DNA of 64,000 nucleotides from a virus. This document shows positions 1 to 64,000 of the stretch, piece by piece (positions within the stretch are counted from its first letter, which is position 1; the number at the start of each line of letters is the position of its first letter). The stretch covers positions 42,759 through 106,758 of the IMG/VR virus record IMGVR_UViG_3300009509_000004; one strand, 5' to 3'. The translations under genes and the position numbers were made by a program. The notes beneath the pieces were generated by a model. That model did no database searches. It had not been told where the DNA came from and worked only from the letters and a program-made list of their open reading frames with translations.

Positions 1-3000
1 CCTGAACCTGCGGTTGTGCTGCCGCCGCTGCCGCTTTTGCCGGCTCTGCGCCTTTTAGAGTTGCTGCAACAGTAGGTACAGCCTTGTCCAGTTGCGCAGC
101 AATTTCGTCACTCTGAATGCCTCCCTCCATCCATTTCTGAAGGGAACCAAGATCAACTCCCAGCTTCCCTGCGAGCGTATCAGCACCAGGGATCTTGCGG
201 ATGAGTTTGATCACCACGCCCATGACTGCCCTCAGCGGCATGGTCAGCGCGTTGAAGATGCCGATGCCGACCCGTTTGAGGCCACCCAGGAAGTCGCCTT
301 GGAACATCTGGATGATGCCGCCAAACACGTCCTGAAACACCCTCTTGATTGTGATGATGGGCGTCTTGAACAGCGGGATCAAGAATGACACGATCTTGCC
401 GATTGTGTTGACCACAAAGCCAACGACCTCGATGAGAGCAATCAACATTGCTGAAATGAAGTTGCCGATGGTCGTGCCGACCTCGACCCAATTGACCTCG
501 ACCGTGCTGCCACCAGACGTGAACTCTGCCACGACATCGTTGATCTCTGCCTTGATTTCTGCCACCACCCCGCTGAACGTCTCAACGATGGTGTTCCAGA
601 CGTTCATGAAGGTGTTTTTGATCTCTGTCCAATTTGCCATCAGGGCATCGCCCGCCGCCTTCAGCGCGGTGAGTGGCCCCTCGATGAATCCCCATACTGT
701 GTCCATCAACCAGACAAACACATCAATGACCATGCCAAAGGCATCAGCAGCGACACTGGCAACCCAGAGAACGCCGTTGGCGATTGCTCCGCCAACTTCA
801 TCCCACTTGATCTCCATGTCGTCCAAGCCCTGGAACCATGACCCAAAGATGGCGTTGAACCTCTCTTTGATTTTGGCAACTGTGGTCTCGATTTTCTGAA
901 CTGCTTGGTCCCAAACCGCCTTCCACTTGTCAATGACCGCCCCGATGCCTTCATCCCACTTCTGCTTGAACCCGTCAATGAACGGTGTCCAAACGTTGTT
1001 GTAGAAGTCCATCACGGCCTGCTTGATGTTGCCCCACACCCTGACCAGGGTGTCGCCAATTGACTCGCCTTCCTTCCTGATGAACAAGAATGCAAGGGCA
1101 ACCGCCCCCGCAACGATGACGATGGGCCAGAACGCCCCTGCGAGCAACGCCAGCCCGCCCTTGATGACCGCAAACGCCCCAAGCGCGATGGTCTTGAATG
1201 CCGCAAACGCCTGAATCAACCCGCTGACCATGAAACCAAAGGTCACAAGGCCAAGAATGATGGGCACCATCGCGCCTGCCACAATCGCAAAGATGGTGGC
1301 ATATTTGGCAATCTTGCGCACGCCGTCCTTGCCAAACTTGTCCTCAAGCGTCTTGCCCAGCTCCTTGACTTTGGCCACAACGCTGTCCCACGCATCCCTG
1401 AGCGTGTCGATGGCATCTTGCAGCCCCAGCGCGATCTGCAGGGCTGTGCTCCCGTGTTCCTCTTCAATCTTCTGCAGTGTCTCCATCTCAAAGATTTGAG
1501 AACGGATCTTGTCAGCATCCCTGGCTCTGGCCGCCTCGACCTCTGACATTGCAGCGATCTCTTGCTCAATCTGCCTGCGCTGCGCCTGGCTCAATTTCTT
1601 GTTGCTGTCCAGCGCCTCTTGCAATACCTGGGTGCGCAACTGCCTCTGAGCGTCAGCCGCCCCCGCCGCGCCGCTGAATGCAAGGTCAATCTGCTGCTTG
1701 GAAGCATCCCGCCTCGCCTTGACCATCTCGTTGATCTGCTGAAGCATCATGTTCTTGCGCTTCTCAGACAGATCGCTGATGGATTTGACTCCAGCCGCTT
1801 CCAAGTGCCGTGTCTTGAGCGCTTCTGCTCGCCTCTTGGTCTCAGCCTCGATGGCAGACTCAACCGCCCTCTTGCGCGCCTCGACCTGCGCTGATGACAA
1901 CTGCTCTTCACCTATCTGCATGCGGGAAATCACCTGAAGTGCTCCCAGCATTGAACTCCTGTATTTGTCCGTGACGCCAGCCGCCTCAAGCCGCTTGCTC
2001 GACTCACGTGCAATGGCCTGAGCGCTCTTGGCGTTCTCCATGTTCTCCTTTTGTCTGATCTCGTTGAGCCCTTCCAGGCTGAACAGCACGCCGTTCAAGC
2101 TGTTGGTCATCTGCTCGATGACTGGCGTGAAGCTCTTGAGCAGCGGTCCAAAAATGCCGATGCTCACCGACTCGACTGATGCCCCAAACAGTGTTAGTCT
2201 GCCCAGGAAGTTGTCAAGCCGCTTGTTGGCCATCTCTGTGGCCGCCCCAACGCCAGCACTGGATGCGACAAGCTCATCTTGCAACTTGTCCATCGACTCC
2301 TTGCCAGCAACTGCCAGAGCGTTGTATGCACGCGCACCCCTGATGCCAAACAGCTCAGTGGCGATGCGCGCCCGCTCCGTGGCGCTTGGGATCTTGGCCA
2401 TCCTCCTGCTGACCTGGTCAACGATGTCGCTCACCTTCCTGAGCGTTCCATCTGCGTTGGTCAGTGACAGCCCCCAATCGTTGATGATCTTCTTGCCCTC
2501 TCGCCCTGGCTTGGATAGCTTCACCATCATGTTGGTGAATGCCGTTCCAGCCAGCGATCCCTTCAGGCCTGCATCCGCCAGCTTGCCAAAGATGGCAGTT
2601 GTTTCCTCAAGGGACATCCCAAGTGATTTGGCCTGGGACACGCCATATTTGAATGATTCTCCAAGCCCTGTGATATTGGTGTTTGACCTCGCTGAAGCAA
2701 GGGCCAGCACGTCTGCGACGTGTGAAGCCTCGCCCCATTCCATGGCCATGCCCTTGACGACCTGGGCAACGATGTCGGATGCTGTCGCCAAGTCGATGGC
2801 GTCAGCCGCCGCTGCATTCATCGTGCCTTGGAGTGCTGCGATGATCTGGTCTGAGTTTGCGCCCGCCCGCCCCAAATACTCCATCGCCTCGCCTGCCTGA
2901 GTAGCACTGAACACGGACACGATGCCCATGCGCTTTGCTTCCTTGGTCAGCTTGGCCATGTCCTCTTCATTGGCTCGCGTGATCGCGCCAACGCCAGACA

Positions 3001-3310
3001 TCTGCTGCTCAAACTTGGCTGCCTTTGCTACGCCAGCCCCTACTGCAGCTGTGAGTGGGAGTGCTCCCAGCGCTGCGTTGCGCAGCCCCGCTCCCATCTG
3101 TTTGACGCCAGCTCCAATCTGCTTGAAGCCAGACATCATCTGGTTTGTGGCTTGTTGTACCGATCTCGCCATGCGCTGCATGGCAGGTGGGGTGCGGTCA
3201 GCAGTCTGGATGAACTGTCCCAAGGCATTGCGCGCACGATTGCTTGCTTGGACAAATTGTTTGTCGTCTGCTGTGAGCGTAGCTCCCAAACCGTATCGCT
3301 CAAGTGCCAT
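1..3310 (-). CDS. Tail tape measure protein (TP901-type), 3' end runs off window
   Basis: Not in the ORF track because no stop lies in the window. Manual translation from ATG 3310 gives MALERYGLGATL...KFEQQMSGVGAITRANEEDMAKLTKEAKRMG...FSATQAGEAMEYLGRAG...LGESFKY...LADAGLKGSLAGTAF. Follows tube and chaperone genes. Confidence 0.92.
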   Translation of the reverse strand, partial: MALERYGLGATLTADDKQFVQASNRARNALGQFIQTADRTPPAMQRMARSVQQATNQMMSGFKQIGAGVKQMGAGLRNAALGALPLTAAVGAGVAKAAKFEQQMSGVGAITRANEEDMAKLTKEAKRMGIVSVFSATQAGEAMEYLGRAGANSDQIIAALQGTMNAAAADAIDLATASDIVAQVVKGMAMEWGEASHVADVLALASARSNTNITGLGESFKYGVSQAKSLGMSLEETTAIFGKLADAGLKGSLAGTAFTNMMVKLSKPGREGKKIINDWGLSLTNADGTLRKVSDIVDQVSRRMAKIPSATERARIATELFGIRGARAYNALAVAGKESMDKLQDELVASSAGVGAATEMANKRLDNFLGRLTLFGASVESVSIGIFGPLLKSFTPVIEQMTNSLNGVLFSLEGLNEIRQKENMENAKSAQAIARESSKRLEAAGVTDKYRSSMLGALQVISRMQIGEEQLSSAQVEARKRAVESAIEAETKRRAEALKTRHLEAAGVKSISDLSEKRKNMMLQQINEMVKARRDASKQQIDLAFSGAAGAADAQRQLRTQVLQEALDSNKKLSQAQRRQIEQEIAAMSEVEAARARDADKIRSQIFEMETLQKIEEEHGSTALQIALGLQDAIDTLRDAWDSVVAKVKELGKTLEDKFGKDGVRKIAKYATIFAIVAGAMVPIILGLVTFGFMVSGLIQAFAAFKTIALGAFAVIKGGLALLAGAFWPIVIVAGAVALAFLFIRKEGESIGDTLVRVWGNIKQAVMDFYNNVWTPFIDGFKQKWDEGIGAVIDKWKAVWDQAVQKIETTVAKIKERFNAIFGSWFQGLDDMEIKWDEVGGAIANGVLWVASVAADAFGMVIDVFVWLMDTVWGFIEGPLTALKAAGDALMANWTEIKNTFMNVWNTIVETFSGVVAEIKAEINDVVAEFTSGGSTVEVNWVEVGTTIGNFISAMLIALIEVVGFVVNTIGKIVSFLIPLFKTPIITIKRVFQDVFGGIIQMFQGDFLGGLKRVGIGIFNALTMPLRAVMGVVIKLIRKIPGADTLAGKLGVDLGSLQKWMEGGIQSDEIAAQLDKAVPTVAATLKGAEPAKAAAAAAQPQVQ

Positions 3311-3313
3311 GAG

Positions 3314-3529
3314 CTAATGCCTCCTGGGCTTTTTCACCCTTGAGCCTCGCTTCATTTGCTCGGCTTCCTTCTTGAGCTGCTTGTGTAACCGTCTCAAATA
3401 CCACTCACGGTCAACACTCAGCATACGCTCAACGTCACCGTATGTCATCCCCTCCATGCAATAGGTTAGCGCAAACACCTCTTCCCGCAAATCATCCGTT
3501 GACCTTAGCGGGAAGAATCGCCGAAAAAA
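3314..3529 (-). CDS. Tail assembly chaperone -1 frameshift extension (GT-like)
   Basis: Slippery T TTT TTC at 3529-3523. The -1 frame stays open to TAG 3316-3314: RRFFPLRSTDDLREEVFALTYCMEGMTYGDVERMLSVDREWYLRRLHKQLKKE... Confidence 0.75.
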   Translation of the reverse strand, partial: FFRRFFPLRSTDDLREEVFALTYCMEGMTYGDVERMLSVDREWYLRRLHKQLKKEAEQMKRGSRVKKPRRH

Positions 3530-4407
3530 TTGTCATATCCCCAGTCAATTGCCAGCTTGTACTGGTATCGACAGCGTTGACAATTCCCTTCGACAGACAT
3601 GTTGGGGCCAATCGCGTGTTCATCAACCCGATTGGTGATCGCCTCGATGTCTCGTTTGCCCATCTCATCCAACTCAGACTCGGCAAGGGCAACCTGCTGT
3701 GGTTTCCCTTCCTTGTCCTTCCAGTTGGCGATCCCGTGAATGGAACCAAGGATGACGCTTGCCTTTGCTGCTCCTGTGTTCAGACCTCCAACGCCCTGCA
3801 TGTTTTCCAATGAAGTCCAACGTGCTGGGCCCATGAGCAGGTCTGTCACCTCTTTTCCCCTGATGCTGAATGGCTCCCTGAGCTTATACTCCCACAGGGA
3901 ATCGCCCAACTTCTCACAGACGTCAACCTCAACGGTTTCCAAGTCTGCTGTGAACGGGAATTTGAAGCCACAGTTTGGGCACCTCAAGTTGAGGTGCAGC
4001 TCGTTGCCCAAGGCCTGCATGCGCAACCAGACATAGGCATAGAACACATCACCCATGAACATCTGTGAGATGTGGATGCGCCTTTCCTCTGGCTTCATGC
4101 CCTCAAATTTGTGTTGCCCGACCTGGGTGCACATCGTGGCCAGAACCATGCCAACAAACTGCGCAACGTTGGCATCTCGGTTCTTGTCCCTCAGATCGCC
4201 CAACTCGCGTTCTTCAGCCATGCGCCATCGCCTCACAGCGATGTCCTTGGCATAGCTGCCGTCAGTTGTGACAAGACCAAGGGGCAGCCTTGGCCCCTGC
4301 TCTTTGAGCACAACTCGCTTCAGATGGGCAACGCCCTTGTCGGAAACAGAATTGGCCGTTTCATCGGCCTGTGGATCCACACCTTGCGGTGTTTCTGGCT
4401 GGATCAC
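3505..4407 (-). CDS. Tail assembly chaperone / baseplate-hub assembly protein with two CxxC-containing repeats
   Basis: Lies between tube and TMP; CPNC and CQRC motifs; DNFF slippery end. Confidence 0.75.
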   Translation of the reverse strand: MIQPETPQGVDPQADETANSVSDKGVAHLKRVVLKEQGPRLPLGLVTTDGSYAKDIAVRRWRMAEERELGDLRDKNRDANVAQFVGMVLATMCTQVGQHKFEGMKPEERRIHISQMFMGDVFYAYVWLRMQALGNELHLNLRCPNCGFKFPFTADLETVEVDVCEKLGDSLWEYKLREPFSIRGKEVTDLLMGPARWTSLENMQGVGGLNTGAAKASVILGSIHGIANWKDKEGKPQQVALAESELDEMGKRDIEAITNRVDEHAIGPNMSVEGNCQRCRYQYKLAIDWGYDNFFGDSSR

Positions 4408-4477
4408 GGTTCACCTCCAATCAGCAGTGCCCTTGTTAGGCCCAACCGTGGTATGTGTTATGAATCTTGTCGTCTGT

Positions 4478-4915
4478 TTAGATCGGCAAGATGTCGTCCA
4501 CGCTCAAAGTCCATTCAACCAGCGCCAGCTCGCCCTCGTTTTCCATCTCACGGTCAGGCATGACCCGCTTGGTGGGGAACACGCCAACCAGTGACTTGGT
4601 CACGGTGGTGTTGCCGCTGATCGATTGGCTGATCATGCTGCCGACCTTCTTGTAGGTGGGCAAAACAGGGTCTTGTGACTCCCTGTACCACGCCTCCATT
4701 GCGGCCTGCTCCACAAGGTGGTGCTCTGGGAGCATGATCGTGAATTCACTTGGCCCTCGATTGCCGCCAGAGACACGAGTGCGGTCAGGCATCTCTGCCG
4801 TCTGCAACTCATCCTCAAGCCCGCTCACCTCGGTTGGGGTGAGTGGGGGCAATCCAAGGATCAACAGTTGGTACTTGTTGACCGGAATGTGGTCAGCCTG
4901 GATGGCACCTTTCAT
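4478..4915 (-). CDS. Tail tube protein (T4 gp19-like)
   Basis: 145 aa directly after sheath; EVSGLE..E, WY, FPTK and final beta-strand pattern. Confidence 0.8.
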   Translation of the reverse strand: MKGAIQADHIPVNKYQLLILGLPPLTPTEVSGLEDELQTAEMPDRTRVSGGNRGPSEFTIMLPEHHLVEQAAMEAWYRESQDPVLPTYKKVGSMISQSISGNTTVTKSLVGVFPTKRVMPDREMENEGELALVEWTLSVDDILPI

Positions 4916-4967
4916 GTCATCAACCTCCTTGGGTCAAAGAATCCGCTTGTTGCGGCCTTCCCAGTTG

Positions 4968-5177
4968 CTATTCGACCTCAACCCCAGCGACCACATCCGT
5001 GGCCGCAGTCGGTGTCGTGGCCGCGTCATAATCCGCCTTGAGTTGATTGAACTGCGCCACCAGATCGCCCTGCGTTTCGACAAGCCCCTTCAGGACATCG
5101 TACAGGACGTCAAACCCATGGGATTCATCGAGGCCAGCGCCAGCCTCGCCCATCAATCTCTTCAACTTGACTGCCAT
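4968..5177 (-). CDS. Small hypothetical virion-region protein
   Basis: 69 aa with GGAGG RBS, between sheath and tube. Confidence 0.6.
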   Translation of the reverse strand: MAVKLKRLMGEAGAGLDESHGFDVLYDVLKGLVETQGDLVAQFNQLKADYDAATTPTAATDVVAGVEVE

Positions 5178-5241
5178 AATTGCCTCCGTTTATGGTGAGT
5201 AGGGCCAGGCCCAAACTTGCTCACACGTTCTTTGGCACCCC

Positions 5242-7521
5242 TTAGCCTACAGACTCAAAGATGCCCTGCTTGCCGATGCGGATGATGAACCGCTCAACCG
5301 TGTCTGCGAGTCTGAGCTTGATCTCTGAGATCATGTCGCCGTTGGCCCGCGTTGCGTCGGTGTTCAATTCCTCATCCAACTTGATGATGCACGCTTCCTC
5401 AAACTTGGCACCTCTCAGCGCCCGCTTGGTGAACTCCGGCAAGAAGAATGACTTGAGAGCTGACAGCGCCAGCTTCTCAGTGACTGGATCGTTGATTGCG
5501 AACACAATCCAGTCAAAGCTCTCTTGGAGCACGTGCTCATAGTAGGACATCTGCTCACGCTGATGCTTCCACTTCCATGTGGGGTCTGTGTTGACCGTGC
5601 GGTCACCCCAGATGATGAAGTTGCCCTTGAGCTTCTTGATCACAGCGATGCCCGCTGGATTGAGCACTTCCTCGTTGAGCAAGGCATCCTTTGTCGGGAT
5701 GTCGAGCAACTTGGGCAACTTGGCATCTAGGCCAGCTTCAGCCTTGTGATAGCCATCATAGTCAGCTGCGATGCGCGCCTCTCGCCCATGGATCATGCCG
5801 GTGACCGGCACCAGCTTGGTCTTGCCCTCGCTGCTGAACGGATCGGGCACCTCACCGTAGCTGGGGAATGCCACGACAGCATAGTCAGACCGACCCAGCG
5901 TGTCATTGACCTGCGTCAATGCGCCATCCTCGGTGACCACGTTGTCAGGGATCTCGTATCTGAACTGGTGATTCTTGGCATCCGCAAATGCCACACCAGC
6001 TTTCTGGACTGCGGTGGAAGTGATGCCTGGGCACGCATACTTGATCAGGCCCATGTTCTTGCCGATGACTCGGTTGAATGGGCTGAGACCAACATCCCAC
6101 GCTTGCTGGATGTAGTCTGCATCGACCAAATCTGAAATGCCGTCCCTGCCGCCTTCCATCTCCAGCGGTGCCTCGACCATGAACTCATCTGCCGGTGCGC
6201 CGTCCACGGTGAGGTCAGAACCGTCTGCGACCGTGATGCTGTCATGGTCGTTGTCAACGATTCTGAATTTGGTGTTCTTGGCGTTGGGCTTGTCGGGGTA
6301 CAGATAACCGCCAATGAGCGCGTCAGGGGTGAATGGCTTGTAGTTGATGACCAGAGTGTCGCCCGCCGCAACCGCTGTGATGCCTGCGGTCACTGTGAAC
6401 TCAGGAGTCCACTTGTTGTTGGGGACAAATGCTACACCCAAAGTCACCGTGCCCAAAGCCCCAAACTTGTCACTCACAGCCGCGCCGCTCGTGGCATCGG
6501 CCATGGTGATGGTGATCTTCTGGGCCACCATATCATCGTCTGTGACGTCCAGCGCAAACGTGGGATCGCCCCCGCCAGCGCTGTTGACGGTGAAGTCATG
6601 GATGACTGCTGTGAGCACCGTTGCCGTCACGGTGTCGATGAGGCCCCAATGGTTGGCTGGCCGCACTGCTGCGGTGTGAGCGCCCGTCCAAAGATCGGTT
6701 GCCCAAATCTCATCGTTGCCGCCGTCCTTGTTGATGACATCCACCCAATAGCGTGGGTCATTCGGATCGGTGGCCAGATTGGCATACTTCTTGACAAAGT
6801 CGCCATCCACGTACACGCTGATGCTGAACTCGCTGTCAGCCTTTTCCTCGCCGTCACCGATGAGGATGCTCAGCGCCTTGCCCTCGTTTTCCAGCACGAG
6901 GTAATAGCGCAAGCTGCTGCCAGACAGCGCGTTGTAGTCATCGAGCATCGTTTGATCAGCTGCAACCGTGACGATGCCAGCATCGTCGTTGCCAACGATG
7001 GGATAGCGCTTGTTGGGTACATCTTCAAGCTCAACCCAACCGCCCTTCCACTCATCTGTCTTCATAGCCAGACCAGTGTCCAGGGTGATGTTGGTGAGAT
7101 CGCCGATTGCACTCATGTCATCTGTGAGCCGATTGAGCTTGCCGCCCCAGCGCCCGCCATTCTTGGCTTTCAACGTGCCCATCGGCGTGAGCAGCGAGCC
7201 ATAGCGCGCATACAGAGTCATCCCAGCGGCAAGCTCGTTGCCGTCTGTGACCCTGATGAGCATGAGACCACCAGCCCCGTTTGCCAGGTCATAGTAGTCA
7301 AAAGCGCAGTCAGGAAGCAAGGAATCAGGGATGATTCCACCACACTTCTTCTGGAACTGCTTTTTGTTTTGTGCGAAAATGAGCTCACCGACTGGGCCCT
7401 TTTCCATGACCCCAGCATAAGCCGCCCAACCAAGGGCACCTGGCTCAATGCCTTTTTCGCCTTCAAGCTCGATGATGGTGACGCCCGCGCCTCTTGTCGG
7501 GCCAAACCGCCGTTGTGCCAT
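5242..7521 (-). CDS. Contractile tail sheath protein
   Basis: 759 aa; N-terminal GVTIIE...KGPVGE; C-terminal IWGDRT...WIVFAIND...ERFIIRI. Confidence 0.92.
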   Translation of the reverse strand: MAQRRFGPTRGAGVTIIELEGEKGIEPGALGWAAYAGVMEKGPVGELIFAQNKKQFQKKCGGIIPDSLLPDCAFDYYDLANGAGGLMLIRVTDGNELAAGMTLYARYGSLLTPMGTLKAKNGGRWGGKLNRLTDDMSAIGDLTNITLDTGLAMKTDEWKGGWVELEDVPNKRYPIVGNDDAGIVTVAADQTMLDDYNALSGSSLRYYLVLENEGKALSILIGDGEEKADSEFSISVYVDGDFVKKYANLATDPNDPRYWVDVINKDGGNDEIWATDLWTGAHTAAVRPANHWGLIDTVTATVLTAVIHDFTVNSAGGGDPTFALDVTDDDMVAQKITITMADATSGAAVSDKFGALGTVTLGVAFVPNNKWTPEFTVTAGITAVAAGDTLVINYKPFTPDALIGGYLYPDKPNAKNTKFRIVDNDHDSITVADGSDLTVDGAPADEFMVEAPLEMEGGRDGISDLVDADYIQQAWDVGLSPFNRVIGKNMGLIKYACPGITSTAVQKAGVAFADAKNHQFRYEIPDNVVTEDGALTQVNDTLGRSDYAVVAFPSYGEVPDPFSSEGKTKLVPVTGMIHGREARIAADYDGYHKAEAGLDAKLPKLLDIPTKDALLNEEVLNPAGIAVIKKLKGNFIIWGDRTVNTDPTWKWKHQREQMSYYEHVLQESFDWIVFAINDPVTEKLALSALKSFFLPEFTKRALRGAKFEEACIIKLDEELNTDATRANGDMISEIKLRLADTVERFIIRIGKQGIFESVG

Positions 7522-7531
7522 GAGTGTCCTC

Positions 7532-8776
7532 CTAACTAATAACAGCGTTCATGTCGCCCGTCAAGTTCATTCTCTCAACGGCAAACACGTCTTCAGCTTC
7601 ACGTTCAAAGAATAACGCCTTGACGAGCAAAAAGCGAAGTCTCCCAGCATGTACTTCAGCGATATTGGCTTCAGTTTGGCCGTTGTATTCCTCAATCAGC
7701 CAAAGTCTGAACATTTCGTCAAGACCTTTTGATGTTATTGTTGGGTTATTTCTGAAAAACCGTTTCAGCTCGTCAGCCAATCTTACTTGGTCCCTTGCGC
7801 TGTCAGTTAGGCCATTGAGCACGACCTCGATGTCAGCTTGAAGTGGGCCTGGAACTTTGACTGCGCTCCTGTTAGACTTGTTGATCACCCAGTCATCTTG
7901 CCCACTTTCTGCAGAGTTGATTAGGTTGACATCTGTGAGAATCAAAGCTGGCACTTTGGCCACCTCGTGATACTCCTGGCCGGTGGTAACTGCCACCTCT
8001 GGTTCCCATATGAAGCGCACCCAAAGCAACTTCCCAGCAGCAATTGATGTGCTTAGTGTGATGATTTGGGTGTTTTGGTCATATGATTGATACAAGTCTG
8101 TGAAATGGTCAGGATCGTCCGTGTGATTGAAGCATGCATCAATCCCAACAACGTTGTATGGCGTTTCCAGCTTGTAATCATTCTTCAAGTCAATCGTAGC
8201 TGATGCGACATTGATCTTGATCGGGAAGTCTGAGATGGGTCTGACCTGCTCTCTCAGCTGCCTGACGATGGTCCTGTACACATAATCCTCTTGGTGTTCA
8301 ACGCTGGATGAATACAACACCTTGACAGCGCTGATCTCTGGCGTGACACCTCCGTCAGTCGTGTACGGGTTGAGGATCACCTGCAGCTTCTTGCTGGTGG
8401 CTGGGAAGTCTGCGATGTGATTGGCAACATCCGCCTCGCTGTTCCAATCCGACACATTGACCACCCAATCCGCGCCATCCCACCAATATTCATTTGTGCC
8501 GTCTGACAGCCTGAACTTGACTCCAGTCAGGTCTTGCCCAAGATCGTCCTTTGCGTTGACGACCTCGCACTCAAACCCAAGCCATTGTCGCACGCTGTCT
8601 GGGATGGTCACCCACGTCTTTGCATACAGGTCTGTGTCAAGTGGGTATCCGCCGCCGCCCTCTTTCAACTGAATCTTGTGCGTCTCTGGATTCAACCGCA
8701 CATCTGCGCCCAGCTCGATCCTGTAACGGTTGTCGTTGCTGAAGTTGAATCGCTTGATTAGCCTCTTGAGTCTCAT
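7532..8776 (-). CDS. Tail completion/terminator-like protein with N-terminal extension
   Basis: 414 aa immediately upstream of sheath; synteny. Confidence 0.5.
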   Translation of the reverse strand: MRLKRLIKRFNFSNDNRYRIELGADVRLNPETHKIQLKEGGGGYPLDTDLYAKTWVTIPDSVRQWLGFECEVVNAKDDLGQDLTGVKFRLSDGTNEYWWDGADWVVNVSDWNSEADVANHIADFPATSKKLQVILNPYTTDGGVTPEISAVKVLYSSSVEHQEDYVYRTIVRQLREQVRPISDFPIKINVASATIDLKNDYKLETPYNVVGIDACFNHTDDPDHFTDLYQSYDQNTQIITLSTSIAAGKLLWVRFIWEPEVAVTTGQEYHEVAKVPALILTDVNLINSAESGQDDWVINKSNRSAVKVPGPLQADIEVVLNGLTDSARDQVRLADELKRFFRNNPTITSKGLDEMFRLWLIEEYNGQTEANIAEVHAGRLRFLLVKALFFEREAEDVFAVERMNLTGDMNAVIS

Positions 8777-9402
8777 TGCGATGACAACTCCTTCATGGCC
8801 GCAGCCATCGCTTGGTCCCAGAACTTCCTTGCCATGGACTGCATCTCGCCTTTATTCCATGCTTGCCTGATGAATGGCCTGCCTGGGATGATGATTGCCT
8901 TTGTGCTTTCTTTCAGTGGACGCCAACCGCCTGGCATTTTGTCCCACAGCTCTTGCGCACGCTCGCTGAGGGCAATGGTTGGGTCCATCTCTTTGCGCCA
9001 TAGCACATAGAACATGCCACGCATCTTTGCCGTGACCCCGATGACTGTGCCCTCGTGGAGCATGACTGCCAAGTCATATTCCTTGTGCTTCTGCAGGATG
9101 CCCACAAACACTGTGATGTCGTCAATGACCTTGGATGTGATCGCCTTGAACAGAGGTGAGCCTGGCCTGTCGCCGATCAATGGTTCATTCTTGCCGCCCT
9201 TCAGGGCAACAGTGAGGGGTGCGTTTGGCTCAAAACTGCCTGACGCGATCTCCTGCCTGATCAGTGCCTCGCCCTTTTTGCCAATGAACTGGGACGCCCG
9301 CCTCAGATGCTTGCGCAACGTTGGTCGTACAACACCTGGCCCAAGCTGCTTCTCAAGCCGCTTCCAGCGCTTGTCCAGCTTGAATTTGGCTGCCCCTGGC
9401 AT
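8773..9402 (-). CDS. Neck/tail completion protein (virion morphogenesis family)
   Basis: Basic 209 aa; PNAPLTVALK, LHEGT, IPGRPFI motifs. Confidence 0.7.
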   Translation of the reverse strand: MPGAAKFKLDKRWKRLEKQLGPGVVRPTLRKHLRRASQFIGKKGEALIRQEIASGSFEPNAPLTVALKGGKNEPLIGDRPGSPLFKAITSKVIDDITVFVGILQKHKEYDLAVMLHEGTVIGVTAKMRGMFYVLWRKEMDPTIALSERAQELWDKMPGGWRPLKESTKAIIIPGRPFIRQAWNKGEMQSMARKFWDQAMAAAMKELSSQ

Positions 9403-9803
9403 CAGTCTTCAACCCCTCTCGATGGCGCTCTGTCTGTGAAATATGCCTTGACCAATGATGCGCCGTTTTGGTCAGGGTAGTGCCCAATTGGTTTCAAGGC
9501 AATGATGTAGACATCCGTGTCAAGGTGCCCCATCTTGATGAACCTGTCCTGCCTCTTGAGCGTGATCCCTTGGGCATTCAAGTCGATGTATCTGAACAAC
9601 ACATATCCAGACGCATCCTGCTCGACACCGCCCTTGGTGCTTGATGCTTCTTGCAAATCCCAATTGGGCTGCCCCTTCACCACCTTGGTCTCGACTCTGG
9701 CAGCCTGTTGGACAGGCTCCCTGAAGTCGTCATCATAGATGGTCTCACCCTCGCTCCATTGCTCGATTGTGATGTTGATCGGGTGGATGAGATTGGGCAA
9801 CAT
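9402..9803 (-). CDS. Head closure/stopper protein
   Basis: 133 aa beta-rich; YDDDFREP; synteny in neck module. Confidence 0.6.
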   Translation of the reverse strand: MLPNLIHPINITIEQWSEGETIYDDDFREPVQQAARVETKVVKGQPNWDLQEASSTKGGVEQDASGYVLFRYIDLNAQGITLKRQDRFIKMGHLDTDVYIIALKPIGHYPDQNGASLVKAYFTDRAPSRGVED

Positions 9804-9812
9804 GCGCGCCTC

Positions 9813-10922
9813 CTACCTGAATGAAGGATGCGCTGGGGTTGCGCAACCGATTGGTGCCCTGTACATCTTGATGATCTCGATGATCTCTTGATCGTCAGTG
9901 ATGCCAGCCATGTACGGTGAGCGCTCGCTTACCTCTGCCCCTGTTTTGCCATACTTGATCTTGTGCCCATCAGTCCACTCTTCAAGCACATCTCCGATCA
10001 CTGGTGGAGGTGGCGTTGGCGGATCTGATGGATCAGCCAAGTAGATGGGTGACTTGGTCAGCTTTTCGATGACCAACTTGAGCAGCGCCCGCTGGATGAG
10101 CTTGGGCACACTCATGTCCTCTTCAACAAATCCAAACGTGCCCTTGACCTCTTGGTTTTGCCTCCCTTTGTCAAACCACAGCCTGCCAATCCTGATTGGC
10201 GCTGTGTAGATGTCCCTGTACTCTGTTGGCCCAACCAACTTGATGCGCGGGTTGCGCCTGTCGTCAGGGTATCTGATGCCGTTGTAGACCTTGTACAGCT
10301 CTGCGTCAAGCTCAGATGGGTCTCTGTTCAGCTTCACATAGTCGATGCTGATGATCGGCACGCCAAAGTGAAGCGCATCTGAGTCAGTCCCATCAATGGA
10401 CAAGATCATTGACTTTGGGATGAACCACTGACGGCACGCCCTTTCCAAGAACGCCTGCCATGTCTCGATGTAGGACAAGACAAGCGTGTCTGGGAATTTG
10501 GTTGTGTCTGTGAGGCCTGCGTCACGCACATCCTGGATGTTGATGTATGTGTCAACGGTTGAACCCGCTGACTGGACCAACACCTCAAAGTCCTCTTGCC
10601 CAGCTTGGTATGGCGCACCAGCGCTGATCTTCCAGCGCCATTCAATGCGGTGTGTGCCTATGGGCTCTGTAAGCTCTGGTGTCCAGCCCTTTGCTGCCGC
10701 ATTGTCATATGCGAAATATGACCCAACACCAAAGTGCCCAGCGCCGCTGCCAACAGGCTCATAGCCACCACCAGATGGGAACACTTGAACGCCAGGCAGA
10801 CCTCCTGTGATGTCAAAAATCCTGAATCCAACTTCATAGGCATCAGTCAGGACGCCATTGACGGTGATGAACCAATTCAGGATCGCCTGTGTGTTCTCCT
10901 GTCCTCTGGAGAGTGCTGGCAT
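9813..10922 (-). CDS. Head-tail adaptor with N-terminal Ig-like domain
   Basis: YINIQDVR...FLERACRQWF...VKGTFGF...VPKLIQRA adaptor pattern. Confidence 0.65.
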   Translation of the reverse strand: MPALSRGQENTQAILNWFITVNGVLTDAYEVGFRIFDITGGLPGVQVFPSGGGYEPVGSGAGHFGVGSYFAYDNAAAKGWTPELTEPIGTHRIEWRWKISAGAPYQAGQEDFEVLVQSAGSTVDTYINIQDVRDAGLTDTTKFPDTLVLSYIETWQAFLERACRQWFIPKSMILSIDGTDSDALHFGVPIISIDYVKLNRDPSELDAELYKVYNGIRYPDDRRNPRIKLVGPTEYRDIYTAPIRIGRLWFDKGRQNQEVKGTFGFVEEDMSVPKLIQRALLKLVIEKLTKSPIYLADPSDPPTPPPPVIGDVLEEWTDGHKIKYGKTGAEVSERSPYMAGITDDQEIIEIIKMYRAPIGCATPAHPSFR

Positions 10923-10934
10923 GTTGGCCTCCTG

Positions 10935-11714
10935 TTACAGCACGCCCATCCAGAAGCTCTTTGTGGTCTGTTTCCAGCCTTCAAACTCTTCAGGCGCACT
11001 CTTGTTGACTTCAAATTCCTCAATCCCCTTCTTGACCTTGTCACCGCAAGCCTTCTCAGCAGCCTTCTTGGGCTTCTGAGCAGCCGCGCTGCTGGGCAAG
11101 TTGGTCTTGGCAGCCGCCTCCAGCTTGCGTTTGGCCTCAGCCATTGCGCTTGCAGGGAGATCTGACTGTGACAACCTCGCCAGCGCGTTGCGCAGATGCG
11201 GCAGGTCAACCTTGCCATTGGCATCCTTGAACGGCAGCTTGCGCAACGACCTCGGCACCGTCTTGCCATCCTTGTCTTTCTTGCCGCCAGGCAAGATGAC
11301 CGCGAATGACGAGTCAGGCAGGTCATTGATCGCTGCAGCGGTCCAAACCGCCTTCTCAACATCGACGCCCTTGGTCACGCTCATGTCACTCTTGGGCTTG
11401 AAGCTCGTGACTCGCTCCACCTCGATGACTCCGCCAAATTCAAAATCACCACTCTTGTTGCGAGTGTATTTGAATGCGAAGTGCTTGGTTGGCTCCTGCC
11501 CCTTGTAGGTGGAGAACACCGCACGATCCTGGAACGCCTCGACCAGCCATGCTCCACCATCCTTCTCTGTGATGTTGAGCTTGCGCAGGACGTGAGCACG
11601 CCCCGCTTGACTCAACTTGTTGGTGAACATGTTGATCGACTCGCCCTTCATCATGGGCACGTTTTGCTTATGGACGATGACCTCCATGGTCGTTGTCTCT
11701 TGCGCGTCAGCCAT
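10935..11714 (-). CDS. Hypothetical head-associated protein; C-terminus KSFWMGVL matches the scaffold
   Basis: Start reassigned to ATG 11714 (AGGAGG RBS); INDLPDSSFA...KVDLPHLRNALARL domain. Confidence 0.7.
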   Translation of the reverse strand: MADAQETTTMEVIVHKQNVPMMKGESINMFTNKLSQAGRAHVLRKLNITEKDGGAWLVEAFQDRAVFSTYKGQEPTKHFAFKYTRNKSGDFEFGGVIEVERVTSFKPKSDMSVTKGVDVEKAVWTAAAINDLPDSSFAVILPGGKKDKDGKTVPRSLRKLPFKDANGKVDLPHLRNALARLSQSDLPASAMAEAKRKLEAAAKTNLPSSAAAQKPKKAAEKACGDKVKKGIEEFEVNKSAPEEFEGWKQTTKSFWMGVL

Positions 11715-11724
11715 TTTGGGCCTC

Positions 11725-12033
11725 CTATGGATACAAATCAGTTGGGTGAAATGGAGAACCAACAACAATGTCCTCCCCACCAGTCGTTGTGTCCTTCTCT
11801 TTGTAGTACGCCTGCAGGACATCGCCCGTCCTTGGCGCTCTTTTCAACTCAATTGTTGAGTCGCTGGTCTCTGTCCAGCCCCATTTGTCATCATCCGGTT
11901 CATACACCTGGCCATTCCAGATGAGCCTCAGCGTTGTCTCAACGTACCTGGATGGCGTAGTGAACTGCTTGTTCACGCCATTCACGACGCCTGTCAACGC
12001 CAAGATGGATGATTCATGAAACTGACCAGCCAC
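11725..12033 (-). CDS. Small beta-sandwich virion protein
   Basis: GVVNGVNKQFT...WNGQ...APRTGDVLQAYY module. Confidence 0.6.
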   Translation of the reverse strand: MAGQFHESSILALTGVVNGVNKQFTTPSRYVETTLRLIWNGQVYEPDDDKWGWTETSDSTIELKRAPRTGDVLQAYYKEKDTTTGGEDIVVGSPFHPTDLYP

Positions 12034-12036
12034 TCT

Positions 12037-12453
12037 TCATCTCCACTTTGCTCTGATCTGTGGCCAGCCCCAATGGCCTGCCACAACCCCTCCAGCCAAC
12101 ATAGCTGCAGGATGTGCTGTTAGCTTACCTGCCATGTCCAAAACTAGCAAAAGAACGGCAGCAGCCAGCAATATCACAAGCGCCACGATCTGGTAGGTTT
12201 TCCAATGTACGGACACAGCAACGAATGGAATTGGAAACACGTTTTTGTCGCACAACTGCATCGGCCAAAATAGGTGACCGCAAAGAATGCCTGCGGCAAA
12301 TGACGCAAAGGGGTGCCTCATCGCAAAGCTCAACACGATCACGCTGATGGTGTCGCTTGGCGTAGGCTCGATGGCGACCCAGATGTCATACGCAATCAAC
12401 CCTGCAATTGTTGCGATGACGATGATGGTGGTGAGCAATTTTGTGTTCATCAC
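12037..12453 (-). CDS. Membrane protein with internal duplication (holin-like candidate)
   Basis: About 4 hydrophobic segments; G(I/V)xxGHxxWP motif occurs twice. Confidence 0.55.
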   Translation of the reverse strand: MMNTKLLTTIIVIATIAGLIAYDIWVAIEPTPSDTISVIVLSFAMRHPFASFAAGILCGHLFWPMQLCDKNVFPIPFVAVSVHWKTYQIVALVILLAAAVLLLVLDMAGKLTAHPAAMLAGGVVAGHWGWPQIRAKWR

Positions 12454-13253
12454 TCGCCCTCTGACACGCCATACAAAGTTGCAATTGCAACCGTCCCTGT
12501 GAACTTTGTGTCATTTTCCAACTTGATTGCCAGCTCCATCCCCTTTGATGCGTACAGGTCAAGCGTGCCACGCTCGTTGTACGGCCATCTGAAAATGTGG
12601 ATCGGCTGCGTCATGCCTCTCCACCCGCTGCCTCCCAGGGCTGGCATGACTGGGTATGATGCTGATGCTTGGTTGATGAAGTCCATGATTGTCTGATAGA
12701 CGTTCTGGGCAACTGCTTGCCCTCCTACCAGGATCTGGAATAACACTGTGTCCGTCAGCTCGATGTCGCCGCTGAATTGGACCTCGACCGATGACAACCT
12801 GATGACCTTCCCTGCTGCTGGCGTGACCTTCCACTGCGAACCATTTGACTTGTGGTAGGTTGCTGTTGCCGCGCCCGTCTGCGAGCTGTTGAATGTCACC
12901 GTGCCATTCTGGTAGTTGATGGTGTAATCCCCATCGCTCTGCCCTGGGCTGTTCTCTGCCTTCTCAACGCCTGCGACCTTGATCACAGGCTTGTACACGG
13001 CACGCAACGTTCTTTCGCCTGTGAGCTTGCCGTGCGTCACGTCAATCCACTTCTGATTTGCGGAATTGAACGTTGTTTGATCGCCGCTGTCGGTCAGTGT
13101 TTCATCCGATACCTGCTCAGCGCTTCCATACCACGTTGTCTCATCGCACCAATTGGGCGATATGACATCAAGCCTGCTCCCTTCTGGGAGCGCCATGACA
13201 CGGTGGCCTTCAGCGATGGCCTTCTGTGCTCTTGTGAGAACTATCTCACCCAT
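12450..13253 (-). CDS. Putative virion structural protein
   Basis: Gly/Thr beta-rich; DYTINYQNGTVTF module. Confidence 0.6.
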   Translation of the reverse strand: MGEIVLTRAQKAIAEGHRVMALPEGSRLDVISPNWCDETTWYGSAEQVSDETLTDSGDQTTFNSANQKWIDVTHGKLTGERTLRAVYKPVIKVAGVEKAENSPGQSDGDYTINYQNGTVTFNSSQTGAATATYHKSNGSQWKVTPAAGKVIRLSSVEVQFSGDIELTDTVLFQILVGGQAVAQNVYQTIMDFINQASASYPVMPALGGSGWRGMTQPIHIFRWPYNERGTLDLYASKGMELAIKLENDTKFTGTVAIATLYGVSEGE

Positions 13254-13449
13254 TGTTCTCTCCTGGATCGCCCTTGACCTTGTAGTTCAAGATCGTGTTT
13301 GTGCCATATGTCTCCAGTGGGCATATCCACAGGGCAATCCCGTGTACCTCGCTCTTTTCATGCCCAGCAAGCGCCTTCTCACCGACCAAGACCATGTCCG
13401 TGGTCGGATGGTTTGGGCACTTGGGCGGAATTGGTCTTGCCAACGCCAT
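13246..13449 (-). CDS. Small hypothetical protein (CPNH..C)
   Basis: 67 aa overlapping both neighbours' start/stop codons. Confidence 0.5.
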   Translation of the reverse strand: MALARPIPPKCPNHPTTDMVLVGEKALAGHEKSEVHGIALWICPLETYGTNTILNYKVKGDPGENNG

Positions 13450-14642
13450 TATGGCCCCTGCTGTATGATGCCACGCTTCAGCTCATAGAAACCATTTGCG
13501 TTGACACCGACAACCGCCGCATTGGCGGATTTGTTTGAAACTGTCGCAACCAGGAAGTGGCCTGCGTCCCTCTCCAACTTGATTGGAGCGCCAAACTGCA
13601 TCGCTTGTGATGCGCTGGCCTGGACAAATGCAATGAGCACACGCAGCATGGCATCGTATGTGACCACGATTGCCGCCCCGTTTGCTGGTGCGGCCTTGAA
13701 CTCAAGGATGTGCTTGTCAGGGCTGTCTCCATCCTCGATGGTGTAATCAGGCCCCAAACTCTTGGGCACCCCTCCAACCGTTACAGAGACATATGACGCA
13801 ATCTCGACACAGTTGTGGGCAAGCTCATATTGCTCTGTCGCCCCGTCGCCTGTGAAATTCTCAACGCGATCTCGTTCCAACCCCTTGTACAGCCGCAACT
13901 CGCCACCAACGTCATCGGCAACGAGCACATCTGTGATGAAGGCCAAGTCGATGTTGGGGTCAGTTGCCAGGTCTGTGACATCCCTGTCAAAGAACAATGT
14001 TTCAGCACCAGTGGCCAACGTCTTGCGCACACTCAAGAAGATCGGGTTGTCAGCCCGCGTGCGCGTGCCGACCTCGCCAAACACTCCGATCCGACCCACG
14101 CGCCAATCCTCTTCATCGACCTCGACCAAGATGCGCTTGAACATCTTTTGCAAAGTGCTGGGTGGGTCTGTGTCACTTGTGACCGCCGACATGTCCAGCC
14201 CCGCCGCCGTCCCTTGCTCGACCAACACAGTCAGAGCATCATTTGCGTGCTCATCTCCCTGCTCCAGAGATCTGACAAATGTCAAATTCTGGTATGCCCT
14301 GGCAAGATAATCAGCCTTGAAGGTGGAATCTGCCTCAAATAGCGTGGCCACCTCTGATGCGATATCATACAGCGTGTCGCCCGCTTGAACTGTGTACACC
14401 TTTTGGACGGTGCCCACCGTCACGGTGACGGTGTTTCCCTCTGCAGGTGTCCCGCTGTAGATGACCCATCCAGACGGGTTGTTGTCAAAACCAAAGATGT
14501 TGCCGACTCCTGAGATGTCGGCAATCAAGTTGATCATCGTCTGCAGCTCGCCCCCTGGCCCCGTTGCAAGCGGGTTGCCATCTGGGCCCAGCAGCTGAAC
14601 GCCCATCTCACCATTCGCGCCTAACTTTGGCAAGAACGTCAT
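13449..14642 (-). CDS. Putative virion structural/fibre protein
   Basis: 397 aa beta-rich; FTGDG...DYTI...APANGAAIVVTY module. Confidence 0.65.
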   Translation of the reverse strand: MTFLPKLGANGEMGVQLLGPDGNPLATGPGGELQTMINLIADISGVGNIFGFDNNPSGWVIYSGTPAEGNTVTVTVGTVQKVYTVQAGDTLYDIASEVATLFEADSTFKADYLARAYQNLTFVRSLEQGDEHANDALTVLVEQGTAAGLDMSAVTSDTDPPSTLQKMFKRILVEVDEEDWRVGRIGVFGEVGTRTRADNPIFLSVRKTLATGAETLFFDRDVTDLATDPNIDLAFITDVLVADDVGGELRLYKGLERDRVENFTGDGATEQYELAHNCVEIASYVSVTVGGVPKSLGPDYTIEDGDSPDKHILEFKAAPANGAAIVVTYDAMLRVLIAFVQASASQAMQFGAPIKLERDAGHFLVATVSNKSANAAVVGVNANGFYELKRGIIQQGP

Positions 14643-15331
14643 GGCTGAATCTCCTTTGCGAACATCAGGATGGATGCATGTTCCAACTTGGACAAATCAT
14701 CCCTGACTGTCGCCTTCACATAGTCATCCGTCGCAAATGTGCCTTGCTTCCTGAGAATCAGCCCACCAACTCCAAAGTAGCCTTTGACCACATTGGGGCT
14801 TGCCACGATCACTTCAAAGCCGCCTGGTGCCGCGTCCTGCAATACCTCCCTCGTGCGTCTCAAATTGGTGATTTGGTACACAACGTCACCGGCCTTGATC
14901 TCGATGAGCATCCCATTGGGCAACGTCGTCTCACCCATGAAATTCTCGCCAAACTTGATGCTGCCGTCCTCAAGGATCAGACTGAGCGCCGATGTCTCAA
15001 CATCGTAGGTCGCCCCTGGTGACCACGAATACACAACTGGAGTTGTGCTACCGTCAACCGCCATCTCGTTTGTCGGGGTTGTGTCTTCCAGGTATGCGAT
15101 GATCGCCCCAGCGCCCGCTGTTGAGATCTGTGCATCGACCAACAACCTGTTTGCGTTGTTGACACCTGCCAACCTGACCCCAGCGCCGTCCCTGATTTTG
15201 ACCTCAGTGGCGGCACCTCCTGCTGGGGTGGACACCGCCACTGCCAACTTGTAAACACCGCCATCCAGGATGACGTTGACAGGGTTTCCCGCCGCATCAT
15301 ACAGTATGGCAGCTGGTGATTCGCCCGCCAT
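14639..15331 (-). CDS. Putative virion structural protein
   Basis: 230 aa; MAVDGSTTPVVY motif; coupled with neighbours. Confidence 0.6.
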   Translation of the reverse strand: MAGESPAAILYDAAGNPVNVILDGGVYKLAVAVSTPAGGAATEVKIRDGAGVRLAGVNNANRLLVDAQISTAGAGAIIAYLEDTTPTNEMAVDGSTTPVVYSWSPGATYDVETSALSLILEDGSIKFGENFMGETTLPNGMLIEIKAGDVVYQITNLRRTREVLQDAAPGGFEVIVASPNVVKGYFGVGGLILRKQGTFATDDYVKATVRDDLSKLEHASILMFAKEIQP

Positions 15332-15819
15332 CAGCTGATCGTCCTTGTGCGCGCTGTCTCAAACACGCCACTGTAAGTGATGGCATCGCTGACCGTAGCC
15401 AAAACTGTTGTGCCATCTGTGTCGTACACCTGCCACACAATCGGCGTTGGCGTGACATTTGTCGCCCCGCCCCCTGTGCGCGTGATTGTCTTTTCAACTA
15501 TTTTCTTGAGCTTGGCCGCTGACTCCCACCAAATCACACTGGTTGGGAATGGGCTGGCTGCCGGCAGCACCTCTTTGTAGGCACCGCTCAAGAAGCCATC
15601 GCCTGGCCCCTCGTCAATGAAGTGAATGAGTTGCCTGACAACGCCATGGCGGGTGTTTTCCCTCCCCAATGGCGTGTGCACGCCGTCGTTGTCCCTGAGT
15701 CGGAAGTATCCACTGACGTTTCGCATCGCCCCGACAGTGGTTGGATCGGTGCTCTCAGGATCTAGCTTGAGCTCATCTTCCTCCCGTGTGCCAGGGAATC
15801 TGTCTGGTGTCCGTGGCAT
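15331..15819 (-). CDS. Putative virion structural protein
   Basis: 162 aa; coupled operon position. Confidence 0.55.
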   Translation of the reverse strand: MPRTPDRFPGTREEDELKLDPESTDPTTVGAMRNVSGYFRLRDNDGVHTPLGRENTRHGVVRQLIHFIDEGPGDGFLSGAYKEVLPAASPFPTSVIWWESAAKLKKIVEKTITRTGGGATNVTPTPIVWQVYDTDGTTVLATVSDAITYSGVFETARTRTIS

Positions 15820-15820
15820 A

Positions 15821-16405
15821 TCATCCCTTTTTGTGAGCTTTGACTCTCGTCACTTTCTTGGTGTGTTTTTGGTCTTGCGCAGGCATAGACACAGGGGTGT
15901 CCTCTTTTTTGCCGTCCTGCTCACCCTCGGCAGCCTCGCGCCCCAATTCATCTGCCTCTTCATCCTGAACTCGCTGCCACCTCTCAAATTTGGCAGCAGT
16001 CTCTGCAAATTTGGAGCTGATTGATTTGACCGCTCGCTCCAGCCCCTGAATCTGCCCTCTCAGTGCCATCACATTGTCAGCCGCTTCCTTGGCGATGGTG
16101 TTGCACAGCTCTGACATCTTCATGATGGTGTCGATGCGGATCTTGGCCTCAGCAGGCTCCATCTGCTCATCATCGACCAGCTTGTTGATTGGGTTGCACT
16201 CCTGGACCATTCTACCTGCCATCAGCTTGGCCGCTTCTGCGACCCCTCGCCTGTGGTCCAGCTCTTTGTGCGCCTTCAGGATCTCATTGTCTGCGGCAAA
16301 CACAGCCTCTTGTAGCCCCTCCAACCTGGAACGGCTGACTGGATCTTTGATCTCCGACAGGGTATCATTGTTGACCATCATTTCCTCCAGCGTTATGTGC
16401 CCCAT
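15821..16405 (-). CDS. Coiled-coil hypothetical protein
   Basis: 194 aa helical, charged. Confidence 0.6.
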   Translation of the reverse strand: MGHITLEEMMVNNDTLSEIKDPVSRSRLEGLQEAVFAADNEILKAHKELDHRRGVAEAAKLMAGRMVQECNPINKLVDDEQMEPAEAKIRIDTIMKMSELCNTIAKEAADNVMALRGQIQGLERAVKSISSKFAETAAKFERWQRVQDEEADELGREAAEGEQDGKKEDTPVSMPAQDQKHTKKVTRVKAHKKG

Positions 16406-16436
16406 TGCGGGCCATTTACGCTATGACGCGCAGCAA

Positions 16437-18002
16437 TTATTGCTGCAAGCCCAGTGTGATGATGACGTCCCCAGACTTGACGCCCTTGGGGAAGTCCACC
16501 ATGATGTCACCTGATGCTGGGGTTGTCCCAACATAGACATCATTTTTGGTTGTGACGTTGCCACCGTACAGCAACCGACCGTTCAAGAAGATGAAGGCAT
16601 CCACCGTCCCTGGCGTGTTCATATCGATGCTGAACGCCGTCAAGTCCAACGTGGCCGCTGGGATGTTGACCCCTTGGCCATAGTTGGTGGCTGCCACAAA
16701 TATCTTGAGGCTCAAATCGACACCACCCATTTGGATGGCATACTTGATCGCATCAGAAATTGATACAAACGTCCCTGAGCCTTCAAACACAGTCTTGAGT
16801 GCGCTGATCGAACCATTCGTTGCGTCGTCCAACGGCAATGGCGTTGTCTCACGCACCGTCTGAAACTTCACATCAGCAGAAGCTCTGACCGTATTGTCGC
16901 CAGCAGTCGCCCTGGTCTCGATGCTCGATGAGTCGATGACCCCAAGCGCCGTTTTGCCAACATTGATCGACTGCCCAGAGGTGTCAACTGAAATCCCCTC
17001 GGCAAAGTCGCTGTCTGCGGCATCGTTGTTGAACACATCGACTGCCGACCCGACCTGAACTTGGGTCGTGCCCCCGTCGTTGCGCACAACTTGCCACAAG
17101 ACGCTGCCGCCGCTTCCTGCTCTGAAAACCCACGCTTTGGTGTCAGCGAGTCTGATGTCAACGTCACCTGCGTCAACTTCCATGTACTCGCCGCCATCAT
17201 ACGCCCGATCCAACCCGCCAAATCCTGGGCTGATTGGGTCTGCCTCGCTCAAGTCGCCCCGATAGGCATCCTCACTCAAGCTGGCAAGGTCGTTCCTGTC
17301 CGTGTAGCTGAACACGATTTTCTTGCCCTGGATGTCTGCCGCTGGCACAGCTTCCAGATCGTCATACGTGGCATTGGGCCGCACAAAACTGATCTGCGCT
17401 TGATCGTTGCCGGTGAGCGTGAAGCTGTTTCCATCCGTTGCTGCGCTGCCGACCTGGAGCAATCCCCAGATACGTCTGTCAGAAGACAACAGCGGATCTC
17501 CTGAATCGCCATCAAAGACAGCAACCAGGTTCTTGGGCTTCAGGGCATTCTCGCCTGAATTTTCTGTGAGCGAATGAGTTGGAGGGCTGGTGAGCGGTGC
17601 CGCCAGCTGGGCAACTACTGCGCCCTTGCTGGTATTTGCGATGGCAATGGGCCTGCTCGGTGGCTGGCCTGCGGATGCAAGCAGGACAGCGTTGTGCGTG
17701 GCCCCGACAGTGACGTCAGTGAGGTTCAACGTCCACTTGAGTGCATTCTTTTCCTCACATGAAGTCTGGCTGAACAGACCATACAATGACGCATCACCGC
17801 CAAAGACTGATGCCGGATCGTCGTGCCAATTCCCAGCCTGGTTGCCATGAATGACCCGCTTCATCTGCGAGATCAAAAATTCATGGTAATCAGCCATGTC
17901 AACGCTGGTTGTTTCAGCTGTTGCGATGGCTGCTGCTGACTTTGTATCGTCAAAGGTATCTGGCTTGTGGATCTGGTCAAGCCGCTGAAGTGAAACTGTC
18001 AT
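16437..18002 (-). CDS. Putative virion fibre/appendage protein
   Basis: Start reassigned to ATG 18002 (AAGGAGG RBS); Gly/Asp/Thr rich; C-terminal FLNGRL...KSGDVI module. Confidence 0.65.
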   Translation of the reverse strand: MTVSLQRLDQIHKPDTFDDTKSAAAIATAETTSVDMADYHEFLISQMKRVIHGNQAGNWHDDPASVFGGDASLYGLFSQTSCEEKNALKWTLNLTDVTVGATHNAVLLASAGQPPSRPIAIANTSKGAVVAQLAAPLTSPPTHSLTENSGENALKPKNLVAVFDGDSGDPLLSSDRRIWGLLQVGSAATDGNSFTLTGNDQAQISFVRPNATYDDLEAVPAADIQGKKIVFSYTDRNDLASLSEDAYRGDLSEADPISPGFGGLDRAYDGGEYMEVDAGDVDIRLADTKAWVFRAGSGGSVLWQVVRNDGGTTQVQVGSAVDVFNNDAADSDFAEGISVDTSGQSINVGKTALGVIDSSSIETRATAGDNTVRASADVKFQTVRETTPLPLDDATNGSISALKTVFEGSGTFVSISDAIKYAIQMGGVDLSLKIFVAATNYGQGVNIPAATLDLTAFSIDMNTPGTVDAFIFLNGRLLYGGNVTTKNDVYVGTTPASGDIMVDFPKGVKSGDVIITLGLQQ

Positions 18003-18041
18003 GCGCGCATCCTCCTTGTCGCCTTTGTCGCTCGCTGGCAA

Positions 18042-18506
18042 CTACTCAACAAGTGGATTATAGCGCTGCTTGCCTATCCTTCGCAAAGTTACCCTGGCTG
18101 CTGGCTGTTGAGCATGTGCCATTATTGTGAGCTGGACATCCCCTGCAAAACACACAAGTCTTTCACCGCCTTTCATGTTGACGGCATCATCTCGCTCCAG
18201 CCCCTCAGCTGAGAAGCTCACTTTGTCAAAAGTGTCAGGACGCGCCAATGTATATTGCACGCCCATGTAGCTGAACACGCCGCCGTCATCAATCTCGCCG
18301 CACTTGGGGCACACCAATTTTGCAGGACGTTTGCACTCAGGGTTGGGACAGCGGTGCCGCCTCGTGTAACGACGCAGCACCGTGATCCCTGATATGTCTT
18401 GTTGGAATTTGTGACTTTTCAGCAGCGTCAATAGCCTTTTGGCTTGCTCTTCATCATTGACATCTAGCTTGAAAGTGTCACCATTCGCTGTGTTGATCCG
18501 AAACAC
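18042..18506 (-). CDS. Hypothetical protein with Zn ribbon (CPNPEC...CPKC)
   Basis: Four Cys in two pairs. Confidence 0.55.
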   Translation of the reverse strand: MFRINTANGDTFKLDVNDEEQAKRLLTLLKSHKFQQDISGITVLRRYTRRHRCPNPECKRPAKLVCPKCGEIDDGGVFSYMGVQYTLARPDTFDKVSFSAEGLERDDAVNMKGGERLVCFAGDVQLTIMAHAQQPAARVTLRRIGKQRYNPLVE

Positions 18507-18582
18507 AACATGGCCCCCTTATTGGCTTACAGCCAAGCAAAGGAATTTGGCCCCAGGTCAGGTTGTCATCCGATTGCTCGGA

Positions 18583-19029
18583 TCAACCTCCCCACTTCTT
18601 TTTCTTGCCCTTCTTGTCCTCAGCGTCTGAGTCAGGCTCCGGTTCAGGCTCTGGGGTTGGCTCTGGTGCCGGTTCTGCCTTCGCCTTGGGCTTGGCAGGT
18701 GCCGGTGCCTTCTTGGCCTCTCCCTTCAGAAGCGCCGCCGCCCTCTGCTTTGCCTTGGACACATTGTCCTTGGGCCGCTTTGGTTGTTCAGCGGGTGCCT
18801 CTGCAGCCTTCTGCTTGGCCAGACGCCCCTTTGACTCGTCAAAGGGCAAGATGACCAACGCAGCTGCAAGCTGCTTGTGATGCTTCTTGATCCACTCCAG
18901 CTCTCCCTCAGTGATCTTCTTGGTTGAGCCAGGAGTGAAGTACAACGCCCCTGGTTTGGAGCGTTCAACGCCCTCTCCAAATTCAATCTGGCAAGGGCGC
19001 ACGCTTTGCGGTATCTGAATCAACGGCAT
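18583..19029 (-). CDS. Hypothetical protein with K/P/E-rich tail
   Basis: 148 aa; AGGAGG RBS. Confidence 0.65.
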   Translation of the reverse strand: MPLIQIPQSVRPCQIEFGEGVERSKPGALYFTPGSTKKITEGELEWIKKHHKQLAAALVILPFDESKGRLAKQKAAEAPAEQPKRPKDNVSKAKQRAAALLKGEAKKAPAPAKPKAKAEPAPEPTPEPEPEPDSDAEDKKGKKKKWGG

Positions 19030-19068
19030 GTCAACCTCCTGTCAACAGTTTGAGGTGCCCTTGCGCCC

Positions 19069-19422
19069 CTATTGGGTCTCCAAAATTCTGTCGATCAGCT
19101 CGTTGACGGTGCCTTCGGTGTCCAGCTCCAGCTCTTCAGCGATCTCGACCAGCTCTGCCTTCTTCATCTTTCGCAGATCAGCTTCGCTGTACTCTACAAG
19201 ATCATCTCCGTCCTCATCCACATCGGTTGCGGCTGGGGTTGCGGCTGCTTTGGCTTTTGCTTTGTCACCTTCCAGCACAGTCACGGCAAACCCTGCTTGA
19301 CCTTGATAATACTTGATCTCTGCAGGGTTGGTCAGAATCTGTGGCGACCCTTTCTTGAAAACGCGCCCGCCATGATCATGGGTCAGGCTGCCCCTCAGTT
19401 CAACTCGTGCTCTCAGTGCCAT
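19069..19422 (-). CDS. Protein with C-terminal Rho-N/HeH-like domain
   Basis: LRKMKKAELVEIAEELEL..EGTVNELIDRIL; typical position after MCP. Confidence 0.65.
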   Translation of the reverse strand: MALRARVELRGSLTHDHGGRVFKKGSPQILTNPAEIKYYQGQAGFAVTVLEGDKAKAKAAATPAATDVDEDGDDLVEYSEADLRKMKKAELVEIAEELELDTEGTVNELIDRILETQ

Positions 19423-19467
19423 TTTTGTGTCCTCCAATCAATGGCTAGTGGTTCACCTAGTGGATGA

Positions 19468-19488
19468 CGGGGCACATTCAGTGCCCCG
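19468..19488 (-). terminator. GC hairpin downstream of MCP (stabiliser or weak terminator)
   Basis: cggggcac-N5-gtgccccg; no U-tract. Confidence 0.4.
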
Positions 19489-19504
19489 CTTCACCACAGA
19501 TGTG

Positions 19505-20701
19505 TTAGACTCCCTGGCCGATGTTTCGCACCTTGACCAGCGCGTCCAGCTCTTCAAACTCCACCGCAACCTTGGCCGTGATGGCGTACTGGTTGACACC
19601 CTTGAAGATGTCACGATCTTTCTCGATCCTGACATCCCGCCCGATGCCGACCACAAAGTTGTTCTGGTGGGTGAGAATGAGCTGAGGATTGGACTTGTAC
19701 GTCACCTTGACGGTGTCGCCGTCGCCAATCGCACCAAGTGCAACACGTGCGATGGTACCAGCCGCCGCGTCCAGCACATAGTCGGTGGTCTCCACATATG
19801 GAGTCTGCGGAGCACCAGCAAGATCGCTCTTGCTGACCACGACGTTCTGGACAGGGCCGTTCTTGAGAGCAACGGCAGTGGTGCCGTTGAGCTGAACGTG
19901 CTCAACCACCATCGGCAAGAAGTCCCACAGCGGCACTGGCACTGCAGGGATGCCGAATGGCCCATGGCTCGCTCCACCTGCAGCCTGATCACCCAACGCT
20001 GTGGCGCGGGTGGACAGCTTCTCCAGGTAGATCTGCCACAGATCGGGGGACATGAACCAACGCAACATGGACTTGTTGCGTCGGAATTTGGTGGGCATTG
20101 CACGGATGGCCTTGCTGAACAGGCTCAACCCGATGTTGGCCCCAGCCGCGTCCACAATGTGGCCGCCGTCTGCCAGCTTCTGCCAGCCGTCTTGGAGCGC
20201 CAGATACGTGTCCTTGACGTATCCGGTGGAGCTGCCACCGTCCAAGATGTCCGACTCCAGCTGGGCAGGGCCCAACTTGTCGCCGTTGACATACAGCTCT
20301 TCCATGTCGTTGGCGGTCTGCGTGGCCATCATCTGAATGATGTGTTCCTCCACGCTGTCGCCCTCGATGTTGAGCTCACGGAAGTTGTCGCCGATCTCGA
20401 ACGGCACCATGAGCTCAGACGGCTTGAGGGTGACCTTGGACGTGGTGACTCCACGTCGCACGCCAGGATCACGTGCCTCTGCCTTGGGCACCGCCATGCG
20501 TTTGCCGATGCCGATCTTGTCGATTTCCAACGTCTCATTGCGGAAACGCACCACACGAGCGTTGTTGCGCAGCACCGTCTCATCGATCACGAAGTCGATG
20601 AAGCGATCACTCTGCGCGGGATTCAACTTGCCTGCACTGGCCAGCGCGTCAGCTGTGATGACTGCTTTCTGGACCAGCTCTTCATTGGAGATACCAGCCA
20701 T
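19505..20701 (-). CDS. Major capsid protein (HK97 fold, XkdG-like) with inserted beta domain
   Basis: GKLNPAQSDRFIDFVIDET...EIDKIGIG...NIEG...ANDMEELYVNGD; follows protease and scaffold. Confidence 0.92.
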   Translation of the reverse strand: MAGISNEELVQKAVITADALASAGKLNPAQSDRFIDFVIDETVLRNNARVVRFRNETLEIDKIGIGKRMAVPKAEARDPGVRRGVTTSKVTLKPSELMVPFEIGDNFRELNIEGDSVEEHIIQMMATQTANDMEELYVNGDKLGPAQLESDILDGGSSTGYVKDTYLALQDGWQKLADGGHIVDAAGANIGLSLFSKAIRAMPTKFRRNKSMLRWFMSPDLWQIYLEKLSTRATALGDQAAGGASHGPFGIPAVPVPLWDFLPMVVEHVQLNGTTAVALKNGPVQNVVVSKSDLAGAPQTPYVETTDYVLDAAAGTIARVALGAIGDGDTVKVTYKSNPQLILTHQNNFVVGIGRDVRIEKDRDIFKGVNQYAITAKVAVEFEELDALVKVRNIGQGV

Positions 20702-20761
20702 GTTCTTTCCTCCTGAATCGCAACCTTCTGGTTACTTGTTTGCTGTCACCCCTGAGCAGTC

Positions 20762-21748
20762 CTACAGGACGCCTGCCCAAAAGCTCTTTTTCGTTTCCTG
20801 AGTGTCGGTTCCACCCTCGCCCTCCAAACTCGTGGACGGGTTGCGGGTTTTCTCGATACTCTCCAGCCGCTCGCCCAAGCCCTTGGTGACCTCTTGGACT
20901 TCATCCAGCTTTGCCTTCAGGATGTCCTTGAGCTCAGTCAAGCTCTTGGTCAACTCGACCACCCCACTGCCTCCAAACTTGGTGCCTGCGGGCACACTGG
21001 ACTTGGGATTGCCGCCAACAGGGATCTCCTGCATGGACAGCTCCTTCATGAGCCCAGACAGTGTCTCGATGGCCTGCTTGAGAGCAGCCTCACGCTTGGG
21101 CGTGAATGCCTTGGCCTTCTGGACGCCCACGGCCAGCACCTCCAGCATCTTCTGCACGGTGGCCTCGCCGTCATCGCCCTCGTCACCACCCTCGCCCTCA
21201 CCGCCATCGGCGTTCTTTTGGGTTTTCTTGAGGGGTGGTTGCGCGGATGCGCCTGGCTTGAACTGACCTGGCATCTTCTTGTCGAAGTCTGCCAGCGCCT
21301 TCTCAAGCGCCTCGCCTTTGATCCCAGCCGATTCCAGCTGAGACTTGAACATGCCACGCATGTCAGGCATCTTGCCCTTCTCCACATTGGTTTGGGTTTC
21401 GCCATCGCTGGCATCCCCATCGCCGTCGCCAGAGGCATTTGCCCCTGTCGCCTTTGCGATGTTTTCAACCAGCTCTGTGACTTGCGCCATGGCCTTTTCG
21501 ACAGCTTCAGTGGTAGCCTTGGCCACCTCAACCTGAACTTTCTCAGGTGCAGTGCCGCTGTCTTTGGCCACTGGCTCTGTCACACCTTCCTGATCCTTCT
21601 TCACTTCGGTGTTCACATCGGCCATGTCGCCTTCCTCCTGGTTCAACCGTTTGACTACAACAAACTCCTGTTCATTCGCAGGACTGTCCACCAAGGATAC
21701 TTCCCCAACGGACAAATCAACAAATCTTTGCTTGGGCTGGTTCGCCAT
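20762..21748 (-). CDS. Capsid scaffold protein carrying an N-terminal protease segment (EVSLVDSPAN)
   Basis: Helical/low-complexity 328 aa just upstream of MCP; ends KSFWAGVL. Confidence 0.75.
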   Translation of the reverse strand: MANQPKQRFVDLSVGEVSLVDSPANEQEFVVVKRLNQEEGDMADVNTEVKKDQEGVTEPVAKDSGTAPEKVQVEVAKATTEAVEKAMAQVTELVENIAKATGANASGDGDGDASDGETQTNVEKGKMPDMRGMFKSQLESAGIKGEALEKALADFDKKMPGQFKPGASAQPPLKKTQKNADGGEGEGGDEGDDGEATVQKMLEVLAVGVQKAKAFTPKREAALKQAIETLSGLMKELSMQEIPVGGNPKSSVPAGTKFGGSGVVELTKSLTELKDILKAKLDEVQEVTKGLGERLESIEKTRNPSTSLEGEGGTDTQETKKSFWAGVL

Positions 21749-21764
21749 TTATCGCTCCGTTTCT

Positions 21765-22364
21765 TCAAGCAGCCAGCTTCTGAACTTTGGCCTTGCCGCC
21801 AATAGAAAAGCCCTTGAGCTTGGCCTCTTTGACCAATTTCCAGACCTTGGCGTCAGTCACCTTGACTGTCATGATCCATGCGCCCTCTTTGACTGTGGTG
21901 CCATTGATCACAACGTCATGTGGAGCGATCCAAGACTCAAGAAGCTCAAATTGTTGCTTTCCAAAATACTTGTGCATTAGGCCAAGTTTGGTGGCCTTGT
22001 TGTACCTTGCTACGAATTGGTGCGCCGCCTTCCTGATCACCTCCTTGCTCATGATGTCGCCTTGGGCGTCCACCACTTCTGGCTGGAGCACGACGCCTGT
22101 GACAGTCTGCTCATCAGCATTGGCTTTGATCAGGGGCACATAGATGTTCTTTTGGACTTCAGTTGTCTCCATGTCCTCTGCCTTCTCTTGAGGCTCCAGC
22201 TTGACCTTGGGCTGCTTTGGCTTGACGCCGCTGCCGCCTGGTAGCCCCCTTGCTGGGTGCAATTTGCCGCTGTCGCTCAAGTCTCCAGCATCGATGGTCT
22301 TGGCGACAACTTTGTGTTGCCCCTTCTCATCGGCTGGAAAAGCTCTGCGTGGTAGCCTTGGCAC
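21765..22364 (-). CDS. Prohead serine protease (XkdF-like)
   Basis: VTGVVLQPEVVDAQGD...AAHQF...MH...ESWIAP...GAWIM...GFSIGG. Confidence 0.88.
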   Translation of the reverse strand: MPRLPRRAFPADEKGQHKVVAKTIDAGDLSDSGKLHPARGLPGGSGVKPKQPKVKLEPQEKAEDMETTEVQKNIYVPLIKANADEQTVTGVVLQPEVVDAQGDIMSKEVIRKAAHQFVARYNKATKLGLMHKYFGKQQFELLESWIAPHDVVINGTTVKEGAWIMTVKVTDAKVWKLVKEAKLKGFSIGGKAKVQKLAA

Positions 22365-22420
22365 ATCTCACCTCGTTTGCGCAATTCAACACAACAAGGT
22401 AAGAGTAGATTGGAAGCGCC

Positions 22421-22464
22421 AAAAAGGAAAGCATCACACAGGCATGAAACCCGTTATGCTTTCT
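22421..22464 (-). terminator. Intrinsic terminator after the MuF operon
   Basis: GAAAGCAT...ATGCTTTC stem followed by CTTTTT on the minus strand. Confidence 0.5.
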
Positions 22465-22500
22465 TGATTTTGTGCAAATGATGTGGGAGAACGGCTGAAA

Positions 22501-22749
22501 CTATACTTCTTCAACCATGATTTTGCTGGAATTTGAAAATGCGATGGGCAGATTGTCCAAGAACTTTTGGCCGTCCTTGGGGGTGAAAAGACCTTTTGCT
22601 GTCACGATCCCGTTGCGCTCCAAGTCATCCTTGAACCACTCGGTGTCCTTCTGCCAGTCAGCGACCAACTTGCCCCCAGACATATTGAATGTGACTAGGT
22701 GCTTGTATTTGCCTGTATCTGGCTTGTATATGGTGACCTTGAGTGCCAT
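22501..22749 (-). CDS. Small protein downstream of MuF-kinase (candidate immunity/partner)
   Basis: 82 aa with AGGAG RBS; position only. Confidence 0.6.
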   Translation of the reverse strand: MALKVTIYKPDTGKYKHLVTFNMSGGKLVADWQKDTEWFKDDLERNGIVTAKGLFTPKDGQKFLDNLPIAFSNSSKIMVEEV

Positions 22750-22787
22750 CTATTATCTCCTATGCGGTTCTGCCCACTTTCGCTGAA

Positions 22788-24890
22788 TCACCCGCCAGTC
22801 TTGGCCCCTGGCGTGGAACTGATGAATTGCCCTGCTGATGTGATATTCTGCGGAGCAGCCCCTGCATCTTTGTATGCCTCTCCAACGATCTTGATGATTT
22901 TCTCTCTGTCTCCTGGCTTGACCAACGTCAACGGTTTGTTGGTGGCCCTGCTGAAAAACTCCATGACCTTGGATGTGGAGTTGTACTCAGGCATCTTGTC
23001 TATGATTTGTGGGTTGATTTGCAGCGCCCTGATTCTGATCAACGTTTCCATCGTGGCCTGGCTGGGCACACCCGCTTCCCTGAGCACCTGGGCAACTCTC
23101 TCCAACTTCAACTTCCTGATTGCCAACACGCTCGCCCGATCCAATTTGACCAACGAGTCTGCCAACGTGGATGGCGCATCAGTTGGGAAAATGTACCTTG
23201 CAGGCATCCCCTTTGGGAATGTCAGCCCGTTGTCGATTGCGATGGCGTTGTATGCCGTCTTGCCGCCCCTCTTCACGGCCTTGAACATGATATTCTGCGT
23301 GTGTCTGTCGTCATTGGCCCCGATGACGTCAAGCAAAAACATCCTGCGGATGCGCGGATCGTTGTTCAGTTGGCCCGCATAGGCCATGCTCCTGACTGCA
23401 GACCCTACATCATCCATGTCCTTTGCCCCTGGAACATAGTGTTGCAGGCTGCCAATCTTACCAACGCCTGGATCACGAGACACAGTTGGTGGCACAACCA
23501 TTGTGCCGCCCATCTCCCTGTCGATCTTGTACATGGCAGCTTCCCTGGCGTGGTATGTCCCAGGCTCGATGCCCCTGCGCAAGCTCATCTCGCTCTCAGC
23601 TGTCTTCCAGACAGCCTTCACTTTGGTTTGGTCTGGCGTCTGTAGGGTTGCCATCTGCGCCCCGTTGACGCCCTTCCCGATCTGCTTTGCGCTGATCATC
23701 CTGCTCGTCAGCAAGTTGCGGATGATTTTGTCTTCAGCACTCTCCTTTTTGACACCAGGCGGCATGATCTCCTTGGGCCTCACTGGCCTGGTGCTCGTTG
23801 GGAAGTCCATTGGTTGCAGATCTGAATATGACCCAACCTCATCGGACACATCAACTGTACACCTGCACCTGAAGTGATATGGCGGCAAGGAGAATCCAGC
23901 AGCGGCAAGCGCCGCTTCATCCTTCCCCTCGACAGCCTTGGCACTCCTGGGCCATGGGTGTATTGCCTTGATGTCCTCTGGGCTCTTGGCCATGAACTCC
24001 TGCTCAATCTGATTCAACCCCTGCTGCAAGCTGAACGTCTTGCCTTGCAGCGAGTCACAGACTGCGCAGATCCTTGTGCCACCTGGATTGGTGATGGTGT
24101 AGCGCGTGATGCCGACCTCGGCAAAACTCCGCATCTGCCCATACACCCGTCCAACCGTCATCGCATTGGCGACAAGCCCTTCAAAATACTGCTTCTCAGT
24201 GCCTATGAATCCTTTGGGCGTGACAACCTTCCCCAACATCGCCTTGACGCGGTCAGCCATCAGCTGGCCCGCAACGGCTGGACTTTGCCCCGCCTCGATC
24301 ATCGCCTCGCGTGTTGTGTCGCTGATCGAGTTTGACAGGTTGGTGTCGTAATGTTCACCAATCCAAAATGTGTTCTTGTCCTTCAGCGCCTGGACAGCCT
24401 CTTCATCGACAAGATCAAACGATGGAAGCGCTTGAACCTTTGCCTTTTTGACAGTTGACGTTGTGCCCTCTGTCTTGGGCACGTTGAACTGGAGCGATGC
24501 CATAGACTGCTTGGTGGCCTTCTTGTAGCCTGCCAGCCTGGCCAGCCTGTACACAGCGACTATTTCTGTGTTGAATGTGGCTGTTACGTCCTTGGCCCAC
24601 TTGTTCATGACGTTGGCGATTGCGGCTGCAATCTTGTCGGCAGGCTTCAAGTCCTTTGCCATCTTGACAGCGACCTTGACCGCCTCTGCTTTGCGTGCGT
24701 TCCACTTCCCTTCCAGGAAGCTCCGCAAGCGCAACTCAGCCCGCGCAATCTGCGCAACCTCGCTCAACTTGAGCACTTTCGCAATCGTCAAATCGGATGA
24801 TGCGCTGTTGATGTATGCCTTGGTCACGCCAATGGATACATACTTGCGCTCATGCAGCTTTATGACATTGCTGTGGCAATCATCGCACAT
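22788..24890 (-). CDS. MuF (SPP1 gp7-like) head morphogenesis protein fused to a PI3K/PI4K/HipA-like kinase domain
   Basis: MuF: RICAVCDSLQGK...PPYHFRCRC. Kinase: IGKGVNG, AVWK, REAAMY, GSLQHYV, NDDRHTQN, AIDNGLTF. Confidence 0.85.
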   Translation of the reverse strand: MCDDCHSNVIKLHERKYVSIGVTKAYINSASSDLTIAKVLKLSEVAQIARAELRLRSFLEGKWNARKAEAVKVAVKMAKDLKPADKIAAAIANVMNKWAKDVTATFNTEIVAVYRLARLAGYKKATKQSMASLQFNVPKTEGTTSTVKKAKVQALPSFDLVDEEAVQALKDKNTFWIGEHYDTNLSNSISDTTREAMIEAGQSPAVAGQLMADRVKAMLGKVVTPKGFIGTEKQYFEGLVANAMTVGRVYGQMRSFAEVGITRYTITNPGGTRICAVCDSLQGKTFSLQQGLNQIEQEFMAKSPEDIKAIHPWPRSAKAVEGKDEAALAAAGFSLPPYHFRCRCTVDVSDEVGSYSDLQPMDFPTSTRPVRPKEIMPPGVKKESAEDKIIRNLLTSRMISAKQIGKGVNGAQMATLQTPDQTKVKAVWKTAESEMSLRRGIEPGTYHAREAAMYKIDREMGGTMVVPPTVSRDPGVGKIGSLQHYVPGAKDMDDVGSAVRSMAYAGQLNNDPRIRRMFLLDVIGANDDRHTQNIMFKAVKRGGKTAYNAIAIDNGLTFPKGMPARYIFPTDAPSTLADSLVKLDRASVLAIRKLKLERVAQVLREAGVPSQATMETLIRIRALQINPQIIDKMPEYNSTSKVMEFFSRATNKPLTLVKPGDREKIIKIVGEAYKDAGAAPQNITSAGQFISSTPGAKTGG

Positions 24891-24899
24891 GTTGCCACC

Positions 24900-26771
24900 T
24901 TACATGTCAAGGTCAAAGTCTGTGGTGTCCTCGACCGATCTGGACTTTTCGACCTCTGTTTGCAGACGCCTCTCCAGCTTCTTGTTGATGCTGAGCAGGT
25001 GGTCAACCATGGGATCGCTGCCCAGCCCGCTGACCATCTCGCTGTTGCCGCACTTGGTGCATTCAGCCTCGATGAGCGTTGGCTCTTCAATATCTGCATC
25101 GACATCCCAAAGCCTCTTGAGCGCCGTGAGTTGTTGCCCTGGCTCAGTCGGTTCTGCTTTGTTCTTGACCGCCTCTGCCATGGTGAGGCTGAACGGCACA
25201 TCAGATGGGAAGTCTGCTGGGAAGTCTGGAAGCTCTGCTGACAAGATGTCTTCAAGCATCACGCGTGCGATGCGTGGCGTCATCCCGCCTGTCTTCTCAG
25301 CGCCCGCCAGGATCTTGACCAGCTGCTGATTGTCTGTCGTGTTGGGGCTGTTGCTCTTGTATTTGTGGTACACAATCCCCATCTCAGGGAACAAGATGCG
25401 GTTGATCAGCTCATCAAACTCCTGCCGCTCTGGAGCAAAGATCTGCTCATCTGCAAGCACCCGACTGGCCTCAGCCGTTGCCCTGGTGTATTCATCCGTG
25501 CGACCGACAAAGATCGGTGGAAGTCTCCAAACCCGCCTCACCTTGTCCTGGTTGTTCTCGCTGTAATTCTGGAACAACGCATCCTTGTGTTGCTCCTTGA
25601 CCAATGGTTTGACCTCGACCTTGGCGTGGCTGCCGCTTTCCTCGCCCTCCATCAAGCCTTCAGCTTCCAGCAACAAAAACTTGCTGTAATTGTCGCTGCC
25701 CTGAATCTGGCTCTCCACAAAGCTCTCGATGCGTTGAATTGAGCCCTCGGTGAGCTGCCCATTGCTGACCAACACGACCATCGATGGAATATTGTTGTTC
25801 CTGAAGGTCACATAGTTGATCTCTTCAGCAGCCCTGTCTCCAAAGATGCTGAGCATGTTGCCGATATATCGGGGCAACCCGTATGGCGTGCGAGCTGAGT
25901 ACAGCTTCATGTGCACGACCTCGTTTGCCCTGTCTTCTATGGGCAGCTTGGCGTCTGCGATCTGCCCTGTGCGATTGTCATATATGCGTGTGTCACCAAA
26001 CTCCTTGAACCACCTGATTTTGTGCCCTCCAACCGTGGATAGGTTGCGCAGGTACACCGCCTTGCTCTGAACAAACTTCCTGAAGCGCCGCCACTCCTTG
26101 ATTGTGGCGACCTTGACGCTGCCATCCAGCTGCAACTCCAGGATCTTGCGATCTGTGAGAACCTGCGCCTCATCCAGTCGCCCCAACCGCATCTGGTAAC
26201 TGGGCAAGTGCACAAACGATTGTATTGCCCCAAGGTCATTTCTGATGACCTCAAAGTAGGCATTGCCTGTGCCTTCCAAGTCCTTGCGCAATTTGCGTCT
26301 GAATGCCACAAAGCTCTCTGCTGTGCAGTATTGGAAAAAGTTGACAAGGCGCACCCGCTCCTTGTTCAGCTTCTTTTCCAATTCAGGCGGCAATTTCTCG
26401 CCATCAACCTCTTTTTTCATGCGTGGCACAAAGCGATGGCCAAACCCCTCGATGTTTGTTTCCATTGCCTCGATGCACTGCTCCATCTCGCTGGAATGCT
26501 CTGGGAGCATCGCCAATGTGAGCAGGTCAAATGGTGGCTCGATGACCGTGCCCTTCACCGATAGTGAATGGAACGGATCTTGCGGCACAGCCTGAGACTT
26601 CCCAGGGGCAGCTCTGGGCAGCTGCTTGGTGATTGGGATGTCCATTTGTCCGATGACACGCGCCCTGATTGTGTTCATCGCCTTTTGATTGGCATCTGCA
26701 CCAGCAACATTGGCCGCCTTCTCAATGGAAACGACCTGTGCCGCTTGTGCCTTCCTGTTATGATTGGCCAT
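24900..26771 (-). CDS. Portal protein (PBSX XkdE-like)
   Basis: IEPPFD...GNAYFEVIRN...ANEVVH...YGLPRY...FRNNNIP...RLPPIFVG...TRATAE. Confidence 0.9.
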   Translation of the reverse strand: MANHNRKAQAAQVVSIEKAANVAGADANQKAMNTIRARVIGQMDIPITKQLPRAAPGKSQAVPQDPFHSLSVKGTVIEPPFDLLTLAMLPEHSSEMEQCIEAMETNIEGFGHRFVPRMKKEVDGEKLPPELEKKLNKERVRLVNFFQYCTAESFVAFRRKLRKDLEGTGNAYFEVIRNDLGAIQSFVHLPSYQMRLGRLDEAQVLTDRKILELQLDGSVKVATIKEWRRFRKFVQSKAVYLRNLSTVGGHKIRWFKEFGDTRIYDNRTGQIADAKLPIEDRANEVVHMKLYSARTPYGLPRYIGNMLSIFGDRAAEEINYVTFRNNNIPSMVVLVSNGQLTEGSIQRIESFVESQIQGSDNYSKFLLLEAEGLMEGEESGSHAKVEVKPLVKEQHKDALFQNYSENNQDKVRRVWRLPPIFVGRTDEYTRATAEASRVLADEQIFAPERQEFDELINRILFPEMGIVYHKYKSNSPNTTDNQQLVKILAGAEKTGGMTPRIARVMLEDILSAELPDFPADFPSDVPFSLTMAEAVKNKAEPTEPGQQLTALKRLWDVDADIEEPTLIEAECTKCGNSEMVSGLGSDPMVDHLLSINKKLERRLQTEVEKSRSVEDTTDFDLDM

Positions 26772-26785
26772 GCCAGCCTCCTACC

Positions 26786-28252
26786 TCAGATGACGCCTGG
26801 CTCACGCCGTCTGCCTCTGCGTTTTTTGAGTTTACTCGCTCTGTTGGCTAGGTCCAAAGCGTCAAACAAATCCTTGTATCTGAAATTTGGGAACAGCACC
26901 AGCTGTTCGACCAATAGATGCATGTTGCCGCCCTTCTTGAAAAACATCCTCATGTCCTCAAACTGCGGCTCCAGCTTCCATGCCCTTGCGATTTTGTCCT
27001 TGTCCTGATTGACAGGCTTCAACCTGATGTCTTTGTCGTATTCATCTTTCAGGTTCTGATACTGCGCCAGCTGATATGCATTGGTCTCGATGCAGCACCT
27101 GATTGGATCCCACTTCTGGTAATACTCAATGATCTTCCTTGTCTGAGCGCCAAAGCGTAGGTGCCCAGCAAAGAAGTCCAACACATACCTGTTCTTGTCT
27201 GTGTCCATCCCAAGGACAACAATGGCCATCTGGTCATTGGTTTCCTTTTCTGTGATGGCCAAGTCAACGCCCATGAAGATGCGCAGCGCCTTGGGGATGT
27301 CCCCAGCCTCGATCATCTGGCATTGATCATATTGGAAAATTTCACCCTTCATCGCCTCTGTATCACATTGATACTGTGCGTTGAAGATGATGATGCCTGA
27401 CTTGCGCTTTTTCTCCATGAACCATTTGGGTGGATACTTCTCTGGCCATGGGCTGCGCCCGTCTGCGTCCAACGCTGCGATGATATTGTGGTGGTGCTTC
27501 AGCTCGTTGTCGATGAGGTGCCCATACAGGTCATCATAGTGATACCTTGTGCCCAGCCTGTGGTGCTCCCCTCTGTGCTCAACGCTTGGGTCTGGCGGTT
27601 CCAAAGTTGGGTCAAGTGATTGGTAGTACCATGTCCTGGTCTTGTCGCGCATGTACTTTGTGCGCGTGTTCTCTTCATCGCACAGGTCATCGCTGATGAT
27701 GACGTCATAGTGCTTGCCAACGACCTGCGCCCCAACACCCAGCGTTGTGACAGACGCCTCCTTGGCCCTTGTCGTGCGGGGCAGCACCTCGATCTCGCTG
27801 TTGTCCCACTTCCTGACTGCTCTTGGGTCATAATATGGCCCAAATATCTCAATGAGCTTGTCGTTGCTCTCGAAATGCGCCTTGATTTCTTTCAAGAATG
27901 CCTCTGCCTGCCCTGACGTCTTTGAGGTGATCAGGATGCGCAGGTTGGGATTCTTGAGCAATAGGTGGATGACTTTGGCAACTGTGCAAACCGTGGACTT
28001 TCCAGCCCCTCGGAATGCCAATTGCAGGTTGTCTGGGTGCCTGAATTGATATGCCATCATCGCCAGATGGAATGGCTCCACCTGGTATCCCAGCACGTAG
28101 GTGGCCAAGATGTCTATGCGATTGTTGACAATGATTTGGCGCTTCAACCACTCATTGCCCATGGCCTTGTAGTGGTCAAGCGTTTGGACAAGCTCGCTGC
28201 GCTCTGAGTCCTCAATCCTTCTTGTTATCGGTATGACCGCAGCACCTGGCAT
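26786..28252 (-). CDS. terL: Terminase large subunit
   Basis: Walker A FRGAGKST, Walker B VIISDD, GTRYH, nuclease GVDLA and DLFDA. Confidence 0.92.
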   Translation of the reverse strand: MPGAAVIPITRRIEDSERSELVQTLDHYKAMGNEWLKRQIIVNNRIDILATYVLGYQVEPFHLAMMAYQFRHPDNLQLAFRGAGKSTVCTVAKVIHLLLKNPNLRILITSKTSGQAEAFLKEIKAHFESNDKLIEIFGPYYDPRAVRKWDNSEIEVLPRTTRAKEASVTTLGVGAQVVGKHYDVIISDDLCDEENTRTKYMRDKTRTWYYQSLDPTLEPPDPSVEHRGEHHRLGTRYHYDDLYGHLIDNELKHHHNIIAALDADGRSPWPEKYPPKWFMEKKRKSGIIIFNAQYQCDTEAMKGEIFQYDQCQMIEAGDIPKALRIFMGVDLAITEKETNDQMAIVVLGMDTDKNRYVLDFFAGHLRFGAQTRKIIEYYQKWDPIRCCIETNAYQLAQYQNLKDEYDKDIRLKPVNQDKDKIARAWKLEPQFEDMRMFFKKGGNMHLLVEQLVLFPNFRYKDLFDALDLANRASKLKKRRGRRREPGVI

Positions 28253-28254
28253 GC

Positions 28255-28545
28255 TCAACCCCGCTTGGGATCGTACACCAGGAATGTCGCCTCATCTTCA
28301 GGCACAAGGACAGTCTGTGGACGTGTCCATGTTTTCTCGACCCCGCTTGCCCCTTGTGCGGGTGGTGTACAATAAGGGCATGAAATGTGTCCCATGTCAC
28401 TCTCGACATAGAACGGCTTGTGGCAGTCCTGGCAAAAACACGCCAAGAGACCAGTTGAGATGTAGTGGGCTTGCCCTCCATCTCCATCCCCTACAACAAT
28501 TTTGTCTGGCAGACGTTTCAGCCTGCTGACCCTGATTTTCGACAT
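28255..28545 (-). CDS. Small Zn-ribbon protein
   Basis: CQDC...CPYC. Confidence 0.5.
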   Translation of the reverse strand: MSKIRVSRLKRLPDKIVVGDGDGGQAHYISTGLLACFCQDCHKPFYVESDMGHISCPYCTPPAQGASGVEKTWTRPQTVLVPEDEATFLVYDPKRG

Positions 28546-28565
28546 GCGCAAGCACCCCAATGTCT

Positions 28566-28934
28566 CTATGAGAATTGCTTGTGCTCAAACCCAGCGACAA
28601 GGATGTCCACAACGCCCGTCGTGACCGCCACCTGCACAAAGAAGATCCTGCCCATTGGCTCGATGGTGAACTCATACGGCACGCCAGCACCGACTCCTGC
28701 CTTGGTGATCGGGGTGTGCTCTTGAACAAACTTGTCGGCTTTGTCGCTCCACCACCAAATCGCAACATTGGGGTTGACGCCTGCCGCTGGAACAACCTGG
28801 ACATGGGCATACTTGTACATGGCCCCGTTGCAGCCGTGCTGCTTCTTGACATTGGCCATGACATCTGCTGCTGAAACGCCTTCCCTGTACAGCCCATATT
28901 CAGGTGCAAGCGTCATTGAAAATTTTGTTGTCAT
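28566..28934 (-). CDS. Hypothetical beta-rich protein
   Basis: 122 aa; AAGGAG RBS. Confidence 0.6.
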   Translation of the reverse strand: MTTKFSMTLAPEYGLYREGVSAADVMANVKKQHGCNGAMYKYAHVQVVPAAGVNPNVAIWWWSDKADKFVQEHTPITKAGVGAGVPYEFTIEPMGRIFFVQVAVTTGVVDILVAGFEHKQFS

Positions 28935-28950
28935 GTCGATCTCCTTGGAG

Positions 28951-29055
28951 GGGTGGACGGCACCAGGGTGCAGGAGATCAGACCAAGAAGAAAACCCAAG
29001 AAGCCTGAGCCCTATCTGGCGGTTGGCATGGCCATAGCACCCTGGTGCCTCACCC
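28951..29055 (-). other. Intergenic structured element closed by a 13-bp perfect inverted repeat
   Basis: ggcaccagggtgc 28959-28971 pairs with gcaccctggtgcc 29037-29049. Confidence 0.5.
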
Positions 29056-29078
29056 GTTTTTCAGGGTTGCTTGCGATC

Positions 29079-29378
29079 TTACTCGTAAGCAATCCAGTGG
29101 ACAAGCTCGTCAGCCACGTTGAGGTCTGCATCAACCCCAAGTCGGAAGCCATCCGACAACGGGGTGATACCCAATGTGGTGATGAAGCTGGAAGCGCCCG
29201 CCGCCAGCTGCTTGTGCCCTGCGCCGTCTGCCATCTTGTCGGTCCAAGTCAGCTTGTCGCTGCTTGCCTCGTTGATGAGCTGAACAACGCTGGGCCTGAA
29301 ACCGACCGTGCGAACATCCAGGTCAGCGCCAGTGCCCAAAACCGATCCCGTCATCACTCTTGAAACGCCAGAAGCCAT
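29079..29378 (-). CDS. Small virion-type beta protein
   Basis: Start 29378 with AGGAGGTG RBS; GTG...VGFRPSVV...HWIAYE. Confidence 0.65.
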   Translation of the reverse strand: MASGVSRVMTGSVLGTGADLDVRTVGFRPSVVQLINEASSDKLTWTDKMADGAGHKQLAAGASSFITTLGITPLSDGFRLGVDADLNVADELVHWIAYE

Positions 29379-29509
29379 CTTGTCACCTCCTGTGTGATTG
29401 GCCCTTGACGGTTTGCGCCCATGGCTGTGACGCATTCCTGTGCTTGCGCACTTGGGCCTGGTTCAAAAACATGTCAGATGAGAAGATAACGCCATCACCC
29501 GCCTTTTGT

Positions 29510-29848
29510 CTAGCCTTTCAGCTTCTTGTTCCAGGTCATCGCATCCAACTCTACATTGGCGTTGAATTTCTGGTAATTGCCAAGATGACCCACCAAAAGA
29601 TGGCAATTTATGCCGTATGTTTTGCGCTCACACAACACAAGCAGGTTCTCTTTGGACAGCTCCTGGTCTGGTGCGATATGGAACGGCACGATGTGGTGGA
29701 CCTCCAACTTTTTGGTGCCTTCACATATCGCACAGCGCTTTGTGTCCTTGATCACCTGCTTGCGCAGCTTGGACCACTCTGACGACCTGCGAGCACCCTT
29801 TGGCGCTTTCCCCTGTATGCGGTCTTTGAGCAACTTCATGACATCCAT
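29510..29848 (-). CDS. HNH endonuclease (packaging-associated candidate)
   Basis: CAIC...EVHHIVP...NLLVLC...CHLLVGH. Confidence 0.85.
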   Translation of the reverse strand: MDVMKLLKDRIQGKAPKGARRSSEWSKLRKQVIKDTKRCAICEGTKKLEVHHIVPFHIAPDQELSKENLLVLCERKTYGINCHLLVGHLGNYQKFNANVELDAMTWNKKLKG

Positions 29849-29957
29849 GGCAACCTCCATTCTGGTAGAAAAAGGCAGCCAGTGCCAAGAGCAGAGCTGC
29901 AGCGACCATCAGCCAATCCCGATCCTTGGGAAATGGGTCTTGTTTGCGATGCCTCAT
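29721..29957 (-). CDS. Small membrane protein overlapping the HNH 5' end
   Basis: Strong AAAGGAGGT RBS; one TM helix. Confidence 0.4.
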   Translation of the reverse strand: MRHRKQDPFPKDRDWLMVAAALLLALAAFFYQNGGCHGCHEVAQRPHTGESAKGCSQVVRVVQAAQAGDQGHKALCDM

Positions 29958-29984
29958 GGTGCACCTCCTTTGGTGGTGCGCCCC

Positions 29985-30215
29985 TCAGCAGCAATCAGCG
30001 ATGATCACATGGCATTTGGGGCACACGAGTCTCGCCCCGATAGGATAACCTGTTGTGCCACAGATTTGGCAAGTGGAAGCAGCTTCTGGTGGGATGTAAG
30101 CGTGTGCGTGTTGCAAGTGTGGAATGAATGTATCTTCAGCGCCGCCTGTGCTTTCGTCATCCATGAAGGCGAATGACAGCTGTGGGCTTTGTGCTTTCTT
30201 TTTCGATGGGGACAT
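29985..30215 (-). CDS. Small Zn-ribbon protein
   Basis: CQIC...CPKC; QLSFAF motif. Confidence 0.45.
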   Translation of the reverse strand: MSPSKKKAQSPQLSFAFMDDESTGGAEDTFIPHLQHAHAYIPPEAASTCQICGTTGYPIGARLVCPKCHVIIADCC

Positions 30216-30459
30216 CCAGGATCACCTTGCCAAACTGGTCATACCTGAATGTTTTTTGGTCTGCCCTGACTCCAAATGCGTCCAGTTCATCAAGCGCCCT
30301 CTCCATCCTCATCTCATATCTGTCATATGAAGCCTGTGCCTTTTCAAGCTCCCTGTTTGCGGCACTGAGCCGCTTCTTGGCCTTCCTGAGCGCTTCCTTG
30401 TTGTTGTGGTACCGTCGCTGTACAGCGACGATCTCCTGAAGCGCCACAGTGTAGGTCAT
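30157..30459 (-). CDS. Coiled-coil hypothetical protein
   Basis: 100 aa; ATGA overlap. Confidence 0.55.
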   Translation of the reverse strand: MTYTVALQEIVAVQRRYHNNKEALRKAKKRLSAANRELEKAQASYDRYEMRMERALDELDAFGVRADQKTFRYDQFGKVILDVPIEKESTKPTAVIRLHG

Positions 30460-30668
30460 TTTGGTTCAGGCGTGATCGAGGCAGCCCGCATGAACGCATC
30501 GGCAACAGCCTGAGCGCTCATCTCGTTTGCCGCTAGAACCTGTTTGAACACATCTGCAAGTATAGACACAAGCTGGCCTCTCGCCGCTTCATAGACGGCA
30601 ATTTTGCGCTCCAATTCTTGCACCCTATCTCGCAGGTGACGTATCTCTGCGATCTGGCTCTCATCCAT
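30456..30668 (-). CDS. Coiled-coil hypothetical protein
   Basis: 70 aa; GAGGTG RBS. Confidence 0.55.
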   Translation of the reverse strand: MDESQIAEIRHLRDRVQELERKIAVYEAARGQLVSILADVFKQVLAANEMSAQAVADAFMRAASITPEPK

Positions 30669-30677
30669 CCATTCACC

Positions 30678-31034
30678 TCAATTCAAATGGCTCTTGTCAG
30701 GCTGAGGTGGTTGCTGGGTGTGAACCACTTGCACAACTTCCTCGATGCGGATCGGCGGCATCGGGATGACGTCTGTGAAGTCATCTCCCAATTGCTCGCA
30801 AAGCGCCTCTCCAGCGACAGACAAGACTTTCATCACATTCAAAAACTGCATGACGCTGGTCTCCATGTCGCTGCTGATGCGCTCGATCTCGTTGACCGAA
30901 TAGGCCAGATATGTGACGTTGGCACATGATTCGCCCTTTTCGTGGGCTATGTCATGCACCTTCCCGATGTTCTTCTTGACCACCTCGCACCATTTGCGCA
31001 TGGCAAGAACTGCAGCAATCATGCCGTTGTCCAT
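30678..31034 (-). CDS. Hypothetical protein
   Basis: 118 aa; AGGAGG RBS. Confidence 0.6.
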   Translation of the reverse strand: MDNGMIAAVLAMRKWCEVVKKNIGKVHDIAHEKGESCANVTYLAYSVNEIERISSDMETSVMQFLNVMKVLSVAGEALCEQLGDDFTDVIPMPPIRIEEVVQVVHTQQPPQPDKSHLN

Positions 31035-31081
31035 TTTCGCCTCCTGCCCTACTCTACCGTGGGCCGTGTTGTTCCGATGAA

Positions 31082-31573
31082 TTAGTGTGGCAGCTGTTCA
31101 CGTGTCATTTCCATCTTGAACGTCCACAACTCGCCTGGCACACTCACAGTGATCATGGGGCTATCCGGTGACTTGTCCACGCCCCAACCGCCCGCATCAA
31201 ACTGCGTTTGGAAGTAGCGCAGCAGCGTCTGATAGAACAGCTCATGGATGATAACTGGGTTGATGGTGGCCACCCGCCCTGCATTGTCCTGCGACGTTCC
31301 TGTCCAATCAATGTACGTCTTGGGATTCTTGTCCAACTTCTCAGGGGCAATCCCTTCAGGAGCATACAGCCGCCCCTCGCAATTCATATCCATTGTTGCT
31401 TTGAGCACAGCATCCATGACATTGTGAAGCATTCCTGGGCCTGCGACAGCAAGCCTGAATGGCAACAACGCCTCCTGCACCTTGTCTTTGTACGCCTCCA
31501 GATCATCAGCCGTGTTGAATTGCACGCCCAAATCCTTCAGGAATTTGATCAAGTCAAATTTCATGCTCATCAT
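31082..31573 (-). CDS. Hypothetical protein
   Basis: 163 aa; coupled overlap. Confidence 0.6.
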   Translation of the reverse strand: MMSMKFDLIKFLKDLGVQFNTADDLEAYKDKVQEALLPFRLAVAGPGMLHNVMDAVLKATMDMNCEGRLYAPEGIAPEKLDKNPKTYIDWTGTSQDNAGRVATINPVIIHELFYQTLLRYFQTQFDAGGWGVDKSPDSPMITVSVPGELWTFKMEMTREQLPH

Positions 31574-31974
31574 TGCTCTGGTCCTCCAATCGGCGGCACA
31601 GGGTCATCAACCCCGCCAATTGCGCCGTCCTTTTCCAAGTAGCCTTCAGCGATCTCCTTTGCGCCCATCACCTGCCTTGCCTTGCTGACAGGGTATCCGC
31701 CCGTTGCTCGCTTCCACAACGCCGTCGTCACCAAAGGCATCATCTCGTTGTCGAGACCAAGACGTTGAAGCACCTCGATGAACTGCCCCTCGCAGATCGC
31801 GTTGACTCGCTGAATGCCGTCACACCACGTGATTGTCACCGCGTCCAGCCGCTTCAAAAGCGTGTTCTGCTCTCTGAGATTCTTGTTGATCCACAACGTG
31901 TGCGCCCATAACATCGCAAAGATCAAGGCCAATACAGGCCAGCCATATCGTTTGATGCGCTGTCTCACCTTCAC
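31570..31974 (-). CDS. N-terminally membrane-anchored protein
   Basis: Basic N-terminus, TM segment, then helix. Confidence 0.5.
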   Translation of the reverse strand: MKVRQRIKRYGWPVLALIFAMLWAHTLWINKNLREQNTLLKRLDAVTITWCDGIQRVNAICEGQFIEVLQRLGLDNEMMPLVTTALWKRATGGYPVSKARQVMGAKEIAEGYLEKDGAIGGVDDPVPPIGGPEQ

Positions 31975-32104
31975 CTCTTGAAGATGCGGCGCACGACCCT
32001 ACAGCCCGCTGACCACACCTGGTACGCAAGGATGCCGATGAATACACCTGCTGCGGTGTCGATGATCATCCGCGCATCCTCCATTTCAAACCACCAAAAC
32101 CAGC

Positions 32105-32485
32105 TCATTGCTCCCTCAGCAAGCTGATGCACTCCAACAGCTGCGTACACGAGTGCTGTGGATATGGGACGTTGGTGAAAAACTTGTCTTCACCAATTTC
32201 GTCAATGAAGCTGTTCAACATCATGCACAGGACGTTGATGCCTTCTGCGATGTCGCCAACCAACTCGACATCTGATATGACATCATCCCCAAGCTCGTTG
32301 AACATCCTGCCAAGCGCCGTCCACACCCAAGCAATGATCGGCCCAACAGTCTCACCGATGGCATTTTGCCCCGCGCCAAGCTGATGGACGCATATCCATG
32401 GCTGTTTCGACTCCTTGTGCCAGTCGCGCAATTCAACAACCATCTTTCTCAAGTCGCCTTCTTTCCCTGAATCTACATCAAGCAC
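32105..32485 (-). CDS. Hypothetical protein
   Basis: Likely GTG start near 32485 after GGAGG; acidic helical. Confidence 0.5.
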   Translation of the reverse strand: MLDVDSGKEGDLRKMVVELRDWHKESKQPWICVHQLGAGQNAIGETVGPIIAWVWTALGRMFNELGDDVISDVELVGDIAEGINVLCMMLNSFIDEIGEDKFFTNVPYPQHSCTQLLECISLLREQ

Positions 32486-33137
32486 GTGCTGCCTCCAATC
32501 TGTATTTGTGCGCCAACATCTCGATGAGCTTGTCAGCTGGTTGATTGTCAACATTCCATGCCAGGCGCATCACCTCCATGCCCTTTGACCAAGCATGTTG
32601 CCCCGCCTCGATCTGGACCATCAAATCCAGATAGCCTTTGCGCAGATCCTTCAGGTATTGCAGTGGCAGCCCTTCCTCTGCCGATCTGTTGCGCTTTTGA
32701 ACCCGCTCGTGCGCAACCTCTGGCTCGACATCAAGGAAGATCAGCAGGCTGGGTGGGATGAGTGAGCAGACCATGATGTCATAGCACCGCTCATAGGTTT
32801 GCCACTCGACCTCTGCCATGTTCCCTGCGAGCATGTGGAGGTGGGCAAACACCCGATCACCTGGCATGCCTCTGTCAAGGATGGCCCCAGCAAAGCCGCC
32901 CGCCGCCGTTGCTTCAAATGCCGCCAACTTCTGCATGGCGTATCGCCTATGGAGCAATTCAATCTGCATTGGGAATGCCCAGCGCTTGGGCTCCTGATAG
33001 AACATCCCCAAATATGGGTTGTCCTCAACAGGCTCCTTGATCGCCCTCAGCGCCAGCCTCGATGCCAGTTGGTCTGTTATTGTTGATTTGCCGGCACCGA
33101 TGATGCCCTCAATCCAGATGATTGGCCCATAAGTCAT
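32478..33137 (-). CDS. Deoxynucleoside kinase
   Basis: IEGIIGAGKST P-loop, EPV, DRG..GD.VFA, R.R.AE lid. Confidence 0.9.
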   Translation of the reverse strand: MTYGPIIWIEGIIGAGKSTITDQLASRLALRAIKEPVEDNPYLGMFYQEPKRWAFPMQIELLHRRYAMQKLAAFEATAAGGFAGAILDRGMPGDRVFAHLHMLAGNMAEVEWQTYERCYDIMVCSLIPPSLLIFLDVEPEVAHERVQKRNRSAEEGLPLQYLKDLRKGYLDLMVQIEAGQHAWSKGMEVMRLAWNVDNQPADKLIEMLAHKYRLEAARA

Positions 33138-33169
33138 ACACGCCTCCCTGCACACAATTATTGTGTTAG

Positions 33170-34087
33170 TTACATGTCATCCATATCTCTGAAGCCCAAC
33201 CAAATAGGGATGCGTGGAAGATCCTTGACCCCTTGCGGTTGGTACTTGTACTTCACAATCTTGCCAAGGTATTTGCTCTGGTTCTCCCAAATCTCCTTGC
33301 GCATTTCCTTGGTCATCCCCTTGGCGCTGCCGATCCTGAACTCCCTGCCTTCAAAAAGGCCATGGATGTCCTTGACGATGAATTTGCCCAGATGCCCGTT
33401 TGGAACCTTGCCCGCCTTTGCTGACGACCTCTTGGCATGACCAAGCTCGTCAACCCCAAGCTCGTTGTTGTTGGTCATCTGCTCTTCAAATCCGATGACC
33501 TCTGCCTCTGAATCCAAGAATATCTTGAGCTTGAGCATGAATCGCTCATTCCACGTGGAACGCCCGCACTTGTATGGGCTGTCTGGGGTGCGCATGATCA
33601 GCCCCTCAAACCCCTCATCCAAGCACTGTTTCTCATATGCCCTCAGCTCTTCAACCGACTCGATGACCTTGAACGGCAGCATCTTGATGTACTGCTTTGC
33701 CTCATCGGTGACGTGGTGCTTCATGAGCTGGACAAGCGCCTTCAGCCTGTCTGTGTACGGCACACTGGTGTCGCCTCCAGGCACGTAATCAAACAGCCGC
33801 AATGTGAATTCTGGCTCGCCGTCCTGAGACATGATGGCTGATGTGCACTTCTGAAAGCTGTCGCCCGCAAACAATTCACCATCCATGAACTGAATCATGT
33901 GCCGTTCCAGCGTCGTGCGGATGTGGTCATTTTTGATTGGCTTGAACGACCTGCTGAGCACTCGACCGTCTGGGTTGATGCACCTGATGCCATCGACCTT
34001 GGGCGAAGCAATCATTGGAAATTCCAGCGCGTTGACGTCATCGTCTTCAAGGAATCTGTCACACGCCAGCATTGGCTTCTTGATCAT
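33170..34087 (-). CDS. ATP-dependent DNA ligase
   Basis: KPMLA, SPKVDGIR (motif I), DGEL, EGLIMR, KLK; start reassigned to 34087. Confidence 0.92.
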   Translation of the reverse strand: MIKKPMLACDRFLEDDDVNALEFPMIASPKVDGIRCINPDGRVLSRSFKPIKNDHIRTTLERHMIQFMDGELFAGDSFQKCTSAIMSQDGEPEFTLRLFDYVPGGDTSVPYTDRLKALVQLMKHHVTDEAKQYIKMLPFKVIESVEELRAYEKQCLDEGFEGLIMRTPDSPYKCGRSTWNERFMLKLKIFLDSEAEVIGFEEQMTNNNELGVDELGHAKRSSAKAGKVPNGHLGKFIVKDIHGLFEGREFRIGSAKGMTKEMRKEIWENQSKYLGKIVKYKYQPQGVKDLPRIPIWLGFRDMDDM

Positions 34088-34209
34088 CCGCTGATTCTCC
34101 CGATGTAAACGCACAGCACGGTGTATGCGATGAAAGCGCAAGGGATGATGAGCGCCATGAGCGCCTGCCTGAGCGCATACTTCAGAAACGTCTTTGGATC
34201 AATCCACAT
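34084..34209 (-). CDS. Small membrane peptide
   Basis: MWIDPKTF...hydrophobic helix; AGGAGAG RBS. Confidence 0.4.
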   Translation of the reverse strand: MWIDPKTFLKYALRQALMALIIPCAFIAYTVLCVYIGRISG

Positions 34210-34486
34210 GCTCTCTCCTGTCTTGCTCGGCACACCTTGCCGAGCAATAGCCATGCCCGCCAGGTGAGACTTTACGCCCACAACATGGGCATTTCAAATC
34301 TAATGGCTGGGCTGCCCATGGCGCGCATTTGAGGCACTTAGGCAACCAACCCACAATCTCGCCAGAGATCTGCACCACACAACGACCTCTCAACGCTGGG
34401 CATTCTGTCCATGCGTGGGCAGCCGTCCCCAGGTTGATTCGCCCATCCTTTTGGATGTGGCACGTCACATACCAACTGTGCTTCAT
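34199..34486 (-). CDS. Cys-rich hypothetical protein
   Basis: CLKC, CPCCG...YCSARC. Confidence 0.5.
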   Translation of the reverse strand: MKHSWYVTCHIQKDGRINLGTAAHAWTECPALRGRCVVQISGEIVGWLPKCLKCAPWAAQPLDLKCPCCGRKVSPGGHGYCSARCAEQDRREHVD

Positions 34487-34803
34487 GACATGTATCTCTT
34501 GCGTGCGCGTTCCATCACCTTGCCAGCCGTCTTGACCCCCTCGTCATATCCATCAAGGAAGTCTTGCGGTGCGACATATGTGGGCGCTGAATCCTGAGCG
34601 ATCTTGGGCAACGTCCCACCGACTCCGCATCTGAATCCTGTGCGCCAGCATTCAAGTCTTGTGGCGTTCCAAACCTGCTCACGCGTCACCTCGCCCTTCC
34701 TTGCGTTGTGGAAGGTGGTGCGATTGCCACCCGTCGTGCGGCATGGCTCACCTGGCTGCGCTCCACACTTGGCGCAATAGCAAAGCTCTGGTGGGTTTCT
34801 CAT
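34483..34803 (-). CDS. Zn-finger protein (CxxCGAxPGEPC...H..R)
   Basis: Start reassigned to 34803. Confidence 0.55.
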   Translation of the reverse strand: MRNPPELCYCAKCGAQPGEPCRTTGGNRTTFHNARKGEVTREQVWNATRLECWRTGFRCGVGGTLPKIAQDSAPTYVAPQDFLDGYDEGVKTAGKVMERARKRYMS

Positions 34804-34804
34804 A

Positions 34805-35566
34805 TCAATGCCCCTTCTTGCCCGCCTCGATGGCCTTGACCCGCTCTGACAACCCGTCGCTGACCGCCTTGGCCTTGCCACGCAACGCCTCGATGCCCGC
34901 CGCCTGAACAACGCCCGTCACCAGTGCATCGATCTCTGCCTTGGCCTGAACGGTGGTTTTCTCAACCGCCTCATTGAACGATTGGACCTGGAACGGGAAG
35001 TTGGCGTGCACCTCTCGCTGTACATACTCCAACAGCTGCTTGATTTCAGCTCTGTCGCCCTTGTTGATTGATGGTTTCTCTTCCAGCATCTTGGTCAACA
35101 CGGCAATCTTCTCATCCATGACCGATGCAATCTCATCGACCTTTGCCTTGAAGTCGTCAACGACCCGTTGTGGCTCTGACTTCTCATCTTCAGGGATCTC
35201 TGGCATCCTGTTGGCGACACCAAGGTGCTTGATGGTGCAAGGCACCCCAGAGCCAACGTTCATTGTCGTCAGAAGCTCTGCGAATTGGGCAGGGCTGAAC
35301 CAGACCTCGACAAGCTCCTTGCCGCCGTGGATCCAATCCCGCCCCAAGTCGTGCATGCGCTCGCCCTGACAGATCGTCAGACCGATGAAGCTGTGGTGTT
35401 CCTCGATGTTGGAGCCAAACAACTTCCCTGGGTGGCCGGTCATCCGGTGGAAGACAGCTGTGCCATAGGCTGGGTGGGTTTCGTATGTGCGATGTGGACC
35501 TTTGCCGGTGTACCGTCTGTATGTCCTGCCGTTTTCTTCCCATTCTTCCCAATCTTTTTTGCTCAT
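34805..35566 (-). CDS. Conserved phage hypothetical protein
   Basis: HPAYG...LFGS...SPAQFAELLTTMNVGSGVPCTI. Confidence 0.7.
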   Translation of the reverse strand: MSKKDWEEWEENGRTYRRYTGKGPHRTYETHPAYGTAVFHRMTGHPGKLFGSNIEEHHSFIGLTICQGERMHDLGRDWIHGGKELVEVWFSPAQFAELLTTMNVGSGVPCTIKHLGVANRMPEIPEDEKSEPQRVVDDFKAKVDEIASVMDEKIAVLTKMLEEKPSINKGDRAEIKQLLEYVQREVHANFPFQVQSFNEAVEKTTVQAKAEIDALVTGVVQAAGIEALRGKAKAVSDGLSERVKAIEAGKKGH

Positions 35567-37260
35567 GGCGTCACCTGAATCACCTTCCTGCTCGCCGGTA
35601 TGTATGGCTTGTCTTCTGGTCCCTTTATGTGGGCTGACTGTCGCCACCTGAGAATCGCAACCCACTCTCCAACTTCCTTGGGCCGCATTCCTCTCTTGGC
35701 AAGCACGACCGTGGCCCAATACGGCATCCCACCTGTTGTCCAAACCTGCCACTGCGCTCCTGTGCTGGTAGGCTTGCTGAATTTGACCCGCATCTCATCT
35801 GGCACTGGAAGTGGACCGCGCATGACCCTGTGCTTGTAATGCCCCTCGACATCCCAACGGTGTGACCACTCGATCTCCTTGGGTGGCAACAACCGCTCCT
35901 TGCGCTCTGTGACCTTGGGGACAACTGGCACAATGTAATATGGTGGAGGCGTGGGCCGCTTGATCTTCCAGCCCTGAGCCTTGACTGCCTTCTCATATGC
36001 ACGCCTGTGTCCAAGCCCTCGTTTCTCGATGATGATGTGCTGGTTCTGATTGATCTCTGTGATCAACTCCATGAGCAATTGCGGAGTTGGAGCCAATACG
36101 TTGGCCCACGCCCCGTCCCTGGTGCGCACCTCGTTGTATGACATCCCCTTCACTTCAAATGTGCGTTCATCGATGATCTTGGCAAACTCATACACACGAC
36201 CGTCATGAAGCACTAGGTGGGCAATGATGTCGATCTCAGTCTGCTCGGCAAGCTCCATCTTGTCGCCATACCCATATGCCTCCCAGACATCCCTCGGCAC
36301 GCTGATCCCTGGGCCATATCCGATGTAGCAAGCGTCAAATGGAAGCTCTGGCCATTCCCAAGTCTTGTGCCACTTCTTGAGTCTGTGTTCGACCACAGAC
36401 ACATTCTTGCCCTCGCCTTTGAAATGGATGACCATCTGCCGCGTGATGACCTTTGACCCGTCATCGTTCATGGCCAACTTTTCTTCCAACAATTCATTGG
36501 CGATGTTGAACACGTGATGTGGTTGAAACTCATACACACGTGCCATCCTGAGCAACGGCCACACTTTTCTGGCTTGCTCCACATGGAAATTGACCTGGTC
36601 ATCTGATGCAAGCTGCCTCTTGACGTCCTTTTGGGCCAACTTCTGCAACGTCATTTGGCAATTGACAAACCCGTCGATGGTCATTTGGTGAACTTCCTGC
36701 GGGGTTGTCGTGCGGATCGCCTCTGGGCCTGTGAACATCTGTGTGGTGATGAATCGTTCCTTGATTGCCGGTGGATCATCCCGCAAGATGCTTTTGACCA
36801 ATGAATCACGCTCAATGGTCCCTCTTTCAATGAGTGCATGAGCGATGCCCTGAAACTTTCTCCACAGCTCGTTGTATTCTTGCTGCCTCGACTCGTCATT
36901 GCTCGACTCGATGCCGTGCAATCTCTCTGCCAAGACCTTGAGCTCACCTCCCCTGGCGATGGTAGGTGGTGGCTTTGCGTATCTGGTCAGCGGGTTGCCT
37001 TCATTGAGGTATGTGAAGAACTTGGCCTCAAGCGCATCACGCCAACCATAATCAGGGATCTTGTGGCCTTGCCGCCGATATTCAGCCATGACGTCTTGAA
37101 ACAGGCTTGCATATCGTTCCAACAACCCCTCATCCGTCCTGCCCTCAACATACAGCTCTTCAATTCTGATGGCCGCCTTCATCGTTTCGTTGAAACGCTG
37201 GACAGCCTCATCTGTGGCGTCATGTTTTTGTTTGCGTCTGCGTTTGCTGCGCTTGGACAT
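35563..37260 (-). CDS. Large hypothetical protein
   Basis: 565 aa; C-terminal HRWDVEGH...HIKGPEDKP; AGGAGG RBS. Confidence 0.7.
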   Translation of the reverse strand: MSKRSKRRRKQKHDATDEAVQRFNETMKAAIRIEELYVEGRTDEGLLERYASLFQDVMAEYRRQGHKIPDYGWRDALEAKFFTYLNEGNPLTRYAKPPPTIARGGELKVLAERLHGIESSNDESRQQEYNELWRKFQGIAHALIERGTIERDSLVKSILRDDPPAIKERFITTQMFTGPEAIRTTTPQEVHQMTIDGFVNCQMTLQKLAQKDVKRQLASDDQVNFHVEQARKVWPLLRMARVYEFQPHHVFNIANELLEEKLAMNDDGSKVITRQMVIHFKGEGKNVSVVEHRLKKWHKTWEWPELPFDACYIGYGPGISVPRDVWEAYGYGDKMELAEQTEIDIIAHLVLHDGRVYEFAKIIDERTFEVKGMSYNEVRTRDGAWANVLAPTPQLLMELITEINQNQHIIIEKRGLGHRRAYEKAVKAQGWKIKRPTPPPYYIVPVVPKVTERKERLLPPKEIEWSHRWDVEGHYKHRVMRGPLPVPDEMRVKFSKPTSTGAQWQVWTTGGMPYWATVVLAKRGMRPKEVGEWVAILRWRQSAHIKGPEDKPYIPASRKVIQVTP

Positions 37261-37313
37261 GTTCGCCTCCTACATACTACTATGCAGAAGCCACATGGAC
37301 AGATGAATCGCGG

Positions 37314-37535
37314 TCAACTTTTTTTGGCTGTGGCTTTCCAAAGTTGGAAATTGTGAAGACACTCGCTGCAATAGGTGTATCCCTTCCTGTGCAGCAATTC
37401 CTTGTTCTCATCGGTGCCGGCATCGTGGAAGCTCACCCACAAGTCTCCACCGCCTCGCTTCTGGATCTCTGGCCAGAACACCCGACAGAACGTGAACCCG
37501 TGGATGAGTATGTGCGCGATATGGGCCATCATCAA
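37314..37535 (-). CDS. Small hypothetical protein
   Basis: 73 aa; CSEC. Confidence 0.45.
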   Translation of the reverse strand: MMMAHIAHILIHGFTFCRVFWPEIQKRGGGDLWVSFHDAGTDENKELLHRKGYTYCSECLHNFQLWKATAKKS

Positions 37536-38068
37536 TCCTCAAGATGTTTTGGGTCAAACCTAGTTTTGCGCACTTGGTGGACATTGACTTCATCGCCCAA
37601 GAATCCCAAATTGCGCCCTCCAAAATCCAAGAATCTCGCCCTGATTTTGTACCTGCCTGCGATGAAGTCATACGCCAATGGTGTTGGCCTCCACTTGCCC
37701 TGAGACAGATGCCCTGATGGCCTTGGTTTGGCTTCGATGAACCCCCAATGACGCATCTTCACATACTCAGGGATGTGCTTGACAAGATTTGGGTTGGCCT
37801 GAGGCATGACTATCCACCTGCCTCCATTTTTCCTGTATCTGTCGCACATCCACTTCAACGCATACAGCATCCGATCTGTGAAATATGGCTTGTACACCTT
37901 TGCCTTCCTGTCGCACATCGGGCACCAACATCCAGCATCCACATAATCTTTGAACTTGTCCAGCACAGCCTCAACCGACTCGCTTGGGTGGAATGGGATG
38001 CGCACATATCGGATCTTTGCTTTGAGTGGTTTCTTCTTGCGTTTGTGTTTCTTTTTAGCCATCACCAA
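37532..38068 (-). CDS. Putative winged-helix DNA-binding protein with CxxC
   Basis: CPMC; KMRHWGFIE...GKWRPTPLAYDF. Confidence 0.55.
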   Translation of the reverse strand: MVMAKKKHKRKKKPLKAKIRYVRIPFHPSESVEAVLDKFKDYVDAGCWCPMCDRKAKVYKPYFTDRMLYALKWMCDRYRKNGGRWIVMPQANPNLVKHIPEYVKMRHWGFIEAKPRPSGHLSQGKWRPTPLAYDFIAGRYKIRARFLDFGGRNLGFLGDEVNVHQVRKTRFDPKHLED

Positions 38069-38496
38069 TTCCCATCCACGGTTTCAGCCTCGCCAAATGT
38101 GCAAGGCCCGCACATTCCTGTGACTCGATGCGTGGGCCTCGCCCCGCAAACCATGCATTCAACCGTCCAATCTGGGGTGCTGCACATGTCGCAGATGGTG
38201 TCCATGTCACCAAGCTCTGCGGCCCACTCTTCATCCAGCACCACGTCCTTGCCGCAATGGGCGCATTTCTTCACAGTTTTCTTGTATTCGCTAACTGTGC
38301 CCGATGCCACTTTTTGGCTCTTGACCCCAACCTTTTCGGTGGGAATCGTGTCAAAAAGTGGTGTATTTTCGGATGATTTTGGGGATTTTTTGGTGCGGCG
38401 TGGTCTGATTTTGAGATTTTTTGCGGTATTTCCTGGAATTTTCGTGGAATTTTTGCTGCTTTTCGACATCTTGGCCTCCAGGTGGGGCCAAGACAC
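38062..38496 (-). CDS. Multi-CxxC Zn-binding protein
   Basis: Four CxxC pairs; start uncertain. Confidence 0.45.
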   Translation of the reverse strand: MSWPHLEAKMSKSSKNSTKIPGNTAKNLKIRPRRTKKSPKSSENTPLFDTIPTEKVGVKSQKVASGTVSEYKKTVKKCAHCGKDVVLDEEWAAELGDMDTICDMCSTPDWTVECMVCGARPTHRVTGMCGPCTFGEAETVDGNW

Positions 38497-38497
38497 A

Positions 38498-39172
38498 TCA
38501 CTTTTTGGGCTTGGCCTTCACCACTTTGCGTCCAGCAGACCTCTTGGCTGTGTTTGCCTTCACCGTCTTGCTGGTTGCTTTCTTTCCTACTGTGCCCGAT
38601 GGTGTGGGCGCTGAATCTTTGAGTACAGCAGCAGGCAACGCCTCGCCCCGATGCAACGCCCCTGGCTCAATGTCCAGGATGCTCTTGTCGCCATAGCGCC
38701 GCATCATGGAGTTGAGGTTGGTCAACTCCTTTGTGATCATGGTCTTCAGCTCTTTGTTGGTCAGGTCAGCAATGAGGACACCCGCCACGATCTCCTTTTT
38801 GTCAGGCATCTTGTGGATGAGGCCAAACTCCTGGCCCTTTGCGATGAGCTTGTCCAGGATCTCACTGCGCGCCCGCACCGCCCCGACCATCGCATTGTAC
38901 TGCTTGGTGGTCTTGAACGTCCCAACCATGTCATCAAGGTCACGTAGGTTGCGCAGTTGGTCAATCATGTACTGGACATAGGTGTGCTCAGTGGGCCTCG
39001 CCCGCACCTCATCAGCCTTGGCATCGAACATGGCCGCCTTGAGTTTCTCAAACTCTTCAACGCCAATGCCCATCTCATCCAGGATCTCTGAATCTTCCTT
39101 CCCAGAGCACAGCAGCCCATAGATGGTCGCCACCGCCTCCTTGACCTGTTCTTTCGTCAATTTCATGCTCAT
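38498..39172 (-). CDS. HTH plus helical protein; terminase small subunit candidate
   Basis: N-terminal HTH-like segment, helical middle, basic tail. Confidence 0.45.
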   Translation of the reverse strand: MSMKLTKEQVKEAVATIYGLLCSGKEDSEILDEMGIGVEEFEKLKAAMFDAKADEVRARPTEHTYVQYMIDQLRNLRDLDDMVGTFKTTKQYNAMVGAVRARSEILDKLIAKGQEFGLIHKMPDKKEIVAGVLIADLTNKELKTMITKELTNLNSMMRRYGDKSILDIEPGALHRGEALPAAVLKDSAPTPSGTVGKKATSKTVKANTAKRSAGRKVVKAKPKK

Positions 39173-39362
39173 ATGCCAACCTCCTGTCGCTCAACAGTAT
39201 AACCTGGAGGCCCAATTTCAAGCTAGTTTGGTGGCAACACCCTGTGTATGGACTGGAACCAAGTCCAACGTTAGTTGGCGTTGGTCGTCAAGGGGTGGGA
39301 ATCTCCCTCTGACGGGCACAATTTGCTTCATGGTTTTCCCAAGATTTTTGTCCTACCTCCCC

Positions 39363-39626
39363 CTACCTTGACCAATTCTTGGAATTGACGAGTGCCCAAG
39401 CCATCGCGCTGTCAATCGCAGCCTCGACAGGGCACTGCCCACGCTCCGACAACGCCCCGTCGCACTGTCGGCAAAGCGTCCACACCGACTGTAGCACATG
39501 CCGGTGTTGGTTCGCTTTGTGTATTGTGGCCCCAGTAGCTATGCGTTGCAAGTGCTCCGCAAAGCGTGTCGCTGCGTCTGCATGGCTACTGAATCTGCTG
39601 CACCGCTTCTTGATGTCCTCGCCCAT
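39363..39626 (-). CDS. Hypothetical protein
   Basis: GGAGGG RBS before ATG 39626. Confidence 0.4.
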   Translation of the reverse strand: MGEDIKKRCSRFSSHADAATRFAEHLQRIATGATIHKANQHRHVLQSVWTLCRQCDGALSERGQCPVEAAIDSAMAWALVNSKNWSR

Positions 39627-39694
39627 GACGCGCCCTCCCTGAGCTAAACATAAGCCTGGAAGTGCCGCTGGCCAAGGGTGGGCTGGGTGGATTG

Positions 39695-39922
39695 TCAGTC
39701 CCAGATGTCGATGTTGACGTCTGAACATTCCTCGTGCAATCGGTCGCGCACGATGCCGTATGCCGCCAGCATGTCCGTGCTCACGTCATCGCCAGCATAC
39801 TTGATTTTTTCACGTAGGAAGTTGTCCATGGCCTGTAGGACGCAATGTGCGTCCATGCCTTTCACCGCCTTGTCAAACTCGTGTTGCTCGTGTGGCAATT
39901 TGAACTCAAGTGTTGCCAGCAT
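39695..39922 (-). CDS. Small phage protein (paralog of 39906-40265)
   Basis: MLATLEFKLPHE...FDKAVKG...MDNFLREKIKY. Confidence 0.6.
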   Translation of the reverse strand: MLATLEFKLPHEQHEFDKAVKGMDAHCVLQAMDNFLREKIKYAGDDVSTDMLAAYGIVRDRLHEECSDVNIDIWD

Positions 39923-40265
39923 CAGCTCCCTCCTTGTCGTCATCGCCCCCGTTGTCGTCATCCCCTTCCAAATCACCTTCACGATCCTCGTCACTTTCGC
40001 CCTCATCATCCTCTTCATCGCCAACATCATCATCATCTTCCCCCTCTTCATCGGGCAGTTCAATCTTGTACTTCTTCATGACCTCTTGAAATTGGACCAT
40101 CAGCGCCTCGGTTGCGATCTGGGCCTCGCCTGGCAGTGGGCTGTCCAGCTGGGCCTGTATCGTGTCCCGCACTTCCCATAGCGCGTTGAACCAATCCGCC
40201 CCATGAATGACTGTGTCCAGTGCCTCTGCGTCATCCGGCATGTGAAACTTGATGATGACTTCCAT
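39906..40265 (-). CDS. Small phage protein with acidic tail
   Basis: MEVIIKFHMPDD...IHGADWFNALWEV. Confidence 0.65.
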   Translation of the reverse strand: MEVIIKFHMPDDAEALDTVIHGADWFNALWEVRDTIQAQLDSPLPGEAQIATEALMVQFQEVMKKYKIELPDEEGEDDDDVGDEEDDEGESDEDREGDLEGDDDNGGDDDKEGADAGNT

Positions 40266-41282
40266 TATGTGCTCCCTTTCTGTGGGCTGGGTGTGAATGT
40301 GCCTGTTTGGTCCTACGTGGTTTGCTGCAGTGGGTCAAGCTGAAACGACCTCGTGCGCGTCGTGTGTCGATGGGGACAGCAACCCCACACTTGATGGCCG
40401 TGTGGACGCATGGCCGCTTGGCCGGTGCATGTGATGAGTGAGTGTGGCCGTGTGGCCGGTTGGTGGGTGGCGTGGGCGCATGAGCGCTTGACGTTGTGGC
40501 CTGTGTGCAAAATTTTTGTTGTGCAGTAGGCGCGGTGCAGGCATGCAGCACTCAGCGCACCGCGCACTCGGTTTCATGCACAGTGGGGGCCACAGGCGAG
40601 CGCACGATGTACCAAACCTCCAAGAATCCTTGGACTTCATGGCCGCATGGCTGACATGGTTGGCATAGTTGACAGCGCTGTAGACTCTGTAGCCCCAGGG
40701 CCACATTGCCTCATGGCCCCCAGCGCAATGCTCTGCAGGCGGCATGGCTGCAGGGTGTGCGTGTGACTGTGCAGCTGTGCTGCACTGCATGTGGCAGGGC
40801 CACCCCACCATTTCCACGTTTCCACAATTCCACGACACCCACCTTGCTTGCCTGCTCTCTCTCTGCTGCTTTCTGTACCGTCTGACTCTACATCTATGCC
40901 TATGCTACCTACAATGCTATATGTTGTTTGTCCTCTTGCCTACCCTACGGTGATCGAGGTATCTGCTGGGGTGCTATCTTCTCTGCCTGATACACTCCAC
41001 TGTTCCCCTTCATTTCACACGGTTCTCAGATTGGCTATATGGTTTGTCTCATGCGGGGATTTTTGGGATTGGCAAGATCCTATCATTGGTGGTATGTATT
41101 CTTGTTTTCTATGGCTGATGTCGGTCTGTGGAATCTCTCAAAATCCTATTGGATATGGGTGTATTGTTGTCTTCAGGGCATATTCATAGGGGCATGCATA
41201 TATAGGGGCAATTTGCCCCATATCTGATGGGGTTTCACAAAACAGGCTATCAACGCCTGGAAATCAGGCGTGTAAATGGGGG
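40266..41282. other. ~1-kb non-coding tract with short repeats and palindromes
   Basis: No credible ORF; TGGCCG repeats; many TGCA/CATG. Confidence 0.5.
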
Positions 41283-41624
41283 TCAATCTAGGTCGCTGGG
41301 GTAGGTGCGTCTGTACCATTCCAGGTACATGGCCCATTGGCGGGTTGCTGTGCGGTATTGGTCCTGGTAGCCCTTCTGCCTCTTGATCTCTGATACCCAC
41401 TTTTCCACAAGCTCCAGAGATAGCGATCCTGGGTGCTCCCTGATATGGCGTTCCACCTCTGTTCGCAATCCTACCATCCCTGATAGGGCACCCTCCCACC
41501 TGAGCATCATTTTCCTGCGCTCTTGTTCCTCCTTGCCCTCCCTCTCTTGCTGTTTTTTCACACGTGCAAAATCGTGGTCTGTGATCAGGCCTGCTTTCTG
41601 GAGTGCGGCTGCCATGAGTGTCAT
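41283..41624 (-). CDS. Hypothetical protein
   Basis: ALQKAGLI N-terminal motif; ATGA overlap. Confidence 0.55.
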   Translation of the reverse strand: MTLMAAALQKAGLITDHDFARVKKQQEREGKEEQERRKMMLRWEGALSGMVGLRTEVERHIREHPGSLSLELVEKWVSEIKRQKGYQDQYRTATRQWAMYLEWYRRTYPSDLD

Positions 41625-41851
41625 TGCGGTGGCCCTTTTTGTGTTGATTCCACTTTCAATGTGACTTTTGCGCCACAGGCGAGACAGCCCTTGGGCCCAA
41701 CTGGTGATTCGTTGGATGCATATTCTGACATCTCGATGAAATGGCCCCAATATTGCTCCAAATTCACATCTTTCATGTCATCTTCCTGTGTGATCGTGAA
41801 CCTCTGCTCGTGTCCATTTTCACACGTGGCCAAAATTGTGGTGATTCTCAT
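41621..41851 (-). CDS. Small Zn-binding protein
   Basis: CENGH...CLACG. Confidence 0.55.
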   Translation of the reverse strand: MRITTILATCENGHEQRFTITQEDDMKDVNLEQYWGHFIEMSEYASNESPVGPKGCLACGAKVTLKVESTQKGPPQ

Positions 41852-42204
41852 CGCTCCTTGTCCTTTTTGTGTGGTATATCCATCTCAATATCGTGGCCTG
41901 GCATTTTGTCCACCACGCCGTCCAACAGATCCAGCGCCTCGCTCTTGTCCAGCCCTGGTTTCAGCTCGCCCTCAAGTCTGGGATCGCCGTCAGGCAATTC
42001 CTCAAACACACTTTCTGGCTCTTTTGGTGCGCTCTCACCTGGATCACCGCATCTCACGCATGGTCCTGGCCGCGCCCATCCTACATCGACCTTGTCAACC
42101 CTGTAAATCACCATCAGCTCTTTGAGCTTGTGCAAAAAGTCAGCTTGATCTTCTTTCAACCCTGTCATTCTGATGTCGCCCACCAGATCGCCTGTTATTT
42201 CCAT
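41848..42204 (-). CDS. Hypothetical acidic protein
   Basis: GGAGAACG RBS; CVRC. Confidence 0.5.
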   Translation of the reverse strand: MEITGDLVGDIRMTGLKEDQADFLHKLKELMVIYRVDKVDVGWARPGPCVRCGDPGESAPKEPESVFEELPDGDPRLEGELKPGLDKSEALDLLDGVVDKMPGHDIEMDIPHKKDKER

Positions 42205-42236
42205 GTGCGTTCTCCCTGTTCCTGCTCCTGATGTCC

Positions 42237-42674
42237 TCAACTTTGAGCCGCGTCTGTTCCTTGACTGCCATCGTCAACACTCTGACCGCCTCGTTGAGCC
42301 ATCCCACATTTTCCTTCAGCTCCTGAATTGCTTCTGCCAGCTCTCTTGTCTGGTTTTCCATTTGTGCGCCCCTCCCCCAGTGCGTTTTCCGCAAGCTCGA
42401 TGATGACGTCCAATAGGTCGCCCACCTTTGCCAGCGGGATGTGCTCTGCGCGCAATTCTGCTGGAATAAGCAACACCGTCGCATTGACCTCCATCCCCTT
42501 GATCTGCTGCGACAGGTTCTCAACCACGCCAGGTGGTGGTTCATGACCCTCATTGTATTGGATGAGCAACACCTCGCCGTCCCTGAGTGTGAATTTGCTC
42601 ACGATCTTGTCCCAGCCATCCCCTGGAACAATCGGATCTTTCAATTTGTCTGTCCATCGCCTATTTCTCTTCAT
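42237..42674 (-). CDS. Hypothetical protein
   Basis: Globular N-terminal half; boundaries uncertain. Confidence 0.4.
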   Translation of the reverse strand: MKRNRRWTDKLKDPIVPGDGWDKIVSKFTLRDGEVLLIQYNEGHEPPPGVVENLSQQIKGMEVNATVLLIPAELRAEHIPLAKVGDLLDVIIELAENALGEGRTNGKPDKRAGRSNSGAEGKCGMAQRGGQSVDDGSQGTDAAQS

Positions 42675-43260
42675 TTGTTGGGCACCCCCTGCGCATCCAC
42701 TCTCGCCGTTCTTCAAGCGTCATTGGTTTGAGGTGGTCTGTCACCACTTCCTCGCTGTGCTCCAACACCTCGCCGATGAAGCGCCCCTGTGCATCAATCG
42801 TGCCCACTTTGTACTCAAACCCTTGCTGTGAATACACATGCAATATTGCACAGGTTACACCCTCGCTGGGCCTGACCAACTCCAACCTGCCAACCCAATC
42901 TCCCCTCCACAGCTCTTCAGTGATACACCTGTGCTGTTCTGAACAACCAACCGTCCACCCGTCATCACGGATGAACACATATTTCAACGTCTTGAACACC
43001 TCTTTGGGTGTTCTTGTAGGTGATGCTGCCTCGCCTTTGTTGTTGACCACGACTCTCTGTGGCCCTTGGTGCATTACTGTGCGCGCCGCCCTGACCGCCG
43101 CCCTCTCTTCAGGCAGGATCTCTCGCCTGACATGAGCGTCATATCCAATCGGATCATCGATGATGATGACGCACCTACATTGCGGGTGCTGGATTGGCTC
43201 TGTATTGTCAGAACGTGTCCGCAAGCACTCCCTCCAGCCTCCACCATTCTGGATCTTCAT
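42661..43260 (-). CDS. Hypothetical protein
   Basis: 199 aa; FIRDDGWTVG. Confidence 0.45.
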   Translation of the reverse strand: MKIQNGGGWRECLRTRSDNTEPIQHPQCRCVIIIDDPIGYDAHVRREILPEERAAVRAARTVMHQGPQRVVVNNKGEAASPTRTPKEVFKTLKYVFIRDDGWTVGCSEQHRCITEELWRGDWVGRLELVRPSEGVTCAILHVYSQQGFEYKVGTIDAQGRFIGEVLEHSEEVVTDHLKPMTLEERREWMRRGCPTNEEK

Positions 43261-43867
43261 GCCTCACGTCCTTGAGTCTGAAGTCCATCTGTTTCTCTGG
43301 TGGAATTTTTGGCAGCCGTATGCACTCATTGACCTCGTGCAGCAGCTCGTGATACAGCGCTGACTCGGCAATGGTACCCTTCCACTGTACCAACAACCTG
43401 TATCCCCACTGGATGCCTGCCTTGTTCTTGAGCTCATATCGTCCCACCCAAATGCTGACCTTGCCGACCTCCCACTCAACTCCTGTGCGGCACAGCATCG
43501 CCTCGATTTCATCCCTGGTGGCCTCTTTTTGCTCGACCTCCATCACGTCCAAGAATCTGTCCAATGCCTTTTCCATCAGGCCTGGCGTGAGTCTTGCGAT
43601 GTTGTCTGCCCAAACTGCTGTGCCGTGTTTTGTGATGTAGTCAGGCCTCGCCATCCACTTTTTGAAGAAGTACAGCAACGTGAGCCCAACAAAAGATCCC
43701 CACGACAGCGCAAGCACAACAATTTTTGGCGCAGTCCACTCCTGCTTGGTCAAGATCGCCCCGACCCCAGCAGCCGTGTACAGCAGGCAAAGCCCCCCAA
43801 ACACAATCAAGTCCAGCGTCTTGACTCCACGTCTGCGCTGGGCTAGGTCTGCCTTGACTTCAACCAT
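43208..43867 (-). CDS. Membrane-anchored protein with HEXXH motif
   Basis: Two TM helices; LYHELLHE. Confidence 0.55.
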   Translation of the reverse strand: MVEVKADLAQRRRGVKTLDLIVFGGLCLLYTAAGVGAILTKQEWTAPKIVVLALSWGSFVGLTLLYFFKKWMARPDYITKHGTAVWADNIARLTPGLMEKALDRFLDVMEVEQKEATRDEIEAMLCRTGVEWEVGKVSIWVGRYELKNKAGIQWGYRLLVQWKGTIAESALYHELLHEVNECIRLPKIPPEKQMDFRLKDVRHEDPEWWRLEGVLADTF

Positions 43868-44208
43868 TCTCGCATTTCCTCCACTGTATCAAATGGTGGC
43901 CCTTTTCTCTCTGCCTTCATGGGCTTTGCCTGGCAGTAATATGTGAAGCCGCCAAATGTGTCACGCTCTTTTTCGATGGGGAGATTCAGGTCAAACCCGT
44001 GATCGCGCAACCACTCGGTTGTCGTGAACTCCACCTCTTTCAACCCGCCATTCCAGTCTAGCACCTCCTGATCTGGCAATTGTGCCTCGATGAGGTGGAA
44101 GTGTTGACCATCAATGGATATGACCTTGACGTCATTGCCATCATCGTCGATGTCTTCATCCTCGATGGTGGCGCGTGCGATCATTTCCATTGTAATCAAC
44201 TGGCTCAA
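43843..44208 (-). CDS. Hypothetical acidic protein
   Basis: 121 aa; coupled overlap. Confidence 0.5.
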   Translation of the reverse strand: MSQLITMEMIARATIEDEDIDDDGNDVKVISIDGQHFHLIEAQLPDQEVLDWNGGLKEVEFTTTEWLRDHGFDLNLPIEKERDTFGGFTYYCQAKPMKAERKGPPFDTVEEMREWLKSRQT

Positions 44209-44720
44209 TCTGCTCTCCCTTTCATCTGCATCACTTTTTGGTCCACAACATCAGGAGCGATCTTGGGAAGCTCCAGCTGCACCTGCACCTGTTCTTGGAC
44301 AGGCTCCATAGGGGCAGCCTCATCAGCCTCCACATCACTTGGCGTTGAAGAACTTGTTGCGCTTGCTGGCCTGCGCCCAGCTCTGTGCCTGGGTGCGACT
44401 CTGTCAAGCGCTTCTGCATCCTTCAACGTCCTTTCAGCACGCCTGTTCAATAGAGCAAGCGCACCTCTGATCTCCCCTATGGCCTCTCTCATGTCACCGA
44501 TGAGCTGATCGCGTTGCGATGCTTGATCTGATAGCCTGTTCACCGCCGTGACCAAGAGCTGATACGCTTGTTCAAGCTGCGCCTCTTGCTTGGCAACCTG
44601 TCTCGTTGTTGCATCTTCAGCGGTCAACGCCTGGATGTATGTCAGCCCAACTCCTGCGAGTGCAGCGATGCCAGCGAGCAAGCCGCCCCAATCCTTCACC
44701 TTCTGTCTTGCTCCAGCCAT
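44205..44720 (-). CDS. TM plus coiled-coil protein
   Basis: WGGLLAGIAALAGVGL TM followed by heptads. Confidence 0.55.
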   Translation of the reverse strand: MAGARQKVKDWGGLLAGIAALAGVGLTYIQALTAEDATTRQVAKQEAQLEQAYQLLVTAVNRLSDQASQRDQLIGDMREAIGEIRGALALLNRRAERTLKDAEALDRVAPRHRAGRRPASATSSSTPSDVEADEAAPMEPVQEQVQVQLELPKIAPDVVDQKVMQMKGRAD

Positions 44721-44728
44721 CACACACC

Positions 44729-44938
44729 TCAAAATCTTGGATGTGGCCCAGATGTCATGTGCCGGTTGAATTCTGTGAAATCGCCTGGTGTTGGCGGTGG
44801 CAGCCCAGCTTCCACATATTCACGGACTGCCAAGGTGAGTGCTTTTGCTCGTGCAGCAGGTATGGTTGGCCCGCTGCCTTCATACGCCTTGTTGTCGGTG
44901 TTGACGAGTGTGACTGTGTAATAGTTTGGACGCGCCAT
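44729..44938 (-). CDS. Small protein resembling the HicB antitoxin N-terminal domain
   Basis: GSGPTIPAARAKAL..AVREYVEAGLPPPTP; AGGAGG RBS. Confidence 0.45.
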   Translation of the reverse strand: MARPNYYTVTLVNTDNKAYEGSGPTIPAARAKALTLAVREYVEAGLPPPTPGDFTEFNRHMTSGPHPRF

Positions 44939-45135
44939 GATCGCCTCCTGTAAGTGGTGTCCATCGTTGATTCTATTTCCCCTTACAGGATCAGCCAAGG
45001 TTTAGCTGAAATATGGTGCGTTTTTGGCTTGTCCAAAAATGCGTTTTCTGGTGTGTTTTGTGGTGTGCGTGTGACTTTGTATGGAGGTGGAATTGGGGGT
45101 GCCGTCTTGGTGTGTTTCCGGCACCCTCGATGTGG

Positions 45136-45642
45136 CTATTGGATGACGAATGGCCCCTTTGGACCTGTGGCGATGGCCCCGCTGTAGAATTGCTTGAGCA
45201 ATCCCCAAAGCGCCTGTCTTTGTGCATGTGGAACCACGTTGACCTCGTTTTCGCCGTCCCAATGCCGCCCTGGGATGCGCCGCCAAGCGTGAAGTGAATC
45301 CTCGTTGTATGGCGTTTTGACGATGTAGGTGCCTGCGTGGTCAACAATCTTGACCGCAACGCACCTTTTCTCGATGCGATCTGCCAAGTTGTGGAATCCC
45401 AGATCCCTGAGTCTCGCAAGCGGCTCAACCGCGTCCATCCCGTTCTGAACGATGGCGATCTTGTAGACCAGCTGGTTGGCCTCTTTGCGGTCTGCCTCGC
45501 TGACCTCGACCTTGTTGAGAAGTCTTGCCCGACAATCTGGGCCCATTCCCGCCTCGACTGATGCCGCGTCAACCAACGGTTTGCCGCAGGCTGCGCAGTG
45601 GGTTGCGAGAATCTTGGTGGTTGGTGCTGTTTCGTATGACAT
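45136..45642 (-). CDS. Early protein with CxxCG.PL.D..S...G.GP.C Zn domain (DUF6011-like) and C-terminal HARP-like domain
   Basis: Motifs; start directly after promoter module 1. Confidence 0.7.
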   Translation of the reverse strand: MSYETAPTTKILATHCAACGKPLVDAASVEAGMGPDCRARLLNKVEVSEADRKEANQLVYKIAIVQNGMDAVEPLARLRDLGFHNLADRIEKRCVAVKIVDHAGTYIVKTPYNEDSLHAWRRIPGRHWDGENEVNVVPHAQRQALWGLLKQFYSGAIATGPKGPFVIQ

Positions 45643-45745
45643 GCCCGTTCTCCTTTCAGGTGGTTTGCCTTCCACCTTTTCTTCAAGTATAGTTGGCTTG
45701 CTTCCATAAGTCAAGAAAAAACGACCTCAGAGACAACTTTTTTTG
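45640..45745 (-). promoter_or_regulatory. Early module 1: TTGACT-17-TATACT promoter plus hairpin leader
   Basis: -35 at 45714-45709, -10 at 45691-45686. Confidence 0.85.
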
Positions 45746-46098
45746 TATGCCTGATACAGCGCAACGTTCAACGTTGCCGTCCTGGCCGGTTTCTGGACAA
45801 GCCTTGTGCCGTTTGTGTGTTGCGCAAGCGCATCGAGCCATCCCCCTGTGTAAATGACCACTGGAAGTGGGCACCTTTCAATCATCACCCTTCCCCCGCC
45901 CAACGGCACATCCCAATCACTAAGCACCACGTCATACTTCCCTGTTGCCGCCTCGACCAGCCCCTGTTGTACTGTGTAAACTGCCTTGACTTGCTTCCAG
46001 TGGTCCTTGAGTTGCCTCTCAATCGCCCTCGCCAATGTTTCATCATCTTCAACCACAAGCAAACTGAGCCGCCTGATGGTGCCCTCCATTCCAATCAT
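45727..46098 (-). CDS. Stand-alone response regulator receiver domain (CheY-like)
   Basis: LLVVEDD, DVVLSDWDVP (phospho-Asp), IYTG, QKP. Confidence 0.85.
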   Translation of the reverse strand: MIGMEGTIRRLSLLVVEDDETLARAIERQLKDHWKQVKAVYTVQQGLVEAATGKYDVVLSDWDVPLGGGRVMIERCPLPVVIYTGGWLDALAQHTNGTRLVQKPARTATLNVALYQAYKKSCL

Positions 46099-46114
46099 TT
46101 TTTCTCCTTGGTGG

Positions 46115-46143
46115 AAGTGAAAAGGGCACCCAACGGGTGCCCC
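46115..46143 (-). terminator. Intrinsic terminator
   Basis: GGGCACCC-GTT-GGGTGCCC-TTTT. Confidence 0.65.
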
Positions 46144-46167
46144 TCTCGCTCCTATGTTGTCGCCCTG

Positions 46168-47181
46168 TCAGGCGATGGCTTCCAAAATCATCTCAGCCTC
46201 ATCCTCTGCCCTCGGATCCAACGACCAACGCTTGATTCCCCTGAAGCGCTTGACGTCAACGTCAATCGGATTCAGGAAGCGAACAAAGCTGCCGTTGATC
46301 TCGACACCTTCTGGGCTGATGATACCGTCTGTGACCAGCTGCTCAACGATCTCCTTGGCGCTCTTGCTCTCGCCCTCTTTGGTGTCTGTCACAACGTAAA
46401 CACCGCCCGCGTGGCGCTTGCCGCACTTGCGCTTGGCCTCGACCTTGACCAACCGCTCTTCAACCGTCCTGAAGCCTCGCTCTTTTTCCATCTGGTCCTT
46501 GACCACCTCGGTGTCCTCTGCCTTCAGAATATACTCAACCGCGTCAGGGAGAAACAAACCAAACACCTTGGCGTCTGGAAGTCTGCCCGTGCCGCCGCAC
46601 GTTTCGCACATTTCCTTGTCCAAAACGTTGGCGATGTTGAATTTTTGCGGCTGATGAAGCCAGTAGTTGTATTTGCGATAGTCCCAACGCTCTGACTTGA
46701 GCCCCTCGCCGTTTGCGACTGTAGCGTGGCCGCCTGTGCCGCCCTCGACATGATCTGACATGCCGCTGATCTCGCCTTGGAGTTTGAGCGCCTTCTGCGC
46801 CCTGCGCTCGATGAGCTTGTTGATGCGGTCGATGTCGGCCTGGCCGCCTTCTGCGTCGCAAACGCCCTTGTCGATGCTCTCTTGGACGCCCTTGGCGTTG
46901 TCTTCCAGATCCTGGATCTCCTTTTGGAGATTTTGGAGCGCTTGCTTGGCCTTGCGCTTTTCTGGATTTTCGATGGTGCCGAGACAATCCGCGCACTCGT
47001 GGAAGCTGCCCTCATCGTGCGCGACGAAAATGACGGTGCCCTCTTGCGTGAGCGCCTGCCCTACGTCTGCGTTGGGTAGCCTCTTGGAAATGCCCTGCGT
47101 GACCGCCTCGCCCGTCCAATCCTCGATGGACTTGTAGTGCTCTGACCCGACCCACATGAGATAGCTTTGCTTGATTTCCAT
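46168..47181 (-). CDS. Early hypothetical protein with split Zn finger and coiled-coil insert
   Basis: CADCLG...CETCGG; start 47181 after module 2. Confidence 0.75.
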   Translation of the reverse strand: MEIKQSYLMWVGSEHYKSIEDWTGEAVTQGISKRLPNADVGQALTQEGTVIFVAHDEGSFHECADCLGTIENPEKRKAKQALQNLQKEIQDLEDNAKGVQESIDKGVCDAEGGQADIDRINKLIERRAQKALKLQGEISGMSDHVEGGTGGHATVANGEGLKSERWDYRKYNYWLHQPQKFNIANVLDKEMCETCGGTGRLPDAKVFGLFLPDAVEYILKAEDTEVVKDQMEKERGFRTVEERLVKVEAKRKCGKRHAGGVYVVTDTKEGESKSAKEIVEQLVTDGIISPEGVEINGSFVRFLNPIDVDVKRFRGIKRWSLDPRAEDEAEMILEAIA

Positions 47182-47297
47182 GTCCGTTCTCCTTTGTTTG
47201 GTGTTTGCCCTCACCATCTAATACAATTATAGTTGGCTTGCTTCCAGAAGTCAAGAAAAAAACGACCTTGGAGGCAACTTTTTTTGTCTCCACGTCC
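47179..47297 (-). promoter_or_regulatory. Early module 2 (terminator hairpin + TTGACT-17-TATAAT + leader)
   Basis: -35 at 47254-47249, -10 at 47231-47226. Confidence 0.88.
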
Positions 47298-47695
47298 TAC
47301 AACTTGGTGTAGCCCTTTTTCTGCTTGGCCTTCACCAGATCGGCAAACACGTGTTCTGCCTTGCCTTGGGATGGATACTTGCCCTTGATCTGCCTCTGGA
47401 GAGAATGCGTGCGCCGCCCCCACTCGATTGTCACCTGGAAGTCGCCATCTGCAAGCCTGTCCAAGTGGACGTTGTACACCTTGTCCGATGTCCCTTGGCG
47501 ATAGGCCAAGTTGGTCGTCACGATCCTGGCTGCCTCTGTCGCCCCGTGTGCGTTCTTTGTGTCCAGCGCGTCTGCTATGACGTCTGGTATGGCCTTGGCC
47601 TCTGCCGCTTCCCTCCGCACATCCTCGACACTTTTCAGCACGCCCTGCCCAAAAGTGCCCTCCCTCATCGCCTTTCTGATTTGTTCGAGATCCAT
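47297..47695 (-). CDS. WGR-domain protein
   Basis: SDKVYNV...EWGR...LVKAKQKKGY; start reassigned to 47695. Confidence 0.8.
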   Translation of the reverse strand: MDLEQIRKAMREGTFGQGVLKSVEDVRREAAEAKAIPDVIADALDTKNAHGATEAARIVTTNLAYRQGTSDKVYNVHLDRLADGDFQVTIEWGRRTHSLQRQIKGKYPSQGKAEHVFADLVKAKQKKGYTKL

Positions 47696-47705
47696 GATCC
47701 ACCTC

Positions 47706-48539
47706 TCAATCGAAGCAACCCGTGTTTCGCCAGTACACCTTGAGGTCTGGGTCGAAATACACGGTGTTGTCCGGTGACTCGTATGTTTGCCCCTTCTTGG
47801 CCCCTTCCCGCTCAAACGCCACCACGTAGGAATTGACGATGAACTCGCCGTTGCTGAATCGCAGCTGCGTCCAGCCCTTGTCGCAGAGCGCTTCCAGCGC
47901 GTTGTCGCTGATGGAGCACGGCAATTTGCGCTCTGGCTGCCTGACCTTGAGGATGTGATCGGGGTGGATCCAACGGACATCGCTTGGGCCTCTGAACCGT
48001 TTGCCCATCGCTGCCCCCATCGCCTTGAGCATCGCCAGATCCGACTCGATGCCCCTGAGATTGCGCTCGATGCCGACCTTGCCCGACTGGAAGTTGACTT
48101 TTGCCACCCGCTCCCACTTGCTGCCGTCCCTGTAATTGACCAACACCTCGTCACCGATGCTGATTTTTGTGCCGCTGGGTGCGTTGCGCCAAAATTGTGA
48201 CCCGTTGTAATCCAGATCGCCGATTGCCGCCCTGCCTCGCTCTGCCCGCGCCTGCTTCCGTTCTTGGACTTCCTGCTGCGTGCCTTCCATCTGTCCCAAC
48301 GCCTCGTTGAGCTGCTCCTGGGTGTATGTGCCCTTGGGCAGCCCCAAAAGCGCCTCGCCCTTGACCGTCCAAGCGTAGGTTTTGCCTGTGCGCTCGATGG
48401 GCGCAAGCGTGTACTCTCGCTTGCCTGCGTATTTGCCCCGCCTGATGTACCTGGCGCTTTGGATGACGCAATCGATCCTTTTGCCTTTCGACATGATGCT
48501 GACCGCGTCACCTACCTTGAGTGCTTTGAGATCTGTCAT
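47706..48539 (-). CDS. Early hypothetical protein with SH3/KOW-like repeats
   Basis: LKVGDAVSI and ISIGDEVLV; GGAGAACGG RBS. Confidence 0.7.
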   Translation of the reverse strand: MTDLKALKVGDAVSIMSKGKRIDCVIQSARYIRRGKYAGKREYTLAPIERTGKTYAWTVKGEALLGLPKGTYTQEQLNEALGQMEGTQQEVQERKQARAERGRAAIGDLDYNGSQFWRNAPSGTKISIGDEVLVNYRDGSKWERVAKVNFQSGKVGIERNLRGIESDLAMLKAMGAAMGKRFRGPSDVRWIHPDHILKVRQPERKLPCSISDNALEALCDKGWTQLRFSNGEFIVNSYVVAFEREGAKKGQTYESPDNTVYFDPDLKVYWRNTGCFD

Positions 48540-48593
48540 GCCCGTTCTCCTTGTTGGGTTGCCAACCCTCTTTGTTTTCTACTGAGCTGCCAC

Positions 48594-48881
48594 TTACAGC
48601 GCTGAAATTGCCGCCTCGATGTCTTCTGCCGATGCTCCGTTGAATTTCCCAAACTCCCTGACGCCTTTTTCGGTGATTTCTGCGAAGTAGTGCTTGACCT
48701 TGCGGGTGCGCTGCTCGCTGAAAACCTTGATGAGCCCTTCCTCGGTGAGCTGCTTGACCGCCTCGCCATATCCTGCCTGGAACCAATCTGGGCTGCGAAA
48801 GTTGGTGCCCAACTCGATGATGCCGCCGTTGGTGTTGAGGATGTTGATGAGAATGTCTTTTTGCGCCTCGTTGAAATTCAT
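48594..48881 (-). CDS. Winged-helix-like protein
   Basis: AVKQLTEEGLI...AEITEKG. Confidence 0.65.
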   Translation of the reverse strand: MNFNEAQKDILINILNTNGGIIELGTNFRSPDWFQAGYGEAVKQLTEEGLIKVFSEQRTRKVKHYFAEITEKGVREFGKFNGASAEDIEAAISAL

Positions 48882-48974
48882 CGTGACCTCCTATTCTTCA
48901 ATTATAGTTGGCTTGCTTCCAGAAGTCAAGAAAAAAACGACCTTGGAGGCAACTTTTTTTGGCTCCATCGTTCT
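48879..48974 (-). promoter_or_regulatory. Early module 3
   Basis: -35 at 48929-48924, -10 at 48906-48901. Confidence 0.88.
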
Positions 48975-49068
48975 CCACCTCCTTGACGATGTGTGTTTTT
49001 TATACACACACCTGCCCGTGGCCGCCTGGCTGGGCAGCCGCCTGCGCGCCCCGCTGCCGCCGCCGTGC

Positions 49069-49245
49069 CTACTGGCGGTGTGGCGGCTTGACCCGCTTGA
49101 CCTTGCCCGCCTTGGTGTTGCGGGAGTGGTTGGCCTTTGAGCGGGAAAAAAGGGTGCGGCAGAATCCGTCGTTGCGGTCGTTGTAGCTGCCGACCTCGAT
49201 GAAAAGCGCCTTGCGGATGGAGATCTGATTTGCGTTGTTGGTCAT
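49069..49245 (-). CDS. 58-aa basic early protein (below ORF-track cut-off)
   Basis: MTNNANQISIRKALFIEVGSYNDRNDGFCRTLFSRSKANHSRNTKAGKVKRVKPPHRQ directly after the module 4 RBS. Confidence 0.6.
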   Translation of the reverse strand: MTNNANQISIRKALFIEVGSYNDRNDGFCRTLFSRSKANHSRNTKAGKVKRVKPPHRQ

Positions 49246-49343
49246 GTCCGTTCTCCTTTGCCCTATTCTTCAATTATAGTTGGCTTGCTTCCAGAAGTCA
49301 AGAAAAAAGTTGCCTTGGGGCCAATTTTTTTTGACCCCAAGGC
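49243..49343 (-). promoter_or_regulatory. Early module 4
   Basis: -35 at 49301-49296, -10 at 49278-49273; 13-bp upstream stem. Confidence 0.88.
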
Positions 49344-49355
49344 GTGACACCTCCC

Positions 49356-49583
49356 TCAATAGACGATCCAACCCCGCCCCATGTTGTCCCTGCGTCGTGG
49401 GATGTCCTCTGCCGGCACGTCCAACTTCCCTGCGTACACCCCGACCATCAGCGGATCGTCGCAGACGATCCCAACACAAGTGGAACCGTACATACAACGC
49501 CCCGAATATGTTGGGCGCACGCTCGCCTCGTATCCGTCTGACTCCAACGCCTCCACGATTTTCTCTGCTTGCTCCAACGTCAT
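49356..49583 (-). CDS. Conserved small phage protein (YSGRxMYGxxC)
   Basis: Motif; GGAGAACGG RBS. Confidence 0.7.
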   Translation of the reverse strand: MTLEQAEKIVEALESDGYEASVRPTYSGRCMYGSTCVGIVCDDPLMVGVYAGKLDVPAEDIPRRRDNMGRGWIVY

Positions 49584-49596
49584 GTCCGTTCTCCTT

Positions 49597-49902
49597 TCAA
49601 TCCAAAGTGAAGCGCACGACCCAGCCTGAACCGTGCGCGGCGTGAGTGTATTGAACGGGTGCGCTCGCCTGCCGTAGCTGACCGCCGTGGAGGTGGTGGA
49701 AGTAGGGTTGCCGGATGAGCGCCCTCAAAACCACCTCCTGGACCTTCCTGATGTCCTGGAAGTCTGCTGGCGAGTCTGCGAGCACGGTGACCTCTGCTCC
49801 GATGACCTGATATGGGTCGTGCTGGCGACCTCTCGCTGCCGCTTTGACCATTAGACTGGGCCTGAACCCAGCCTTGATCGGATTTTGGTGGATGACCTTC
49901 AT
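49597..49902 (-). CDS. Hypothetical protein
   Basis: 101 aa; ATGA overlap. Confidence 0.55.
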   Translation of the reverse strand: MKVIHQNPIKAGFRPSLMVKAAARGRQHDPYQVIGAEVTVLADSPADFQDIRKVQEVVLRALIRQPYFHHLHGGQLRQASAPVQYTHAAHGSGWVVRFTLD

Positions 49903-50084
49903 TCTCGCTTCCCCTCGACCTCGACTGAGAATTTCAACTCAATGTCGTATCCGTTCTCAGGATTTTCGTGAACAAAATCGACCATTTCCTTGAGCGCTTC
50001 CATTGCCTCCTGCCAGGAAAGATCCCGATCTGTACACCGACCGTCCACCCAAAATTCCACTTTTTTCAGTAGTTTTGTCTTCAT
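49899..50084 (-). CDS. 61-aa hypothetical protein
   Basis: MKTKLLKKVEFW...; GGAGAACGG RBS. Confidence 0.6.
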   Translation of the reverse strand: MKTKLLKKVEFWVDGRCTDRDLSWQEAMEALKEMVDFVHENPENGYDIELKFSVEVEGKRE

Positions 50085-50097
50085 TGCCCGTTCTCCC

Positions 50098-50577
50098 TTA
50101 GCTGCTTGCCAAGCCAAAAAATACAAAAACTTTGCCGTGTCGCCCCGCCATCCCGTAGCGCTTTTTGTACTCGACCGTTGCGCTGTAGCCCAACTCGATG
50201 GCGAGCGCTGGCCCCCACTTGTCGTTGTAGCGCCTGGCGTGACTGAGCGCCCAGGTGCGATACTGCTTGGGAACCTGACGGATGAAATTGCGCTTGGCCT
50301 CTTTGTCGTCTGAATCCGACTCCTGGAAGAATGCCGCCGCCTCGATCCAACCGATGGCCTTGCCGACCTTGACCTGCTTGTTGGGAAGCTGGATGAGGGT
50401 GTAACCGTGCTTGGAAGCGATGTCGCCGCTGTAGCTGTAGAGATCCTCATCGCAAGCGTCGTATCCGTCGCAAGCCATATCCGCCCGCCTCTCGCTGGCC
50501 GCCTGGTCTTGCGCGTTGCGGAAAGCCGCCCCGATGTCTTTGCCAAATGCCGTCGTTGAGAATTCACATGCGCCCAT
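50098..50577 (-). CDS. Conserved phage hypothetical protein
   Basis: MGACEF...AF..A...YSGDIASK...KWGPALAI...FFGLAS. Confidence 0.75.
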   Translation of the reverse strand: MGACEFSTTAFGKDIGAAFRNAQDQAASERRADMACDGYDACDEDLYSYSGDIASKHGYTLIQLPNKQVKVGKAIGWIEAAAFFQESDSDDKEAKRNFIRQVPKQYRTWALSHARRYNDKWGPALAIELGYSATVEYKKRYGMAGRHGKVFVFFGLASS

Positions 50578-50682
50578 TTCCGTTCTCCTTTTGTTTGCCC
50601 TATTCTTCAATTATAGTTGGCTTGCTTCCAGAAGTCAAGAAAAAAACGACCTTGGAGGCAACTTTTTTTGTCTCCAAGGTCG
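50575..50682 (-). promoter_or_regulatory. Early module 5
   Basis: -35 at 50638-50633, -10 at 50615-50610; CGACCTTGGAG/CTCCAAGGTCG stem followed by T7. Confidence 0.88.
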
Positions 50683-50692
50683 CCATCTCCCC

Positions 50693-51028
50693 TCACTCTC
50701 CTTTCACAAACCAATCGACAGGGGCAAGCCCCAAGTATCCGTTCAGCCGCTCAAATACCTCGTTGGCGTCCAAGCAACCCTCGATCCGACTCCGCACCGC
50801 CTCCACGAAACACCGCGCCCCGATTGTCGAGACAACGCCGTTGAGAATCAGCCAACGGCCATCAGCGATCTCGATCTCCACCATCTTCCCATCTTCCTCA
50901 AATAGAATCTGGGCAGCTGTCTCGCCCTCGCCCACCTCCCACGTATAGTGGGCACCCTCGCCATCGCCGTCCACGAAAAACCCAGCAACGATGGCTCTCT
51001 TGGTCTCTTTGATTTTCTTCTTCATCAT
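50693..51028 (-). CDS. Hypothetical protein
   Basis: GGAGAACGG RBS; after module 6. Confidence 0.6.
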   Translation of the reverse strand: MMKKKIKETKRAIVAGFFVDGDGEGAHYTWEVGEGETAAQILFEEDGKMVEIEIADGRWLILNGVVSTIGARCFVEAVRSRIEGCLDANEVFERLNGYLGLAPVDWFVKGE

Positions 51029-51140
51029 CCGTTCTCCTTTCAAGTTGGTATGCCGTCCAACCATACTTCAATTATAGTTGACACCCCCGACTATTTTTGG
51101 TCCATTTTGCAGGTTGGAGGCAATTTTTTTTGTCTCCACG
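51026..51140 (-). promoter_or_regulatory. Early module 6 (degenerate -35, intact TATAAT and leader)
   Basis: -10 at 51076-51071. Confidence 0.6.
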
Positions 51141-51373
51141 TACTTTTTTTGAGAGCCAATTTTTTTTTGCCTCCACGTTCTTTTTCTCTTGACTTCTGCT
51201 CCCCAATTTTCTCAATTTCCAAAGTCTATTGAATAGATTGCGGAGAACCCACGCCCGCTTGGCTCGTTTGCGTCGTGCCTCTCGCTCAAGCCCCGCTTGG
51301 ATATGCTCCACCCATGCCGCTCGATGTGGGTTTTCTTGGCTCTGCCGATCTTGCAATTGCGGAAAGCCACGTC

Positions 51374-51433
51374 AAAAAAAGTTGGCTCTGAAGTCTCTTT
51401 TTTCTTGACTACAACTTCTTTTGGCGTTATACT
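51374..51433 (+). promoter_or_regulatory. Plus-strand promoter of the same family (A7 GTTGG...TTTTTTC TTGACT-17-TATACT)
   Basis: -35 at 51405-51410, -10 at 51428-51433. Confidence 0.8.
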
Positions 51434-51439
51434 ATACTT

Positions 51440-51580
51440 GCGGGGTGTATGCTGCATTCGCGTGCTACCGTTTGCCTGAACCTTCTAACGCGCCGCGTTA
51501 GAGCAAGGCAGATCTCCCCCTTCCTCCCCAGCGGTGCTGGTAGGTACCAGTACTGTCCTGGATGTGCTTCCACCTGCTCC
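51440..51580 (+). ncRNA. Putative structured small RNA
   Basis: Follows the plus-strand promoter; no ORF; stems 51471-51512 and 51531-51556 with G-U pairs valid only on + strand; C-rich linker. Confidence 0.55.
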
Positions 51581-51792
51581 TACGGCAGAACGTGGACCAC
51601 GGTGAAGCCTCTCGACTGCGCCGTGGCCTTGGCCTGCTGGCGTGCCTCGGTGAAGGTGCCGGTGAAGCTGACCCAATTATCCATGTTGTCTGGATCGTCG
51701 CCCAGAGCGAACATCCACGCCCCAAAACCCTTGGGTTGCTTCATGTGACTGCGGAAGAATGCTGCGGTTTCAACTGATACTCTCTTTGCCAT
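51580..51792 (-). CDS. Conserved small phage protein (SHxKxPxGxGxWxF)
   Basis: Motif; after module 7. Confidence 0.75.
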   Translation of the reverse strand: MAKRVSVETAAFFRSHMKQPKGFGAWMFALGDDPDNMDNWVSFTGTFTEARQQAKATAQSRGFTVVHVLP

Positions 51793-51885
51793 GTCCGTTC
51801 TCCTTTGCCCTATTCTTCAATTATAGTTGGCTTGCTTCCAGAAGTCAAGAAAAAAACGACCTTGGAGCCAACTTTTTTTGACCCA
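51790..51885 (-). promoter_or_regulatory. Early module 7
   Basis: -35 at 51848-51843, -10 at 51825-51820. Confidence 0.88.
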
Positions 51886-51913
51886 CCACTTCCACTGAGC
51901 AATGCCCTGAACA

Positions 51914-51947
51914 GAAAAGTAGGAGTGCCCCACAACGGGGCACTCCT
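51914..51947 (-). terminator. Intrinsic terminator
   Basis: AGGAGTGCCCC-GTTGT-GGGGCACTCCT-ACTTTTC. Confidence 0.7.
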
Positions 51948-51977
51948 TGGGCAAATGGAGAACGGATGACGATCTGG

Positions 51978-52586
51978 TCAGCGCTGATCTGTCTTCAAGA
52001 TCCCAAAGCGCTGCGTGAGCTTGTATTCATCGATGAGCTGATCTGCGATGTCCTTGTTGCCCAGCTCTTGGGCAAGCATCGTCAGCACCAACCCGATGAT
52101 GTTGTGCGTGTAGTTGCCATTCTGTTGGAGTGCTCGCCTGATGCGCGATCTCGCCTTGGTGACTGCTTCTGGCTCGTTGTCCGGCACCTTGTCGCAGATG
52201 CACTCGACCCTGCCGCAGATCTCACAAAGTGGGCGTGGGGCTGGCTTTTCCGATTTGCTGGGTGCCTTCTTGGCCTCCCTCGCTGCCTCCCCTGCCGCCT
52301 CTCGTGTTTTCGATTTGATCTTGACCTTCCCCTTGGGCTTGGTCTGCTTTTTGCCTCCTTGCTGTGTTTCTGCGTGCTGGCCCTCGCTGGGTGCCTCTGG
52401 TGCCGTGTAGCCTTTCTCTCTGATGTCGCCGTGAGCTTCGCAATCTGGATTGCGACAGAATGCGTATGGGTCAGACTTCTTGACTGACCTGTACTTGCCT
52501 GCCGCCTGAAGCTCTGGGTCTGGCATGTGCTTGAAGAGAATCTTGCCGCACGCGGGACAAGGTGGCTGTTTTGGTCTGCCTGCCAT
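51978..52586 (-). CDS. Zn-finger early protein
   Basis: CPAC...CRNPDC and CEIC..CIC; AGGAGG RBS. Confidence 0.7.
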   Translation of the reverse strand: MAGRPKQPPCPACGKILFKHMPDPELQAAGKYRSVKKSDPYAFCRNPDCEAHGDIREKGYTAPEAPSEGQHAETQQGGKKQTKPKGKVKIKSKTREAAGEAAREAKKAPSKSEKPAPRPLCEICGRVECICDKVPDNEPEAVTKARSRIRRALQQNGNYTHNIIGLVLTMLAQELGNKDIADQLIDEYKLTQRFGILKTDQR

Positions 52587-52598
52587 GGTAGCCTCCTG

Positions 52599-53183
52599 TT
52601 ATGCCCGCTCGATGACGGTTGCTAGGTTGAAAAGTGCCTCGCTGATTTCGCTGCGCCCCTTGACCTCTGCGACCTCTGCGAGACTGAGGGTGCGCTCGAT
52701 GGCGCTGTCCCTGTCGTAACTGAACTGCTGCGTTTGCGCGACTTGAAGCGCCTTGTCGGTGTACTCTTTGGCCGTCGTGAACTCGTGACCGTTGAGCGCC
52801 CGCTCGATGACCTGAAGCGCCTCTTGAACGATGTGGACGGTGACCTTGCCGTAGCTGGTGCTGCGACGGTTGCCTGCGTAGGTGGTGCGCGTCCAAACCT
52901 GGTAGCCCTTTGCGCGCTTGATTTGCTGGGCCTGCTCCCAAAGCTCCTTTGCGATGGCCCAAGTGAAAGTGACCTCGGTGATCTCGACTGCCGACTTGAC
53001 AAACGCCTTGCTTTCGCCGTGTCGGGTGCTGGCCCCGCCGTTGCGCGCTTCCTTGGCGCTGCTTACCTCGCCCCAACACCGCACGATGGCTTCTGGCTTG
53101 GCGCGAAAGTCGATGGCCTGAACGATGTACTTGCGACCCGTTGCTTTGACTTCTGCGATGCGTTCTTTTCTGATTGGCTTCAT
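52599..53183 (-). CDS. Early hypothetical protein
   Basis: 194 aa after module 8. Confidence 0.7.
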   Translation of the reverse strand: MKPIRKERIAEVKATGRKYIVQAIDFRAKPEAIVRCWGEVSSAKEARNGGASTRHGESKAFVKSAVEITEVTFTWAIAKELWEQAQQIKRAKGYQVWTRTTYAGNRRSTSYGKVTVHIVQEALQVIERALNGHEFTTAKEYTDKALQVAQTQQFSYDRDSAIERTLSLAEVAEVKGRSEISEALFNLATVIERA

Positions 53184-53278
53184 TCCCGTTCTCCTTTGCC
53201 CTATTCTTCAATTATAGTTGAAGCCAATCCAGAAGTCAAGAAAAAAGTTGCCTTGGAGGCAATTTTTTTTGGCCCCTC
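53181..53278 (-). promoter_or_regulatory. Early module 8
   Basis: -35 at 53239-53234, -10 at 53216-53211. Confidence 0.85.
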
Positions 53279-53513
53279 ATCCGATGTTGATTTTCTTGAG
53301 CCTCTCAATGGGCACCCTGTCATTCGGATCGCCGTTCAACTCGATCTCTGTCGGGATGTCAATGCCAATCTCGTTGAACACGATGTGTCGCATCTCAAAC
53401 CCGCTGATCCGCCCCTCACGCTGGATGCCTTCTGAAGTCTCCAATCGCACAAACTCGCCAACTGAGTTGACCAGCTCGTCAATCCATTTCCCTGTCTCGC
53501 TCTTGTTCGCCAT
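53277..53513 (-). CDS. Sm/Hfq-like fold protein (candidate)
   Basis: Helix then VRLETSEGIQREGRISGFEM (Sm1-like) and VPIERLKKI (Sm2-like); AGGAGG RBS. Confidence 0.5.
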   Translation of the reverse strand: MANKSETGKWIDELVNSVGEFVRLETSEGIQREGRISGFEMRHIVFNEIGIDIPTEIELNGDPNDRVPIERLKKINIG

Positions 53514-53718
53514 TTTTTGCCTCCTGTGGTTCTGCGCAGTCAATGCTGCAAAATTTTTTGGTTTTGGGCACGTCAGCGCCGCACCTGACGCATCGTCCAA
53601 GCCTGAAAAATGAGATCGCACCTGCCTTCAACAGCTCACTGAATGCAGACCTCTCTGCTGTGGTCATGTATTCTTTCTTGGGGTCAAACCGCCACAGCGT
53701 TGTCTGCTTCAATCCCAT
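53479..53718 (-). CDS. Zn-ribbon protein (CxxCG...FCSxxC)
   Basis: CVRCGADVPKTKKFCSIDC. Confidence 0.55.
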   Translation of the reverse strand: MGLKQTTLWRFDPKKEYMTTAERSAFSELLKAGAISFFRLGRCVRCGADVPKTKKFCSIDCAEPQEAKNGEQERDREMD

Positions 53719-54257
53719 CAACTGCCCTCCTTTGCCGCCCAATCCACCCCCATGTAGCAGATCTTTGGCGCGTTCTCAAGATGCACCATGGCGATGCCCA
53801 ATTTGGCCGCTGACTCCAATGCCCACCTCGCCTTGTCTCCGTCGTGCTGTGGGTCTTTGTATTGCTCCGCATACACAACCCGCTTGATTCTGGCATTGAT
53901 GATAACGCCCATACAGTTGCGACATGGGCTTGCTGATGTGTACATCGTTGTGTCTGCCGTGGAAGCGCCCATCACGCCTGCTTGGATGATCGCGTTGATT
54001 TCTGCGTGGACGCATCGGATGCAATGTCCACCTTCCATTTCACATCCAGCGTCCAAACAATGGACAAGTCCCTCTGGTGATCCGTTGTACCCTGTGGAGA
54101 CAATGTGGCCGTCCCTGACCAAGACAGCCCCGACCTTCCTGCGCTTGCAAGTAGCTCTTGAAGCAACCGCCTGAGCAATCGCCATGAAGTATTCATCCTT
54201 GCTTGGTCGCACAGCTTCGCCTCCTTGACTCGACTCCAAAATTGGTGCGCCTTCCAT
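53718..54257 (-). CDS. dCMP deaminase
   Basis: RATC.RRKVGA, TGYNG, HAEINA, PCRNC. Confidence 0.92.
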   Translation of the reverse strand: MEGAPILESSQGGEAVRPSKDEYFMAIAQAVASRATCKRRKVGAVLVRDGHIVSTGYNGSPEGLVHCLDAGCEMEGGHCIRCVHAEINAIIQAGVMGASTADTTMYTSASPCRNCMGVIINARIKRVVYAEQYKDPQHDGDKARWALESAAKLGIAMVHLENAPKICYMGVDWAAKEGS

Positions 54258-54576
54258 TGCGCCAAAACTGGGCAGCCATCTCAGCCCCGATGATGTTGAC
54301 CAGTTTGCTTTTGTGGATGAGGGCCATGCCGTTGATACCTGCCGCCTTGAGCCCTTCTTCAGACTCGTGCAGGATGTCGTATGAGCCCAACCAATCCATC
54401 AATCTTGTGCCTGCGATGACCACATAGTCCTTGAATCGCCCTTTTACCTTGTTTGCCAACATCAAGTCACGTATGACTTTTGCATTAGCTGTTGGCGCTG
54501 GTGGCAACGTTTTGCCTGTTTTCTGTTTCTTGGGCACATATTTCTTGGCCCGCTTGCTCTTTTTCTTAGTTGCCAT
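54193..54576 (-). CDS. Basic hypothetical protein
   Basis: 127 aa; GGAGGTG RBS. Confidence 0.55.
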
Positions 54577-55165
54577 TGGCCACCTCCCAAGCCTTTTTGA
54601 TGTCGCTCAACATCTGGCTCTTGATGCTCTCTTTGCCACCCATTCTGTTCAGGTATGAAGGGTGGAAAGTTGGGATGGCCGTGAACTCGAATACAGCACC
54701 ATGGTCAGCGAGCAACACCACATCGGTGACCTCGCCCCTCCACTTGCTGATTGCCTGGATGCCCGCAAGCCTCTTGGCTGCTGTGCCGCCCATCAAGAGC
54801 AGCACCTTGGGCATCACAATTGCGAGCAACGCCGTCAGCCGATCTCGGCACGCCTTTGCCTCTTCAATGGATGGCTCTCTGTTATTTGGCGGTCTGCAGC
54901 CTACGATATTGGCCACAAACACATCTTTCTCTGGTTTCAGCCCCGCCTCGATGAGCAGTTGGTCAAGACGCCTCCCAGCCGCCCCTACAAATGGGATGCC
55001 CAATTTGTCCTCGTCAGCCCCTGGCCCCTCGCCGATGAGCGCCAGCTTTGCACCTGGACTTCCCCTCCAGTTGACGACCTGTTTGCGCATTTGGTGCAAT
55101 TGGCACCTTGAACAATCGCTCCACTTTGAGCACAGCGCATCCAGCATCTTGATCCTGTGCATCAT
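54566..55165 (-). CDS. Uracil-DNA glycosylase, family 4
   Basis: [32 protein letters not shown]. Confidence 0.92.
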
Positions 55166-56073
55166 CCCGCCAACCTCATCAACTCAAACATCTCAGATGA
55201 CGCAATCAGCGATCTGAACTTGTACGCCATCAAGTGCTTGATCAACAGCCCTTTGTCTCGCTTGGGCTTGATTGCTTTCATGGGCATATCTGTGCGGATT
55301 GTAGTCAACTTCTTGAACAGCAGGATGTCGTCAGCGCCCTCGATGATCGATGCCCTGAACCGCTCTGCGACTGGCCACTCATCCTTGCTCGACTCCTTTG
55401 CGCCCTTGATCACCTTCTTGACAGGCCCAAATGCCTGGATGAGCTTTGCTGCTGTGACCGGCCCAATCCCTCTGATGCCTGGGATGTTGTCAGAATTGTC
55501 GCCTGACAGCGCTTTCAGGTCTGCTATATACCCTGGTGGCACGCCGTGCTTCTCCAAAACACGCTCTTGGTCATACAAGGTATCTTGTGCGCCTCTGAAG
55601 CCTGGTGATGCTGTATATACCTGCTCGGTGATGAGTTGTCGCAAGTCGCTGTCGCCTGAGTAAATCACGACAACGTTGCCTTCAACTTCTGACTCTCTCG
55701 CAAGCCTGCCGATGACGTCATCAGCCTCACAGCCATCGCCATAGTATTGACGCACGCCCATCAAGCGCAGCATCGCCTTGAGCCTCTTTTCTTGCCCAGC
55801 CATATCCTGGATGAGTGCCAACGTTTCCTCATCAGGCTCATCTTTGCGCTTGTAGTCTGGGTACAGGTCACGCCTGAAATTGCCGTGCCCCTCCCAAGCA
55901 ACCATCGACTCGCCGCCATATCTCTGGTGGATCTTGATTGCCACGCTCAGGAAGCCATACATGCCCCCAGTGCCGATGGTTTCGTCACCGACCTCTGCGG
56001 ACAGCATCTTGAATGCATCAGATGTGCGCCACAGCAGGTGACGCCCATCAAAGATGAGCGTGTTTGCCTTCAT
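55162..56073 (-). CDS. 5'-3' exonuclease (flap endonuclease/PolA N-terminal type)
   Basis: [36 protein letters not shown]. Confidence 0.92.
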
Positions 56074-56074
56074 G

Positions 56075-56293
56075 TCAGCCCCCTTGGCACGCTATTGCCG
56101 CATTGGCCGTCATGACCGCTTCCCTGACTTTCCTGACAGCCGCCGTCTGGTCTGCGCACGATGGCGTGTTTGCTACAATCGCCTCTGCCAGCTTCAGACC
56201 TGCCTCACGGATCTCTTGATACATCCTGGGCTGGTCTGCCTGCGGTGAGTGGTAGGTGAACCAATTCTGCAATTGCTCTTGCGTTATGCTCAT
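56075..56293 (-). CDS. Acb2/Tad1-like helical-hairpin protein (candidate immune-signal sponge)
   Basis: FTYHSP...Y.EIR...LA..I...P...A.RKVREAVMTANAAIA family pattern, recalled from memory. Confidence 0.6.
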   Translation of the reverse strand: MSITQEQLQNWFTYHSPQADQPRMYQEIREAGLKLAEAIVANTPSCADQTAAVRKVREAVMTANAAIACQGG

Positions 56294-56309
56294 CACATCC
56301 TCCTGTGCG

Positions 56310-56594
56310 TCAGAATGGGACATCATCATCATCATAGTCCAACTGTTCAAGGAGTGCTTCACGCTCCTGGTTGGCCTCCCACTCTGCTTGCATCTCGCAC
56401 ATTTCCAAATGTTCTCTCCACATACTCTCTTTGATCTGATGCCAACGTCCCAACACTGTGCGCCGCCTCTTGTTCACCCACGTTGTTGGGTCTGGGTCAC
56501 CAGACCAGAACTGCATCCAGACCTCCCTGAATGTGAGGTCTGTCCTGAAATCGTCATATCTCAGCCCGCAAATGGGGCATTCCTCGCCCCTCAC
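56310..56594 (-). CDS. Zn-finger hypothetical protein
   Basis: CPIC...H...C; DDVPF end. Confidence 0.6.
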   Translation of the reverse strand: MRGEECPICGLRYDDFRTDLTFREVWMQFWSGDPDPTTWVNKRRRTVLGRWHQIKESMWREHLEMCEMQAEWEANQEREALLEQLDYDDDDVPF

Positions 56595-56923
56595 CAGTCA
56601 CAAGCGATCTCTGACTGTTTGTCTGCCCACCATTGTGTGACAATGACCCTTTCAGAATCAGCGTCAACAATCTGGCTTCTTGGCACCCAGTGCTTGTCGC
56701 CATCGATGATGAGCAGCGCCCCCTTCTCTGTAACGTGCTCAATCCCCTCGTATGGGAATGACGCTGTCTTGGGATCGGGGTTGCCGTCATATCCGATGAT
56801 GTCATCGACAGCCCACTCACGTTTTGGCCGCCCATTGCCTCTGTCTTCTCTCCTGCCGCCGTCCTTGGCACGTCTGTCGCTGTTCTTCTTGCCGCGCCTC
56901 ATCTTCTCTCTGTCGATGGCCAT
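56591..56923 (-). CDS. Hypothetical protein (TEKG..L...WVPRSQI)
   Basis: Start reassigned to 56923. Confidence 0.6.
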   Translation of the reverse strand: MAIDREKMRRGKKNSDRRAKDGGRREDRGNGRPKREWAVDDIIGYDGNPDPKTASFPYEGIEHVTEKGALLIIDGDKHWVPRSQIVDADSERVIVTQWWADKQSEIACDW

Positions 56924-56930
56924 CTCATCC

Positions 56931-57716
56931 TCACTTTTTCTTTTTTGCCAGGCAGCACTTGCGCGATCCGCACACGTCACAGACTGGCTCATTATGCGGG
57001 GTTGGCACCCCATCTGGATTGACAATCCATTCCCTATCCAACAGGTTGATTGGGTAGGTTTTGGTTGTCCGGTTGAACACTCTGACCTCCTTTTCATGGA
57101 GATCTGACAACTTTATCAAGCCCAACCTCAATTGGACCTCTGTCCAGACCAACTGGGCAATTGCGTATGCGTCTGCCAAATCCTCGCTGGTCTGCATGTT
57201 TTGCTTGGGCGCTGGTGTCTTCTTTGTGGGCTGCGCCGGTGGTTGATCGAGTGAACTGAAGTCGATGTCCCATCGCTTGTCCACAGCCCTGATGACGGCA
57301 TCCTTCTGGCACGTCCCATCATGGGCTGCAAACATCTTGACTGAAGTTGGGTCGTGCAGCCGCATGTTGATCCCTCTGAACCAACACAGGATGCGCGCAA
57401 TGCCGCCGACCTCGCCCAAATAGTGCGCACCTTGCTCTGCCCTGATGGCATAATCCTCGATGCCCACATATTCAGGCATGCTGGGCATGAGCACCTGCTT
57501 GTCGATGAAGTGCTCAATCCATGCCAGCCGCCGCATCCCCTTCACGTGCTTGTCTTTGATCTTGAAAATTTCAGGGTCCATCCTGTGACCACGCTTGGAC
57601 TTGCCCGCCGATCCTGCCAGGTCTGTGTAGTACCAGAAGTTGGTCAGCTCGCCATCGGTGAGCTCAACCATCGCCCCGTGGTTCATGGACACGTCCATGC
57701 CGATCACTTTGGTCAT
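56931..57716 (-). CDS. RuvC-like Holliday junction resolvase
   Basis: IGMD, GIED, DLADAYAIA acidic motifs. Confidence 0.8.
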   Translation of the reverse strand: MTKVIGMDVSMNHGAMVELTDGELTNFWYYTDLAGSAGKSKRGHRMDPEIFKIKDKHVKGMRRLAWIEHFIDKQVLMPSMPEYVGIEDYAIRAEQGAHYLGEVGGIARILCWFRGINMRLHDPTSVKMFAAHDGTCQKDAVIRAVDKRWDIDFSSLDQPPAQPTKKTPAPKQNMQTSEDLADAYAIAQLVWTEVQLRLGLIKLSDLHEKEVRVFNRTTKTYPINLLDREWIVNPDGVPTPHNEPVCDVCGSRKCCLAKKKK

Positions 57717-58339
57717 CCTTCATCCTCCACCTGTAAAAATGCTTGAGCCTCTGCCCTCCAGTCTGTGTCATTGCTGTATTTCTCCAGGTAGCAGATGACC
57801 TCGTTCAAGCGCCTCTCTGCGCCATCTGCATGGCCCTTTGCAACCTCCAAATCTGCTTCCTTCAACTCGACTGACTTGCGGATCTCTTTCAACTCCTTGA
57901 TGGCGTCGTTGAATGCGCGCTGCATTGCCAAAATCACGTGCTCAGATGCTGCAGGATCTTCTGCTGGTCTCTCAGGCTGCTTGGGGAATCGCTCTGGGTG
58001 CGGCTCCATGTGCACCTGTTTTGGCACCTTGACTGGGCTGGGCATGTATTGCTTCACGGTGTACACATTTGACCTGAATGACATCTCGTATCGCTTGCAA
58101 ATCTTTGCGACATCACCGCAAGCGTTCACAGGTTGGTCGTCAAACTCATACTTGACAGACCATACAGTGCCATCCCTCAACTTGTCTTGCCCACCATTCT
58201 GCAGCAGAGCTGTGTCCAACTCTGAAGCAAATTCCTGCCAACGAGGATCATCAGTGGCTCTTGACATCTTGAAGCAATCTCTGGAATCGTCCTTGTAGTG
58301 GAGCAATTCCAGACCAACCATCGTTTCTGCCCTAGCCAT
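57713..58339 (-). CDS. Hypothetical protein with C-terminal coiled coil
   Basis: Start about 58339. Confidence 0.55.
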   Translation of the reverse strand: MARAETMVGLELLHYKDDSRDCFKMSRATDDPRWQEFASELDTALLQNGGQDKLRDGTVWSVKYEFDDQPVNACGDVAKICKRYEMSFRSNVYTVKQYMPSPVKVPKQVHMEPHPERFPKQPERPAEDPAASEHVILAMQRAFNDAIKELKEIRKSVELKEADLEVAKGHADGAERRLNEVICYLEKYSNDTDWRAEAQAFLQVEDEG

Positions 58340-58529
58340 CGTTGTACTCAACTTCCTGCCCGCAATCAACGCAGACATACACATTCTTTTGCACTTCTTT
58401 GTGTGGCACCTTCCCGCTTGTGCGTTCATCGCCGCTGATCACGCCATCCAACTCCAACTTCATAACGATCCTGACCTGCGGCTTTGGTTCCTCAATACAG
58501 CCACAATTTTCACAATACCCCCACCCCAT
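58332..58529 (-). CDS. Small Zn-ribbon protein
   Basis: CENC...CVDC. Confidence 0.55.
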   Translation of the reverse strand: MGWGYCENCGCIEEPKPQVRIVMKLELDGVISGDERTSGKVPHKEVQKNVYVCVDCGQEVEYNDG

Positions 58530-60481
58530 TATGTCGCCTCCAACACCGTGTGCCCTCCATGCTTCACGGCAAAGATGGCCTTTTCAAACACCTCTGCAAC
58601 CTGTGCTTCATGGCTGATCACAAAGATGCTTCCACGATGCGCCCTGAGATTCTGGAGCAACAATAGGACGCGTGAACACCCCTCGCCGTCCAGCCCGTCC
58701 AAGACCTCATCGAGCATCAATATGTCAAGGTGGCCGCCTTCCCTCGTGGCGACCAAATCCATCAACCCCAAATCGGTTGCAATCTCCATTTTCTTGAGCT
58801 GCCCGCCGCTGGGTGGATATGAGTCTTCAAGCCCCTCGACCTCCCATTGGATGTCGATCTCATCCCTGAACTCGCCCTTGGTGCTCTTCAACTCACGCTG
58901 TGTGCTGAAATTCATCGTGATGTCGCCGTCTGCCAGTGTCTCCAGGTAATGGTTGGAGCGCTCTGTGATGTACGGCATCACGCTGTCCAAGACGAAAGAT
59001 GGCAACCCCTGATTTGAGAATCCCTTGGACCAGAATTCATAGTGAGCCAGGTGGTTGTTTTTCTCCTTTGCCTCTCTCGTCAGCTCTCTGATGCGTTCTT
59101 TGTACTGTGCAACCTTCCCCTTGGCCTCAACCAGTTGCGCTTCATAGGGGTTGGCTTTTGTCGCCTCTCGCTTGGCCGCCGCCATCTCTTTTCGGGCAAG
59201 CTCAATGTACTGCTTTGCCTTCTCTCTCAGCTCATCGACCCTGTGTTCAGCTGCCGCGATCTCTGCTTCAGCCTCTGCGATCTGTTCTTTGAGGTCACCG
59301 ACCTCTCTGAGCAACGCTGCCTGCTTTGCGCCTTCTTTGCGCTTGGCCTGATACACCTTGCTGACTTTGGCAACTGCTGCCTCCTGGACAGCCACTTCTT
59401 TGTTTGCTTTGTCCAGCGCTTCCTTGATCTTGTCCCTGTTTGCCTTCAACGCCTCGATGTGATCGTGTGCTGCGCCCTCGTTTAGCGGTGTTGTGCAAAC
59501 TGGGCACGTGTCGCCGTCCAGCTCGTCAAGCTGCTTGTTGGCAATCTTCAGCGTTGTGCTGAACTCTGCCGCCCTCTTGCCAGACTCTGCCGCCCCTTCC
59601 TCAAGCGTGTCAACGTCATTGGACAGCTTCTCAGCTTCCTTCCATGCCTTCCCAGCACGTGCTGCGCTGTCCTCAACGACCTTCAACTCAGCCTTCAGCG
59701 CCTCGACATCTGGAAGCTCTGGCTCATCGTCTGCCTGTGCGATTGCCGCTTGCGCCGCCTCCTTGAACTCTTTTGCTTGGAGTTTGTGCTGCGCAATCAC
59801 ACCTTGGCGATCATCCTCCCACTCATCGTGGTCTGCTTGCATCGCCTCGATGTCGTGCTCATCGATGCGCGTTTGGAACGTGGCCATGTCATCCTCGATG
59901 GCCTTGACCTCGTTGCGCATCTTTCTGGCAACGTCCTTGATGTATTCATGGCACTTCGCCAGGATCTCTGTCCTCATGATCCTGTGAAGCATGTCTTTGC
60001 GTTCTGCATCTTTGGTGCGCGGGTGAGCAAACCTGGCTGAGTCATTCTGGCCATACAACACTGTGTTCTTGAATGCCCTGAAGTCAAGCCCGATCATCTC
60101 GATGACCTTGGCCTGGACATCCTCTTTGCTGCCCTTGTATGGCTCGCCGTCTGGCTTGACCAGCTCAATGCTGGGTGAGCCTTTGATGCGTGAACGCCTG
60201 ATTGTCCAATACTCGCCTTTGCCATCAACCAACCGCGTTTCAACCAGCGCCTTCTTTGCGCCGTTGTGGATGATCTTGTCACCCTTTTCGCCGTCAATTG
60301 TCTCGCCATACAGACACCACGTCAGCGCCCTGAAGATCGATGTTTTGCCCGATCCGTTGGAGTCAGCCGCCGCCGTGTCTCGATTCACACCACCGACCCA
60401 TACAAGCCCTTGCTTGTACAGTGGCAGCGTGAACTCCTTGTATGGCCCAAAGTCCTTTGCCGTGATGTCATACAGCTCCAT
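58529..60481 (-). CDS. SbcC/Rad50-like SMC ATPase (T4 gp46-like)
   Basis: NGSGKT, CPVC Zn hook, SGGQ, LMLDE, ISH. Confidence 0.92.
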   Translation of the reverse strand: MELYDITAKDFGPYKEFTLPLYKQGLVWVGGVNRDTAAADSNGSGKTSIFRALTWCLYGETIDGEKGDKIIHNGAKKALVETRLVDGKGEYWTIRRSRIKGSPSIELVKPDGEPYKGSKEDVQAKVIEMIGLDFRAFKNTVLYGQNDSARFAHPRTKDAERKDMLHRIMRTEILAKCHEYIKDVARKMRNEVKAIEDDMATFQTRIDEHDIEAMQADHDEWEDDRQGVIAQHKLQAKEFKEAAQAAIAQADDEPELPDVEALKAELKVVEDSAARAGKAWKEAEKLSNDVDTLEEGAAESGKRAAEFSTTLKIANKQLDELDGDTCPVCTTPLNEGAAHDHIEALKANRDKIKEALDKANKEVAVQEAAVAKVSKVYQAKRKEGAKQAALLREVGDLKEQIAEAEAEIAAAEHRVDELREKAKQYIELARKEMAAAKREATKANPYEAQLVEAKGKVAQYKERIRELTREAKEKNNHLAHYEFWSKGFSNQGLPSFVLDSVMPYITERSNHYLETLADGDITMNFSTQRELKSTKGEFRDEIDIQWEVEGLEDSYPPSGGQLKKMEIATDLGLMDLVATREGGHLDILMLDEVLDGLDGEGCSRVLLLLQNLRAHRGSIFVISHEAQVAEVFEKAIFAVKHGGHTVLEAT

Positions 60482-61595
60482 GTTCTCCCCTCACGGCTTC
60501 AAGCGCCTCTTTGCCGATCTTTTTGAGCTGCTTCTTGTCCAGCCCCTTGGTCACCACGGCACTGGCATCCACATACTCTGTGATGGCCTGGCCAAGCGTC
60601 AACTTCACAGCTGCGTCTTTGGTCTTTGCATCGCCTGTCAGCCGCTTTTTGTGATGATAGATTGGCTTGTGTTTGTATGACGCCCTGATGGCCTCATCCT
60701 TCAGCGCCTCGCAAAACGCCTTTGCCTTTGGCTTGATCTTGGGCCATTCGGCATGCGTTGCTTCCACCTCGATGCGCACATAGTCGCCAGCTTTCCAACC
60801 TGGATTGACCACCATGTCTTGTGTGACGTGAAAGCGTGGCGTTTCACTCTCGATGTATTTGGTGGCCCTCTTGCCTCCCTCTGTGAACTCGATGATCCAG
60901 AAGCCTGCCGTGCGCCCCCTGTCCCCAAAGTGGTGGTGCATTGGAGCGCCAAGGTACATGCCACGCTTGTCCTTGCCAAATTCCTGCGACGTGTGGAAGT
61001 GACCGCCAATCACCCAGTCAAATCCATCGCACAGCTCATCTGGATCAAGCCCGTCGTCACACGTCCACTCAAGGTGATCGCATCCCAACACGCTGTTATG
61101 GAACAGCAAGACGTTTGTGACGTCCTTGGCGCACAACTTCCTTGCCTCTGCAATCTTCTCTTCAGTTTCCTTGATCGGCATGAATGGCACAGGCAAGAAT
61201 TGCAACCATTTCCTGGGTGCAACCTCGCTGTCAAGGAATCTGATGCGCTCGTGCTCCATGACGCCAAACGCCTCGACAGTGAACCTGCCGCCTCTGATGC
61301 TGTTTGCGTCATGGTTTCCCGCCATGATGTACATCGGCACAGTCGTGGCGGTGAGCGCTTGTATGGTGTGAGTCAACGTCACCGCGTCAACCCGACTCTG
61401 ATCAAACAGATCGCCCAAGATGAAAGTGGCGTCCACCTTGGCCGCTGTTGCTACCTCGTTGATGTGAGCAATCAGGTTGATCTGGTCTCTCAGTCTGTCA
61501 GACACATCCTCAGCGCCTGGCTTTGCAAACGGCAGCCGATTGCTCATGTGGATGTCTGCCGCAAATAGCGCCCTGAATTTGCTCAATTTGCCCAT
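60468..61595 (-). CDS. SbcD/Mre11-like nuclease (T4 gp47-like)
   Basis: DIH, GDLFD, GNHD, GHFH. Confidence 0.92.
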   Translation of the reverse strand: MGKLSKFRALFAADIHMSNRLPFAKPGAEDVSDRLRDQINLIAHINEVATAAKVDATFILGDLFDQSRVDAVTLTHTIQALTATTVPMYIMAGNHDANSIRGGRFTVEAFGVMEHERIRFLDSEVAPRKWLQFLPVPFMPIKETEEKIAEARKLCAKDVTNVLLFHNSVLGCDHLEWTCDDGLDPDELCDGFDWVIGGHFHTSQEFGKDKRGMYLGAPMHHHFGDRGRTAGFWIIEFTEGGKRATKYIESETPRFHVTQDMVVNPGWKAGDYVRIEVEATHAEWPKIKPKAKAFCEALKDEAIRASYKHKPIYHHKKRLTGDAKTKDAAVKLTLGQAITEYVDASAVVTKGLDKKQLKKIGKEALEAVRGEHGAV

Positions 61596-61882
61596 TAGTT
61601 CAACAATCCTTCAAACGTCTTGGGCAACGCCTTCCCCTGCCCCACTGCCTGGACAAGCTCGACAATTGCCACAATCGCTCCTTGTGCTTTTACTTTGTTG
61701 TTCAGATACATCTCCCTGAATCCAAGCGCAGGATCTTCCATCTTCCCAGCTTCCCTGCGCCACCTATCCAATATCTCAAGTGCAAGACGTTTGACAAGGT
61801 CAGCATCGTGATAATCGCCAATCTTGCCCCTGACATCCTCGCACCACTCTTCAGCCGTTCTTTGATCACTCATCTTTCCCAC
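61595..61882 (-). CDS. Hypothetical protein
   Basis: 95 aa; coupled with neighbours. Confidence 0.5.
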   Translation of the reverse strand: MGKMSDQRTAEEWCEDVRGKIGDYHDADLVKRLALEILDRWRREAGKMEDPALGFREMYLNNKVKAQGAIVAIVELVQAVGQGKALPKTFEGLLN

Positions 61883-62955
61883 TTGTTCGCCTGCTCGACC
61901 TCCTTGAGCAGCTTCTGGGCAAGCGCCTCGTTGCTTCTCAAGTTGTCTGCCGCCGATGCCAAGCCCTGGCCCAGCCTGTCATCTCCCCAGGCATACCAGG
62001 AGCCTGATCTTGTTACAATCCCATCAGCCGTTGCCTGCTCTATGAGCGCTGCCTCCTTGTCGATGCCCTTGCCATAGATGATCTCGCACTGCGCCTTTCT
62101 GAATGGCGGTGCGATCTGGTTCTTTTTGCAATGCACCTCGATCTTGTTGCCAATCTTCTGGCCGTCCTTGACATTTGACGCTCGCCTGCCCACGTCCATG
62201 ATCAGGCTGGCATAGAACTTGGGAGCGTTGCCCCCAGCGATCTCGTTGTCATCGCCAAACATCACGTTCATCTTCTTGCGCACCTGGCTGATCCACAACA
62301 GCGCAACATCCTCCTTGGATATTTTGGGCATGAGCTTGGGCAACAATTCTGAATACACCCTCGCCTGGGGTGCCATGTGTTTGTCTTCCCACTCGCCCTC
62401 ATATTGCGCTTTGGTGATCGCTGCGTTCATCGAGTCCAAGACGATGAGGATGGGGACACGCTTGCCTCCCTCCCTCAATTTGGCCGCCCGATCAATGACG
62501 CCTTCAAACGTCTGGAATGCTCGCTCCAGATATGGTGGTTGTGCTATCACCAGGCTGCTTGTGTCAACGCCGATGTTCGCAGCATATTCTGGATCCAGTT
62601 TGTACTCTTTGTCCAGGTACACCGCCACCCCACCAAGCCTTTGAGTCTCAGCCACGATGTGGAGCGCAAGCGTTGTCTTGCCGCTGCCTTCAGCCCCGTG
62701 GATGATCGTCAACCTGCTTCTTGGGATGCCCCCACGACCAATTGCTGCGTCAATCGTGGGGCATTGCGTGGAAATCACGCCCTTGATTTTGATGGCCAGA
62801 CCGTCAGACCCAAGCAGCTGAGCACCACCCTCGCCGACAGCTTCCAATATGCCTTCAAGAACACCTTGTGCATAATTGGACTGCTTGATCGGTGAGGGTG
62901 GGTGCTCGCTGGCCTTGGCCTTGGCCTTGACCTTCACTTGGTTGGTCTTGGCCAT
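61870..62955 (-). CDS. recA: RecA recombinase
   Basis: GAEGSGKTT, LDS, QVR, GGNAPKFYAS, KNQIAPPF, YGKGID. Confidence 0.93.
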   Translation of the reverse strand: MAKTNQVKVKAKAKASEHPPSPIKQSNYAQGVLEGILEAVGEGGAQLLGSDGLAIKIKGVISTQCPTIDAAIGRGGIPRSRLTIIHGAEGSGKTTLALHIVAETQRLGGVAVYLDKEYKLDPEYAANIGVDTSSLVIAQPPYLERAFQTFEGVIDRAAKLREGGKRVPILIVLDSMNAAITKAQYEGEWEDKHMAPQARVYSELLPKLMPKISKEDVALLWISQVRKKMNVMFGDDNEIAGGNAPKFYASLIMDVGRRASNVKDGQKIGNKIEVHCKKNQIAPPFRKAQCEIIYGKGIDKEAALIEQATADGIVTRSGSWYAWGDDRLGQGLASAADNLRSNEALAQKLLKEVEQANKWER

Positions 62956-62960
62956 CACTC

Positions 62961-64000
62961 TCAACCTTTTGCTTTCGCCTTGCCCTTCTTGCCCTTGGAG
63001 ATTTTGGTCAGCTCATCGTCAAGAGCATCCAACCCCAGCTCGTCATCGTCATCGTCGCTGGGCTTGGGTTTCTTGGCCTTCACCACCTTGGGCTTGTCTG
63101 CAGGCTTTTTGTTTTTCTTGGGCGGTGGAGGTGGCTCATCATCTTCATCCTCGTCATCGCCCTCTTCATCCTCGTCATCGCTGTCGTCATCGTCGTCATC
63201 GTCGTCAGCGTCGTCATCGTCGTCAGCGTCGTCATCATCCTCTTCATCGTCATCGTCGCTGTCGTCGTCATCGTCGCTGTCGTCACCGTCGTCATCTTCC
63301 TCCAGCTCATCTTCATCGTCGCTGTCGTCAGTGCCTTCGGTGTCGTCATCCTCATCCCAATCGCCCTCTTCATCATCGTCACTTTCCTCAACCTTCACAC
63401 CGCTGAGGATTGCCTCGATCTCCGATGGCGCTTTGATGAGGTTAGCCATGACCTTGAACAGATCGCAGTCACCGCCCTCGACCATGGCCGCCTCGATGCG
63501 CTTGCGCAATTTTGGCGGCAACTTGAATGGCTTTCTGAGCGTTTCAACGTCAGCCGTCACCTTGTAGCGGGTGTCATTCTTGCCCTTGCCCTCTCTGTGG
63601 ACCATGGCCAAGATCGCCCCATCCATATCGGTGATGTCGCCAGCTTCGATGAACAACTCCATGATGCCGTCATAGATGGTCTTGCCGACCATTGCGACAG
63701 ATGGCTTCCCTGGCAGCTTGCGCCATTCCTCAGCCTTGCTGCCCCGATGCTTGAGCGGGGTGATGCCCCACAGGAAGCGTTGCTGCCTGCGCGACTCGTC
63801 AGCCTCTGCCTCTGACATCTTGCCACTGTCCATTGCCTCTGCCAACGGACACTTCCCTGTGAGCTTGATCTTGCGCTTCTTGAGAAACGCCTTCACAAAT
63901 GGGTGCTCCACAATCGGGTTGGCAGCTGGGTCAAGTGACACAACCATGGCGTTGTTCTGACCAACCCCATAGTGCACTGCCGCCTCGATGTAGTTGGTGC
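62961..64000 (-). CDS. Putative single-stranded DNA-binding protein with long acidic tail (5' end off window)
   Basis: Frame open to window edge; CPL, ITD...G...REGKGKNDTRY.V pattern of gp32-like phage SSBs; next to recA. Confidence 0.6.
   Translation of the reverse strand, partial: TNYIEAAVHYGVGQNNAMVVSLDPAANPIVEHPFVKAFLKKRKIKLTGKCPLAEAMDSGKMSEAEADESRRQQRFLWGITPLKHRGSKAEEWRKLPGKPSVAMVGKTIYDGIMELFIEAGDITDMDGAILAMVHREGKGKNDTRYKVTADVETLRKPFKLPPKLRKRIEAAMVEGGDCDLFKVMANLIKAPSEIEAILSGVKVEESDDDEEGDWDEDDDTEGTDDSDDEDELEEDDDGDDSDDDDDSDDDDEEDDDDADDDDDADDDDDDDDSDDEDEEGDDEDEDDEPPPPPKKNKKPADKPKVVKAKKPKPSDDDDDELGLDALDDELTKISKGKKGKAKAKG
63137..63387. repeat. Low-complexity (TCG/TCA)n tract encoding poly-Asp/Glu
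   Basis: Direct reading of the sequence. Confidence 0.85.

Follow-up and report, generated by a model that had tools for sequence, protein, structure and literature searches.

A kinase tail and its dedicated small partner gene on the MuF minor head protein of an uncultivated phage

In a 64,000-nucleotide stretch of DNA (the window) from an uncultivated phage, whose complete 106.8-kb genome carries direct terminal repeats, we identify a minor head protein of the MuF family that ends in a kinase. By its residues this kinase is catalytically intact, its closest fold is that of type II PI4-kinases (PI4KII), and the 82-aa gene directly downstream is its dedicated partner. From sequence, the pair resembles an enzyme that is injected to modify the host and is accompanied by an antidote, and the two genes probably constitute a two-part cargo cassette on the minor head protein, i.e., a capsid-delivered, host-modifying kinase together with a dedicated, probably inhibitory partner.

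Both open reading frames are where the original prediction placed them, the fusion gene encoding 700 residues (P0001) and the partner gene 82 residues (P0002). Full-length homologs of P0001 share 35-82% identity with it. The locus comprises the following features, all on the minus strand:

21765..22364, minus strand: XkdF-type prohead protease gene (PF14550, E 7e-32)
22418..22463, minus strand: hairpin and U5 run, a possible weak terminator after the partner gene (RNA fold)
22501..22749, minus strand: 82-aa partner gene P0002, a candidate antidote or regulator with a weakly HipS-like fold
22788..24890, minus strand: MuF-kinase fusion gene P0001, starting 9 nt past the portal gene stop (ORF map, full-length homologs)
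22866..23741, minus strand: type II PI4-kinase-like kinase domain, residues 384-675
23226..23237, minus strand: IDNG, residues 552-555, counterpart of the metal-binding DFG and identical in PI4K2A (AIDNGLAFP)
23292..23312, minus strand: catalytic loop DDRHTQN, residues 527-533, opposite NTDRGNDN in the alignment with PI4K2A
23604..23606, minus strand: codon of K429, the ATP-binding Lys of VWK, aligned to the VFKP Lys of PI4K2A
23742..23786, minus strand: Pro-rich variable linker, residues 369-383; left-hand border of the exchangeable cassette (homology break)
23787..24890, minus strand: MuF / SPP1 gp7-type minor head domain, residues 1-368 (PHROG, TIGR01641, PF04233 on homologs)
24900..26771, minus strand: portal protein gene (PF04860, E 4.9e-15)

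The minus-strand genes are organized in the order terminase, portal, MuF-kinase, partner, XkdF protease, scaffold and capsid protein. The fusion gene thus occupies the position typical of MuF-family members, within the head module and directly 3' of the portal gene, and together with the partner ORF it is flanked by the portal and XkdF-type prohead protease genes; in tail-less relatives, the XkdF protease follows MuF after a gap of only 14-250 nt. A ribosome-binding site, AGGAG, lies 7 nt upstream of P0002. The terminator thought to close the unit is plausible as a hairpin with a U5 run (hairpin proper 22427-22463, dG -21.9, z -1.8), yet a scan for consensus terminators did not find it.

The MuF identity of the N-terminal domain, as predicted, rests on weak direct matches combined with PHROG families, PF04233-bearing relatives and gene position after the portal gene. 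P0001 matches PHROG minor-head-protein families, and it scores below the cut-offs of both PF04233 (15.2 bits, cut-off 29.6) and TIGR01641 (E 1.8e-6, 28.3 bits, cut-off 39.65). PF04233 is precomputed on seven full-length homologs with 41-55% identity to P0001, and relatives of the N-domain carry the name "SPP1 gp7 family". The Cys motifs CAVC and HFRCRC occupy residues 275-278 and 339-344, the latter at nt 23859-23876, matching the end near 23860 given for it earlier. They are followed at residues 353-361 by a conserved C-terminal junction motif, GSYxxLxPM, and tail-less MuF relatives end 15-27 residues past the Cys motif.

Beyond about residue 364-368, P0001 shows no further homology to MuF proteins that have no tail or another tail. 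The C-termini of sibling MuF proteins, whose genomic contexts were read from IMG/VR loci, include no tail, a kinase, a pseudokinase, an ADP-ribosyltransferase (ART), an anthrax-lethal-factor (ATLF)-like domain or unknown tails, and all tail types start after one shared junction, GSYxxLxP. The variable payload that had been expected on MuF proteins is therefore evident among these siblings, a conserved N-terminus with diverse C-terminal domains being the pattern of polymorphic toxins. In the N-domain tree, the clade of the window is sister to a tail-less clade with 100/100 support, and the kinase label requires 6 changes for 7 rows, at least 4 of them forced by well-supported branches. This scatter over the MuF tree argues that the kinase tail is a swappable cassette. 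MuF, portal-MuF and portal proteins can all end in this kinase (P0083, P0164, P0173), and the kinase family amounts to 708 clusters at 50% identity (E<=1e-3).

The kinase domain, about 290 aa in length, follows the Pro-rich linker. The original prediction described an intact "PI3K/HipA-like kinase", and its motifs could all be located: GKGVNG (residues 405-410), VWK (427-429), REAA (449-452), DRHxxN and DNG. The ATP-binding Lys, the catalytic Asp/Asn loop and the metal-binding DxG are present, with K429, E450, D528-R-H-x-x-N533 and D553-N-G555 all intact. Across 83 relatives, K429, E450, D528, R529, H530, N533, D553 and G555 vary little or not at all, D553 and G555 being strictly invariant; in the kinase-family alignments, K429 is invariant in A4 and nearly so in A2. 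The Pfam family PI3_PI4_kinase matches P0001 with E 2.5e-6 (28.0 bits, cut-off 27.1), and NCBIfam TIGR03843 matches residues 396-562 with E 1.9e-11, its 43.8 bits standing against a family cut-off of 172.4. A search of PDB sequences with the single protein returned nothing relevant, and a profile of the kinase family retrieved PI4K2A with E 3.6e-19. These Pfam, NCBIfam and PDB-profile matches, together with the conservation across relatives, argue that the motifs are not chance occurrences. In a fold search, PI4KII ranked far above HipA/HipT, and residues 3-286 of the kinase model align with the complete PI4KII catalytic core (chain 103-452). Membership of the PI3/PI4-kinase superfamily is thereby confirmed, whereas "HipA-like" is imprecise, since the closest fold is type II PI4K; the kinase falls outside the HipA/HipT clade, and a HipA-like identity is rejected.

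The partner gene is tightly linked to the kinase. It lies directly downstream of the kinase in 39 of 52 testable phage contigs with an intact kinase (E<1e-3), and in most cases it overlaps the kinase stop or sits no more than 40 nt from it; it was not detected in 11 of the 52, several of which have a partner-like small ORF at the same spot. Presence of the small gene after kinase-less MuF homologs would have spoken against the original prediction, which withstood this check: the gene was found at 0 of 66 related kinase-less MuF loci (no tail or another tail), even at E<=10, and it nearly always follows the kinase. The reciprocal scan with the partner returned kinase contigs only. Stand-alone kinases are also accompanied by the partner (L115-120, L123), two of these loci (L119, L123) having two partner paralogs. 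P0002 thus resembles the small ORFs (<150 aa) of polymorphic toxins in being immediately downstream of, and specific to, its toxin domain. ART tails have a small downstream ORF family of their own. At loci combining both enzymes, the two payloads are followed by two partner modules: the downstream ORF of one ART-kinase protein (L032) joins a P0002-like domain to the ART-partner motif (E 1.4e-4), and a kinase-ART protein (L003) is followed by two small ORFs.

One lineage, represented by two near-identical contigs, carries a catalytically degenerate kinase (P0015-17, L017/L018) in which DDRH has become SSRR; the partner gene is absent and the protease follows 156 nt on. Scanning with P0017 for further pseudokinase contexts returned just these two contigs. 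The joint loss of partner and catalysis, seen in this single lineage, is as compatible with an activating or subunit role as with an inhibitory one.

Annotation of the partner by Pfam, PHROGs, NCBIfam and PADLOC gave nothing, and word-based homolog searches returned 4, then 16 "hypothetical" proteins. Its profile against PDB sequences gave noise only, and Foldseek against the PDB gave nothing. Two independent structure searches placed P0002 nearest to HipS and the HipA N-subdomain 1, with weak matches. Sequence kinship with HipS has no support: PF13657 (Couple_hipA, the HipS sequence family) has no match in the genome at E<=10 and matches 0 of 31 partner family members, and hhalign of the partner against a Couple_hipA alignment (30 sequences drawn from 151 genomes) gave a probability of 1.5%, P 0.033, over 17 columns. 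Partner residues Trp32 and Ser74-Ser75 are kept among close relatives only and are lost in the wider family, which speaks against both a Trp plug (Trp32) and a pseudo-substrate (Ser74-Ser75) and leaves no evident conserved "plug" residue. A weak HipS-like fold is compatible with either role for the partner, inhibitor or subunit.

The phage appears to be virulent. Integrases of the tyrosine and serine types (PF00589, PF00239) are both absent from its complete genome, and a scan of 185,579 species, each represented by one genome, showed no close relatives as prophages and only distant kinase matches in MAGs. The best TerL match among cultured phages has 31% identity. MuF toxins have been described as limited to temperate phages (Jamet et al. 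2017, PMC5576092), and this phage does not show that character; because it has no integrase, a toxin with which a lysogen competes fits less well than an effector injected for takeover or counter-defence. The earlier idea of a MuF polymorphic toxin with an immunity gene accordingly survives in its injected-effector half but not in its temperate-phage, competition-toxin frame.

The steps from packaging and ejection to kinase activity, its substrate and its control by an inhibitory partner are inferred as follows. By analogy with SPP1 gp7 and Mu F, the MuF domain would bring P0001 to the portal vertex inside the capsid, and a few copies would exit with the DNA. On entry, the kinase would serve takeover or counter-defence by phosphorylating a target in the host. 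This target would more likely be a protein or a small molecule than phosphatidylinositol, which most bacteria lack. During late expression, the partner would act as a stoichiometric binder that keeps the kinase inactive in the producer cell, a role modelled on HipS holding the HipT kinase, and it may be left behind or displaced at packaging or ejection.

A competing reading, which we regard as unlikely yet as the most serious of the alternatives, makes the partner a positive subunit, i.e., a detached lid or N-subdomain, or a folding or packaging chaperone, perhaps co-packaged rather than an antidote. Active HipA includes N-subdomain 1 as an integral element, and HipS is the structural counterpart of that subdomain (PMC10627512, PMC8262856), which is also among the best structural matches of the partner; strict co-inheritance with the kinase and joint loss with its catalytic residues suit a cofactor equally, and the paired paralogs beside some stand-alone kinases (L119, L123) also favour it. 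However, all characterised free-standing HipS proteins neutralise their kinase, the kinase model covers a complete PI4KII catalytic core and nothing obvious is missing from it, and sibling payloads of other chemistry (ADP-ribosyltransferase, protease-like) are likewise accompanied by small ORFs of their own, as expected of toxin-immunity pairs.

It is improbable that the kinase acts in the producer cell or procapsid, in late phosphorylation or head maturation, rather than being delivered to the next host. Although the gene is expressed with the structural genes of the late head module, and the catalytically dead version kept in one lineage hints at a non-catalytic, possibly structural, role of the domain, close relatives are tail-less or have exchanged the tail for unrelated enzymes, so assembly does not depend on the tail. 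That the kinase is fused to MuF and portal proteins suggests a location inside the capsid, and the ADP-ribosyltransferases that siblings have in this slot bring to mind Alt, which T4 injects (PMC5512222). Least probable is a classical temperate-phage MuF polymorphic toxin with which lysogens kill competitors, the small gene providing lysogen immunity: the architecture and small downstream ORF do match the definition of Jamet et al. 2017 (PMC5576092), but they are set against the missing integrase, the want of close prophage relatives among the 185,579 species scanned and the location of the partner among late structural genes, where nothing points to expression in lysogens. Delivery of the kinase by the capsid, with a dedicated and probably inhibitory partner, hence remains our preferred reading.

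If the wider, Hip-like scheme proposed below is true, these kinases would be the first effector family of their kind delivered by capsids, and the type II PI4-kinases, otherwise eukaryotic, would gain a large sister group among viruses and prokaryotes. The family also gives a prokaryotic and viral context to a fold usually treated as eukaryotic. Among proteins that tailed phages may inject with their DNA, MuF payloads are the strongest candidates; to our knowledge, very few have been tested, and no kinase is among those. A large intact family with an 82-aa partner offers a genetic handle for two-plasmid experiments, and it raises the questions of what is phosphorylated on entry, how dangerous cargo is silenced during assembly, and whether the HipS mode of kinase control is older and wider than toxin-antitoxin systems.

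With the MuF polymorphic toxins and effector fusions (PMC3482391, PMC5576092, PMC5512222), the locus shares an N-terminal MuF domain beside the portal gene, a variable enzymatic C-terminus after a conserved junction and a payload-specific small downstream ORF, MuF toxins with downstream immunity genes being known (PMC5576092); ADP-ribosyltransferase payloads, too, occur among the siblings of P0001. It differs in its type II PI4K-like payload and in a phage without integrase. The word "kinase" is absent from Jamet et al. 2017 (PMC5576092), Zhang et al. 2012 (PMC3482391) do not mention HipA, PI3K or lipid kinases, and the kinase and MuF passages of Iyer et al. 2017 (PMC5512222) name only zeta-toxin-type and truncated Ser/Thr/Tyr kinases. 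We found no paper on a MuF-kinase and partner cassette in the open-access literature.

Among kinases, the SCO1664 family (TIGR03843) of uncharacterised actinobacterial PI3/4K-like proteins matches the N-lobe and catalytic loop of P0001 best within NCBIfam; given a score far under the family cut-off, P0001 is a distant relative and not a member. Eukaryotic type II PI4-kinases such as PI4KII alpha have a palmitoylated, Cys-rich membrane anchor, CCPCC. In contrast, P0001 has no palmitoylation Cys cluster and no CC dipeptide in its 700 aa, its catalytic loop is DRHxxN, as in PI3K, instead of the DRGNDN of PI4KII, and its substrate is unlikely to be phosphatidylinositol; it also differs from PI4KII alpha/beta (PDB 4hne, 4pla, 4wtv, 9hhm) in its kinase of about 290 residues and its viral context.

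The HipBST and hipJS systems (PMC6581861, PMC10627512, PMC9325769, PMC8262856) share with this locus the broad kinase superfamily and a free-standing protein of about 80-100 aa, and the predicted fold of the partner is nearest, if weakly, to HipS and the HipA N-subdomain 1. In hipJS modules, HipS is encoded downstream of the kinase (PMC8262856), the same gene order as here, and HipS neutralises HipT by binding directly at its Gly-rich loop (PMC10627512). Unlike in these systems, no HipB-type HTH regulator is present, and the neighbours are a portal and a prohead protease. Tentatively, and with more doubt than confidence, we propose that many uncultivated, apparently virulent phages share a Hip-like "split kinase" logic, in which a PI4KII-type kinase carried into the capsid by MuF or portal proteins, a HipS-fold antidote acting in the producer cell and injection of the kinase to modify a host target would be combined.

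The source record is a complete genome of 106,758 bp with direct terminal repeats (IMG/VR), and the window forms its right-hand 64 kb. All genes near the 700-aa gene are carried on the minus strand and are arranged as a classical head module:

26786-28258, minus strand, large terminase
24900-26771, minus strand, portal
22788-24890, minus strand, 700-aa gene (MuF-kinase fusion, P0001)
22501-22749, minus strand, 82-aa gene (kinase partner, P0002)
21765-22364, minus strand, XkdF-type prohead protease
beyond the protease gene, minus strand, scaffold and major capsid protein

Across the window (1-64000), every examined gene is a minus-strand gene and GC skew stays negative. Among cultured phages, the top match of the terminase has 31% identity, so close cultivated relatives are lacking. 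Neither a tyrosine nor a serine integrase was found in the phage genome; given its 107-kb length and direct terminal repeats, we therefore regard it as a large uncultivated phage that is probably virulent. The terminator proposed to follow the 82-aa gene amounts to no more than a moderate hairpin with a U5 run, and a consensus scan misses it.

The N-terminal half of the 700-aa protein is a MuF/SPP1-gp7 domain, as originally predicted: PHROG families match it, PF04233 is present on homologs and the gene position agrees, while Pfam and TIGR matches to this half itself are sub-threshold. The MuF and kinase motifs listed in that prediction were located in the protein at the positions given there, far beyond chance. 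A CxxC-type motif, MCDDCH (residues 1-6, window 24873-24890), opens the protein; similar N-terminal Cys-Asp-Cys motifs occur in the homologs P0004 and P0012 (MCDCE, MCDDC), and P0026 has CEIC further in. This motif, CAVC and CRC might together build one metal site.

The C-terminal kinase domain is matched by Pfam PI3_PI4_kinase (E 2.5e-6, above the gathering score) and, at residues 396-562, by the NCBIfam SCO1664 model (E 1.9e-11). A profile of 83 kinase relatives matches human PI4K2A (E 3.6e-19), with the ATP Lys, the hinge GSxQ, the catalytic loop and the AIDNGLxFP motif aligned. Residues 381-700, modelled with AlphaFold2 on the 83-sequence alignment, give a confident structure (pLDDT 93.5, pTM 0.90), for which Foldseek ranks PI4KII alpha and beta first in the PDB (E 2.6e-8). 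The runner-up folds, namely Fam20 (14.8), CtkA (14.1), HipT (12.2), CotH (11.7) and HipA (11.4), rank clearly below; the HipA-like identity initially proposed was thus set aside. Residues K429, E450, D521, D528, R529, H530, N533, D553 and G555 show little or no variation among the relatives. Because the closest fold is PI4KII and the catalytic residues are near-invariant, the domain is predicted to be catalytically active and to belong to the type II PI4K lineage rather than to be a HipA. The Cys-rich membrane anchor found in the eukaryotic enzymes is missing from it.

Searching 1.84 billion cluster representatives exhaustively with HMMER gave 708 clusters of the kinase family at E<=1e-3, of which 148 reach E<=1e-10; the kinase domain usually lies C-terminally in proteins of 600-700 aa. 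Among the members sampled, the long ones are portal-MuF-kinase or portal-kinase fusions and the short ones are stand-alone kinases; all carrier proteins identified in the sample are head-interior.

Tails were compared across 80 IMG/VR loci with MuF relatives. Tail-less MuF proteins end 15-27 residues past the Cys motif, directly after a conserved (G/E)S[YFW]xxLxP junction, and the protease gene starts 14-250 nt downstream. In tailed proteins the junction is followed by a Pro/Lys-rich linker and the payload, and a small ORF occupies a gap of 240-620 nt. Among the payloads are ADP-ribosyltransferase (ART; PF03496) and an ATLF-like domain, besides several unknowns. A maximum-likelihood tree was built from 37 distinct N-domains, taken from loci that have a complete N-domain and the Cys motif. 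On it, the kinase label requires six changes for seven rows, at least four of them forced by well-supported branches, and clusters no more than shuffled labels. Eight tail-less proteins form the sister group of the window plus locus L001 (100/100 support); L020, which bears the kinase, has as its sister L042, whose tail differs (100/99). This scatter indicates that the payload was gained, lost or exchanged repeatedly; kinase plus partner very probably constitute an exchangeable cassette grafted on MuF.

By tblastn, the partner lies directly downstream in each intact-kinase locus extending far enough, and nowhere else. A second scan, with kinase motifs as seed, yielded 53 kinase loci. An iterated partner HMM matched 39 of 52 testable intact-kinase contigs (E<1e-3), all contexts being from IMG/VR and the contigs phylogenetically non-independent; matches almost always overlap the kinase stop or are <=40 nt away, on the same strand. 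Several of 11 contigs without a detected partner hold a partner-like small ORF at the same position. The HMM gave no match, even at E<=10, in 66 kinase-less MuF loci; thus the pattern named as refuting the original prediction, the small gene standing after MuF homologs that lack a kinase as well, was looked for and not found. In the reverse direction, scanning with the partner as seed brought up kinase contigs only. The HMM also matches beside stand-alone kinases, some with two copies: L119:2181-3800 and L123:3522-5126 encode kinases of 375-382 aa, each with two diverged partner paralogs, which flank the kinase on either side in L119 and both lie downstream in L123. In L110 (3715-4908), a 397-aa ORF after the kinase is partner-like by eye over its first ~60 residues, before a poly-Asp stretch; this may be a partner fused to a larger protein, but the HMM lends the likeness no support (E 0.22).

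Dead kinases and double payloads provide natural experiments. The P0015-P0017 lineage carries SSRR in place of the catalytic DDRH, and two of its three members have lost the DNG Asp. Neither of its two contigs (L017, L018) has the partner gene, and the protease begins 156 nt on; scanning found no further contexts of this single lineage. The MuF protein at L017:4994-5854 keeps its pseudokinase tail although the catalytic Asp, His and Asn are gone, as is a loop in the N-lobe. In the two-payload relatives L032 and L003, the number of payloads equals the number of partners. L032 (5036-7055) encodes MuF with ART then kinase, followed by one 109-aa ORF that joins a P0002-like domain to the peptide motif (E 1.4e-4 among 15,904 ORFs) found in the short ORF after ART-only tails (DRFxDxGxDFxTVYDKxGNP; L023, L029, L053, L026). 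L003 (5030-7249) has kinase then ART, with two separate small ORFs downstream, one P0002-like and the other showing the ART-partner motif in alignment only, under HMM significance. At L033:4895-5767, an ART-tailed MuF protein has no separate small ORF and matches the motif weakly at its extreme C-terminus (E 0.39), where the ART partner may be fused in cis.

We propose that the kinase would be loaded into the capsid on MuF, for which the head-interior carriers are the main, indirect argument; that the small partner would bind the kinase and keep it silent in the producer cell; and that the injected kinase would serve host takeover or counter-defence. This whole chain, a capsid-loaded effector carried on MuF with a dedicated silencing binder, has the best support of the readings considered and seems to us somewhat more likely than not. 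Its main rival, which the strict pairing fits as well, makes the partner a subunit or chaperone that the kinase requires. A competition toxin of a lysogen is less plausible than an injected takeover or counter-defence enzyme, because the phage has no integrase and no close prophage relatives were found in single genomes from 185,579 species.

The founding MuF-toxin paper says nothing of kinases (PMC5576092), and neither HipA, PI3K nor lipid kinases are mentioned in the 2012 polymorphic-toxin survey (PMC3482391). Passages on kinases and MuF in the 2017 polyvalent-protein survey describe fusions of MuF to zeta-toxin-type kinases and a truncated Ser/Thr/Tyr kinase, and the PI4K-like family is absent from those passages (PMC5512222). 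In full-text searches of the open-access literature, no PI4K-like kinase of MuF proteins or phages came up. The payload class is new here; the MuF effector/partner module is of a known kind.

The partner has no named match in the sequence libraries searched, and its confident model (pLDDT 91.8) has no Foldseek matches. A HipS-like fold, for which we put the chances at roughly even, is treated as a lead rather than family membership because sequence tests linking the partner to HipS gave no support. The HipBST antitoxin, HipS, obstructs the Gly-rich loop of its kinase HipT (PMC10627512), and hipJS modules, kinase then HipS, share their gene order with the phage cassette, kinase then small gene (PMC8262856).

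Follow-up and report, generated by a model that had tools for sequence, protein, structure and literature searches.

The early region described here belongs to a metagenome-assembled phage genome of 106.8 kb, the single genome from whose sequence all our results derive; its terminase shares only ~30% identity with T7-like podophage terminases. Coordinates are those of the window, i.e., the whole 64,000-nt stretch of DNA that was analysed (positions 42,759 to 106,758 of record IMGVR_UViG_3300009509_000004), and the genes lie on the minus strand. The first gene of the conserved core, Zn79 (53479-53718), codes for a 79-aa zinc-ribbon protein with weak Pfam zinc-ribbon matches, and is followed by a gene (53277-53513) whose 78-aa product has an Sm fold (AF2 pLDDT 88.9) and belongs to a family that lacks annotation. 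Next come gene C (52599-53183), a 194-aa ORFan, and the core gene D (51978-52586), whose 202-aa product bears two Cys-pair motifs and whose coding score is 0.31 per codon, versus -0.19 for an antisense 173-aa ORF. Beyond an intrinsic terminator after D (51921-51947; 12-bp stem followed by a T-run, -21.2 kcal/mol) lie gene E (51580-51792), a 70-aa ORFan, and a gene-poor stretch of 540 nt (51038-51579; with inverted repeat I8) that looks like rearranged cassette debris. The array then continues with genes F to J (49356-51028), with a cassette at 50578-50692 before G; with K and L, each behind a cassette, M and N, which has a WGR domain (47297-49355); and with O behind a cassette, P, and Q behind another (45136-47296, with a terminator near 46123-46145). 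O is a 337-aa core protein, P a receiver domain and Q a DUF6011 protein; for most array proteins, no family membership was found.

The core formed by Zn79, the Sm-fold gene, D and O is kept in two distant relatives (L007 and L008), and the inserted genes differ. For instance, Zn79 homologues directly precede the Sm-fold gene in both, and D homologues come straight after it, gene C being missing in between. L008 carries a separate promoter array at the equivalent place, and its early promoters start leaderless mRNAs. In L009, whose proteins are 75% identical, the module described below is kept with a leader that differs by one base.

The array is built from a ~100-nt module that comprises a terminator hairpin with a T-tract, a TTGACT-17-TATAAT promoter of the consensus sigma-70 type, and a short leader that ends with the 9-mer GGAGAACGG. 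There are 11 forward copies and one inverted copy, and exact matches to the promoter number six, against 0.01 expected. The hairpins bear A- and T-tracts, have predicted stabilities of -9 to -30 kcal/mol, and each ends in a T-run at the -35 element. In the leader, the 9-mer is preceded by a GGGCAAA element, which often lies within a 5′ hairpin loop; the stem of that hairpin varies between copies. Thus composed, the cassette before gene C (53184-53284) has its -35 at 53234-53239, its -10 at 53211-53216 and its 9-mer at 53186-53194, and the one before gene E (51793-51893) has its promoter at 51820-51848 and its 9-mer at 51795-51803. Other copies differ: the cassette of L has its own RBS without the 9-mer, and the promoter of F, in the debris at 51038-51579, has a -10 (51071-51076) and no -35. 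One to four small ORFan genes are flanked per module, inserted between the core genes. Host RNA polymerase presumably fires each module, the hairpins would shield adjacent units from one another, and modules may recombine and thereby shuffle the genes; the same recombination could have left the inverted half-module and the debris.

An earlier note on this DNA had listed ten genes that share a leader, most of them with an upstream GGCA, and both observations hold. In fact, there are exactly ten minus-strand copies of the 9-mer between 45645 and 53194, each located 2-3 nt before the ATG of a listed gene, and GGCA is found within ~30 nt upstream in nine of the ten leaders. Twelve genes bear the leader genome-wide; the additional two, which are cobS- and cobT-like, lie beyond the window. 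All 12 forward copies sit 2-4 nt before an ATG, none is found inside a coding sequence, and the 15 copies in both orientations are all intergenic. The 9-mer consists of the Shine-Dalgarno (SD) sequence GGAG plus AACGG, and the AACGG portion cannot lengthen the pairing with the canonical 16S tail. The same argument, i.e., conserved bases that are unable to pair with rRNA, has been made for the start-associated sequences (SAS) that cluster K mycobacteriophages carry (PMC3203893). Additionally, the leader appears to be under selection because its flanks differ whereas the 9-mer is invariant, and it is also found before M, J and H (as well as F and G), of which M, J and H have no promoter of their own. 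From the sequence, we infer that the 9-mer is a start-associated tag that would be selected beyond plain SD pairing. Gene conversion among modules could also hold it uniform without selection; its presence before M, J and H speaks against this.

Two published systems come close to this organisation. In T4-type phages, promoter-early stem-loop (PeSL) cassettes are conserved composites of ~100 nt that contain an A/T-rich region, a strong sigma-70-like promoter, a terminator stem-loop, an SD and a start codon. Placed on either side of ORFans, they occupy a hyperplastic region that is bounded by conserved genes and whose gene content varies among relatives (PMC2839356, PMC4122927). The same traits are found here, namely a repeated intergenic element that joins the promoter to an A/T-rich upstream region, a predicted terminator-type stem-loop and variable ORFans between conserved genes. 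By contrast, our phage is unrelated, its hairpin is always upstream of the -35, and its leader carries an invariant 9-mer. SAS, for their part, are asymmetric motifs with an SD core. They stand 3-7 nt upstream of the start codon, mostly ATG, of non-structural genes that follow long intergenic gaps. A rare inverted copy lies away from gene starts, and our own computation places it within a conserved hairpin, at the apical loop. The 9-mer is likewise an invariant, asymmetric SD-core motif with a single orientation near starts of non-structural genes; however, it has 9 nt instead of 13, another sequence and another host, is coupled to a promoter module, and has three inverted copies, all adjoining terminators. 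Membership of the 9-mer in SAS was rejected, as its sequence differs from the cluster K consensus, and we consider it an analogue only.

These inverted copies (sites 1 to 3) are the only reverse 9-mers on the transcribed strand of the genome, and each of them is located in a 3′ UTR, next to a terminator. Under a Markov-1 model, 0.10 copies per genome would be expected, three were reached in none of 300 simulations, and the intergenic 6.6% of the genome holds all three. Site 3 (51949-51968), located in the 3′ UTR of D between its stop codon and the terminator, corresponds to the near-complement of the leader previously noticed there; it contains an exact reverse 9-mer (51957-51965), extended by a flank match of 7 nt that has one bulge, and its duplexes with leaders have predicted energies of -23 to -30 kcal/mol. 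The match with the leader spans 20 nt at site 3, 12 nt at site 1 and only 9-10 nt at site 2 (22419-22500, minus strand), where the 9-mer (22486-22494) begins 6 nt past a stop codon, and an A/U-rich spacer and then a hairpin with a T-run come after it. In predicted folds, sites 1 and 2 remain unpaired (P 0.67-0.95; for site 2, 0.95 when folded alone and 0.85 once downstream sequence is included), and they form duplexes of -17 to -25 kcal/mol. One of them is in the tail of a late operon and the other in the terminator loop that ends the cobS/cobT unit, and two units start with the leader and finish with its complement. By pairing with leader RNA, in trans or between the 5′ and 3′ ends of one mRNA, sites 1 and 2 probably mask the leaders.

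For site 3, the earlier note proposed a role as a global sRNA element, but a simpler, local role fits better. In folded read-through RNA, site 3 pairs fully with the leader and start codon of gene E, and the probability that this leader is unpaired falls from 0.63 in its own transcript to 0.00; such behaviour is absent from the eight other modules that were folded. Site 3 would consequently act in cis, as any RNA that passes the terminator of D would have the ribosome site of E clamped, and we propose that E is therefore translated only from its own promoter. Since the terminator lies between site 3 and gene E, read-through may be rare. E might be further opposed by a convergent promoter, TTGACT-17-TATACT, that points towards it from the plus strand (51405-51433) and that is, as had been noticed, the only strong plus-strand promoter, in this case of the whole 106.8-kb genome. 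Together with an A/T hairpin it forms the inverted half-cassette at 51371-51433, recognised by inverted repeats I1-I7 and promoter scans. The RNA expected from it is antisense to gene E, and its 5′ domain (51440-51580, plus strand) is predicted to fold into three hairpins with a C-rich linker (-55.3 kcal/mol; z -3.18, versus 0.07 for the minus strand). Plus-strand ORFs score as non-coding there, so that the structured RNA described before is plausible from the sequence; a search of Rfam found no family for it, and no canonical terminator was found downstream. Three elements would gate gene E: the terminator upstream of it, the clamp on its RBS and the antisense promoter that converges on it.

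A comparable arrangement is known for the T4 genes e, soc, 49 and I-TevI. In their long read-through RNAs, the SD and AUG are sequestered by a complement located upstream, and transcripts from a proximal promoter, without the upstream arm, are translated (PMC3014915). Site 3 and gene E match this type, with a sequestration predicted by folding only; the differences are that the clamp spans ~150 nt here, enclosing the terminator and the whole promoter, and that the proximal promoter is of a host-type early class rather than late as in T4. In the pairing between the 5′ and 3′ UTRs of icaR in Staphylococcus aureus (PMC3868564), an anti-SD tract likewise lies in the 3′ UTR just before the terminator, and Hfq-type sRNAs derived from 3′ UTRs may be likened to the anti-leader tails as well. 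In contrast to these systems, the present one belongs to a phage, has one common leader with 12 possible targets, and is not known to depend on RNase III or Hfq. The assertion that no description of this combination was known was too strong, because PeSL, SAS, T4 RBS sequestration and icaR 3′ UTR anti-SD pairing are all published analogues.

We consider it rather probable that the early region is a hyperplastic array of PeSL-type composite modules with an added anti-leader layer, in which case the array is of a type already described and the anti-leaders are what is new. Against this reading, no anti-leader follows the D homologue in L007 or L008. This genome is a compact, testable case on the role of phage start-associated tags, a question standing since 2011: 12 genes bear the 9-nt tag, its three mirror copies occur in defined RNA contexts, and for gene E an on/off difference is predicted between two forms of transcript. 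If the pairing works, a phage could standardise its translation signals so that few short RNA tracts control many genes, and T4-style RBS masking and PeSL-type modular evolution would extend to an unrelated lineage.

The gene that borders the array was correctly recognised as Sm-like. Its model has an N-terminal helix and a five-stranded bent sheet, and its closest structural matches are almost all Hfq, Sm or LSm proteins of similar size (against Hfq, SmAP and LSm: VIA Z 6-7.4, rmsd 2.2-3.7 Å over 57-64 residues). Pfam, including Hfq (PF17209) and LSM (PF01423), gave no match for the 78-aa protein; one of 101 homologues matches LSM (E 3.7e-4), and the profile of those 101 sequences has weak matches with SmD1 and Lsm profiles of the PDB over the Sm1 region (E 0.07-0.6). 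On the model, we take it to be a genuine member of the Sm superfamily, and its family, with at least 158 representative sequence clusters and no annotation, merits biochemical study. The motif that forms the uridine pocket, Sm2 (YKH for Hfq, RG for Sm), is absent from the alignments, which have an invariant acidic loop instead. A self-association model scored 0.73, versus 0.02 for the best control. Among proteins of solved structure, 20 of 30 same-chain pairs attain the mark of the model, as does 1 of 23 single chains; at least 67% of the contacts were common to the runs, with partner pLDDT of at least 82. With four copies modelled at most, contacts were reciprocal (75 with 46, 44 with 74, 11 with 11), which suggests a symmetric, two-fold dimer and not the cyclic contact of Sm rings.

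The earlier note had interpreted all these elements as one system in which the phage co-silences its leader-bearing early genes in trans through its own sRNAs, with the Sm-fold protein as an Hfq-like chaperone, a reading that we find quite improbable. What stands of it are the standardised leader, the exposed mirror copies above chance, a plausible non-coding RNA and the Sm fold; for a global sRNA/Sm regulon, there is no support. The order of elements at sites 1 and 2 (seed, A/U-rich spacer, terminator with U-tail) does resemble that of an sRNA, and the plus-strand RNA, if at least ~370 nt long, holds an exact complement of the E/K leader, but its first 141 nt pair with the leaders no better than shuffled sequences do (-30.1 versus -29.3 ± 1.6). 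Similarly, the fold, the weak Sm1 signal and the self-association would suit a chaperone, whereas the lack of Sm2 and of Hfq/LSM Pfam matches, the acidic character of the most conserved loop and the modelled two-fold interface argue against one. Regarding co-conservation, the Sm gene is kept in L008, where it coexists with leaderless early mRNAs; nothing ties the Sm-fold protein to the leader. A still broader version, in which the 12 genes are a true post-transcriptional regulon, jointly shut off in the course of infection by anti-leaders released from early, metabolic and late operon tails (all terminator-linked) and from the antisense RNA starting at 51405, with the Sm protein as matchmaker and the SAS hairpin copy as the same strategy in the cluster K lineage, is unlikely.

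It is similarly unlikely that the region is a cassette array only, with reverse leaders and inverted promoter as recombination by-products lacking any role at the RNA level. PeSL-type modules are recombination hot spots (PMC2839356), 51038-51579 is visibly rearranged, with degenerate module pieces, and the inverted promoters of L007 and L008 face unrelated sequence, the one in L008 driving a membrane-protein gene. Such by-products, however, would not explain why all three reverse 9-mers are intergenic and terminator-linked, two of them far from any module, why none bears other module parts, why the anti-leader seeds are kept single-stranded or why only the plus strand yields a well-folded RNA. 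Finally, the 9-mer could be bound by a protein, either a translational repressor or nuclease acting on RNA (like RegA or RegB of T4) or a DNA-binding one (as in the stoperators of mycobacteriophage L5, whose action depends on orientation), the reverse copies being further sites for it. The inability of AACGG to extend 16S pairing and the intergenic location of all copies are compatible with this rather improbable proposal, and the conserved neighbours Zn79 and D, as zinc-ribbon proteins, might bind nucleic acid. Nevertheless, the complement would go unrecognised by a protein that binds RNA, a DNA site would need no flank match, as found over 20 nt at site 3 and 12 nt at site 1, and the read-through clamp on gene E follows from pairing alone.

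Between 45645 and 53194, the minus strand carries exactly ten copies of the sequence GGAGAACGG, all of them 2-3 nt ahead of an ATG, which agrees with the earlier note that ten genes share a leader. Repeat and promoter scans identify this sequence as the 3′ end of a module of about 100 nt, composed of a hairpin with an A-tract on one side and a T-tract on the other (-9 to -30 kcal/mol), a promoter (TTGACT-17-TATAAT), a short leader bearing a GGGCAAA element and, finally, the invariant 9-mer followed by the ATG. Seven clear copies of this module are present in the array, together with one before gene L, whose RBS differs, and one before gene F, which lacks the -35 element. Additionally, a full copy, with the same 9-mer, precedes each of the cobT- and cobS-like genes located 70 kb away in the same genome, outside the window (L011:4264-4370 and L011:5549-5675; 15.3 and 16.6 kb of the genome). 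Genes M, J and H carry the 9-mer without the module and with unrelated flanks, which argues that the 9-mer is conserved for its own sake, beyond duplication. In four long-leader copies (45659-45676, 47200-47215, 51044-51062 and 48556-48568), as well as in L009, a relative with 75% protein identity (L009:925-945), GGGCAAA or a close variant lies in a similar, purine-rich loop on top of a 5′ hairpin, the stem of which varies in sequence between copies; these hairpins could be mRNA-stabilising stem-loops or a boxB-like site for a protein or antiterminator.

Most array proteins belong to no family, the exceptions being P (45727-46098), a stand-alone response-regulator receiver domain, N (47297-47695), a WGR-domain protein, and Q (45136-45642), a DUF6011 zinc-finger protein. 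P and N are kept in L009, as are the larger genes M and O, and the module before O is also retained there, with a single base of the 9-mer, the eighth, different. In a low-GC (L007) and a high-GC (L008) relative, the core order of zinc-ribbon gene, Sm-fold gene, D and O is retained, while the intervening and following genes differ. L008 has a separate array of a different promoter, with at least ten copies (L008:10660-19764) that have a TTGCGT-type -35 and the start codon within 6-10 nt; from this spacing, its early mRNAs are predicted to be leaderless.

Judged by its sequence, the array has the make-up published for PeSL cassettes, which combine a strong sigma-70-like promoter and an A/T-rich region with a terminator stem-loop, an SD and its start codon, and which flank ORFans in hyperplastic regions (PMC2839356; PMC4122927); the comparison with the relatives points the same way. 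The closest likeness to the invariant 9-mer is found in the start-associated sequences (SAS) of cluster K mycobacteriophages, in which an SD core is joined to conserved bases that are unable to pair with rRNA; they sit 3-7 nt before start codons, mostly ATG, and no function has yet been assigned to them (PMC3203893; PMC12699233). The array is of a known kind, made of PeSL-like modules that carry an SAS-like tag.

The complement of the 9-mer is present three times on the transcribed strand (51957-51965, 22486-22494 and L011:157-165), in all cases between genes, in a genome with only 6.6% intergenic DNA. The expected number is 0.10 per genome (Markov-1), and none of 300 simulations reached three. 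Each of these anti-leaders is preceded by a stop codon and followed by a strong terminator, or else sits in the loop of that terminator, and the match to particular leaders extends to 20 nt at 51949-51968, in the 3′ UTR of gene D (site 3), 10 nt at 22486-22494 (site 2) and 12 nt at the L011 copy (site 1). The near-complement that the earlier note had placed in a 3′ UTR at 51949-51968 is, therefore, real, and it contains the exact anti-9-mer. At the level of the sequence, this anti-leader layer is statistically solid and is the new part of the system; beyond the predicted effect on gene E described below, it may have a wider role.

When RNA reads through the D terminator, folding predicts that the anti-leader pairs with the leader and start codon of gene E (P(unpaired) 0.00), whereas in the own transcript of gene E the leader is 63% open. 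In having its leader and start codon paired only on the read-through RNA, gene E resembles the T4 genes e, soc, 49 and I-TevI, for which RBS sequestration has been described (PMC3014915), and the predicted clamp would be a local, well-precedented case of that same mechanism. No such read-through clamp was obtained by folding at eight other modules, nor at sites 1 and 2, which do not pair with downstream genes and remain exposed (P(unpaired) 0.67-0.95). About 4 kb downstream, the cobS/cobT unit is closed by a -40 kcal/mol terminator, and a 12-nt anti-leader (L011:154-165) is contained in the 38-nt loop of this hairpin; both this unit and the C-D unit have a leader at the start and its complement at the end, an arrangement that recalls the 5′-3′ UTR pairing of icaR (PMC3868564). 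The anti-leader copy of the late operon, for its part, shows the layout of a 3′UTR-derived sRNA. Separately, the gene that follows the site 2 terminator (21765..22364) has its SD and start codon buried by local hairpin pairing to a pyrimidine tract further upstream (about 22365-22410; P(unpaired) 0.08), and the folding suggests a second instance of RBS masking in the genome.

A start tag accompanied by a mirror copy is also found in cluster K phages, which are reported to carry one inverted SAS away from gene starts (PMC3203893). In Mycobacterium phage Anaya it is located at L012:39871-39883, in an unannotated, non-coding region near the right end of the genome (L012:39790-39950) that is conserved in 135 cluster K genomes (Anaya and 134 others). 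Within a long hairpin, the inverted SAS occupies the apical loop; an eight-genome alignment reveals compensatory changes at 9 of the 45 predicted pairs, and this hairpin may be a small RNA that displays an anti-SAS loop. The comparison does show that the pairing of a tag with an exposed mirror copy is found again in a system unrelated to this one; function is not thereby proven.

The only strong plus-strand promoter of the genome, TTGACT-17-TATACT, lies inside the array at 51405-51433, as had been noted earlier. It corresponds to the upstream half of the module in inverted orientation and is found within a 540-nt stretch that holds further module fragments. Inverted promoters are also present in L007 and L008, facing unrelated sequence; the one at L008:16633-16698, on the opposite strand, heads a 364-aa membrane-protein ORF. 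The RNA predicted from the window promoter folds at -55.3 kcal/mol with a z of -3.18, versus 0.07 for the same span on the minus strand, which suggests that the fold is specific to the plus strand. Plus-strand ORFs at 51449-51748, 51562-51777 and 51966-52487 were rejected because all had negative per-codon scores. No tRNA or tmRNA was found, and Rfam gave no family at gathering scores, with only chance-level matches at E up to 1. An origin-primer reading was dropped, as primers of the ColE1 type are G-rich and this RNA is rich in C instead. An 81-aa minus-strand ORF without an SD (51212-51457) overlaps the promoter; its mildly positive codon score (0.20/codon) is like that of gene E and is probably a strand-composition effect, although the ORF might still be a gene.

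Regarding the other main element, the earlier note was right that the gene at 53277-53513 looks Sm-like. The model of its product has a helix and five strands (pLDDT 88.9); Hfq dominates the Foldseek list (TM about 0.57-0.61, with weak E-values), and Hfq, SmAP and LSm chains fill nearly all of the top 30 places of an exhaustive structural search, at Z of 6-7.4, a range below 8 in which matches can reflect a common arrangement. The protein matches no Pfam and no PHROG family. A full-library profile search returned 158 representative clusters of about 75-90 aa; only one of 101 homologues touched PF01423, and the profile of these 101 sequences gave sub-threshold matches to SmD1 and archaeal Lsm across helix-beta1-beta2. 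Taken together, the structural and profile matches indicate a divergent Sm-superfamily protein. Its alignments contain no Sm2 motif of the Hfq or Sm type, and the invariant loop is acidic. Modelling in four copies supports self-association of the protein, with a score of 0.73 (best control, 0.02), a mark attained by 20 of 30 solved one-chain pairs and 1 of 23 solved single chains in a two-copy calibration that is, therefore, only a rough guide. The four-copy runs share at least 67% of contacts, with partner pLDDT of at least 82, and the reciprocal contacts suggest a two-fold dimer, not a ring.

It had been proposed that the plus-strand RNA and the Sm-like chaperone silence the array as a global regulon through the common leader. 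The pairing of the first 141 nt of this RNA with the twelve leaders is no better than that of shuffled versions, which does not favour a leader-pairing sRNA. The RNA runs antisense into gene E and would carry the exact complement of the E/K leader if it were about 370 nt long; no canonical terminator marks its 3′ end. The Sm-fold gene adjoins two zinc-ribbon genes and is kept even in L008, the relative with predicted leaderless mRNAs, which argues against a leader-specific role. Within what the analysis covered, the global regulon run by an sRNA and an Sm chaperone is not supported. Action in trans by the anti-leader copies is a candidate only, and what we conclude on the array and the anti-leaders rests on sequence, folding and models.

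The window covers positions 42759-106758 of a virus record of 106,758 bp. In the final gene calls, made with a codon-model caller, the minus strand holds every gene. The 144-nt "direct terminal repeat" (window 63857-64000; genome 1-144) sits within a coding region; therefore, it reflects the overlap of a circular assembly whose start is arbitrary, and the genome has no physical end there. Upstream of the array are genes of recombination and nucleotide metabolism (RecA, an SbcCD-like pair, a 5′-3′ exonuclease and dCMP deaminase), and a 1-kb non-coding stretch and then morphogenesis genes lie downstream. The terminase shares about 30% identity with its counterparts in T7-like podophages; PF00940, the T7-type RNA polymerase family, had no match in the genome, and control genomes were equally silent. 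No close relative was found among GenBank phages (megablast and tblastn), in a GTDB genome scan or in two promoter-pattern scans of IMG/VR, whose single chance match was unrelated. The gene O protein had no match in IMG/VR and matched only a 2.4-kb contig in a metagenome collection; homologues of the Sm-fold protein at 76-77% identity do exist. The ORF-free stretch of 1,017 nt just downstream of the array region (40266-41282) could contain the origin, the packaging site or unrecognised promoters, and it has a 14-nt CA-rich motif in common with the spacer after gene Q (45062-45075). Finally, a long Asp/Glu-repeat protein, a possible DNA mimic or decoy for histone-like proteins, is conserved in this genome and in both L007 and L008 (62961-63977; L007:1700-2030; L008:1300-2130), where its gene precedes the Sm-fold gene by about 8-10 kb.

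Follow-up and report, generated by a model that had tools for sequence, protein, structure and literature searches.

A flipped half of an early promoter cassette as a candidate source of cis-antisense RNA in an uncultured phage

What might a promoter do that points against every gene of the genome in which it lies? The question is raised by a short stretch of the window, by which we mean the whole 64,000 nucleotides analysed, the final 64 kb of the 106,758-bp IMG/VR record of an uncultured phage. The record is entered with direct terminal repeats, and the window has genes for a tape-measure protein, a portal and a large terminase; the 107-kb genome is siphovirus-like. Every long non-overlapping open reading frame (ORF) lies on the minus strand, C exceeds G on the plus strand genome-wide, and a scan for tRNA and tmRNA genes found none. 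At about 45.6-53.3 kb, small orphan genes are preceded on the minus strand by near-identical early promoter modules of sigma-70 type, which run from an A-tract, a box and a T-tract through TTGACT, 17 nt and TATAAT into a leader with GGAGAACGG. The pattern TTGACT-N16-18-TATAMT has eight matches in the window, against 0.01 expected by chance, and the match at 51405 is the sole copy on the plus strand. A preliminary description took this copy to drive a structured, C-rich non-coding RNA through ORF-free DNA; the sequence features that it reported are real, its account of them was partly wrong, and its interpretation is partly supported. An extra minus-strand copy of the module lies outside the window, ~70 kb from the main array (G000:C1:16601-16629; TTGACT-17-TACAAT, with the same A7, box and T7 upstream).

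The promoter and the genes that it faces comprise the following features:

51371-51404, plus strand: upstream element of A7, GTTGGCTC box and T6, before the -35; the upstream half of an early module, copied in inverted orientation
51405-51433, plus strand: core promoter of sigma-70 type, TTGACT-17-TATACT, with a predicted start near G51440
51212-51457, minus strand: 81-aa ORF, within which lie the plus-strand promoter and nt 1-18 of the predicted plus-strand transcript
51580-51792, minus strand: 70-aa early gene with a canonical leader (codon z 3.65)
51820-51882, minus strand: canonical early module, matching 11 of 12 consensus positions, which drives the 70-aa gene from a predicted start near 51813

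The two hexamers, a -35 at 51405-51410 and a -10 at 51428-51433, match the consensus at 10 of 12 positions, and their 17-nt spacer falls within the 16-18 nt of sigma-70 promoters. The A7, box and T6 upstream, which together look like an UP element, are 84-89% identical over 37 nt to five minus-strand modules, and in the 40-nt arm 51371-51410 the complementarity to 51843-51882 of the next early module is 88%. Both the core promoter and its kinship with the early modules had been proposed beforehand, and both hold. The further claim, that this is the only plus-strand promoter in 64 kb, stands for promoters of the module type and fails for promoters generally: a consensus scan of the whole genome gives two plus-strand matches of at least 10/12, the 51405 promoter included, of which the other, at window position 15276, lacks the module's upstream element, and a 9/12 match lies at window position 47205.

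The plus-strand copy has the A7, box, T-tract and -35 of the phage's early cassette and not its spacer, leader or gene; downstream, the leader with GGAGAACGG, its start codon and a gene are absent, and the plus-strand ORF found there scores as non-coding (codon score -0.28). Similarity to the module, 88% upstream, drops to one matching position out of 17 in the spacer, and still the -10 beyond it is close to consensus; if that -10 is taken to be independent of the module, a hexamer this good would turn up at 16-18 nt with a probability of 0.006, which speaks for the antisense reading set out below. The -10 together with the next TTG resembles the module's own -10 region, and it may have been inherited from the module and not selected. 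Two other degenerate module copies nearby each lack one hexamer; the copy at 51405 alone retains both at the correct spacing.

The DNA around this promoter is not free of ORFs. Promoter and start site both lie inside the 81-aa minus-strand ORF, whose codon periodicity is gene-like: its codon score of 0.297 (other frames: -0.59 and -0.29) is above those of all 267 off-frame ORFs of the same strand and all 2000 dinucleotide shuffles (z 3.4, where accepted small neighbouring genes have z 3.65-4.9), and codons 29-81, which lie outside the module, have z 2.8. In a protein collection it appears as a called gene on four contigs. It has no clear Shine-Dalgarno site, as is also the case for 17 of the 58 long genes here, no Pfam or PHROG match, and no relative but itself among 5.8 billion proteins; a remote HMMER match among 1.84 billion representatives, covering 22 residues of a 1421-aa tandem-repeat protein, was judged to be chance, with six repeats inflating the score. 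The ORF is likely to be a gene or a recent pseudogene, and since it lacks both a Shine-Dalgarno site and homologs, it may not be expressed.

The product of the 70-aa gene likewise has no relative but itself among the 5.8 billion proteins; three contigs besides this genome encode the 70-aa and 81-aa proteins in identical form. Its module is convergent with the plus-strand promoter and supplies the second arm of a 40-nt inverted repeat (51371-51410 / 51843-51882), in which both -35 elements face inward and the 432 nt between the arms hold the gene. On the far side of the 81-aa ORF, a listed 123-aa ORF (50693-51064) probably has its true start at 51028, giving 111 aa after a canonical GGAGAACGG leader; the 111-aa gene's own module has a good -10 and no -35, and expression of the gene may rely on transcripts that read through from the 51848 promoter. 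Plus-strand ORFs of 99 aa (at 51449), 59 aa, 60 aa and 173 aa were rejected as coding, with codon scores of -0.25 to -0.73.

The reading that we place foremost, at somewhat less than even confidence, is that the inverted half-copy of the early cassette fires convergently with the next early promoter, yielding a cis-antisense RNA whose targets are the 81-aa ORF, at its start, and the 70-aa gene. The promoter would have arisen when the upstream half of an early cassette (A-tract, box, T-tract and -35) was inverted and joined to a spacer of its own and a good -10. Host sigma-70 RNA polymerase would fire it early, from a start that we infer to lie near 51440, and the transcript would oppose all of the phage's genes. 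Over its first 18 nt it would be complementary to the beginning of the 81-aa ORF, presenting the anti-start-codon in the exposed loop of a first hairpin; the next 122 nt would be complementary to an untranslated spacer, and what follows to the whole 70-aa gene and its leader. The promoter would meet the strong early promoter at 51848 head-on, the predicted starts at 51440 and 51813 being 373 bp apart. The 70-aa / 81-aa unit would then probably be expressed at a lower level, and the downstream 111-aa gene perhaps too, either through polymerase collision or through RNA-RNA pairing that blocks translation or recruits RNase III, both of which we draw by analogy from P22 sar, lambda OOP and the antisense promoters mapped in lytic phages with genes on one strand. 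The RNA would gain stability in its 5' part from three plus-strand hairpins, and its C-rich tract would simply mirror a run of purines in the mRNA.

The geometry of this arrangement is that of antisense RNAs of the sar/OOP kind, with position 51440 inside 51212-51457 and the predicted transcript passing onward into 51580-51792, both on the minus strand. Because the transcript would start inside one minus-strand ORF and enter another, a cis-antisense role needs fewer assumptions. The second of these overlaps had been anticipated, as read-through antisense to the gene at 51580-51792, and the coordinates agree: the predicted transcript is fully antisense to that gene.

The 5' part of the predicted RNA contains four elements:

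51444-51469, plus strand: hairpin 1, with a 7-nt loop at 51453-51459; -10.5 kcal/mol on the plus strand and -3.6 on the minus
51470-51513, plus strand: hairpin 2, with an 8-bp outer stem (arms 51470-51477 / 51506-51513), internal loops and a 9-bp core round a perfect palindrome at 51484-51502
51513-51529, plus strand: C-rich, all-pyrimidine linker of 17 nt, containing CCUCC
51531-51556, plus strand: hairpin 3, whose 11-bp stem includes three G-U pairs and is not followed by a U tail

The nested hairpin, the linker and the 11-bp stem with its three G-U pairs were all described beforehand, and all are present and predicted to form. In the loop of hairpin 1, CAU at 51455-51457 complements the 81-aa ORF's start codon, and the loop has a probability of 0.91-0.98 of being unpaired in predicted transcripts of 120-560 nt. 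Hairpin 2 reaches -19.3 kcal/mol (z -4.48) on the plus strand and -16.9 (z -2.26) on the minus; hairpin 3 reaches -15.6 (z -4.25) and -6.4 respectively. Among the pyrimidine tracts of both strands of the 106,758-bp genome the linker is the longest, and it is predicted to lie between two stable stems, with a mean unpaired probability of 0.66-0.86, at every transcript length folded. Against shuffles, the 141-nt fold has z -3.18 on the plus strand and 0.07 on the minus, which bears out the plus polarity proposed earlier, and the minus-strand spacer RNA is unstructured (z -0.39). The advantage of plus over minus, 10.6 kcal/mol, falls in a 3% tail, the minus strand being as a rule the better-folding one in this genome. 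That all three hairpins are stabler on the plus strand, with this asymmetry and an anti-AUG loop so consistently unpaired, favours the antisense reading.

Judged against the genome's own 141-nt windows, the plus-strand fold has a raw percentile of 3.2, which becomes 7.6 once GC is adjusted for; hairpin-2-grade stability is common in 44-nt windows (~92 on the plus strand, about one per kb), and hairpin 3 is one of 12 comparable 26-nt hairpins on the plus strand genome-wide. The shuffle scores and these genome-wide comparisons together back the plus polarity and make the structure, taken alone, no more than moderately unusual; this modest rank weakens the antisense reading. So does the want of a terminator-defined 3' end: no stem with a U-run occurs on the plus strand between 51440 and the next terminator-like site, at 53536, and hairpin 3, whose 3' tail is not U-rich, is not listed as a terminator. 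Two other roles for the structure were considered and rejected. For an operator at the palindrome, which occurs once in the genome, the half-site is found nowhere else there; a Rho-loading site is contradicted by an excess of C over G that is not sustained past the linker.

In the collections searched, no homolog of the RNA, the flanking genes or the promoter module was found. An Rfam scan of 49000-54000, with E up to 10, gave only noise and no family match in 51440-51580, its one overlap at the promoter being a low-scoring minus-strand microRNA model far below the cut-off. No match came from blastn against 50,697 phage records, with either the region or a structural block as query, from protein-anchored IMG/VR scans that used the 70-aa and 202-aa neighbours, or from a JGI metagenome scan with the 70-aa protein. 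By exact scan the 19-nt palindrome is absent from IMG/VR, and its lone metagenome match has unrelated flanks and was set aside as chance; the 29-nt module core is absent from IMG/VR and from 185,579 genomes, and a degenerate pattern of the box is absent from IMG/VR. Through the terminase, four relatives (G001-G004) were found at 60-75% identity, none of which has the RNA, the 70-aa gene or a 170-aa gene; these closest relatives have other DNA at the corresponding position. A single-sequence covariance model built on hairpins 1-3 gave no hit in these four, its best foreign match having E 1.1. The module pattern has matches among them in G001 and G002 only, which need 2 mismatches and have no TTGACT -35. 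G004, a complete and collinear 105-kb genome, has 3.3 kb where the present phage has 7.4 kb, and has no copy of the plus-strand promoter, the RNA or the neighbouring genes; it carries a four-copy, 45-nt promoter-like repeat of its own (L028, 40001-60000, at 6927-11210) with a related box, A6-GTTGGC...CAAGG, one copy of which, at 6973-7004, points the other way from the rest. On this comparison the element is located in a hyperplastic, lineage-specific region. RNAs of the sar/OOP kind combine a defined 3' end with a co-conserved target; here there is no terminator and no homolog was found of RNA or targets, which again weakens the antisense reading.

Further copies of parts of the module lie around the site, two of them in the 551-bp gap 51029-51579:

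51159-51255, plus strand: degenerate module with a dead -10
near 51071-51110, minus strand: degenerate module with a dead -35
51950-51968, plus strand: copy of the early leader, GGGCAAA-T-GGAGAACGG-ATG

At window positions 51115-51255 there are two tandem plus-strand copies of the box with a 37-nt period, a plus-strand TTGACT at 51190 whose -10 is ruined, and a GGAGAAC that resembles the leader but lacks a start codon. Plus-strand terminator-like hairpins with T-runs occur at 51115-51138 and 51310-51331, upstream of the plus-strand promoter, where no plus-strand transcript is expected. The leader copy at 51950-51968 opens the 173-aa plus-strand ORF, which is antisense to the 202-aa gene and non-coding (codon score -0.27); on the minus-strand mRNA it reads as an anti-leader in the 3' UTR.

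These copies look like the scars of cassette recombination, by analogy with the PeSL cassettes of T4-type phages, and since plus-strand fragments of the module occur both in 51029-51579 and near 51950, the promoter itself may be such a scar, which counts against the antisense reading. It would then be a flipped, leftover half-module with no selected function, although it might still fire as tolerated, pervasive antisense transcription. We regard this as doubtful taken by itself and nearly as likely as the antisense reading. The two degenerate copies in the gap, the leader copy and the 40-nt inverted repeat round 432 bp all accord with it, as do the plasticity of the region, evident in the comparison with G004, where a box has also been flipped once, and a fold that is unremarkable against the genome background. 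There is precedent too, in that the PeSL composites of promoter and stem-loop in T4-type phages are documented to mediate the gain, loss and shuffling of small orphan genes (PMC2839356, PMC4122927). The present modules resemble them in being near-identical early promoters with stem-loops between small orphan genes of a hyperplastic region; unlike them, they belong to a siphovirus-like 107-kb phage, are unrelated in sequence, and include an inverted half-copy that has kept its hexamers, and a term search of PMC2839356 found no mention of antisense-facing PeSLs. Against mere debris stand both hexamers, intact at an exact 17-nt spacing despite an unrelated spacer sequence, the preference of all three hairpins for the plus strand, and the position of the genome's longest pyrimidine tract exactly at the site.

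That same tract, with its CCUCC, mostly unpaired between stable stems at any transcript length, is what could recommend a discrete RNA acting in trans, pairing with Shine-Dalgarno sequences of phage or host in the manner of RsaE and RoxS, the C-rich sRNAs of Firmicutes (PMC6158497, PMC5419742). RsaE too has one C-rich motif that lies unpaired with a stem on either side and that binds Shine-Dalgarno regions (PMC6158497), so that the likeness extends in principle to pairing with G-rich sites. We nevertheless consider a trans-acting sRNA unlikely, and the RsaE/RNAIII-like identity first suggested for the RNA is not supported: unlike RsaE and RoxS it matches no Rfam model, has one C tract in place of repeated motifs, lacks a terminator and shows no specific target complementarity. 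Target prediction with the linker and its flanks against 192 phage start regions did no better than shuffled linkers (z +0.69), in a test that covered phage start regions only; pairing with the shared early leader was weaker than average, at -14.7 kcal/mol against a mean of -17.6 over the start regions, with 5 contiguous bp by eye. The plus strand is moreover C-rich genome-wide, and no homologs were found. It is quite unlikely that an early, sigma-70-driven RNA, its 3' end processed at hairpin 3, serves as a broad decoy or blocker in trans of host or phage Shine-Dalgarno sites, a role that, if true, would amount to RNA-based translational shut-off by a lytic phage via the CCUCC core of the 16S anti-Shine-Dalgarno sequence. 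If the element is read from the other strand, the purine-rich complement and the palindromic hairpin might form an intercistronic signal for ribosome loading or processing between the 70-aa and 81-aa frames; the stretch does fall between the stop codon at 51580 and the start codon at 51457, the tract there is a very strong Shine-Dalgarno-like run, and hairpin 2 forms on the minus strand too (-16.9 kcal/mol). This is very unlikely all the same, with a spacer RNA no more structured than shuffles (z -0.39 and 0.07), hairpins 1 and 3 that largely fail on that strand, and a purine tract that stops 55 nt before the start codon, or ~17 nt even with hairpin 2 formed. Highly improbable, finally, is an inversion at the DNA level of the 432-bp segment with the 70-aa gene, by which its orientation and expression would vary in the population: the repeat arms, 88% complementary over 40 nt and each ending at an inward -35, invite the idea, but they are short and imperfect, and no recombinase gene was identified near them.

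The antisense reading has its closest formal parallels in two RNAs of temperate phages. The sar RNA of P22 is complementary to the start region of ant and the OOP RNA of lambda to the end of cII, acting through pairing and RNase III cleavage, and both are discrete RNAs of about 70-77 nt with terminators of their own. The RNA proposed here would share with them a short antisense product of a promoter convergent with an early promoter and complementary to a neighbouring gene; it differs in having no terminator, no lysogeny context seen and no sequence similarity. Both are listed among phage regulators (PMC5415839). Twenty antisense RNAs with a defined start have been mapped in five of six Pseudomonas phages, and phages of the LUZ19 type have a conserved antisense promoter in the early region (PMC10914365); such RNAs in other lytic phages with genes on one strand favour the antisense reading. 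As in the LUZ19 type, a lone promoter in or near the early region here faces a one-directional genome, and its transcript would be antisense to phage genes. The LUZ19 promoter, however, has been mapped experimentally, uses the phage's own polymerase and is conserved across its genus, whereas the present one is a predicted promoter of the host sigma-70 type and is absent from the relatives.

Should the promoter fire, the phage would be reusing a flipped early cassette to restrain one of its early transcription units, and cassette-mediated shuffling of genes would be linked to the birth of antisense regulators. Phage antisense promoters and RNAs are already documented, and the present case, for which no homolog was found, is a modest lead that opens no long-standing question. 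The region should in any event not be filed as an ORF-free sRNA gene or as an RsaE-like regulator.

Some minor observations concern the wider window. An Sm/Hfq-like identity for the minus-strand ORF 53277-53621 was rejected, since Pfam gave no match for it up to E 1. Window positions 62768-62955 contain the genome's most stable 141-nt folds, on both strands and down to -76.5 kcal/mol; only a weak 16-nt inverted repeat was found there (62783-62798 / 62949-62964). Within the early cassette array itself, window positions 49013-49185 have a GC content of 0.67-0.72 and very stable plus-strand folds of -65 to -70 kcal/mol.

Follow-up and report, generated by a model that had tools for sequence, protein, structure and literature searches.

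Why should an early phage gene carry, between its stop codon and its terminator, a complement of the ribosome-binding site that is common to about a dozen early genes of the same phage? The sequence that raises this question occupies positions 51949–51968 of the window, by which we mean the whole stretch of viral DNA analyzed here, 64 kb in length; positions below are those of the window unless given as genome positions. We tentatively read the 20 nt between the stop codon of a 202-aa gene and its terminator as an RNA-level anti-leader, i.e., an anti-ribosome-binding-site element, a reading that stands just short of probable on the folding and pairing models presented below. When a variant confined to read-through transcripts is counted in, an RNA-level anti-leader becomes probable on the same models.

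Genome Context and Relatives

The viral record is a genome of 106,758 bp (54.5% G+C) that has direct repeats at its termini and is estimated to be 100% complete, and the window is its right-hand 64 kb. Its structural genes include those for tail sheath, portal, and MuF-type head proteins, and the genome is therefore that of a myovirus. About 93% of it is coding, with effectively all genes on the minus strand; the sole plus-strand gene call (window 51832–51969) was judged spurious. Among GenBank phages we found no near-identical or moderately similar DNA, and the portal protein is at most 34% identical to theirs, with no T4-like phage among the matches listed. A portal search of IMG/VR recovered relatives at ~60% identity (G001–G004), which have neither the cassette array nor the extended shared ribosome-binding site described below, as well as one 14-kb fragment (L015) with 81% nucleotide identity that contains structural genes only. 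Rfam and tRNA scans of the 64-kb window were empty. Exact-pattern scans returned no match for the promoter spacer and single, chance-like matches only for the ribosome-binding site.

L016 is a relative with a 43% homolog of the 202-aa protein and the same cassette design of A-box and promoter; its own shared ribosome-binding site is GGGAGTCAGCCATG, found six times. No anti-leader occurs in 20 kb of L016, where a promoter cassette comes directly after the stop codon. Three distant relatives from metagenomes (L019, L020, and L023) contain arrays of A6GTTCTCGAC...TGGAAGCA...-10 cassettes with the ATG ~7 nt past the -10 box and apparently leaderless genes, and in other distant relatives cassettes are absent altogether. 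The spacer word TGGAAGCA of these arrays is also found in the promoters of the phage studied here (CTGGAAGCAAGCC) and may be a conserved factor-binding element.

The Early Cassette Array and Its Shared Leader

An array of repeated regulatory cassettes extends from 45.6 to 53.3 kb of the window. Each consists of an A7-box-T7 element that is able to form or complete a terminator, a TTGACT-17-TATAAT promoter whose spacer is identical between copies, and a short leader, GGGCAAAGGAGAACGG(N2-3)ATG, after which come one to four small genes without known families; the early proteins gave no significant Pfam or PHROG match. With its A/T tract, sigma-70-like promoter, stem-loop, Shine-Dalgarno (SD) sequence, and start codon upstream of ORFans, the array is a composite repeat of the PeSL type. 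There are seven copies in this interval plus a variant at 51081, and two more elsewhere in the genome, where complete cassettes, with the GGCAAA element and GGAGAACGG, drive cobS and cobT.

The shared early leader is GGGCAAA followed by GGAGAACGG and ATG, and GGAGAACGG is the ribosome-binding site of 12 genes in the whole genome. Eight further genes with GGAGAACGG (45642–51040, minus strand), which start near 51028, 50577, 50084, 49583, 49245, 48539, 47181, and 45642, are candidate trans targets on the basis of their leader motif and predicted duplexes. The cassette that follows the anti-leader (51790–51848, minus strand) drives a 70-aa gene and comprises a promoter at 51848–51820 and the leader GGGCAAAGGAGAACGGACAUG, which lies 138 nt downstream of the anti-leader.

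The leaders of cassettes P47254 and P45714 (window 45619–47219) and of cobS (genome 16550–16640) fold into hairpins whose stems differ, while the loop, (A)GGGCAAA, is constant; in the remaining cassettes the GGGCAAA element is unpaired at the 5' end. Because the same loop sits on differing stem sequences, GGCAAA looks like a recognized single-stranded element, and these predicted folds suggest an RNA element that is recognized separately from the SD. The anti-leader carries the exact complement of this element.

Two other features of the array deserve description. The only plus-strand promoter in the region (TTGACT-17-TATACT, 51405–51433) shares the same A/T box (window 51371–51885). Its RNA would have an unpaired CUCCCCCUUCCUCCCC tract and would run antisense through the 70-aa gene, and would therefore contain a perfect 21-nt anti-leader (51790–51810); a hairpin with U7 at 51826–51879 possibly ends this antisense RNA at a length of ~440 nt. 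Immediately upstream of the first cassette, a gene at window 53277–53513 (minus strand) encodes a 78-aa protein. It had no Pfam match, Hfq included. In a single-sequence AlphaFold model (pLDDT 70.8) it is built of a single helix at the N-terminus and five strands, and its structural neighbors are almost exclusively Hfq, LSm, and Sm proteins (VIA Z 7.7–6.0 over 57–64 aligned residues; Foldseek E 0.007–0.02 to Hfq/LSm). Judged by this model, it may be a phage Sm/Hfq-like RNA chaperone.

The Anti-Leader and Its Transcription Unit

The initial annotation had described the 3' UTR of 51978–52586 as closing with an anti-leader and, right behind it, a strong terminator, and the sequence bears out this layout exactly. 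The stop codon (UGA) of the 202-aa gene is at 51980–51978, the anti-leader begins 9 nt after it, and a single nucleotide separates the end of the anti-leader from the hairpin of an intrinsic terminator (51910–51947, minus strand). This terminator is a 12-bp G+C-rich hairpin (51947–51921) followed by ACUUUUCUGUUC; its stem joins 51947–51937 to 51931–51921 in 12 pairs, eight of them G-C. Anti-leader and terminator together make up a 66-nt 3' end with a predicted fold of -25.3 kcal/mol.

Read as DNA, the minus strand from 51968 to 51949 is CATCCGTTCTCCATTTGCCC, and the corresponding RNA, CAUCCGUUCUCCAUUUGCCC, complements GGGCAAA, GGAGAACGG, and AUG with one bulged A. On the plus strand, the same positions read GGGCAAA (51949–51955), an extra T (51956), GGAGAACGG (51957–51965), and ATG (51966–51968). 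Local alignment to five cassettes agrees with the further claim that the complementarity spans the GGCA element, the SD, and the start codon with a small indel: similarity begins exactly at GGGCAAA and stops at ATGA(C), and is interrupted by one 1-nt insertion and, relative to leaders with ACATG, a 2-nt deletion. The same alignment found no promoter similarity beside the anti-leader.

The gene whose 3' UTR holds the anti-leader (51978–52586, minus strand) encodes a conserved, Cys-rich early protein of 202 aa, with six homologs at 46–80% identity (among them homologs at 80%, 73%, 56%, and 51%) that share invariant CxxC motifs. Searches of viral, metagenome, and genome contigs gave homologs of at most 43% identity or none. 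The family is small, is found in metagenomes only, and has no Pfam or PHROG match; its members share two Cys clusters that do not vary (CPxCG...CRNxxC and CExCGxxECxC), as well as an invariant helix-rich domain at the C-terminus.

The 202-aa gene is the second of a two-gene unit, the first being a 194-aa gene (52599–53183, minus strand) with no significant family match. The promoter of the unit, TTGACT-17-TATAAT at 53239–53211, and its 5' leader, GGGCAAAGGAGAACGGGAAUG, fall within 53181–53239 (minus strand). There is no convincing terminator or promoter between the promoter at 53239 and the terminator at 51947–51921, and no minus-strand promoter-like site inside 51978–52586. The target leader (53204–53181) and its anti-SD complement are thereby located at the 5' and 3' ends of one predicted transcript.

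Chance Occurrence and Sister Sites

A scan for the complement of the leader with up to three mismatches is uninformative alone, as it cannot discriminate a match that contains an indel. Word counts and simulations were more telling. SD-like purine words are nearly absent from the plus strand because the coding strand is purine-rich: in the whole genome, AGGAGG occurs 0 times on the plus strand vs. 62 on the minus strand, and AAGGAG four times vs. 88. The shorter word GGAGA is similarly skewed, with 165 occurrences on the coding strand vs. 21 on the other. Given such extreme strand asymmetry, anti-SD words in mRNAs are rare, and the few that there are were found concentrated in intergenic structures.

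Markov models give an expectation of 0.03–0.09 plus-strand copies of GGAGAACGG, and three were observed. The average over 400 order-3 Markov simulations was 0.05 copies, none of the 400 had two or more, and the composite GGGCAAA-N0-2-GGAGAACGG never arose. All three plus-strand copies are intergenic, in 3' UTRs of minus-strand genes, and all are beside or inside terminator-like hairpins. Chance is excluded as the origin of the anti-leader.

We also scored every 24-nt window of the minus-strand transcriptome for duplex formation with the consensus leader. The anti-leader (site C) was the best match at -33.9 kcal/mol (z ~ -9; background -7.4 ± 2.9), followed by site A at -29.2 kcal/mol; the next match was at -24.6 kcal/mol, leaving sites C and A as two clear outliers.

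Site A (genome 11156–11168, minus strand) is contained in the 38-nt loop of a terminator with a 12-bp stem (genome 11120–11242; 2121–2243 of locus L158) at the end of the cobT-cassette unit. The 3' side of this loop reads UGUCCGUUCUCCU and is complementary to the early ribosome-binding site over 13 nt. Since site A ends the cobT unit, two cassette-driven units have a target at the 5' end and a complement at the 3' end. No relatives were found for the protein encoded upstream of site A. Site B, with the anti-SD core CCGUUCUCC (22486–22494, minus strand), is located 6 nt past the stop codon of an 82-aa gene that follows the MuF gene, where it is unpaired and upstream of a terminator-like hairpin. 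It is the weakest of the three sites and is not conserved in the 81%-identical fragment L015, in which CCGTTCTCC is replaced by CCATTCTTG. Neither site A nor site B is followed by a plus-strand start codon, and they are therefore not plus-strand ribosome-binding sites; both also lack a matching ribosome-binding site downstream.

The third-best match of the duplex scan is in a 144-nt intergenic region at window 28935–29078 (minus strand). This region contains a long hairpin with a loop that ends in GAUCUCCU, which is perfectly complementary over 8 nt to AGGAGAUC, the ribosome-binding site located downstream, and from its sequence the region is possibly a structure that sequesters the SD in cis.

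Predicted Pairing and Accessibility

Pairing with the leaders of cassette mRNAs, as proposed in the initial annotation, is also what duplex energies predict. When the 66-nt 3' end was cofolded with ten leaders, the interaction energies ranged from -13.5 to -33.0 kcal/mol, vs. -7.8 kcal/mol for the control, the leader of cassette P48929, from which the motif is absent. The terminator hairpin was retained in every cofold. With the 5' leader of its own unit (promoter 53239), the predicted energy was -28.0 kcal/mol.

The accessibility of the anti-leader depends on the length of RNA considered. Its predicted probability of being unpaired is 0.78 in the 66-nt 3' fragment, and 0.95 for the UUUGCCC part, and falls to 0.38–0.52 in longer 3' contexts. 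These models allow three possible topologies: pairing within its own mRNA, pairing in trans with cassette mRNAs, and, in read-through RNA, pairing with the next leader. Pairing in cis within the same mRNA is possible since the target is also present in the 5' leader of this operon. Site A supports own-mRNA or trans pairing, as it ends the cobT unit and has no matching ribosome-binding site downstream.

Alternative Explanations

The plus strand offers two other accounts of the locus. Read in that direction, GGGCAAATGGAGAACGGATG could be the leader and start of an open reading frame of 173 aa (51966–52487), or part of an antisense transcript; it has an SD-like GGAG at the correct spacing from the ATG, and the frame is 173 codons long. 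The frame is, however, codon-aligned antisense to a conserved gene, as in a classic shadow frame, and its log-odds per codon are -0.18 vs. +0.32 for the 202-aa gene on the minus strand. It is broken in several homologous loci, has no PHROG match, and has no promoter in front, only a hairpin just upstream that lacks promoter similarity; transcription from the one plus-strand promoter (51405–51433) meets the hairpin and U7 at 51826–51879 before reaching the site. We rejected this start-site reading because of its non-coding codon usage, the homologs and their broken frame, the absent promoter, and the lack of start codons at sites A and B, and consider any plus-strand function very improbable. 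Translation of this frame, which the initial annotation named as an outcome that would refute its reading, is made less likely by this indirect evidence. An invertible promoter is harder still to credit. The leader copies at 51790–51810 and 51949–51968 would be the arms of a 138-bp segment containing promoter P51848, and these inverted repeats do flank that promoter; because the arms begin right after its GAAGAATA, flipping the segment would place the promoter in front of the plus-strand leader and rebuild a full plus-strand cassette. Yet the arms differ by indels, the gene switched on would be the shadow ORF, and sites A and B are not paired repeats. A phage-encoded inverton was rejected outright, as no serine or tyrosine recombinase (PF00239/PF00589) was matched in the complete genome, in a search whose controls were positive; a host enzyme would be possible.

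The two remaining accounts accept the inverted copy on the transcribed strand. It could be a neutral scar, an inverted partial leader left by recombination in the cassette array and tolerated because it is in non-coding DNA, which we regard as unlikely. Some ten near-identical cassettes must recombine, the PeSL cassettes of T4-type phages are known to recombine at crossovers that map to the interval from the -10 box to the SD/ATG (PMC2839356), an inverted upstream half-cassette with a promoter lies 540 nt away (51371–51433), and L016 is without any such element. What a scar accounts for less well is that the copy comprises the transcribed leader only and nothing of the promoter, that it was placed exactly between stop codon and terminator, and that two more anti-SD copies (13 and 10 nt) are found in 3' UTRs at terminators, far from cassettes; three independent scars would be needed, on a strand otherwise free of such words. 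The other account, which we hold to be distinctly unlikely on its own, is a cis element that works only in read-through, when the anti-leader pairs with the next leader once polymerase has passed the terminator. The 70-aa gene would thus be silenced on upstream transcripts, insulating the cassette, and an RNase III site could lead to breakdown of the read-through RNA, as happens in the sib retroregulation of lambda. In the predicted minimum free energy (MFE) structure of the read-through RNA (51985–51775; -83.8 kcal/mol, z -5.35, 0 of 200 shuffles as good), the anti-leader is paired with the leader of the 70-aa gene, and the centroid structure closes the long-range helix as well; anti-SD pairing in cis may also occur elsewhere, between GAUCUCCU and AGGAGAUC of the hairpin at 28935–29078. 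On the other hand, a terminator of this strength should let little read-through RNA arise, and as the 70-aa gene is driven by a strong promoter of its own, silencing a few copies would change little; downstream of sites A and B, moreover, there is no matching ribosome-binding site on which to act.

A Possible Mode of Action

If the 20 nt do act as an RNA-level anti-leader, the sequence of events could be as follows. From the sigma-70-type promoter at 53239, a two-gene early mRNA of ~1.3 kb would be made, ending at the 51947–51921 hairpin. The last single-stranded stretch of this mRNA, beside the protective terminator hairpin, would pair over ~19 bp with the shared leader on about a dozen early-cassette mRNAs, the targets being the GGGCAAA element, the SD GGAGAACGG, and the AUG. 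Pairing would hide SD and start codon from 30S subunits, and the duplex would be long enough to be a plausible substrate for RNase III, so that translation of the early cassettes would be damped or shut off as a result. The nearest partner would be the 5' leader of the same mRNA, in an icaR-like pairing of 5' and 3' UTRs, and other leaders could be reached in trans, either by the full mRNA or by a 3' fragment of ~60 nt. A processed, trans-acting sRNA, the form envisaged in the initial annotation, is thus one possible version of the anti-leader reading. The ends of the transcripts, any processing, the occurrence of pairing in vivo, its partner, and its consequence for translation are all inferred.

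In favor of this reading we count the exact layout and a complementarity that is confined to the transcribed leader, the excess of plus-strand GGAGAACGG copies over expectation and their placement at hairpins in 3' UTRs, the first and second ranks of sites C and A in the duplex scan, and the cobT unit as a second case of target and complement at opposite ends. We further count the predicted duplex energies, the accessibility in the 66-nt fragment, the exact complement of GGCAAA, the lack of plus-strand start codons at sites A and B, and the predicted Sm/Hfq-like fold of the 78-aa protein. Against it, site B is not conserved in L015 and L016 has no counterpart, and in the longer 3' contexts the anti-leader is predicted to be unpaired with a probability of only 0.38–0.52. 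Ribosomes that terminate at the stop codon, 9 nt upstream, would overlie part of the element. The interrupted U tract would be a poor anchor for Hfq. There is also a single copy of the repressor RNA, under the same type of promoter as its ~10 targets, which is a weak stoichiometry unless the fragment accumulates.

A wider reading, to which we assign a low probability, is a phage-wide, RNA-based shut-off of early genes, in which leader complements at the 3' ends of early, cobT, and late head-gene units would act together with an antisense RNA and an Sm/Hfq-like helper. The antisense RNA, with its perfect anti-leader, would be made from the divergent promoter, and the Sm/Hfq-like protein encoded by the phage next to the array would help pairing; such a system would do with RNA what RegA and RegB do in T4.

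Comparison with Known Systems

The closest known systems are the pairing of 5' and 3' UTRs in icaR and the sRNAs derived from 3' UTRs. In Staphylococcus aureus, an anti-SD in the 3' UTR of icaR pairs with the SD in its own 5' UTR, which blocks ribosome loading and creates a substrate for RNase III (PMC3868564). Similarly, the operon that ends in the anti-leader is predicted to begin with a target leader. The two differ in that ours is a phage early operon rather than a bacterial regulator gene, its 3' UTR is ~65 nt rather than several hundred, and its ~19-bp complement covers the whole leader and the AUG rather than a short UCCCC motif. The target is, moreover, common to ~12 mRNAs, and action in trans is for that reason equally possible. 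In enterobacterial sRNAs of the CpxQ, SroC, and DapZ type, the seed is located upstream of the terminator of the parental mRNA, and targets are bound at translation initiation regions (PMC7821165). The anti-leader resembles these in its position at an mRNA 3' end, in sharing an intrinsic terminator, and in having a predicted single-stranded seed directed at initiation regions. Unlike them, it has an interrupted U tail, a seed 9 nt from the stop codon, and no internal promoter that we could find; its putative targets are sister mRNAs of a phage regulon instead of host genes.

Phages are known to occlude ribosome-binding sites with antisense RNAs, examples being c4 of P1 and P7, sar of P22, and OOP of lambda. 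P1 c4 is cut from the 5' part of its own transcript and acts on one operon, regulator and target being co-transcribed, while sar and OOP are true antisense RNAs, transcribed from the other strand. Regulator and target reportedly share one transcript also in the case of T7 gene 1.2, which Saito and Richardson are said to have described in 1981. As in all of these, a segment of phage RNA here complements a ribosome-binding site from the same region of the genome. In contrast to c4, sar, and OOP, the complement is sense-encoded, at a 3' end, and is directed against a leader that is repeated across many units. Early mRNAs of T4 are shut off through their ribosome-binding sites by proteins, the repressor RegA and the GGAG-specific nuclease RegB. 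The anti-leader, if our reading is correct, would likewise switch off many early mRNAs via a feature of the ribosome-binding site, with the difference that the agent would be RNA; there is no homology between the systems.

The array itself is comparable to the PeSL cassettes of T4-type phages, in which promoters and early stem-loops are arrayed before ORFans (PMC2839356, PMC4122927). In both, small ORFans are preceded by an A/T tract, a promoter of the sigma-70 type, a terminator stem-loop, and an SD with start codon. The leader of the present array is far more uniform, and an inverted leader copy in a 3' UTR has not been described for PeSLs; the portal of the phage is at most 34% identical to those of GenBank phages.

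Most of what is known of post-transcriptional control in lytic phages concerns proteins such as RegA and RegB, along with a few true antisense RNAs. Should the inverted copy prove to be a scar only, it would document inverted exchanges in a PeSL-like cassette array outside the T4 group. If the anti-leader reading holds, the phage would have a compact means of timing or capping early translation in the complement of a leader common to a whole regulon, encoded in sense and located where mRNAs end, with target and regulator of ~20 nt each inside a portable 1.5-kb segment, and regulation from 3' UTRs, as in icaR and the CpxQ-type sRNAs, would be extended to virulent phages.
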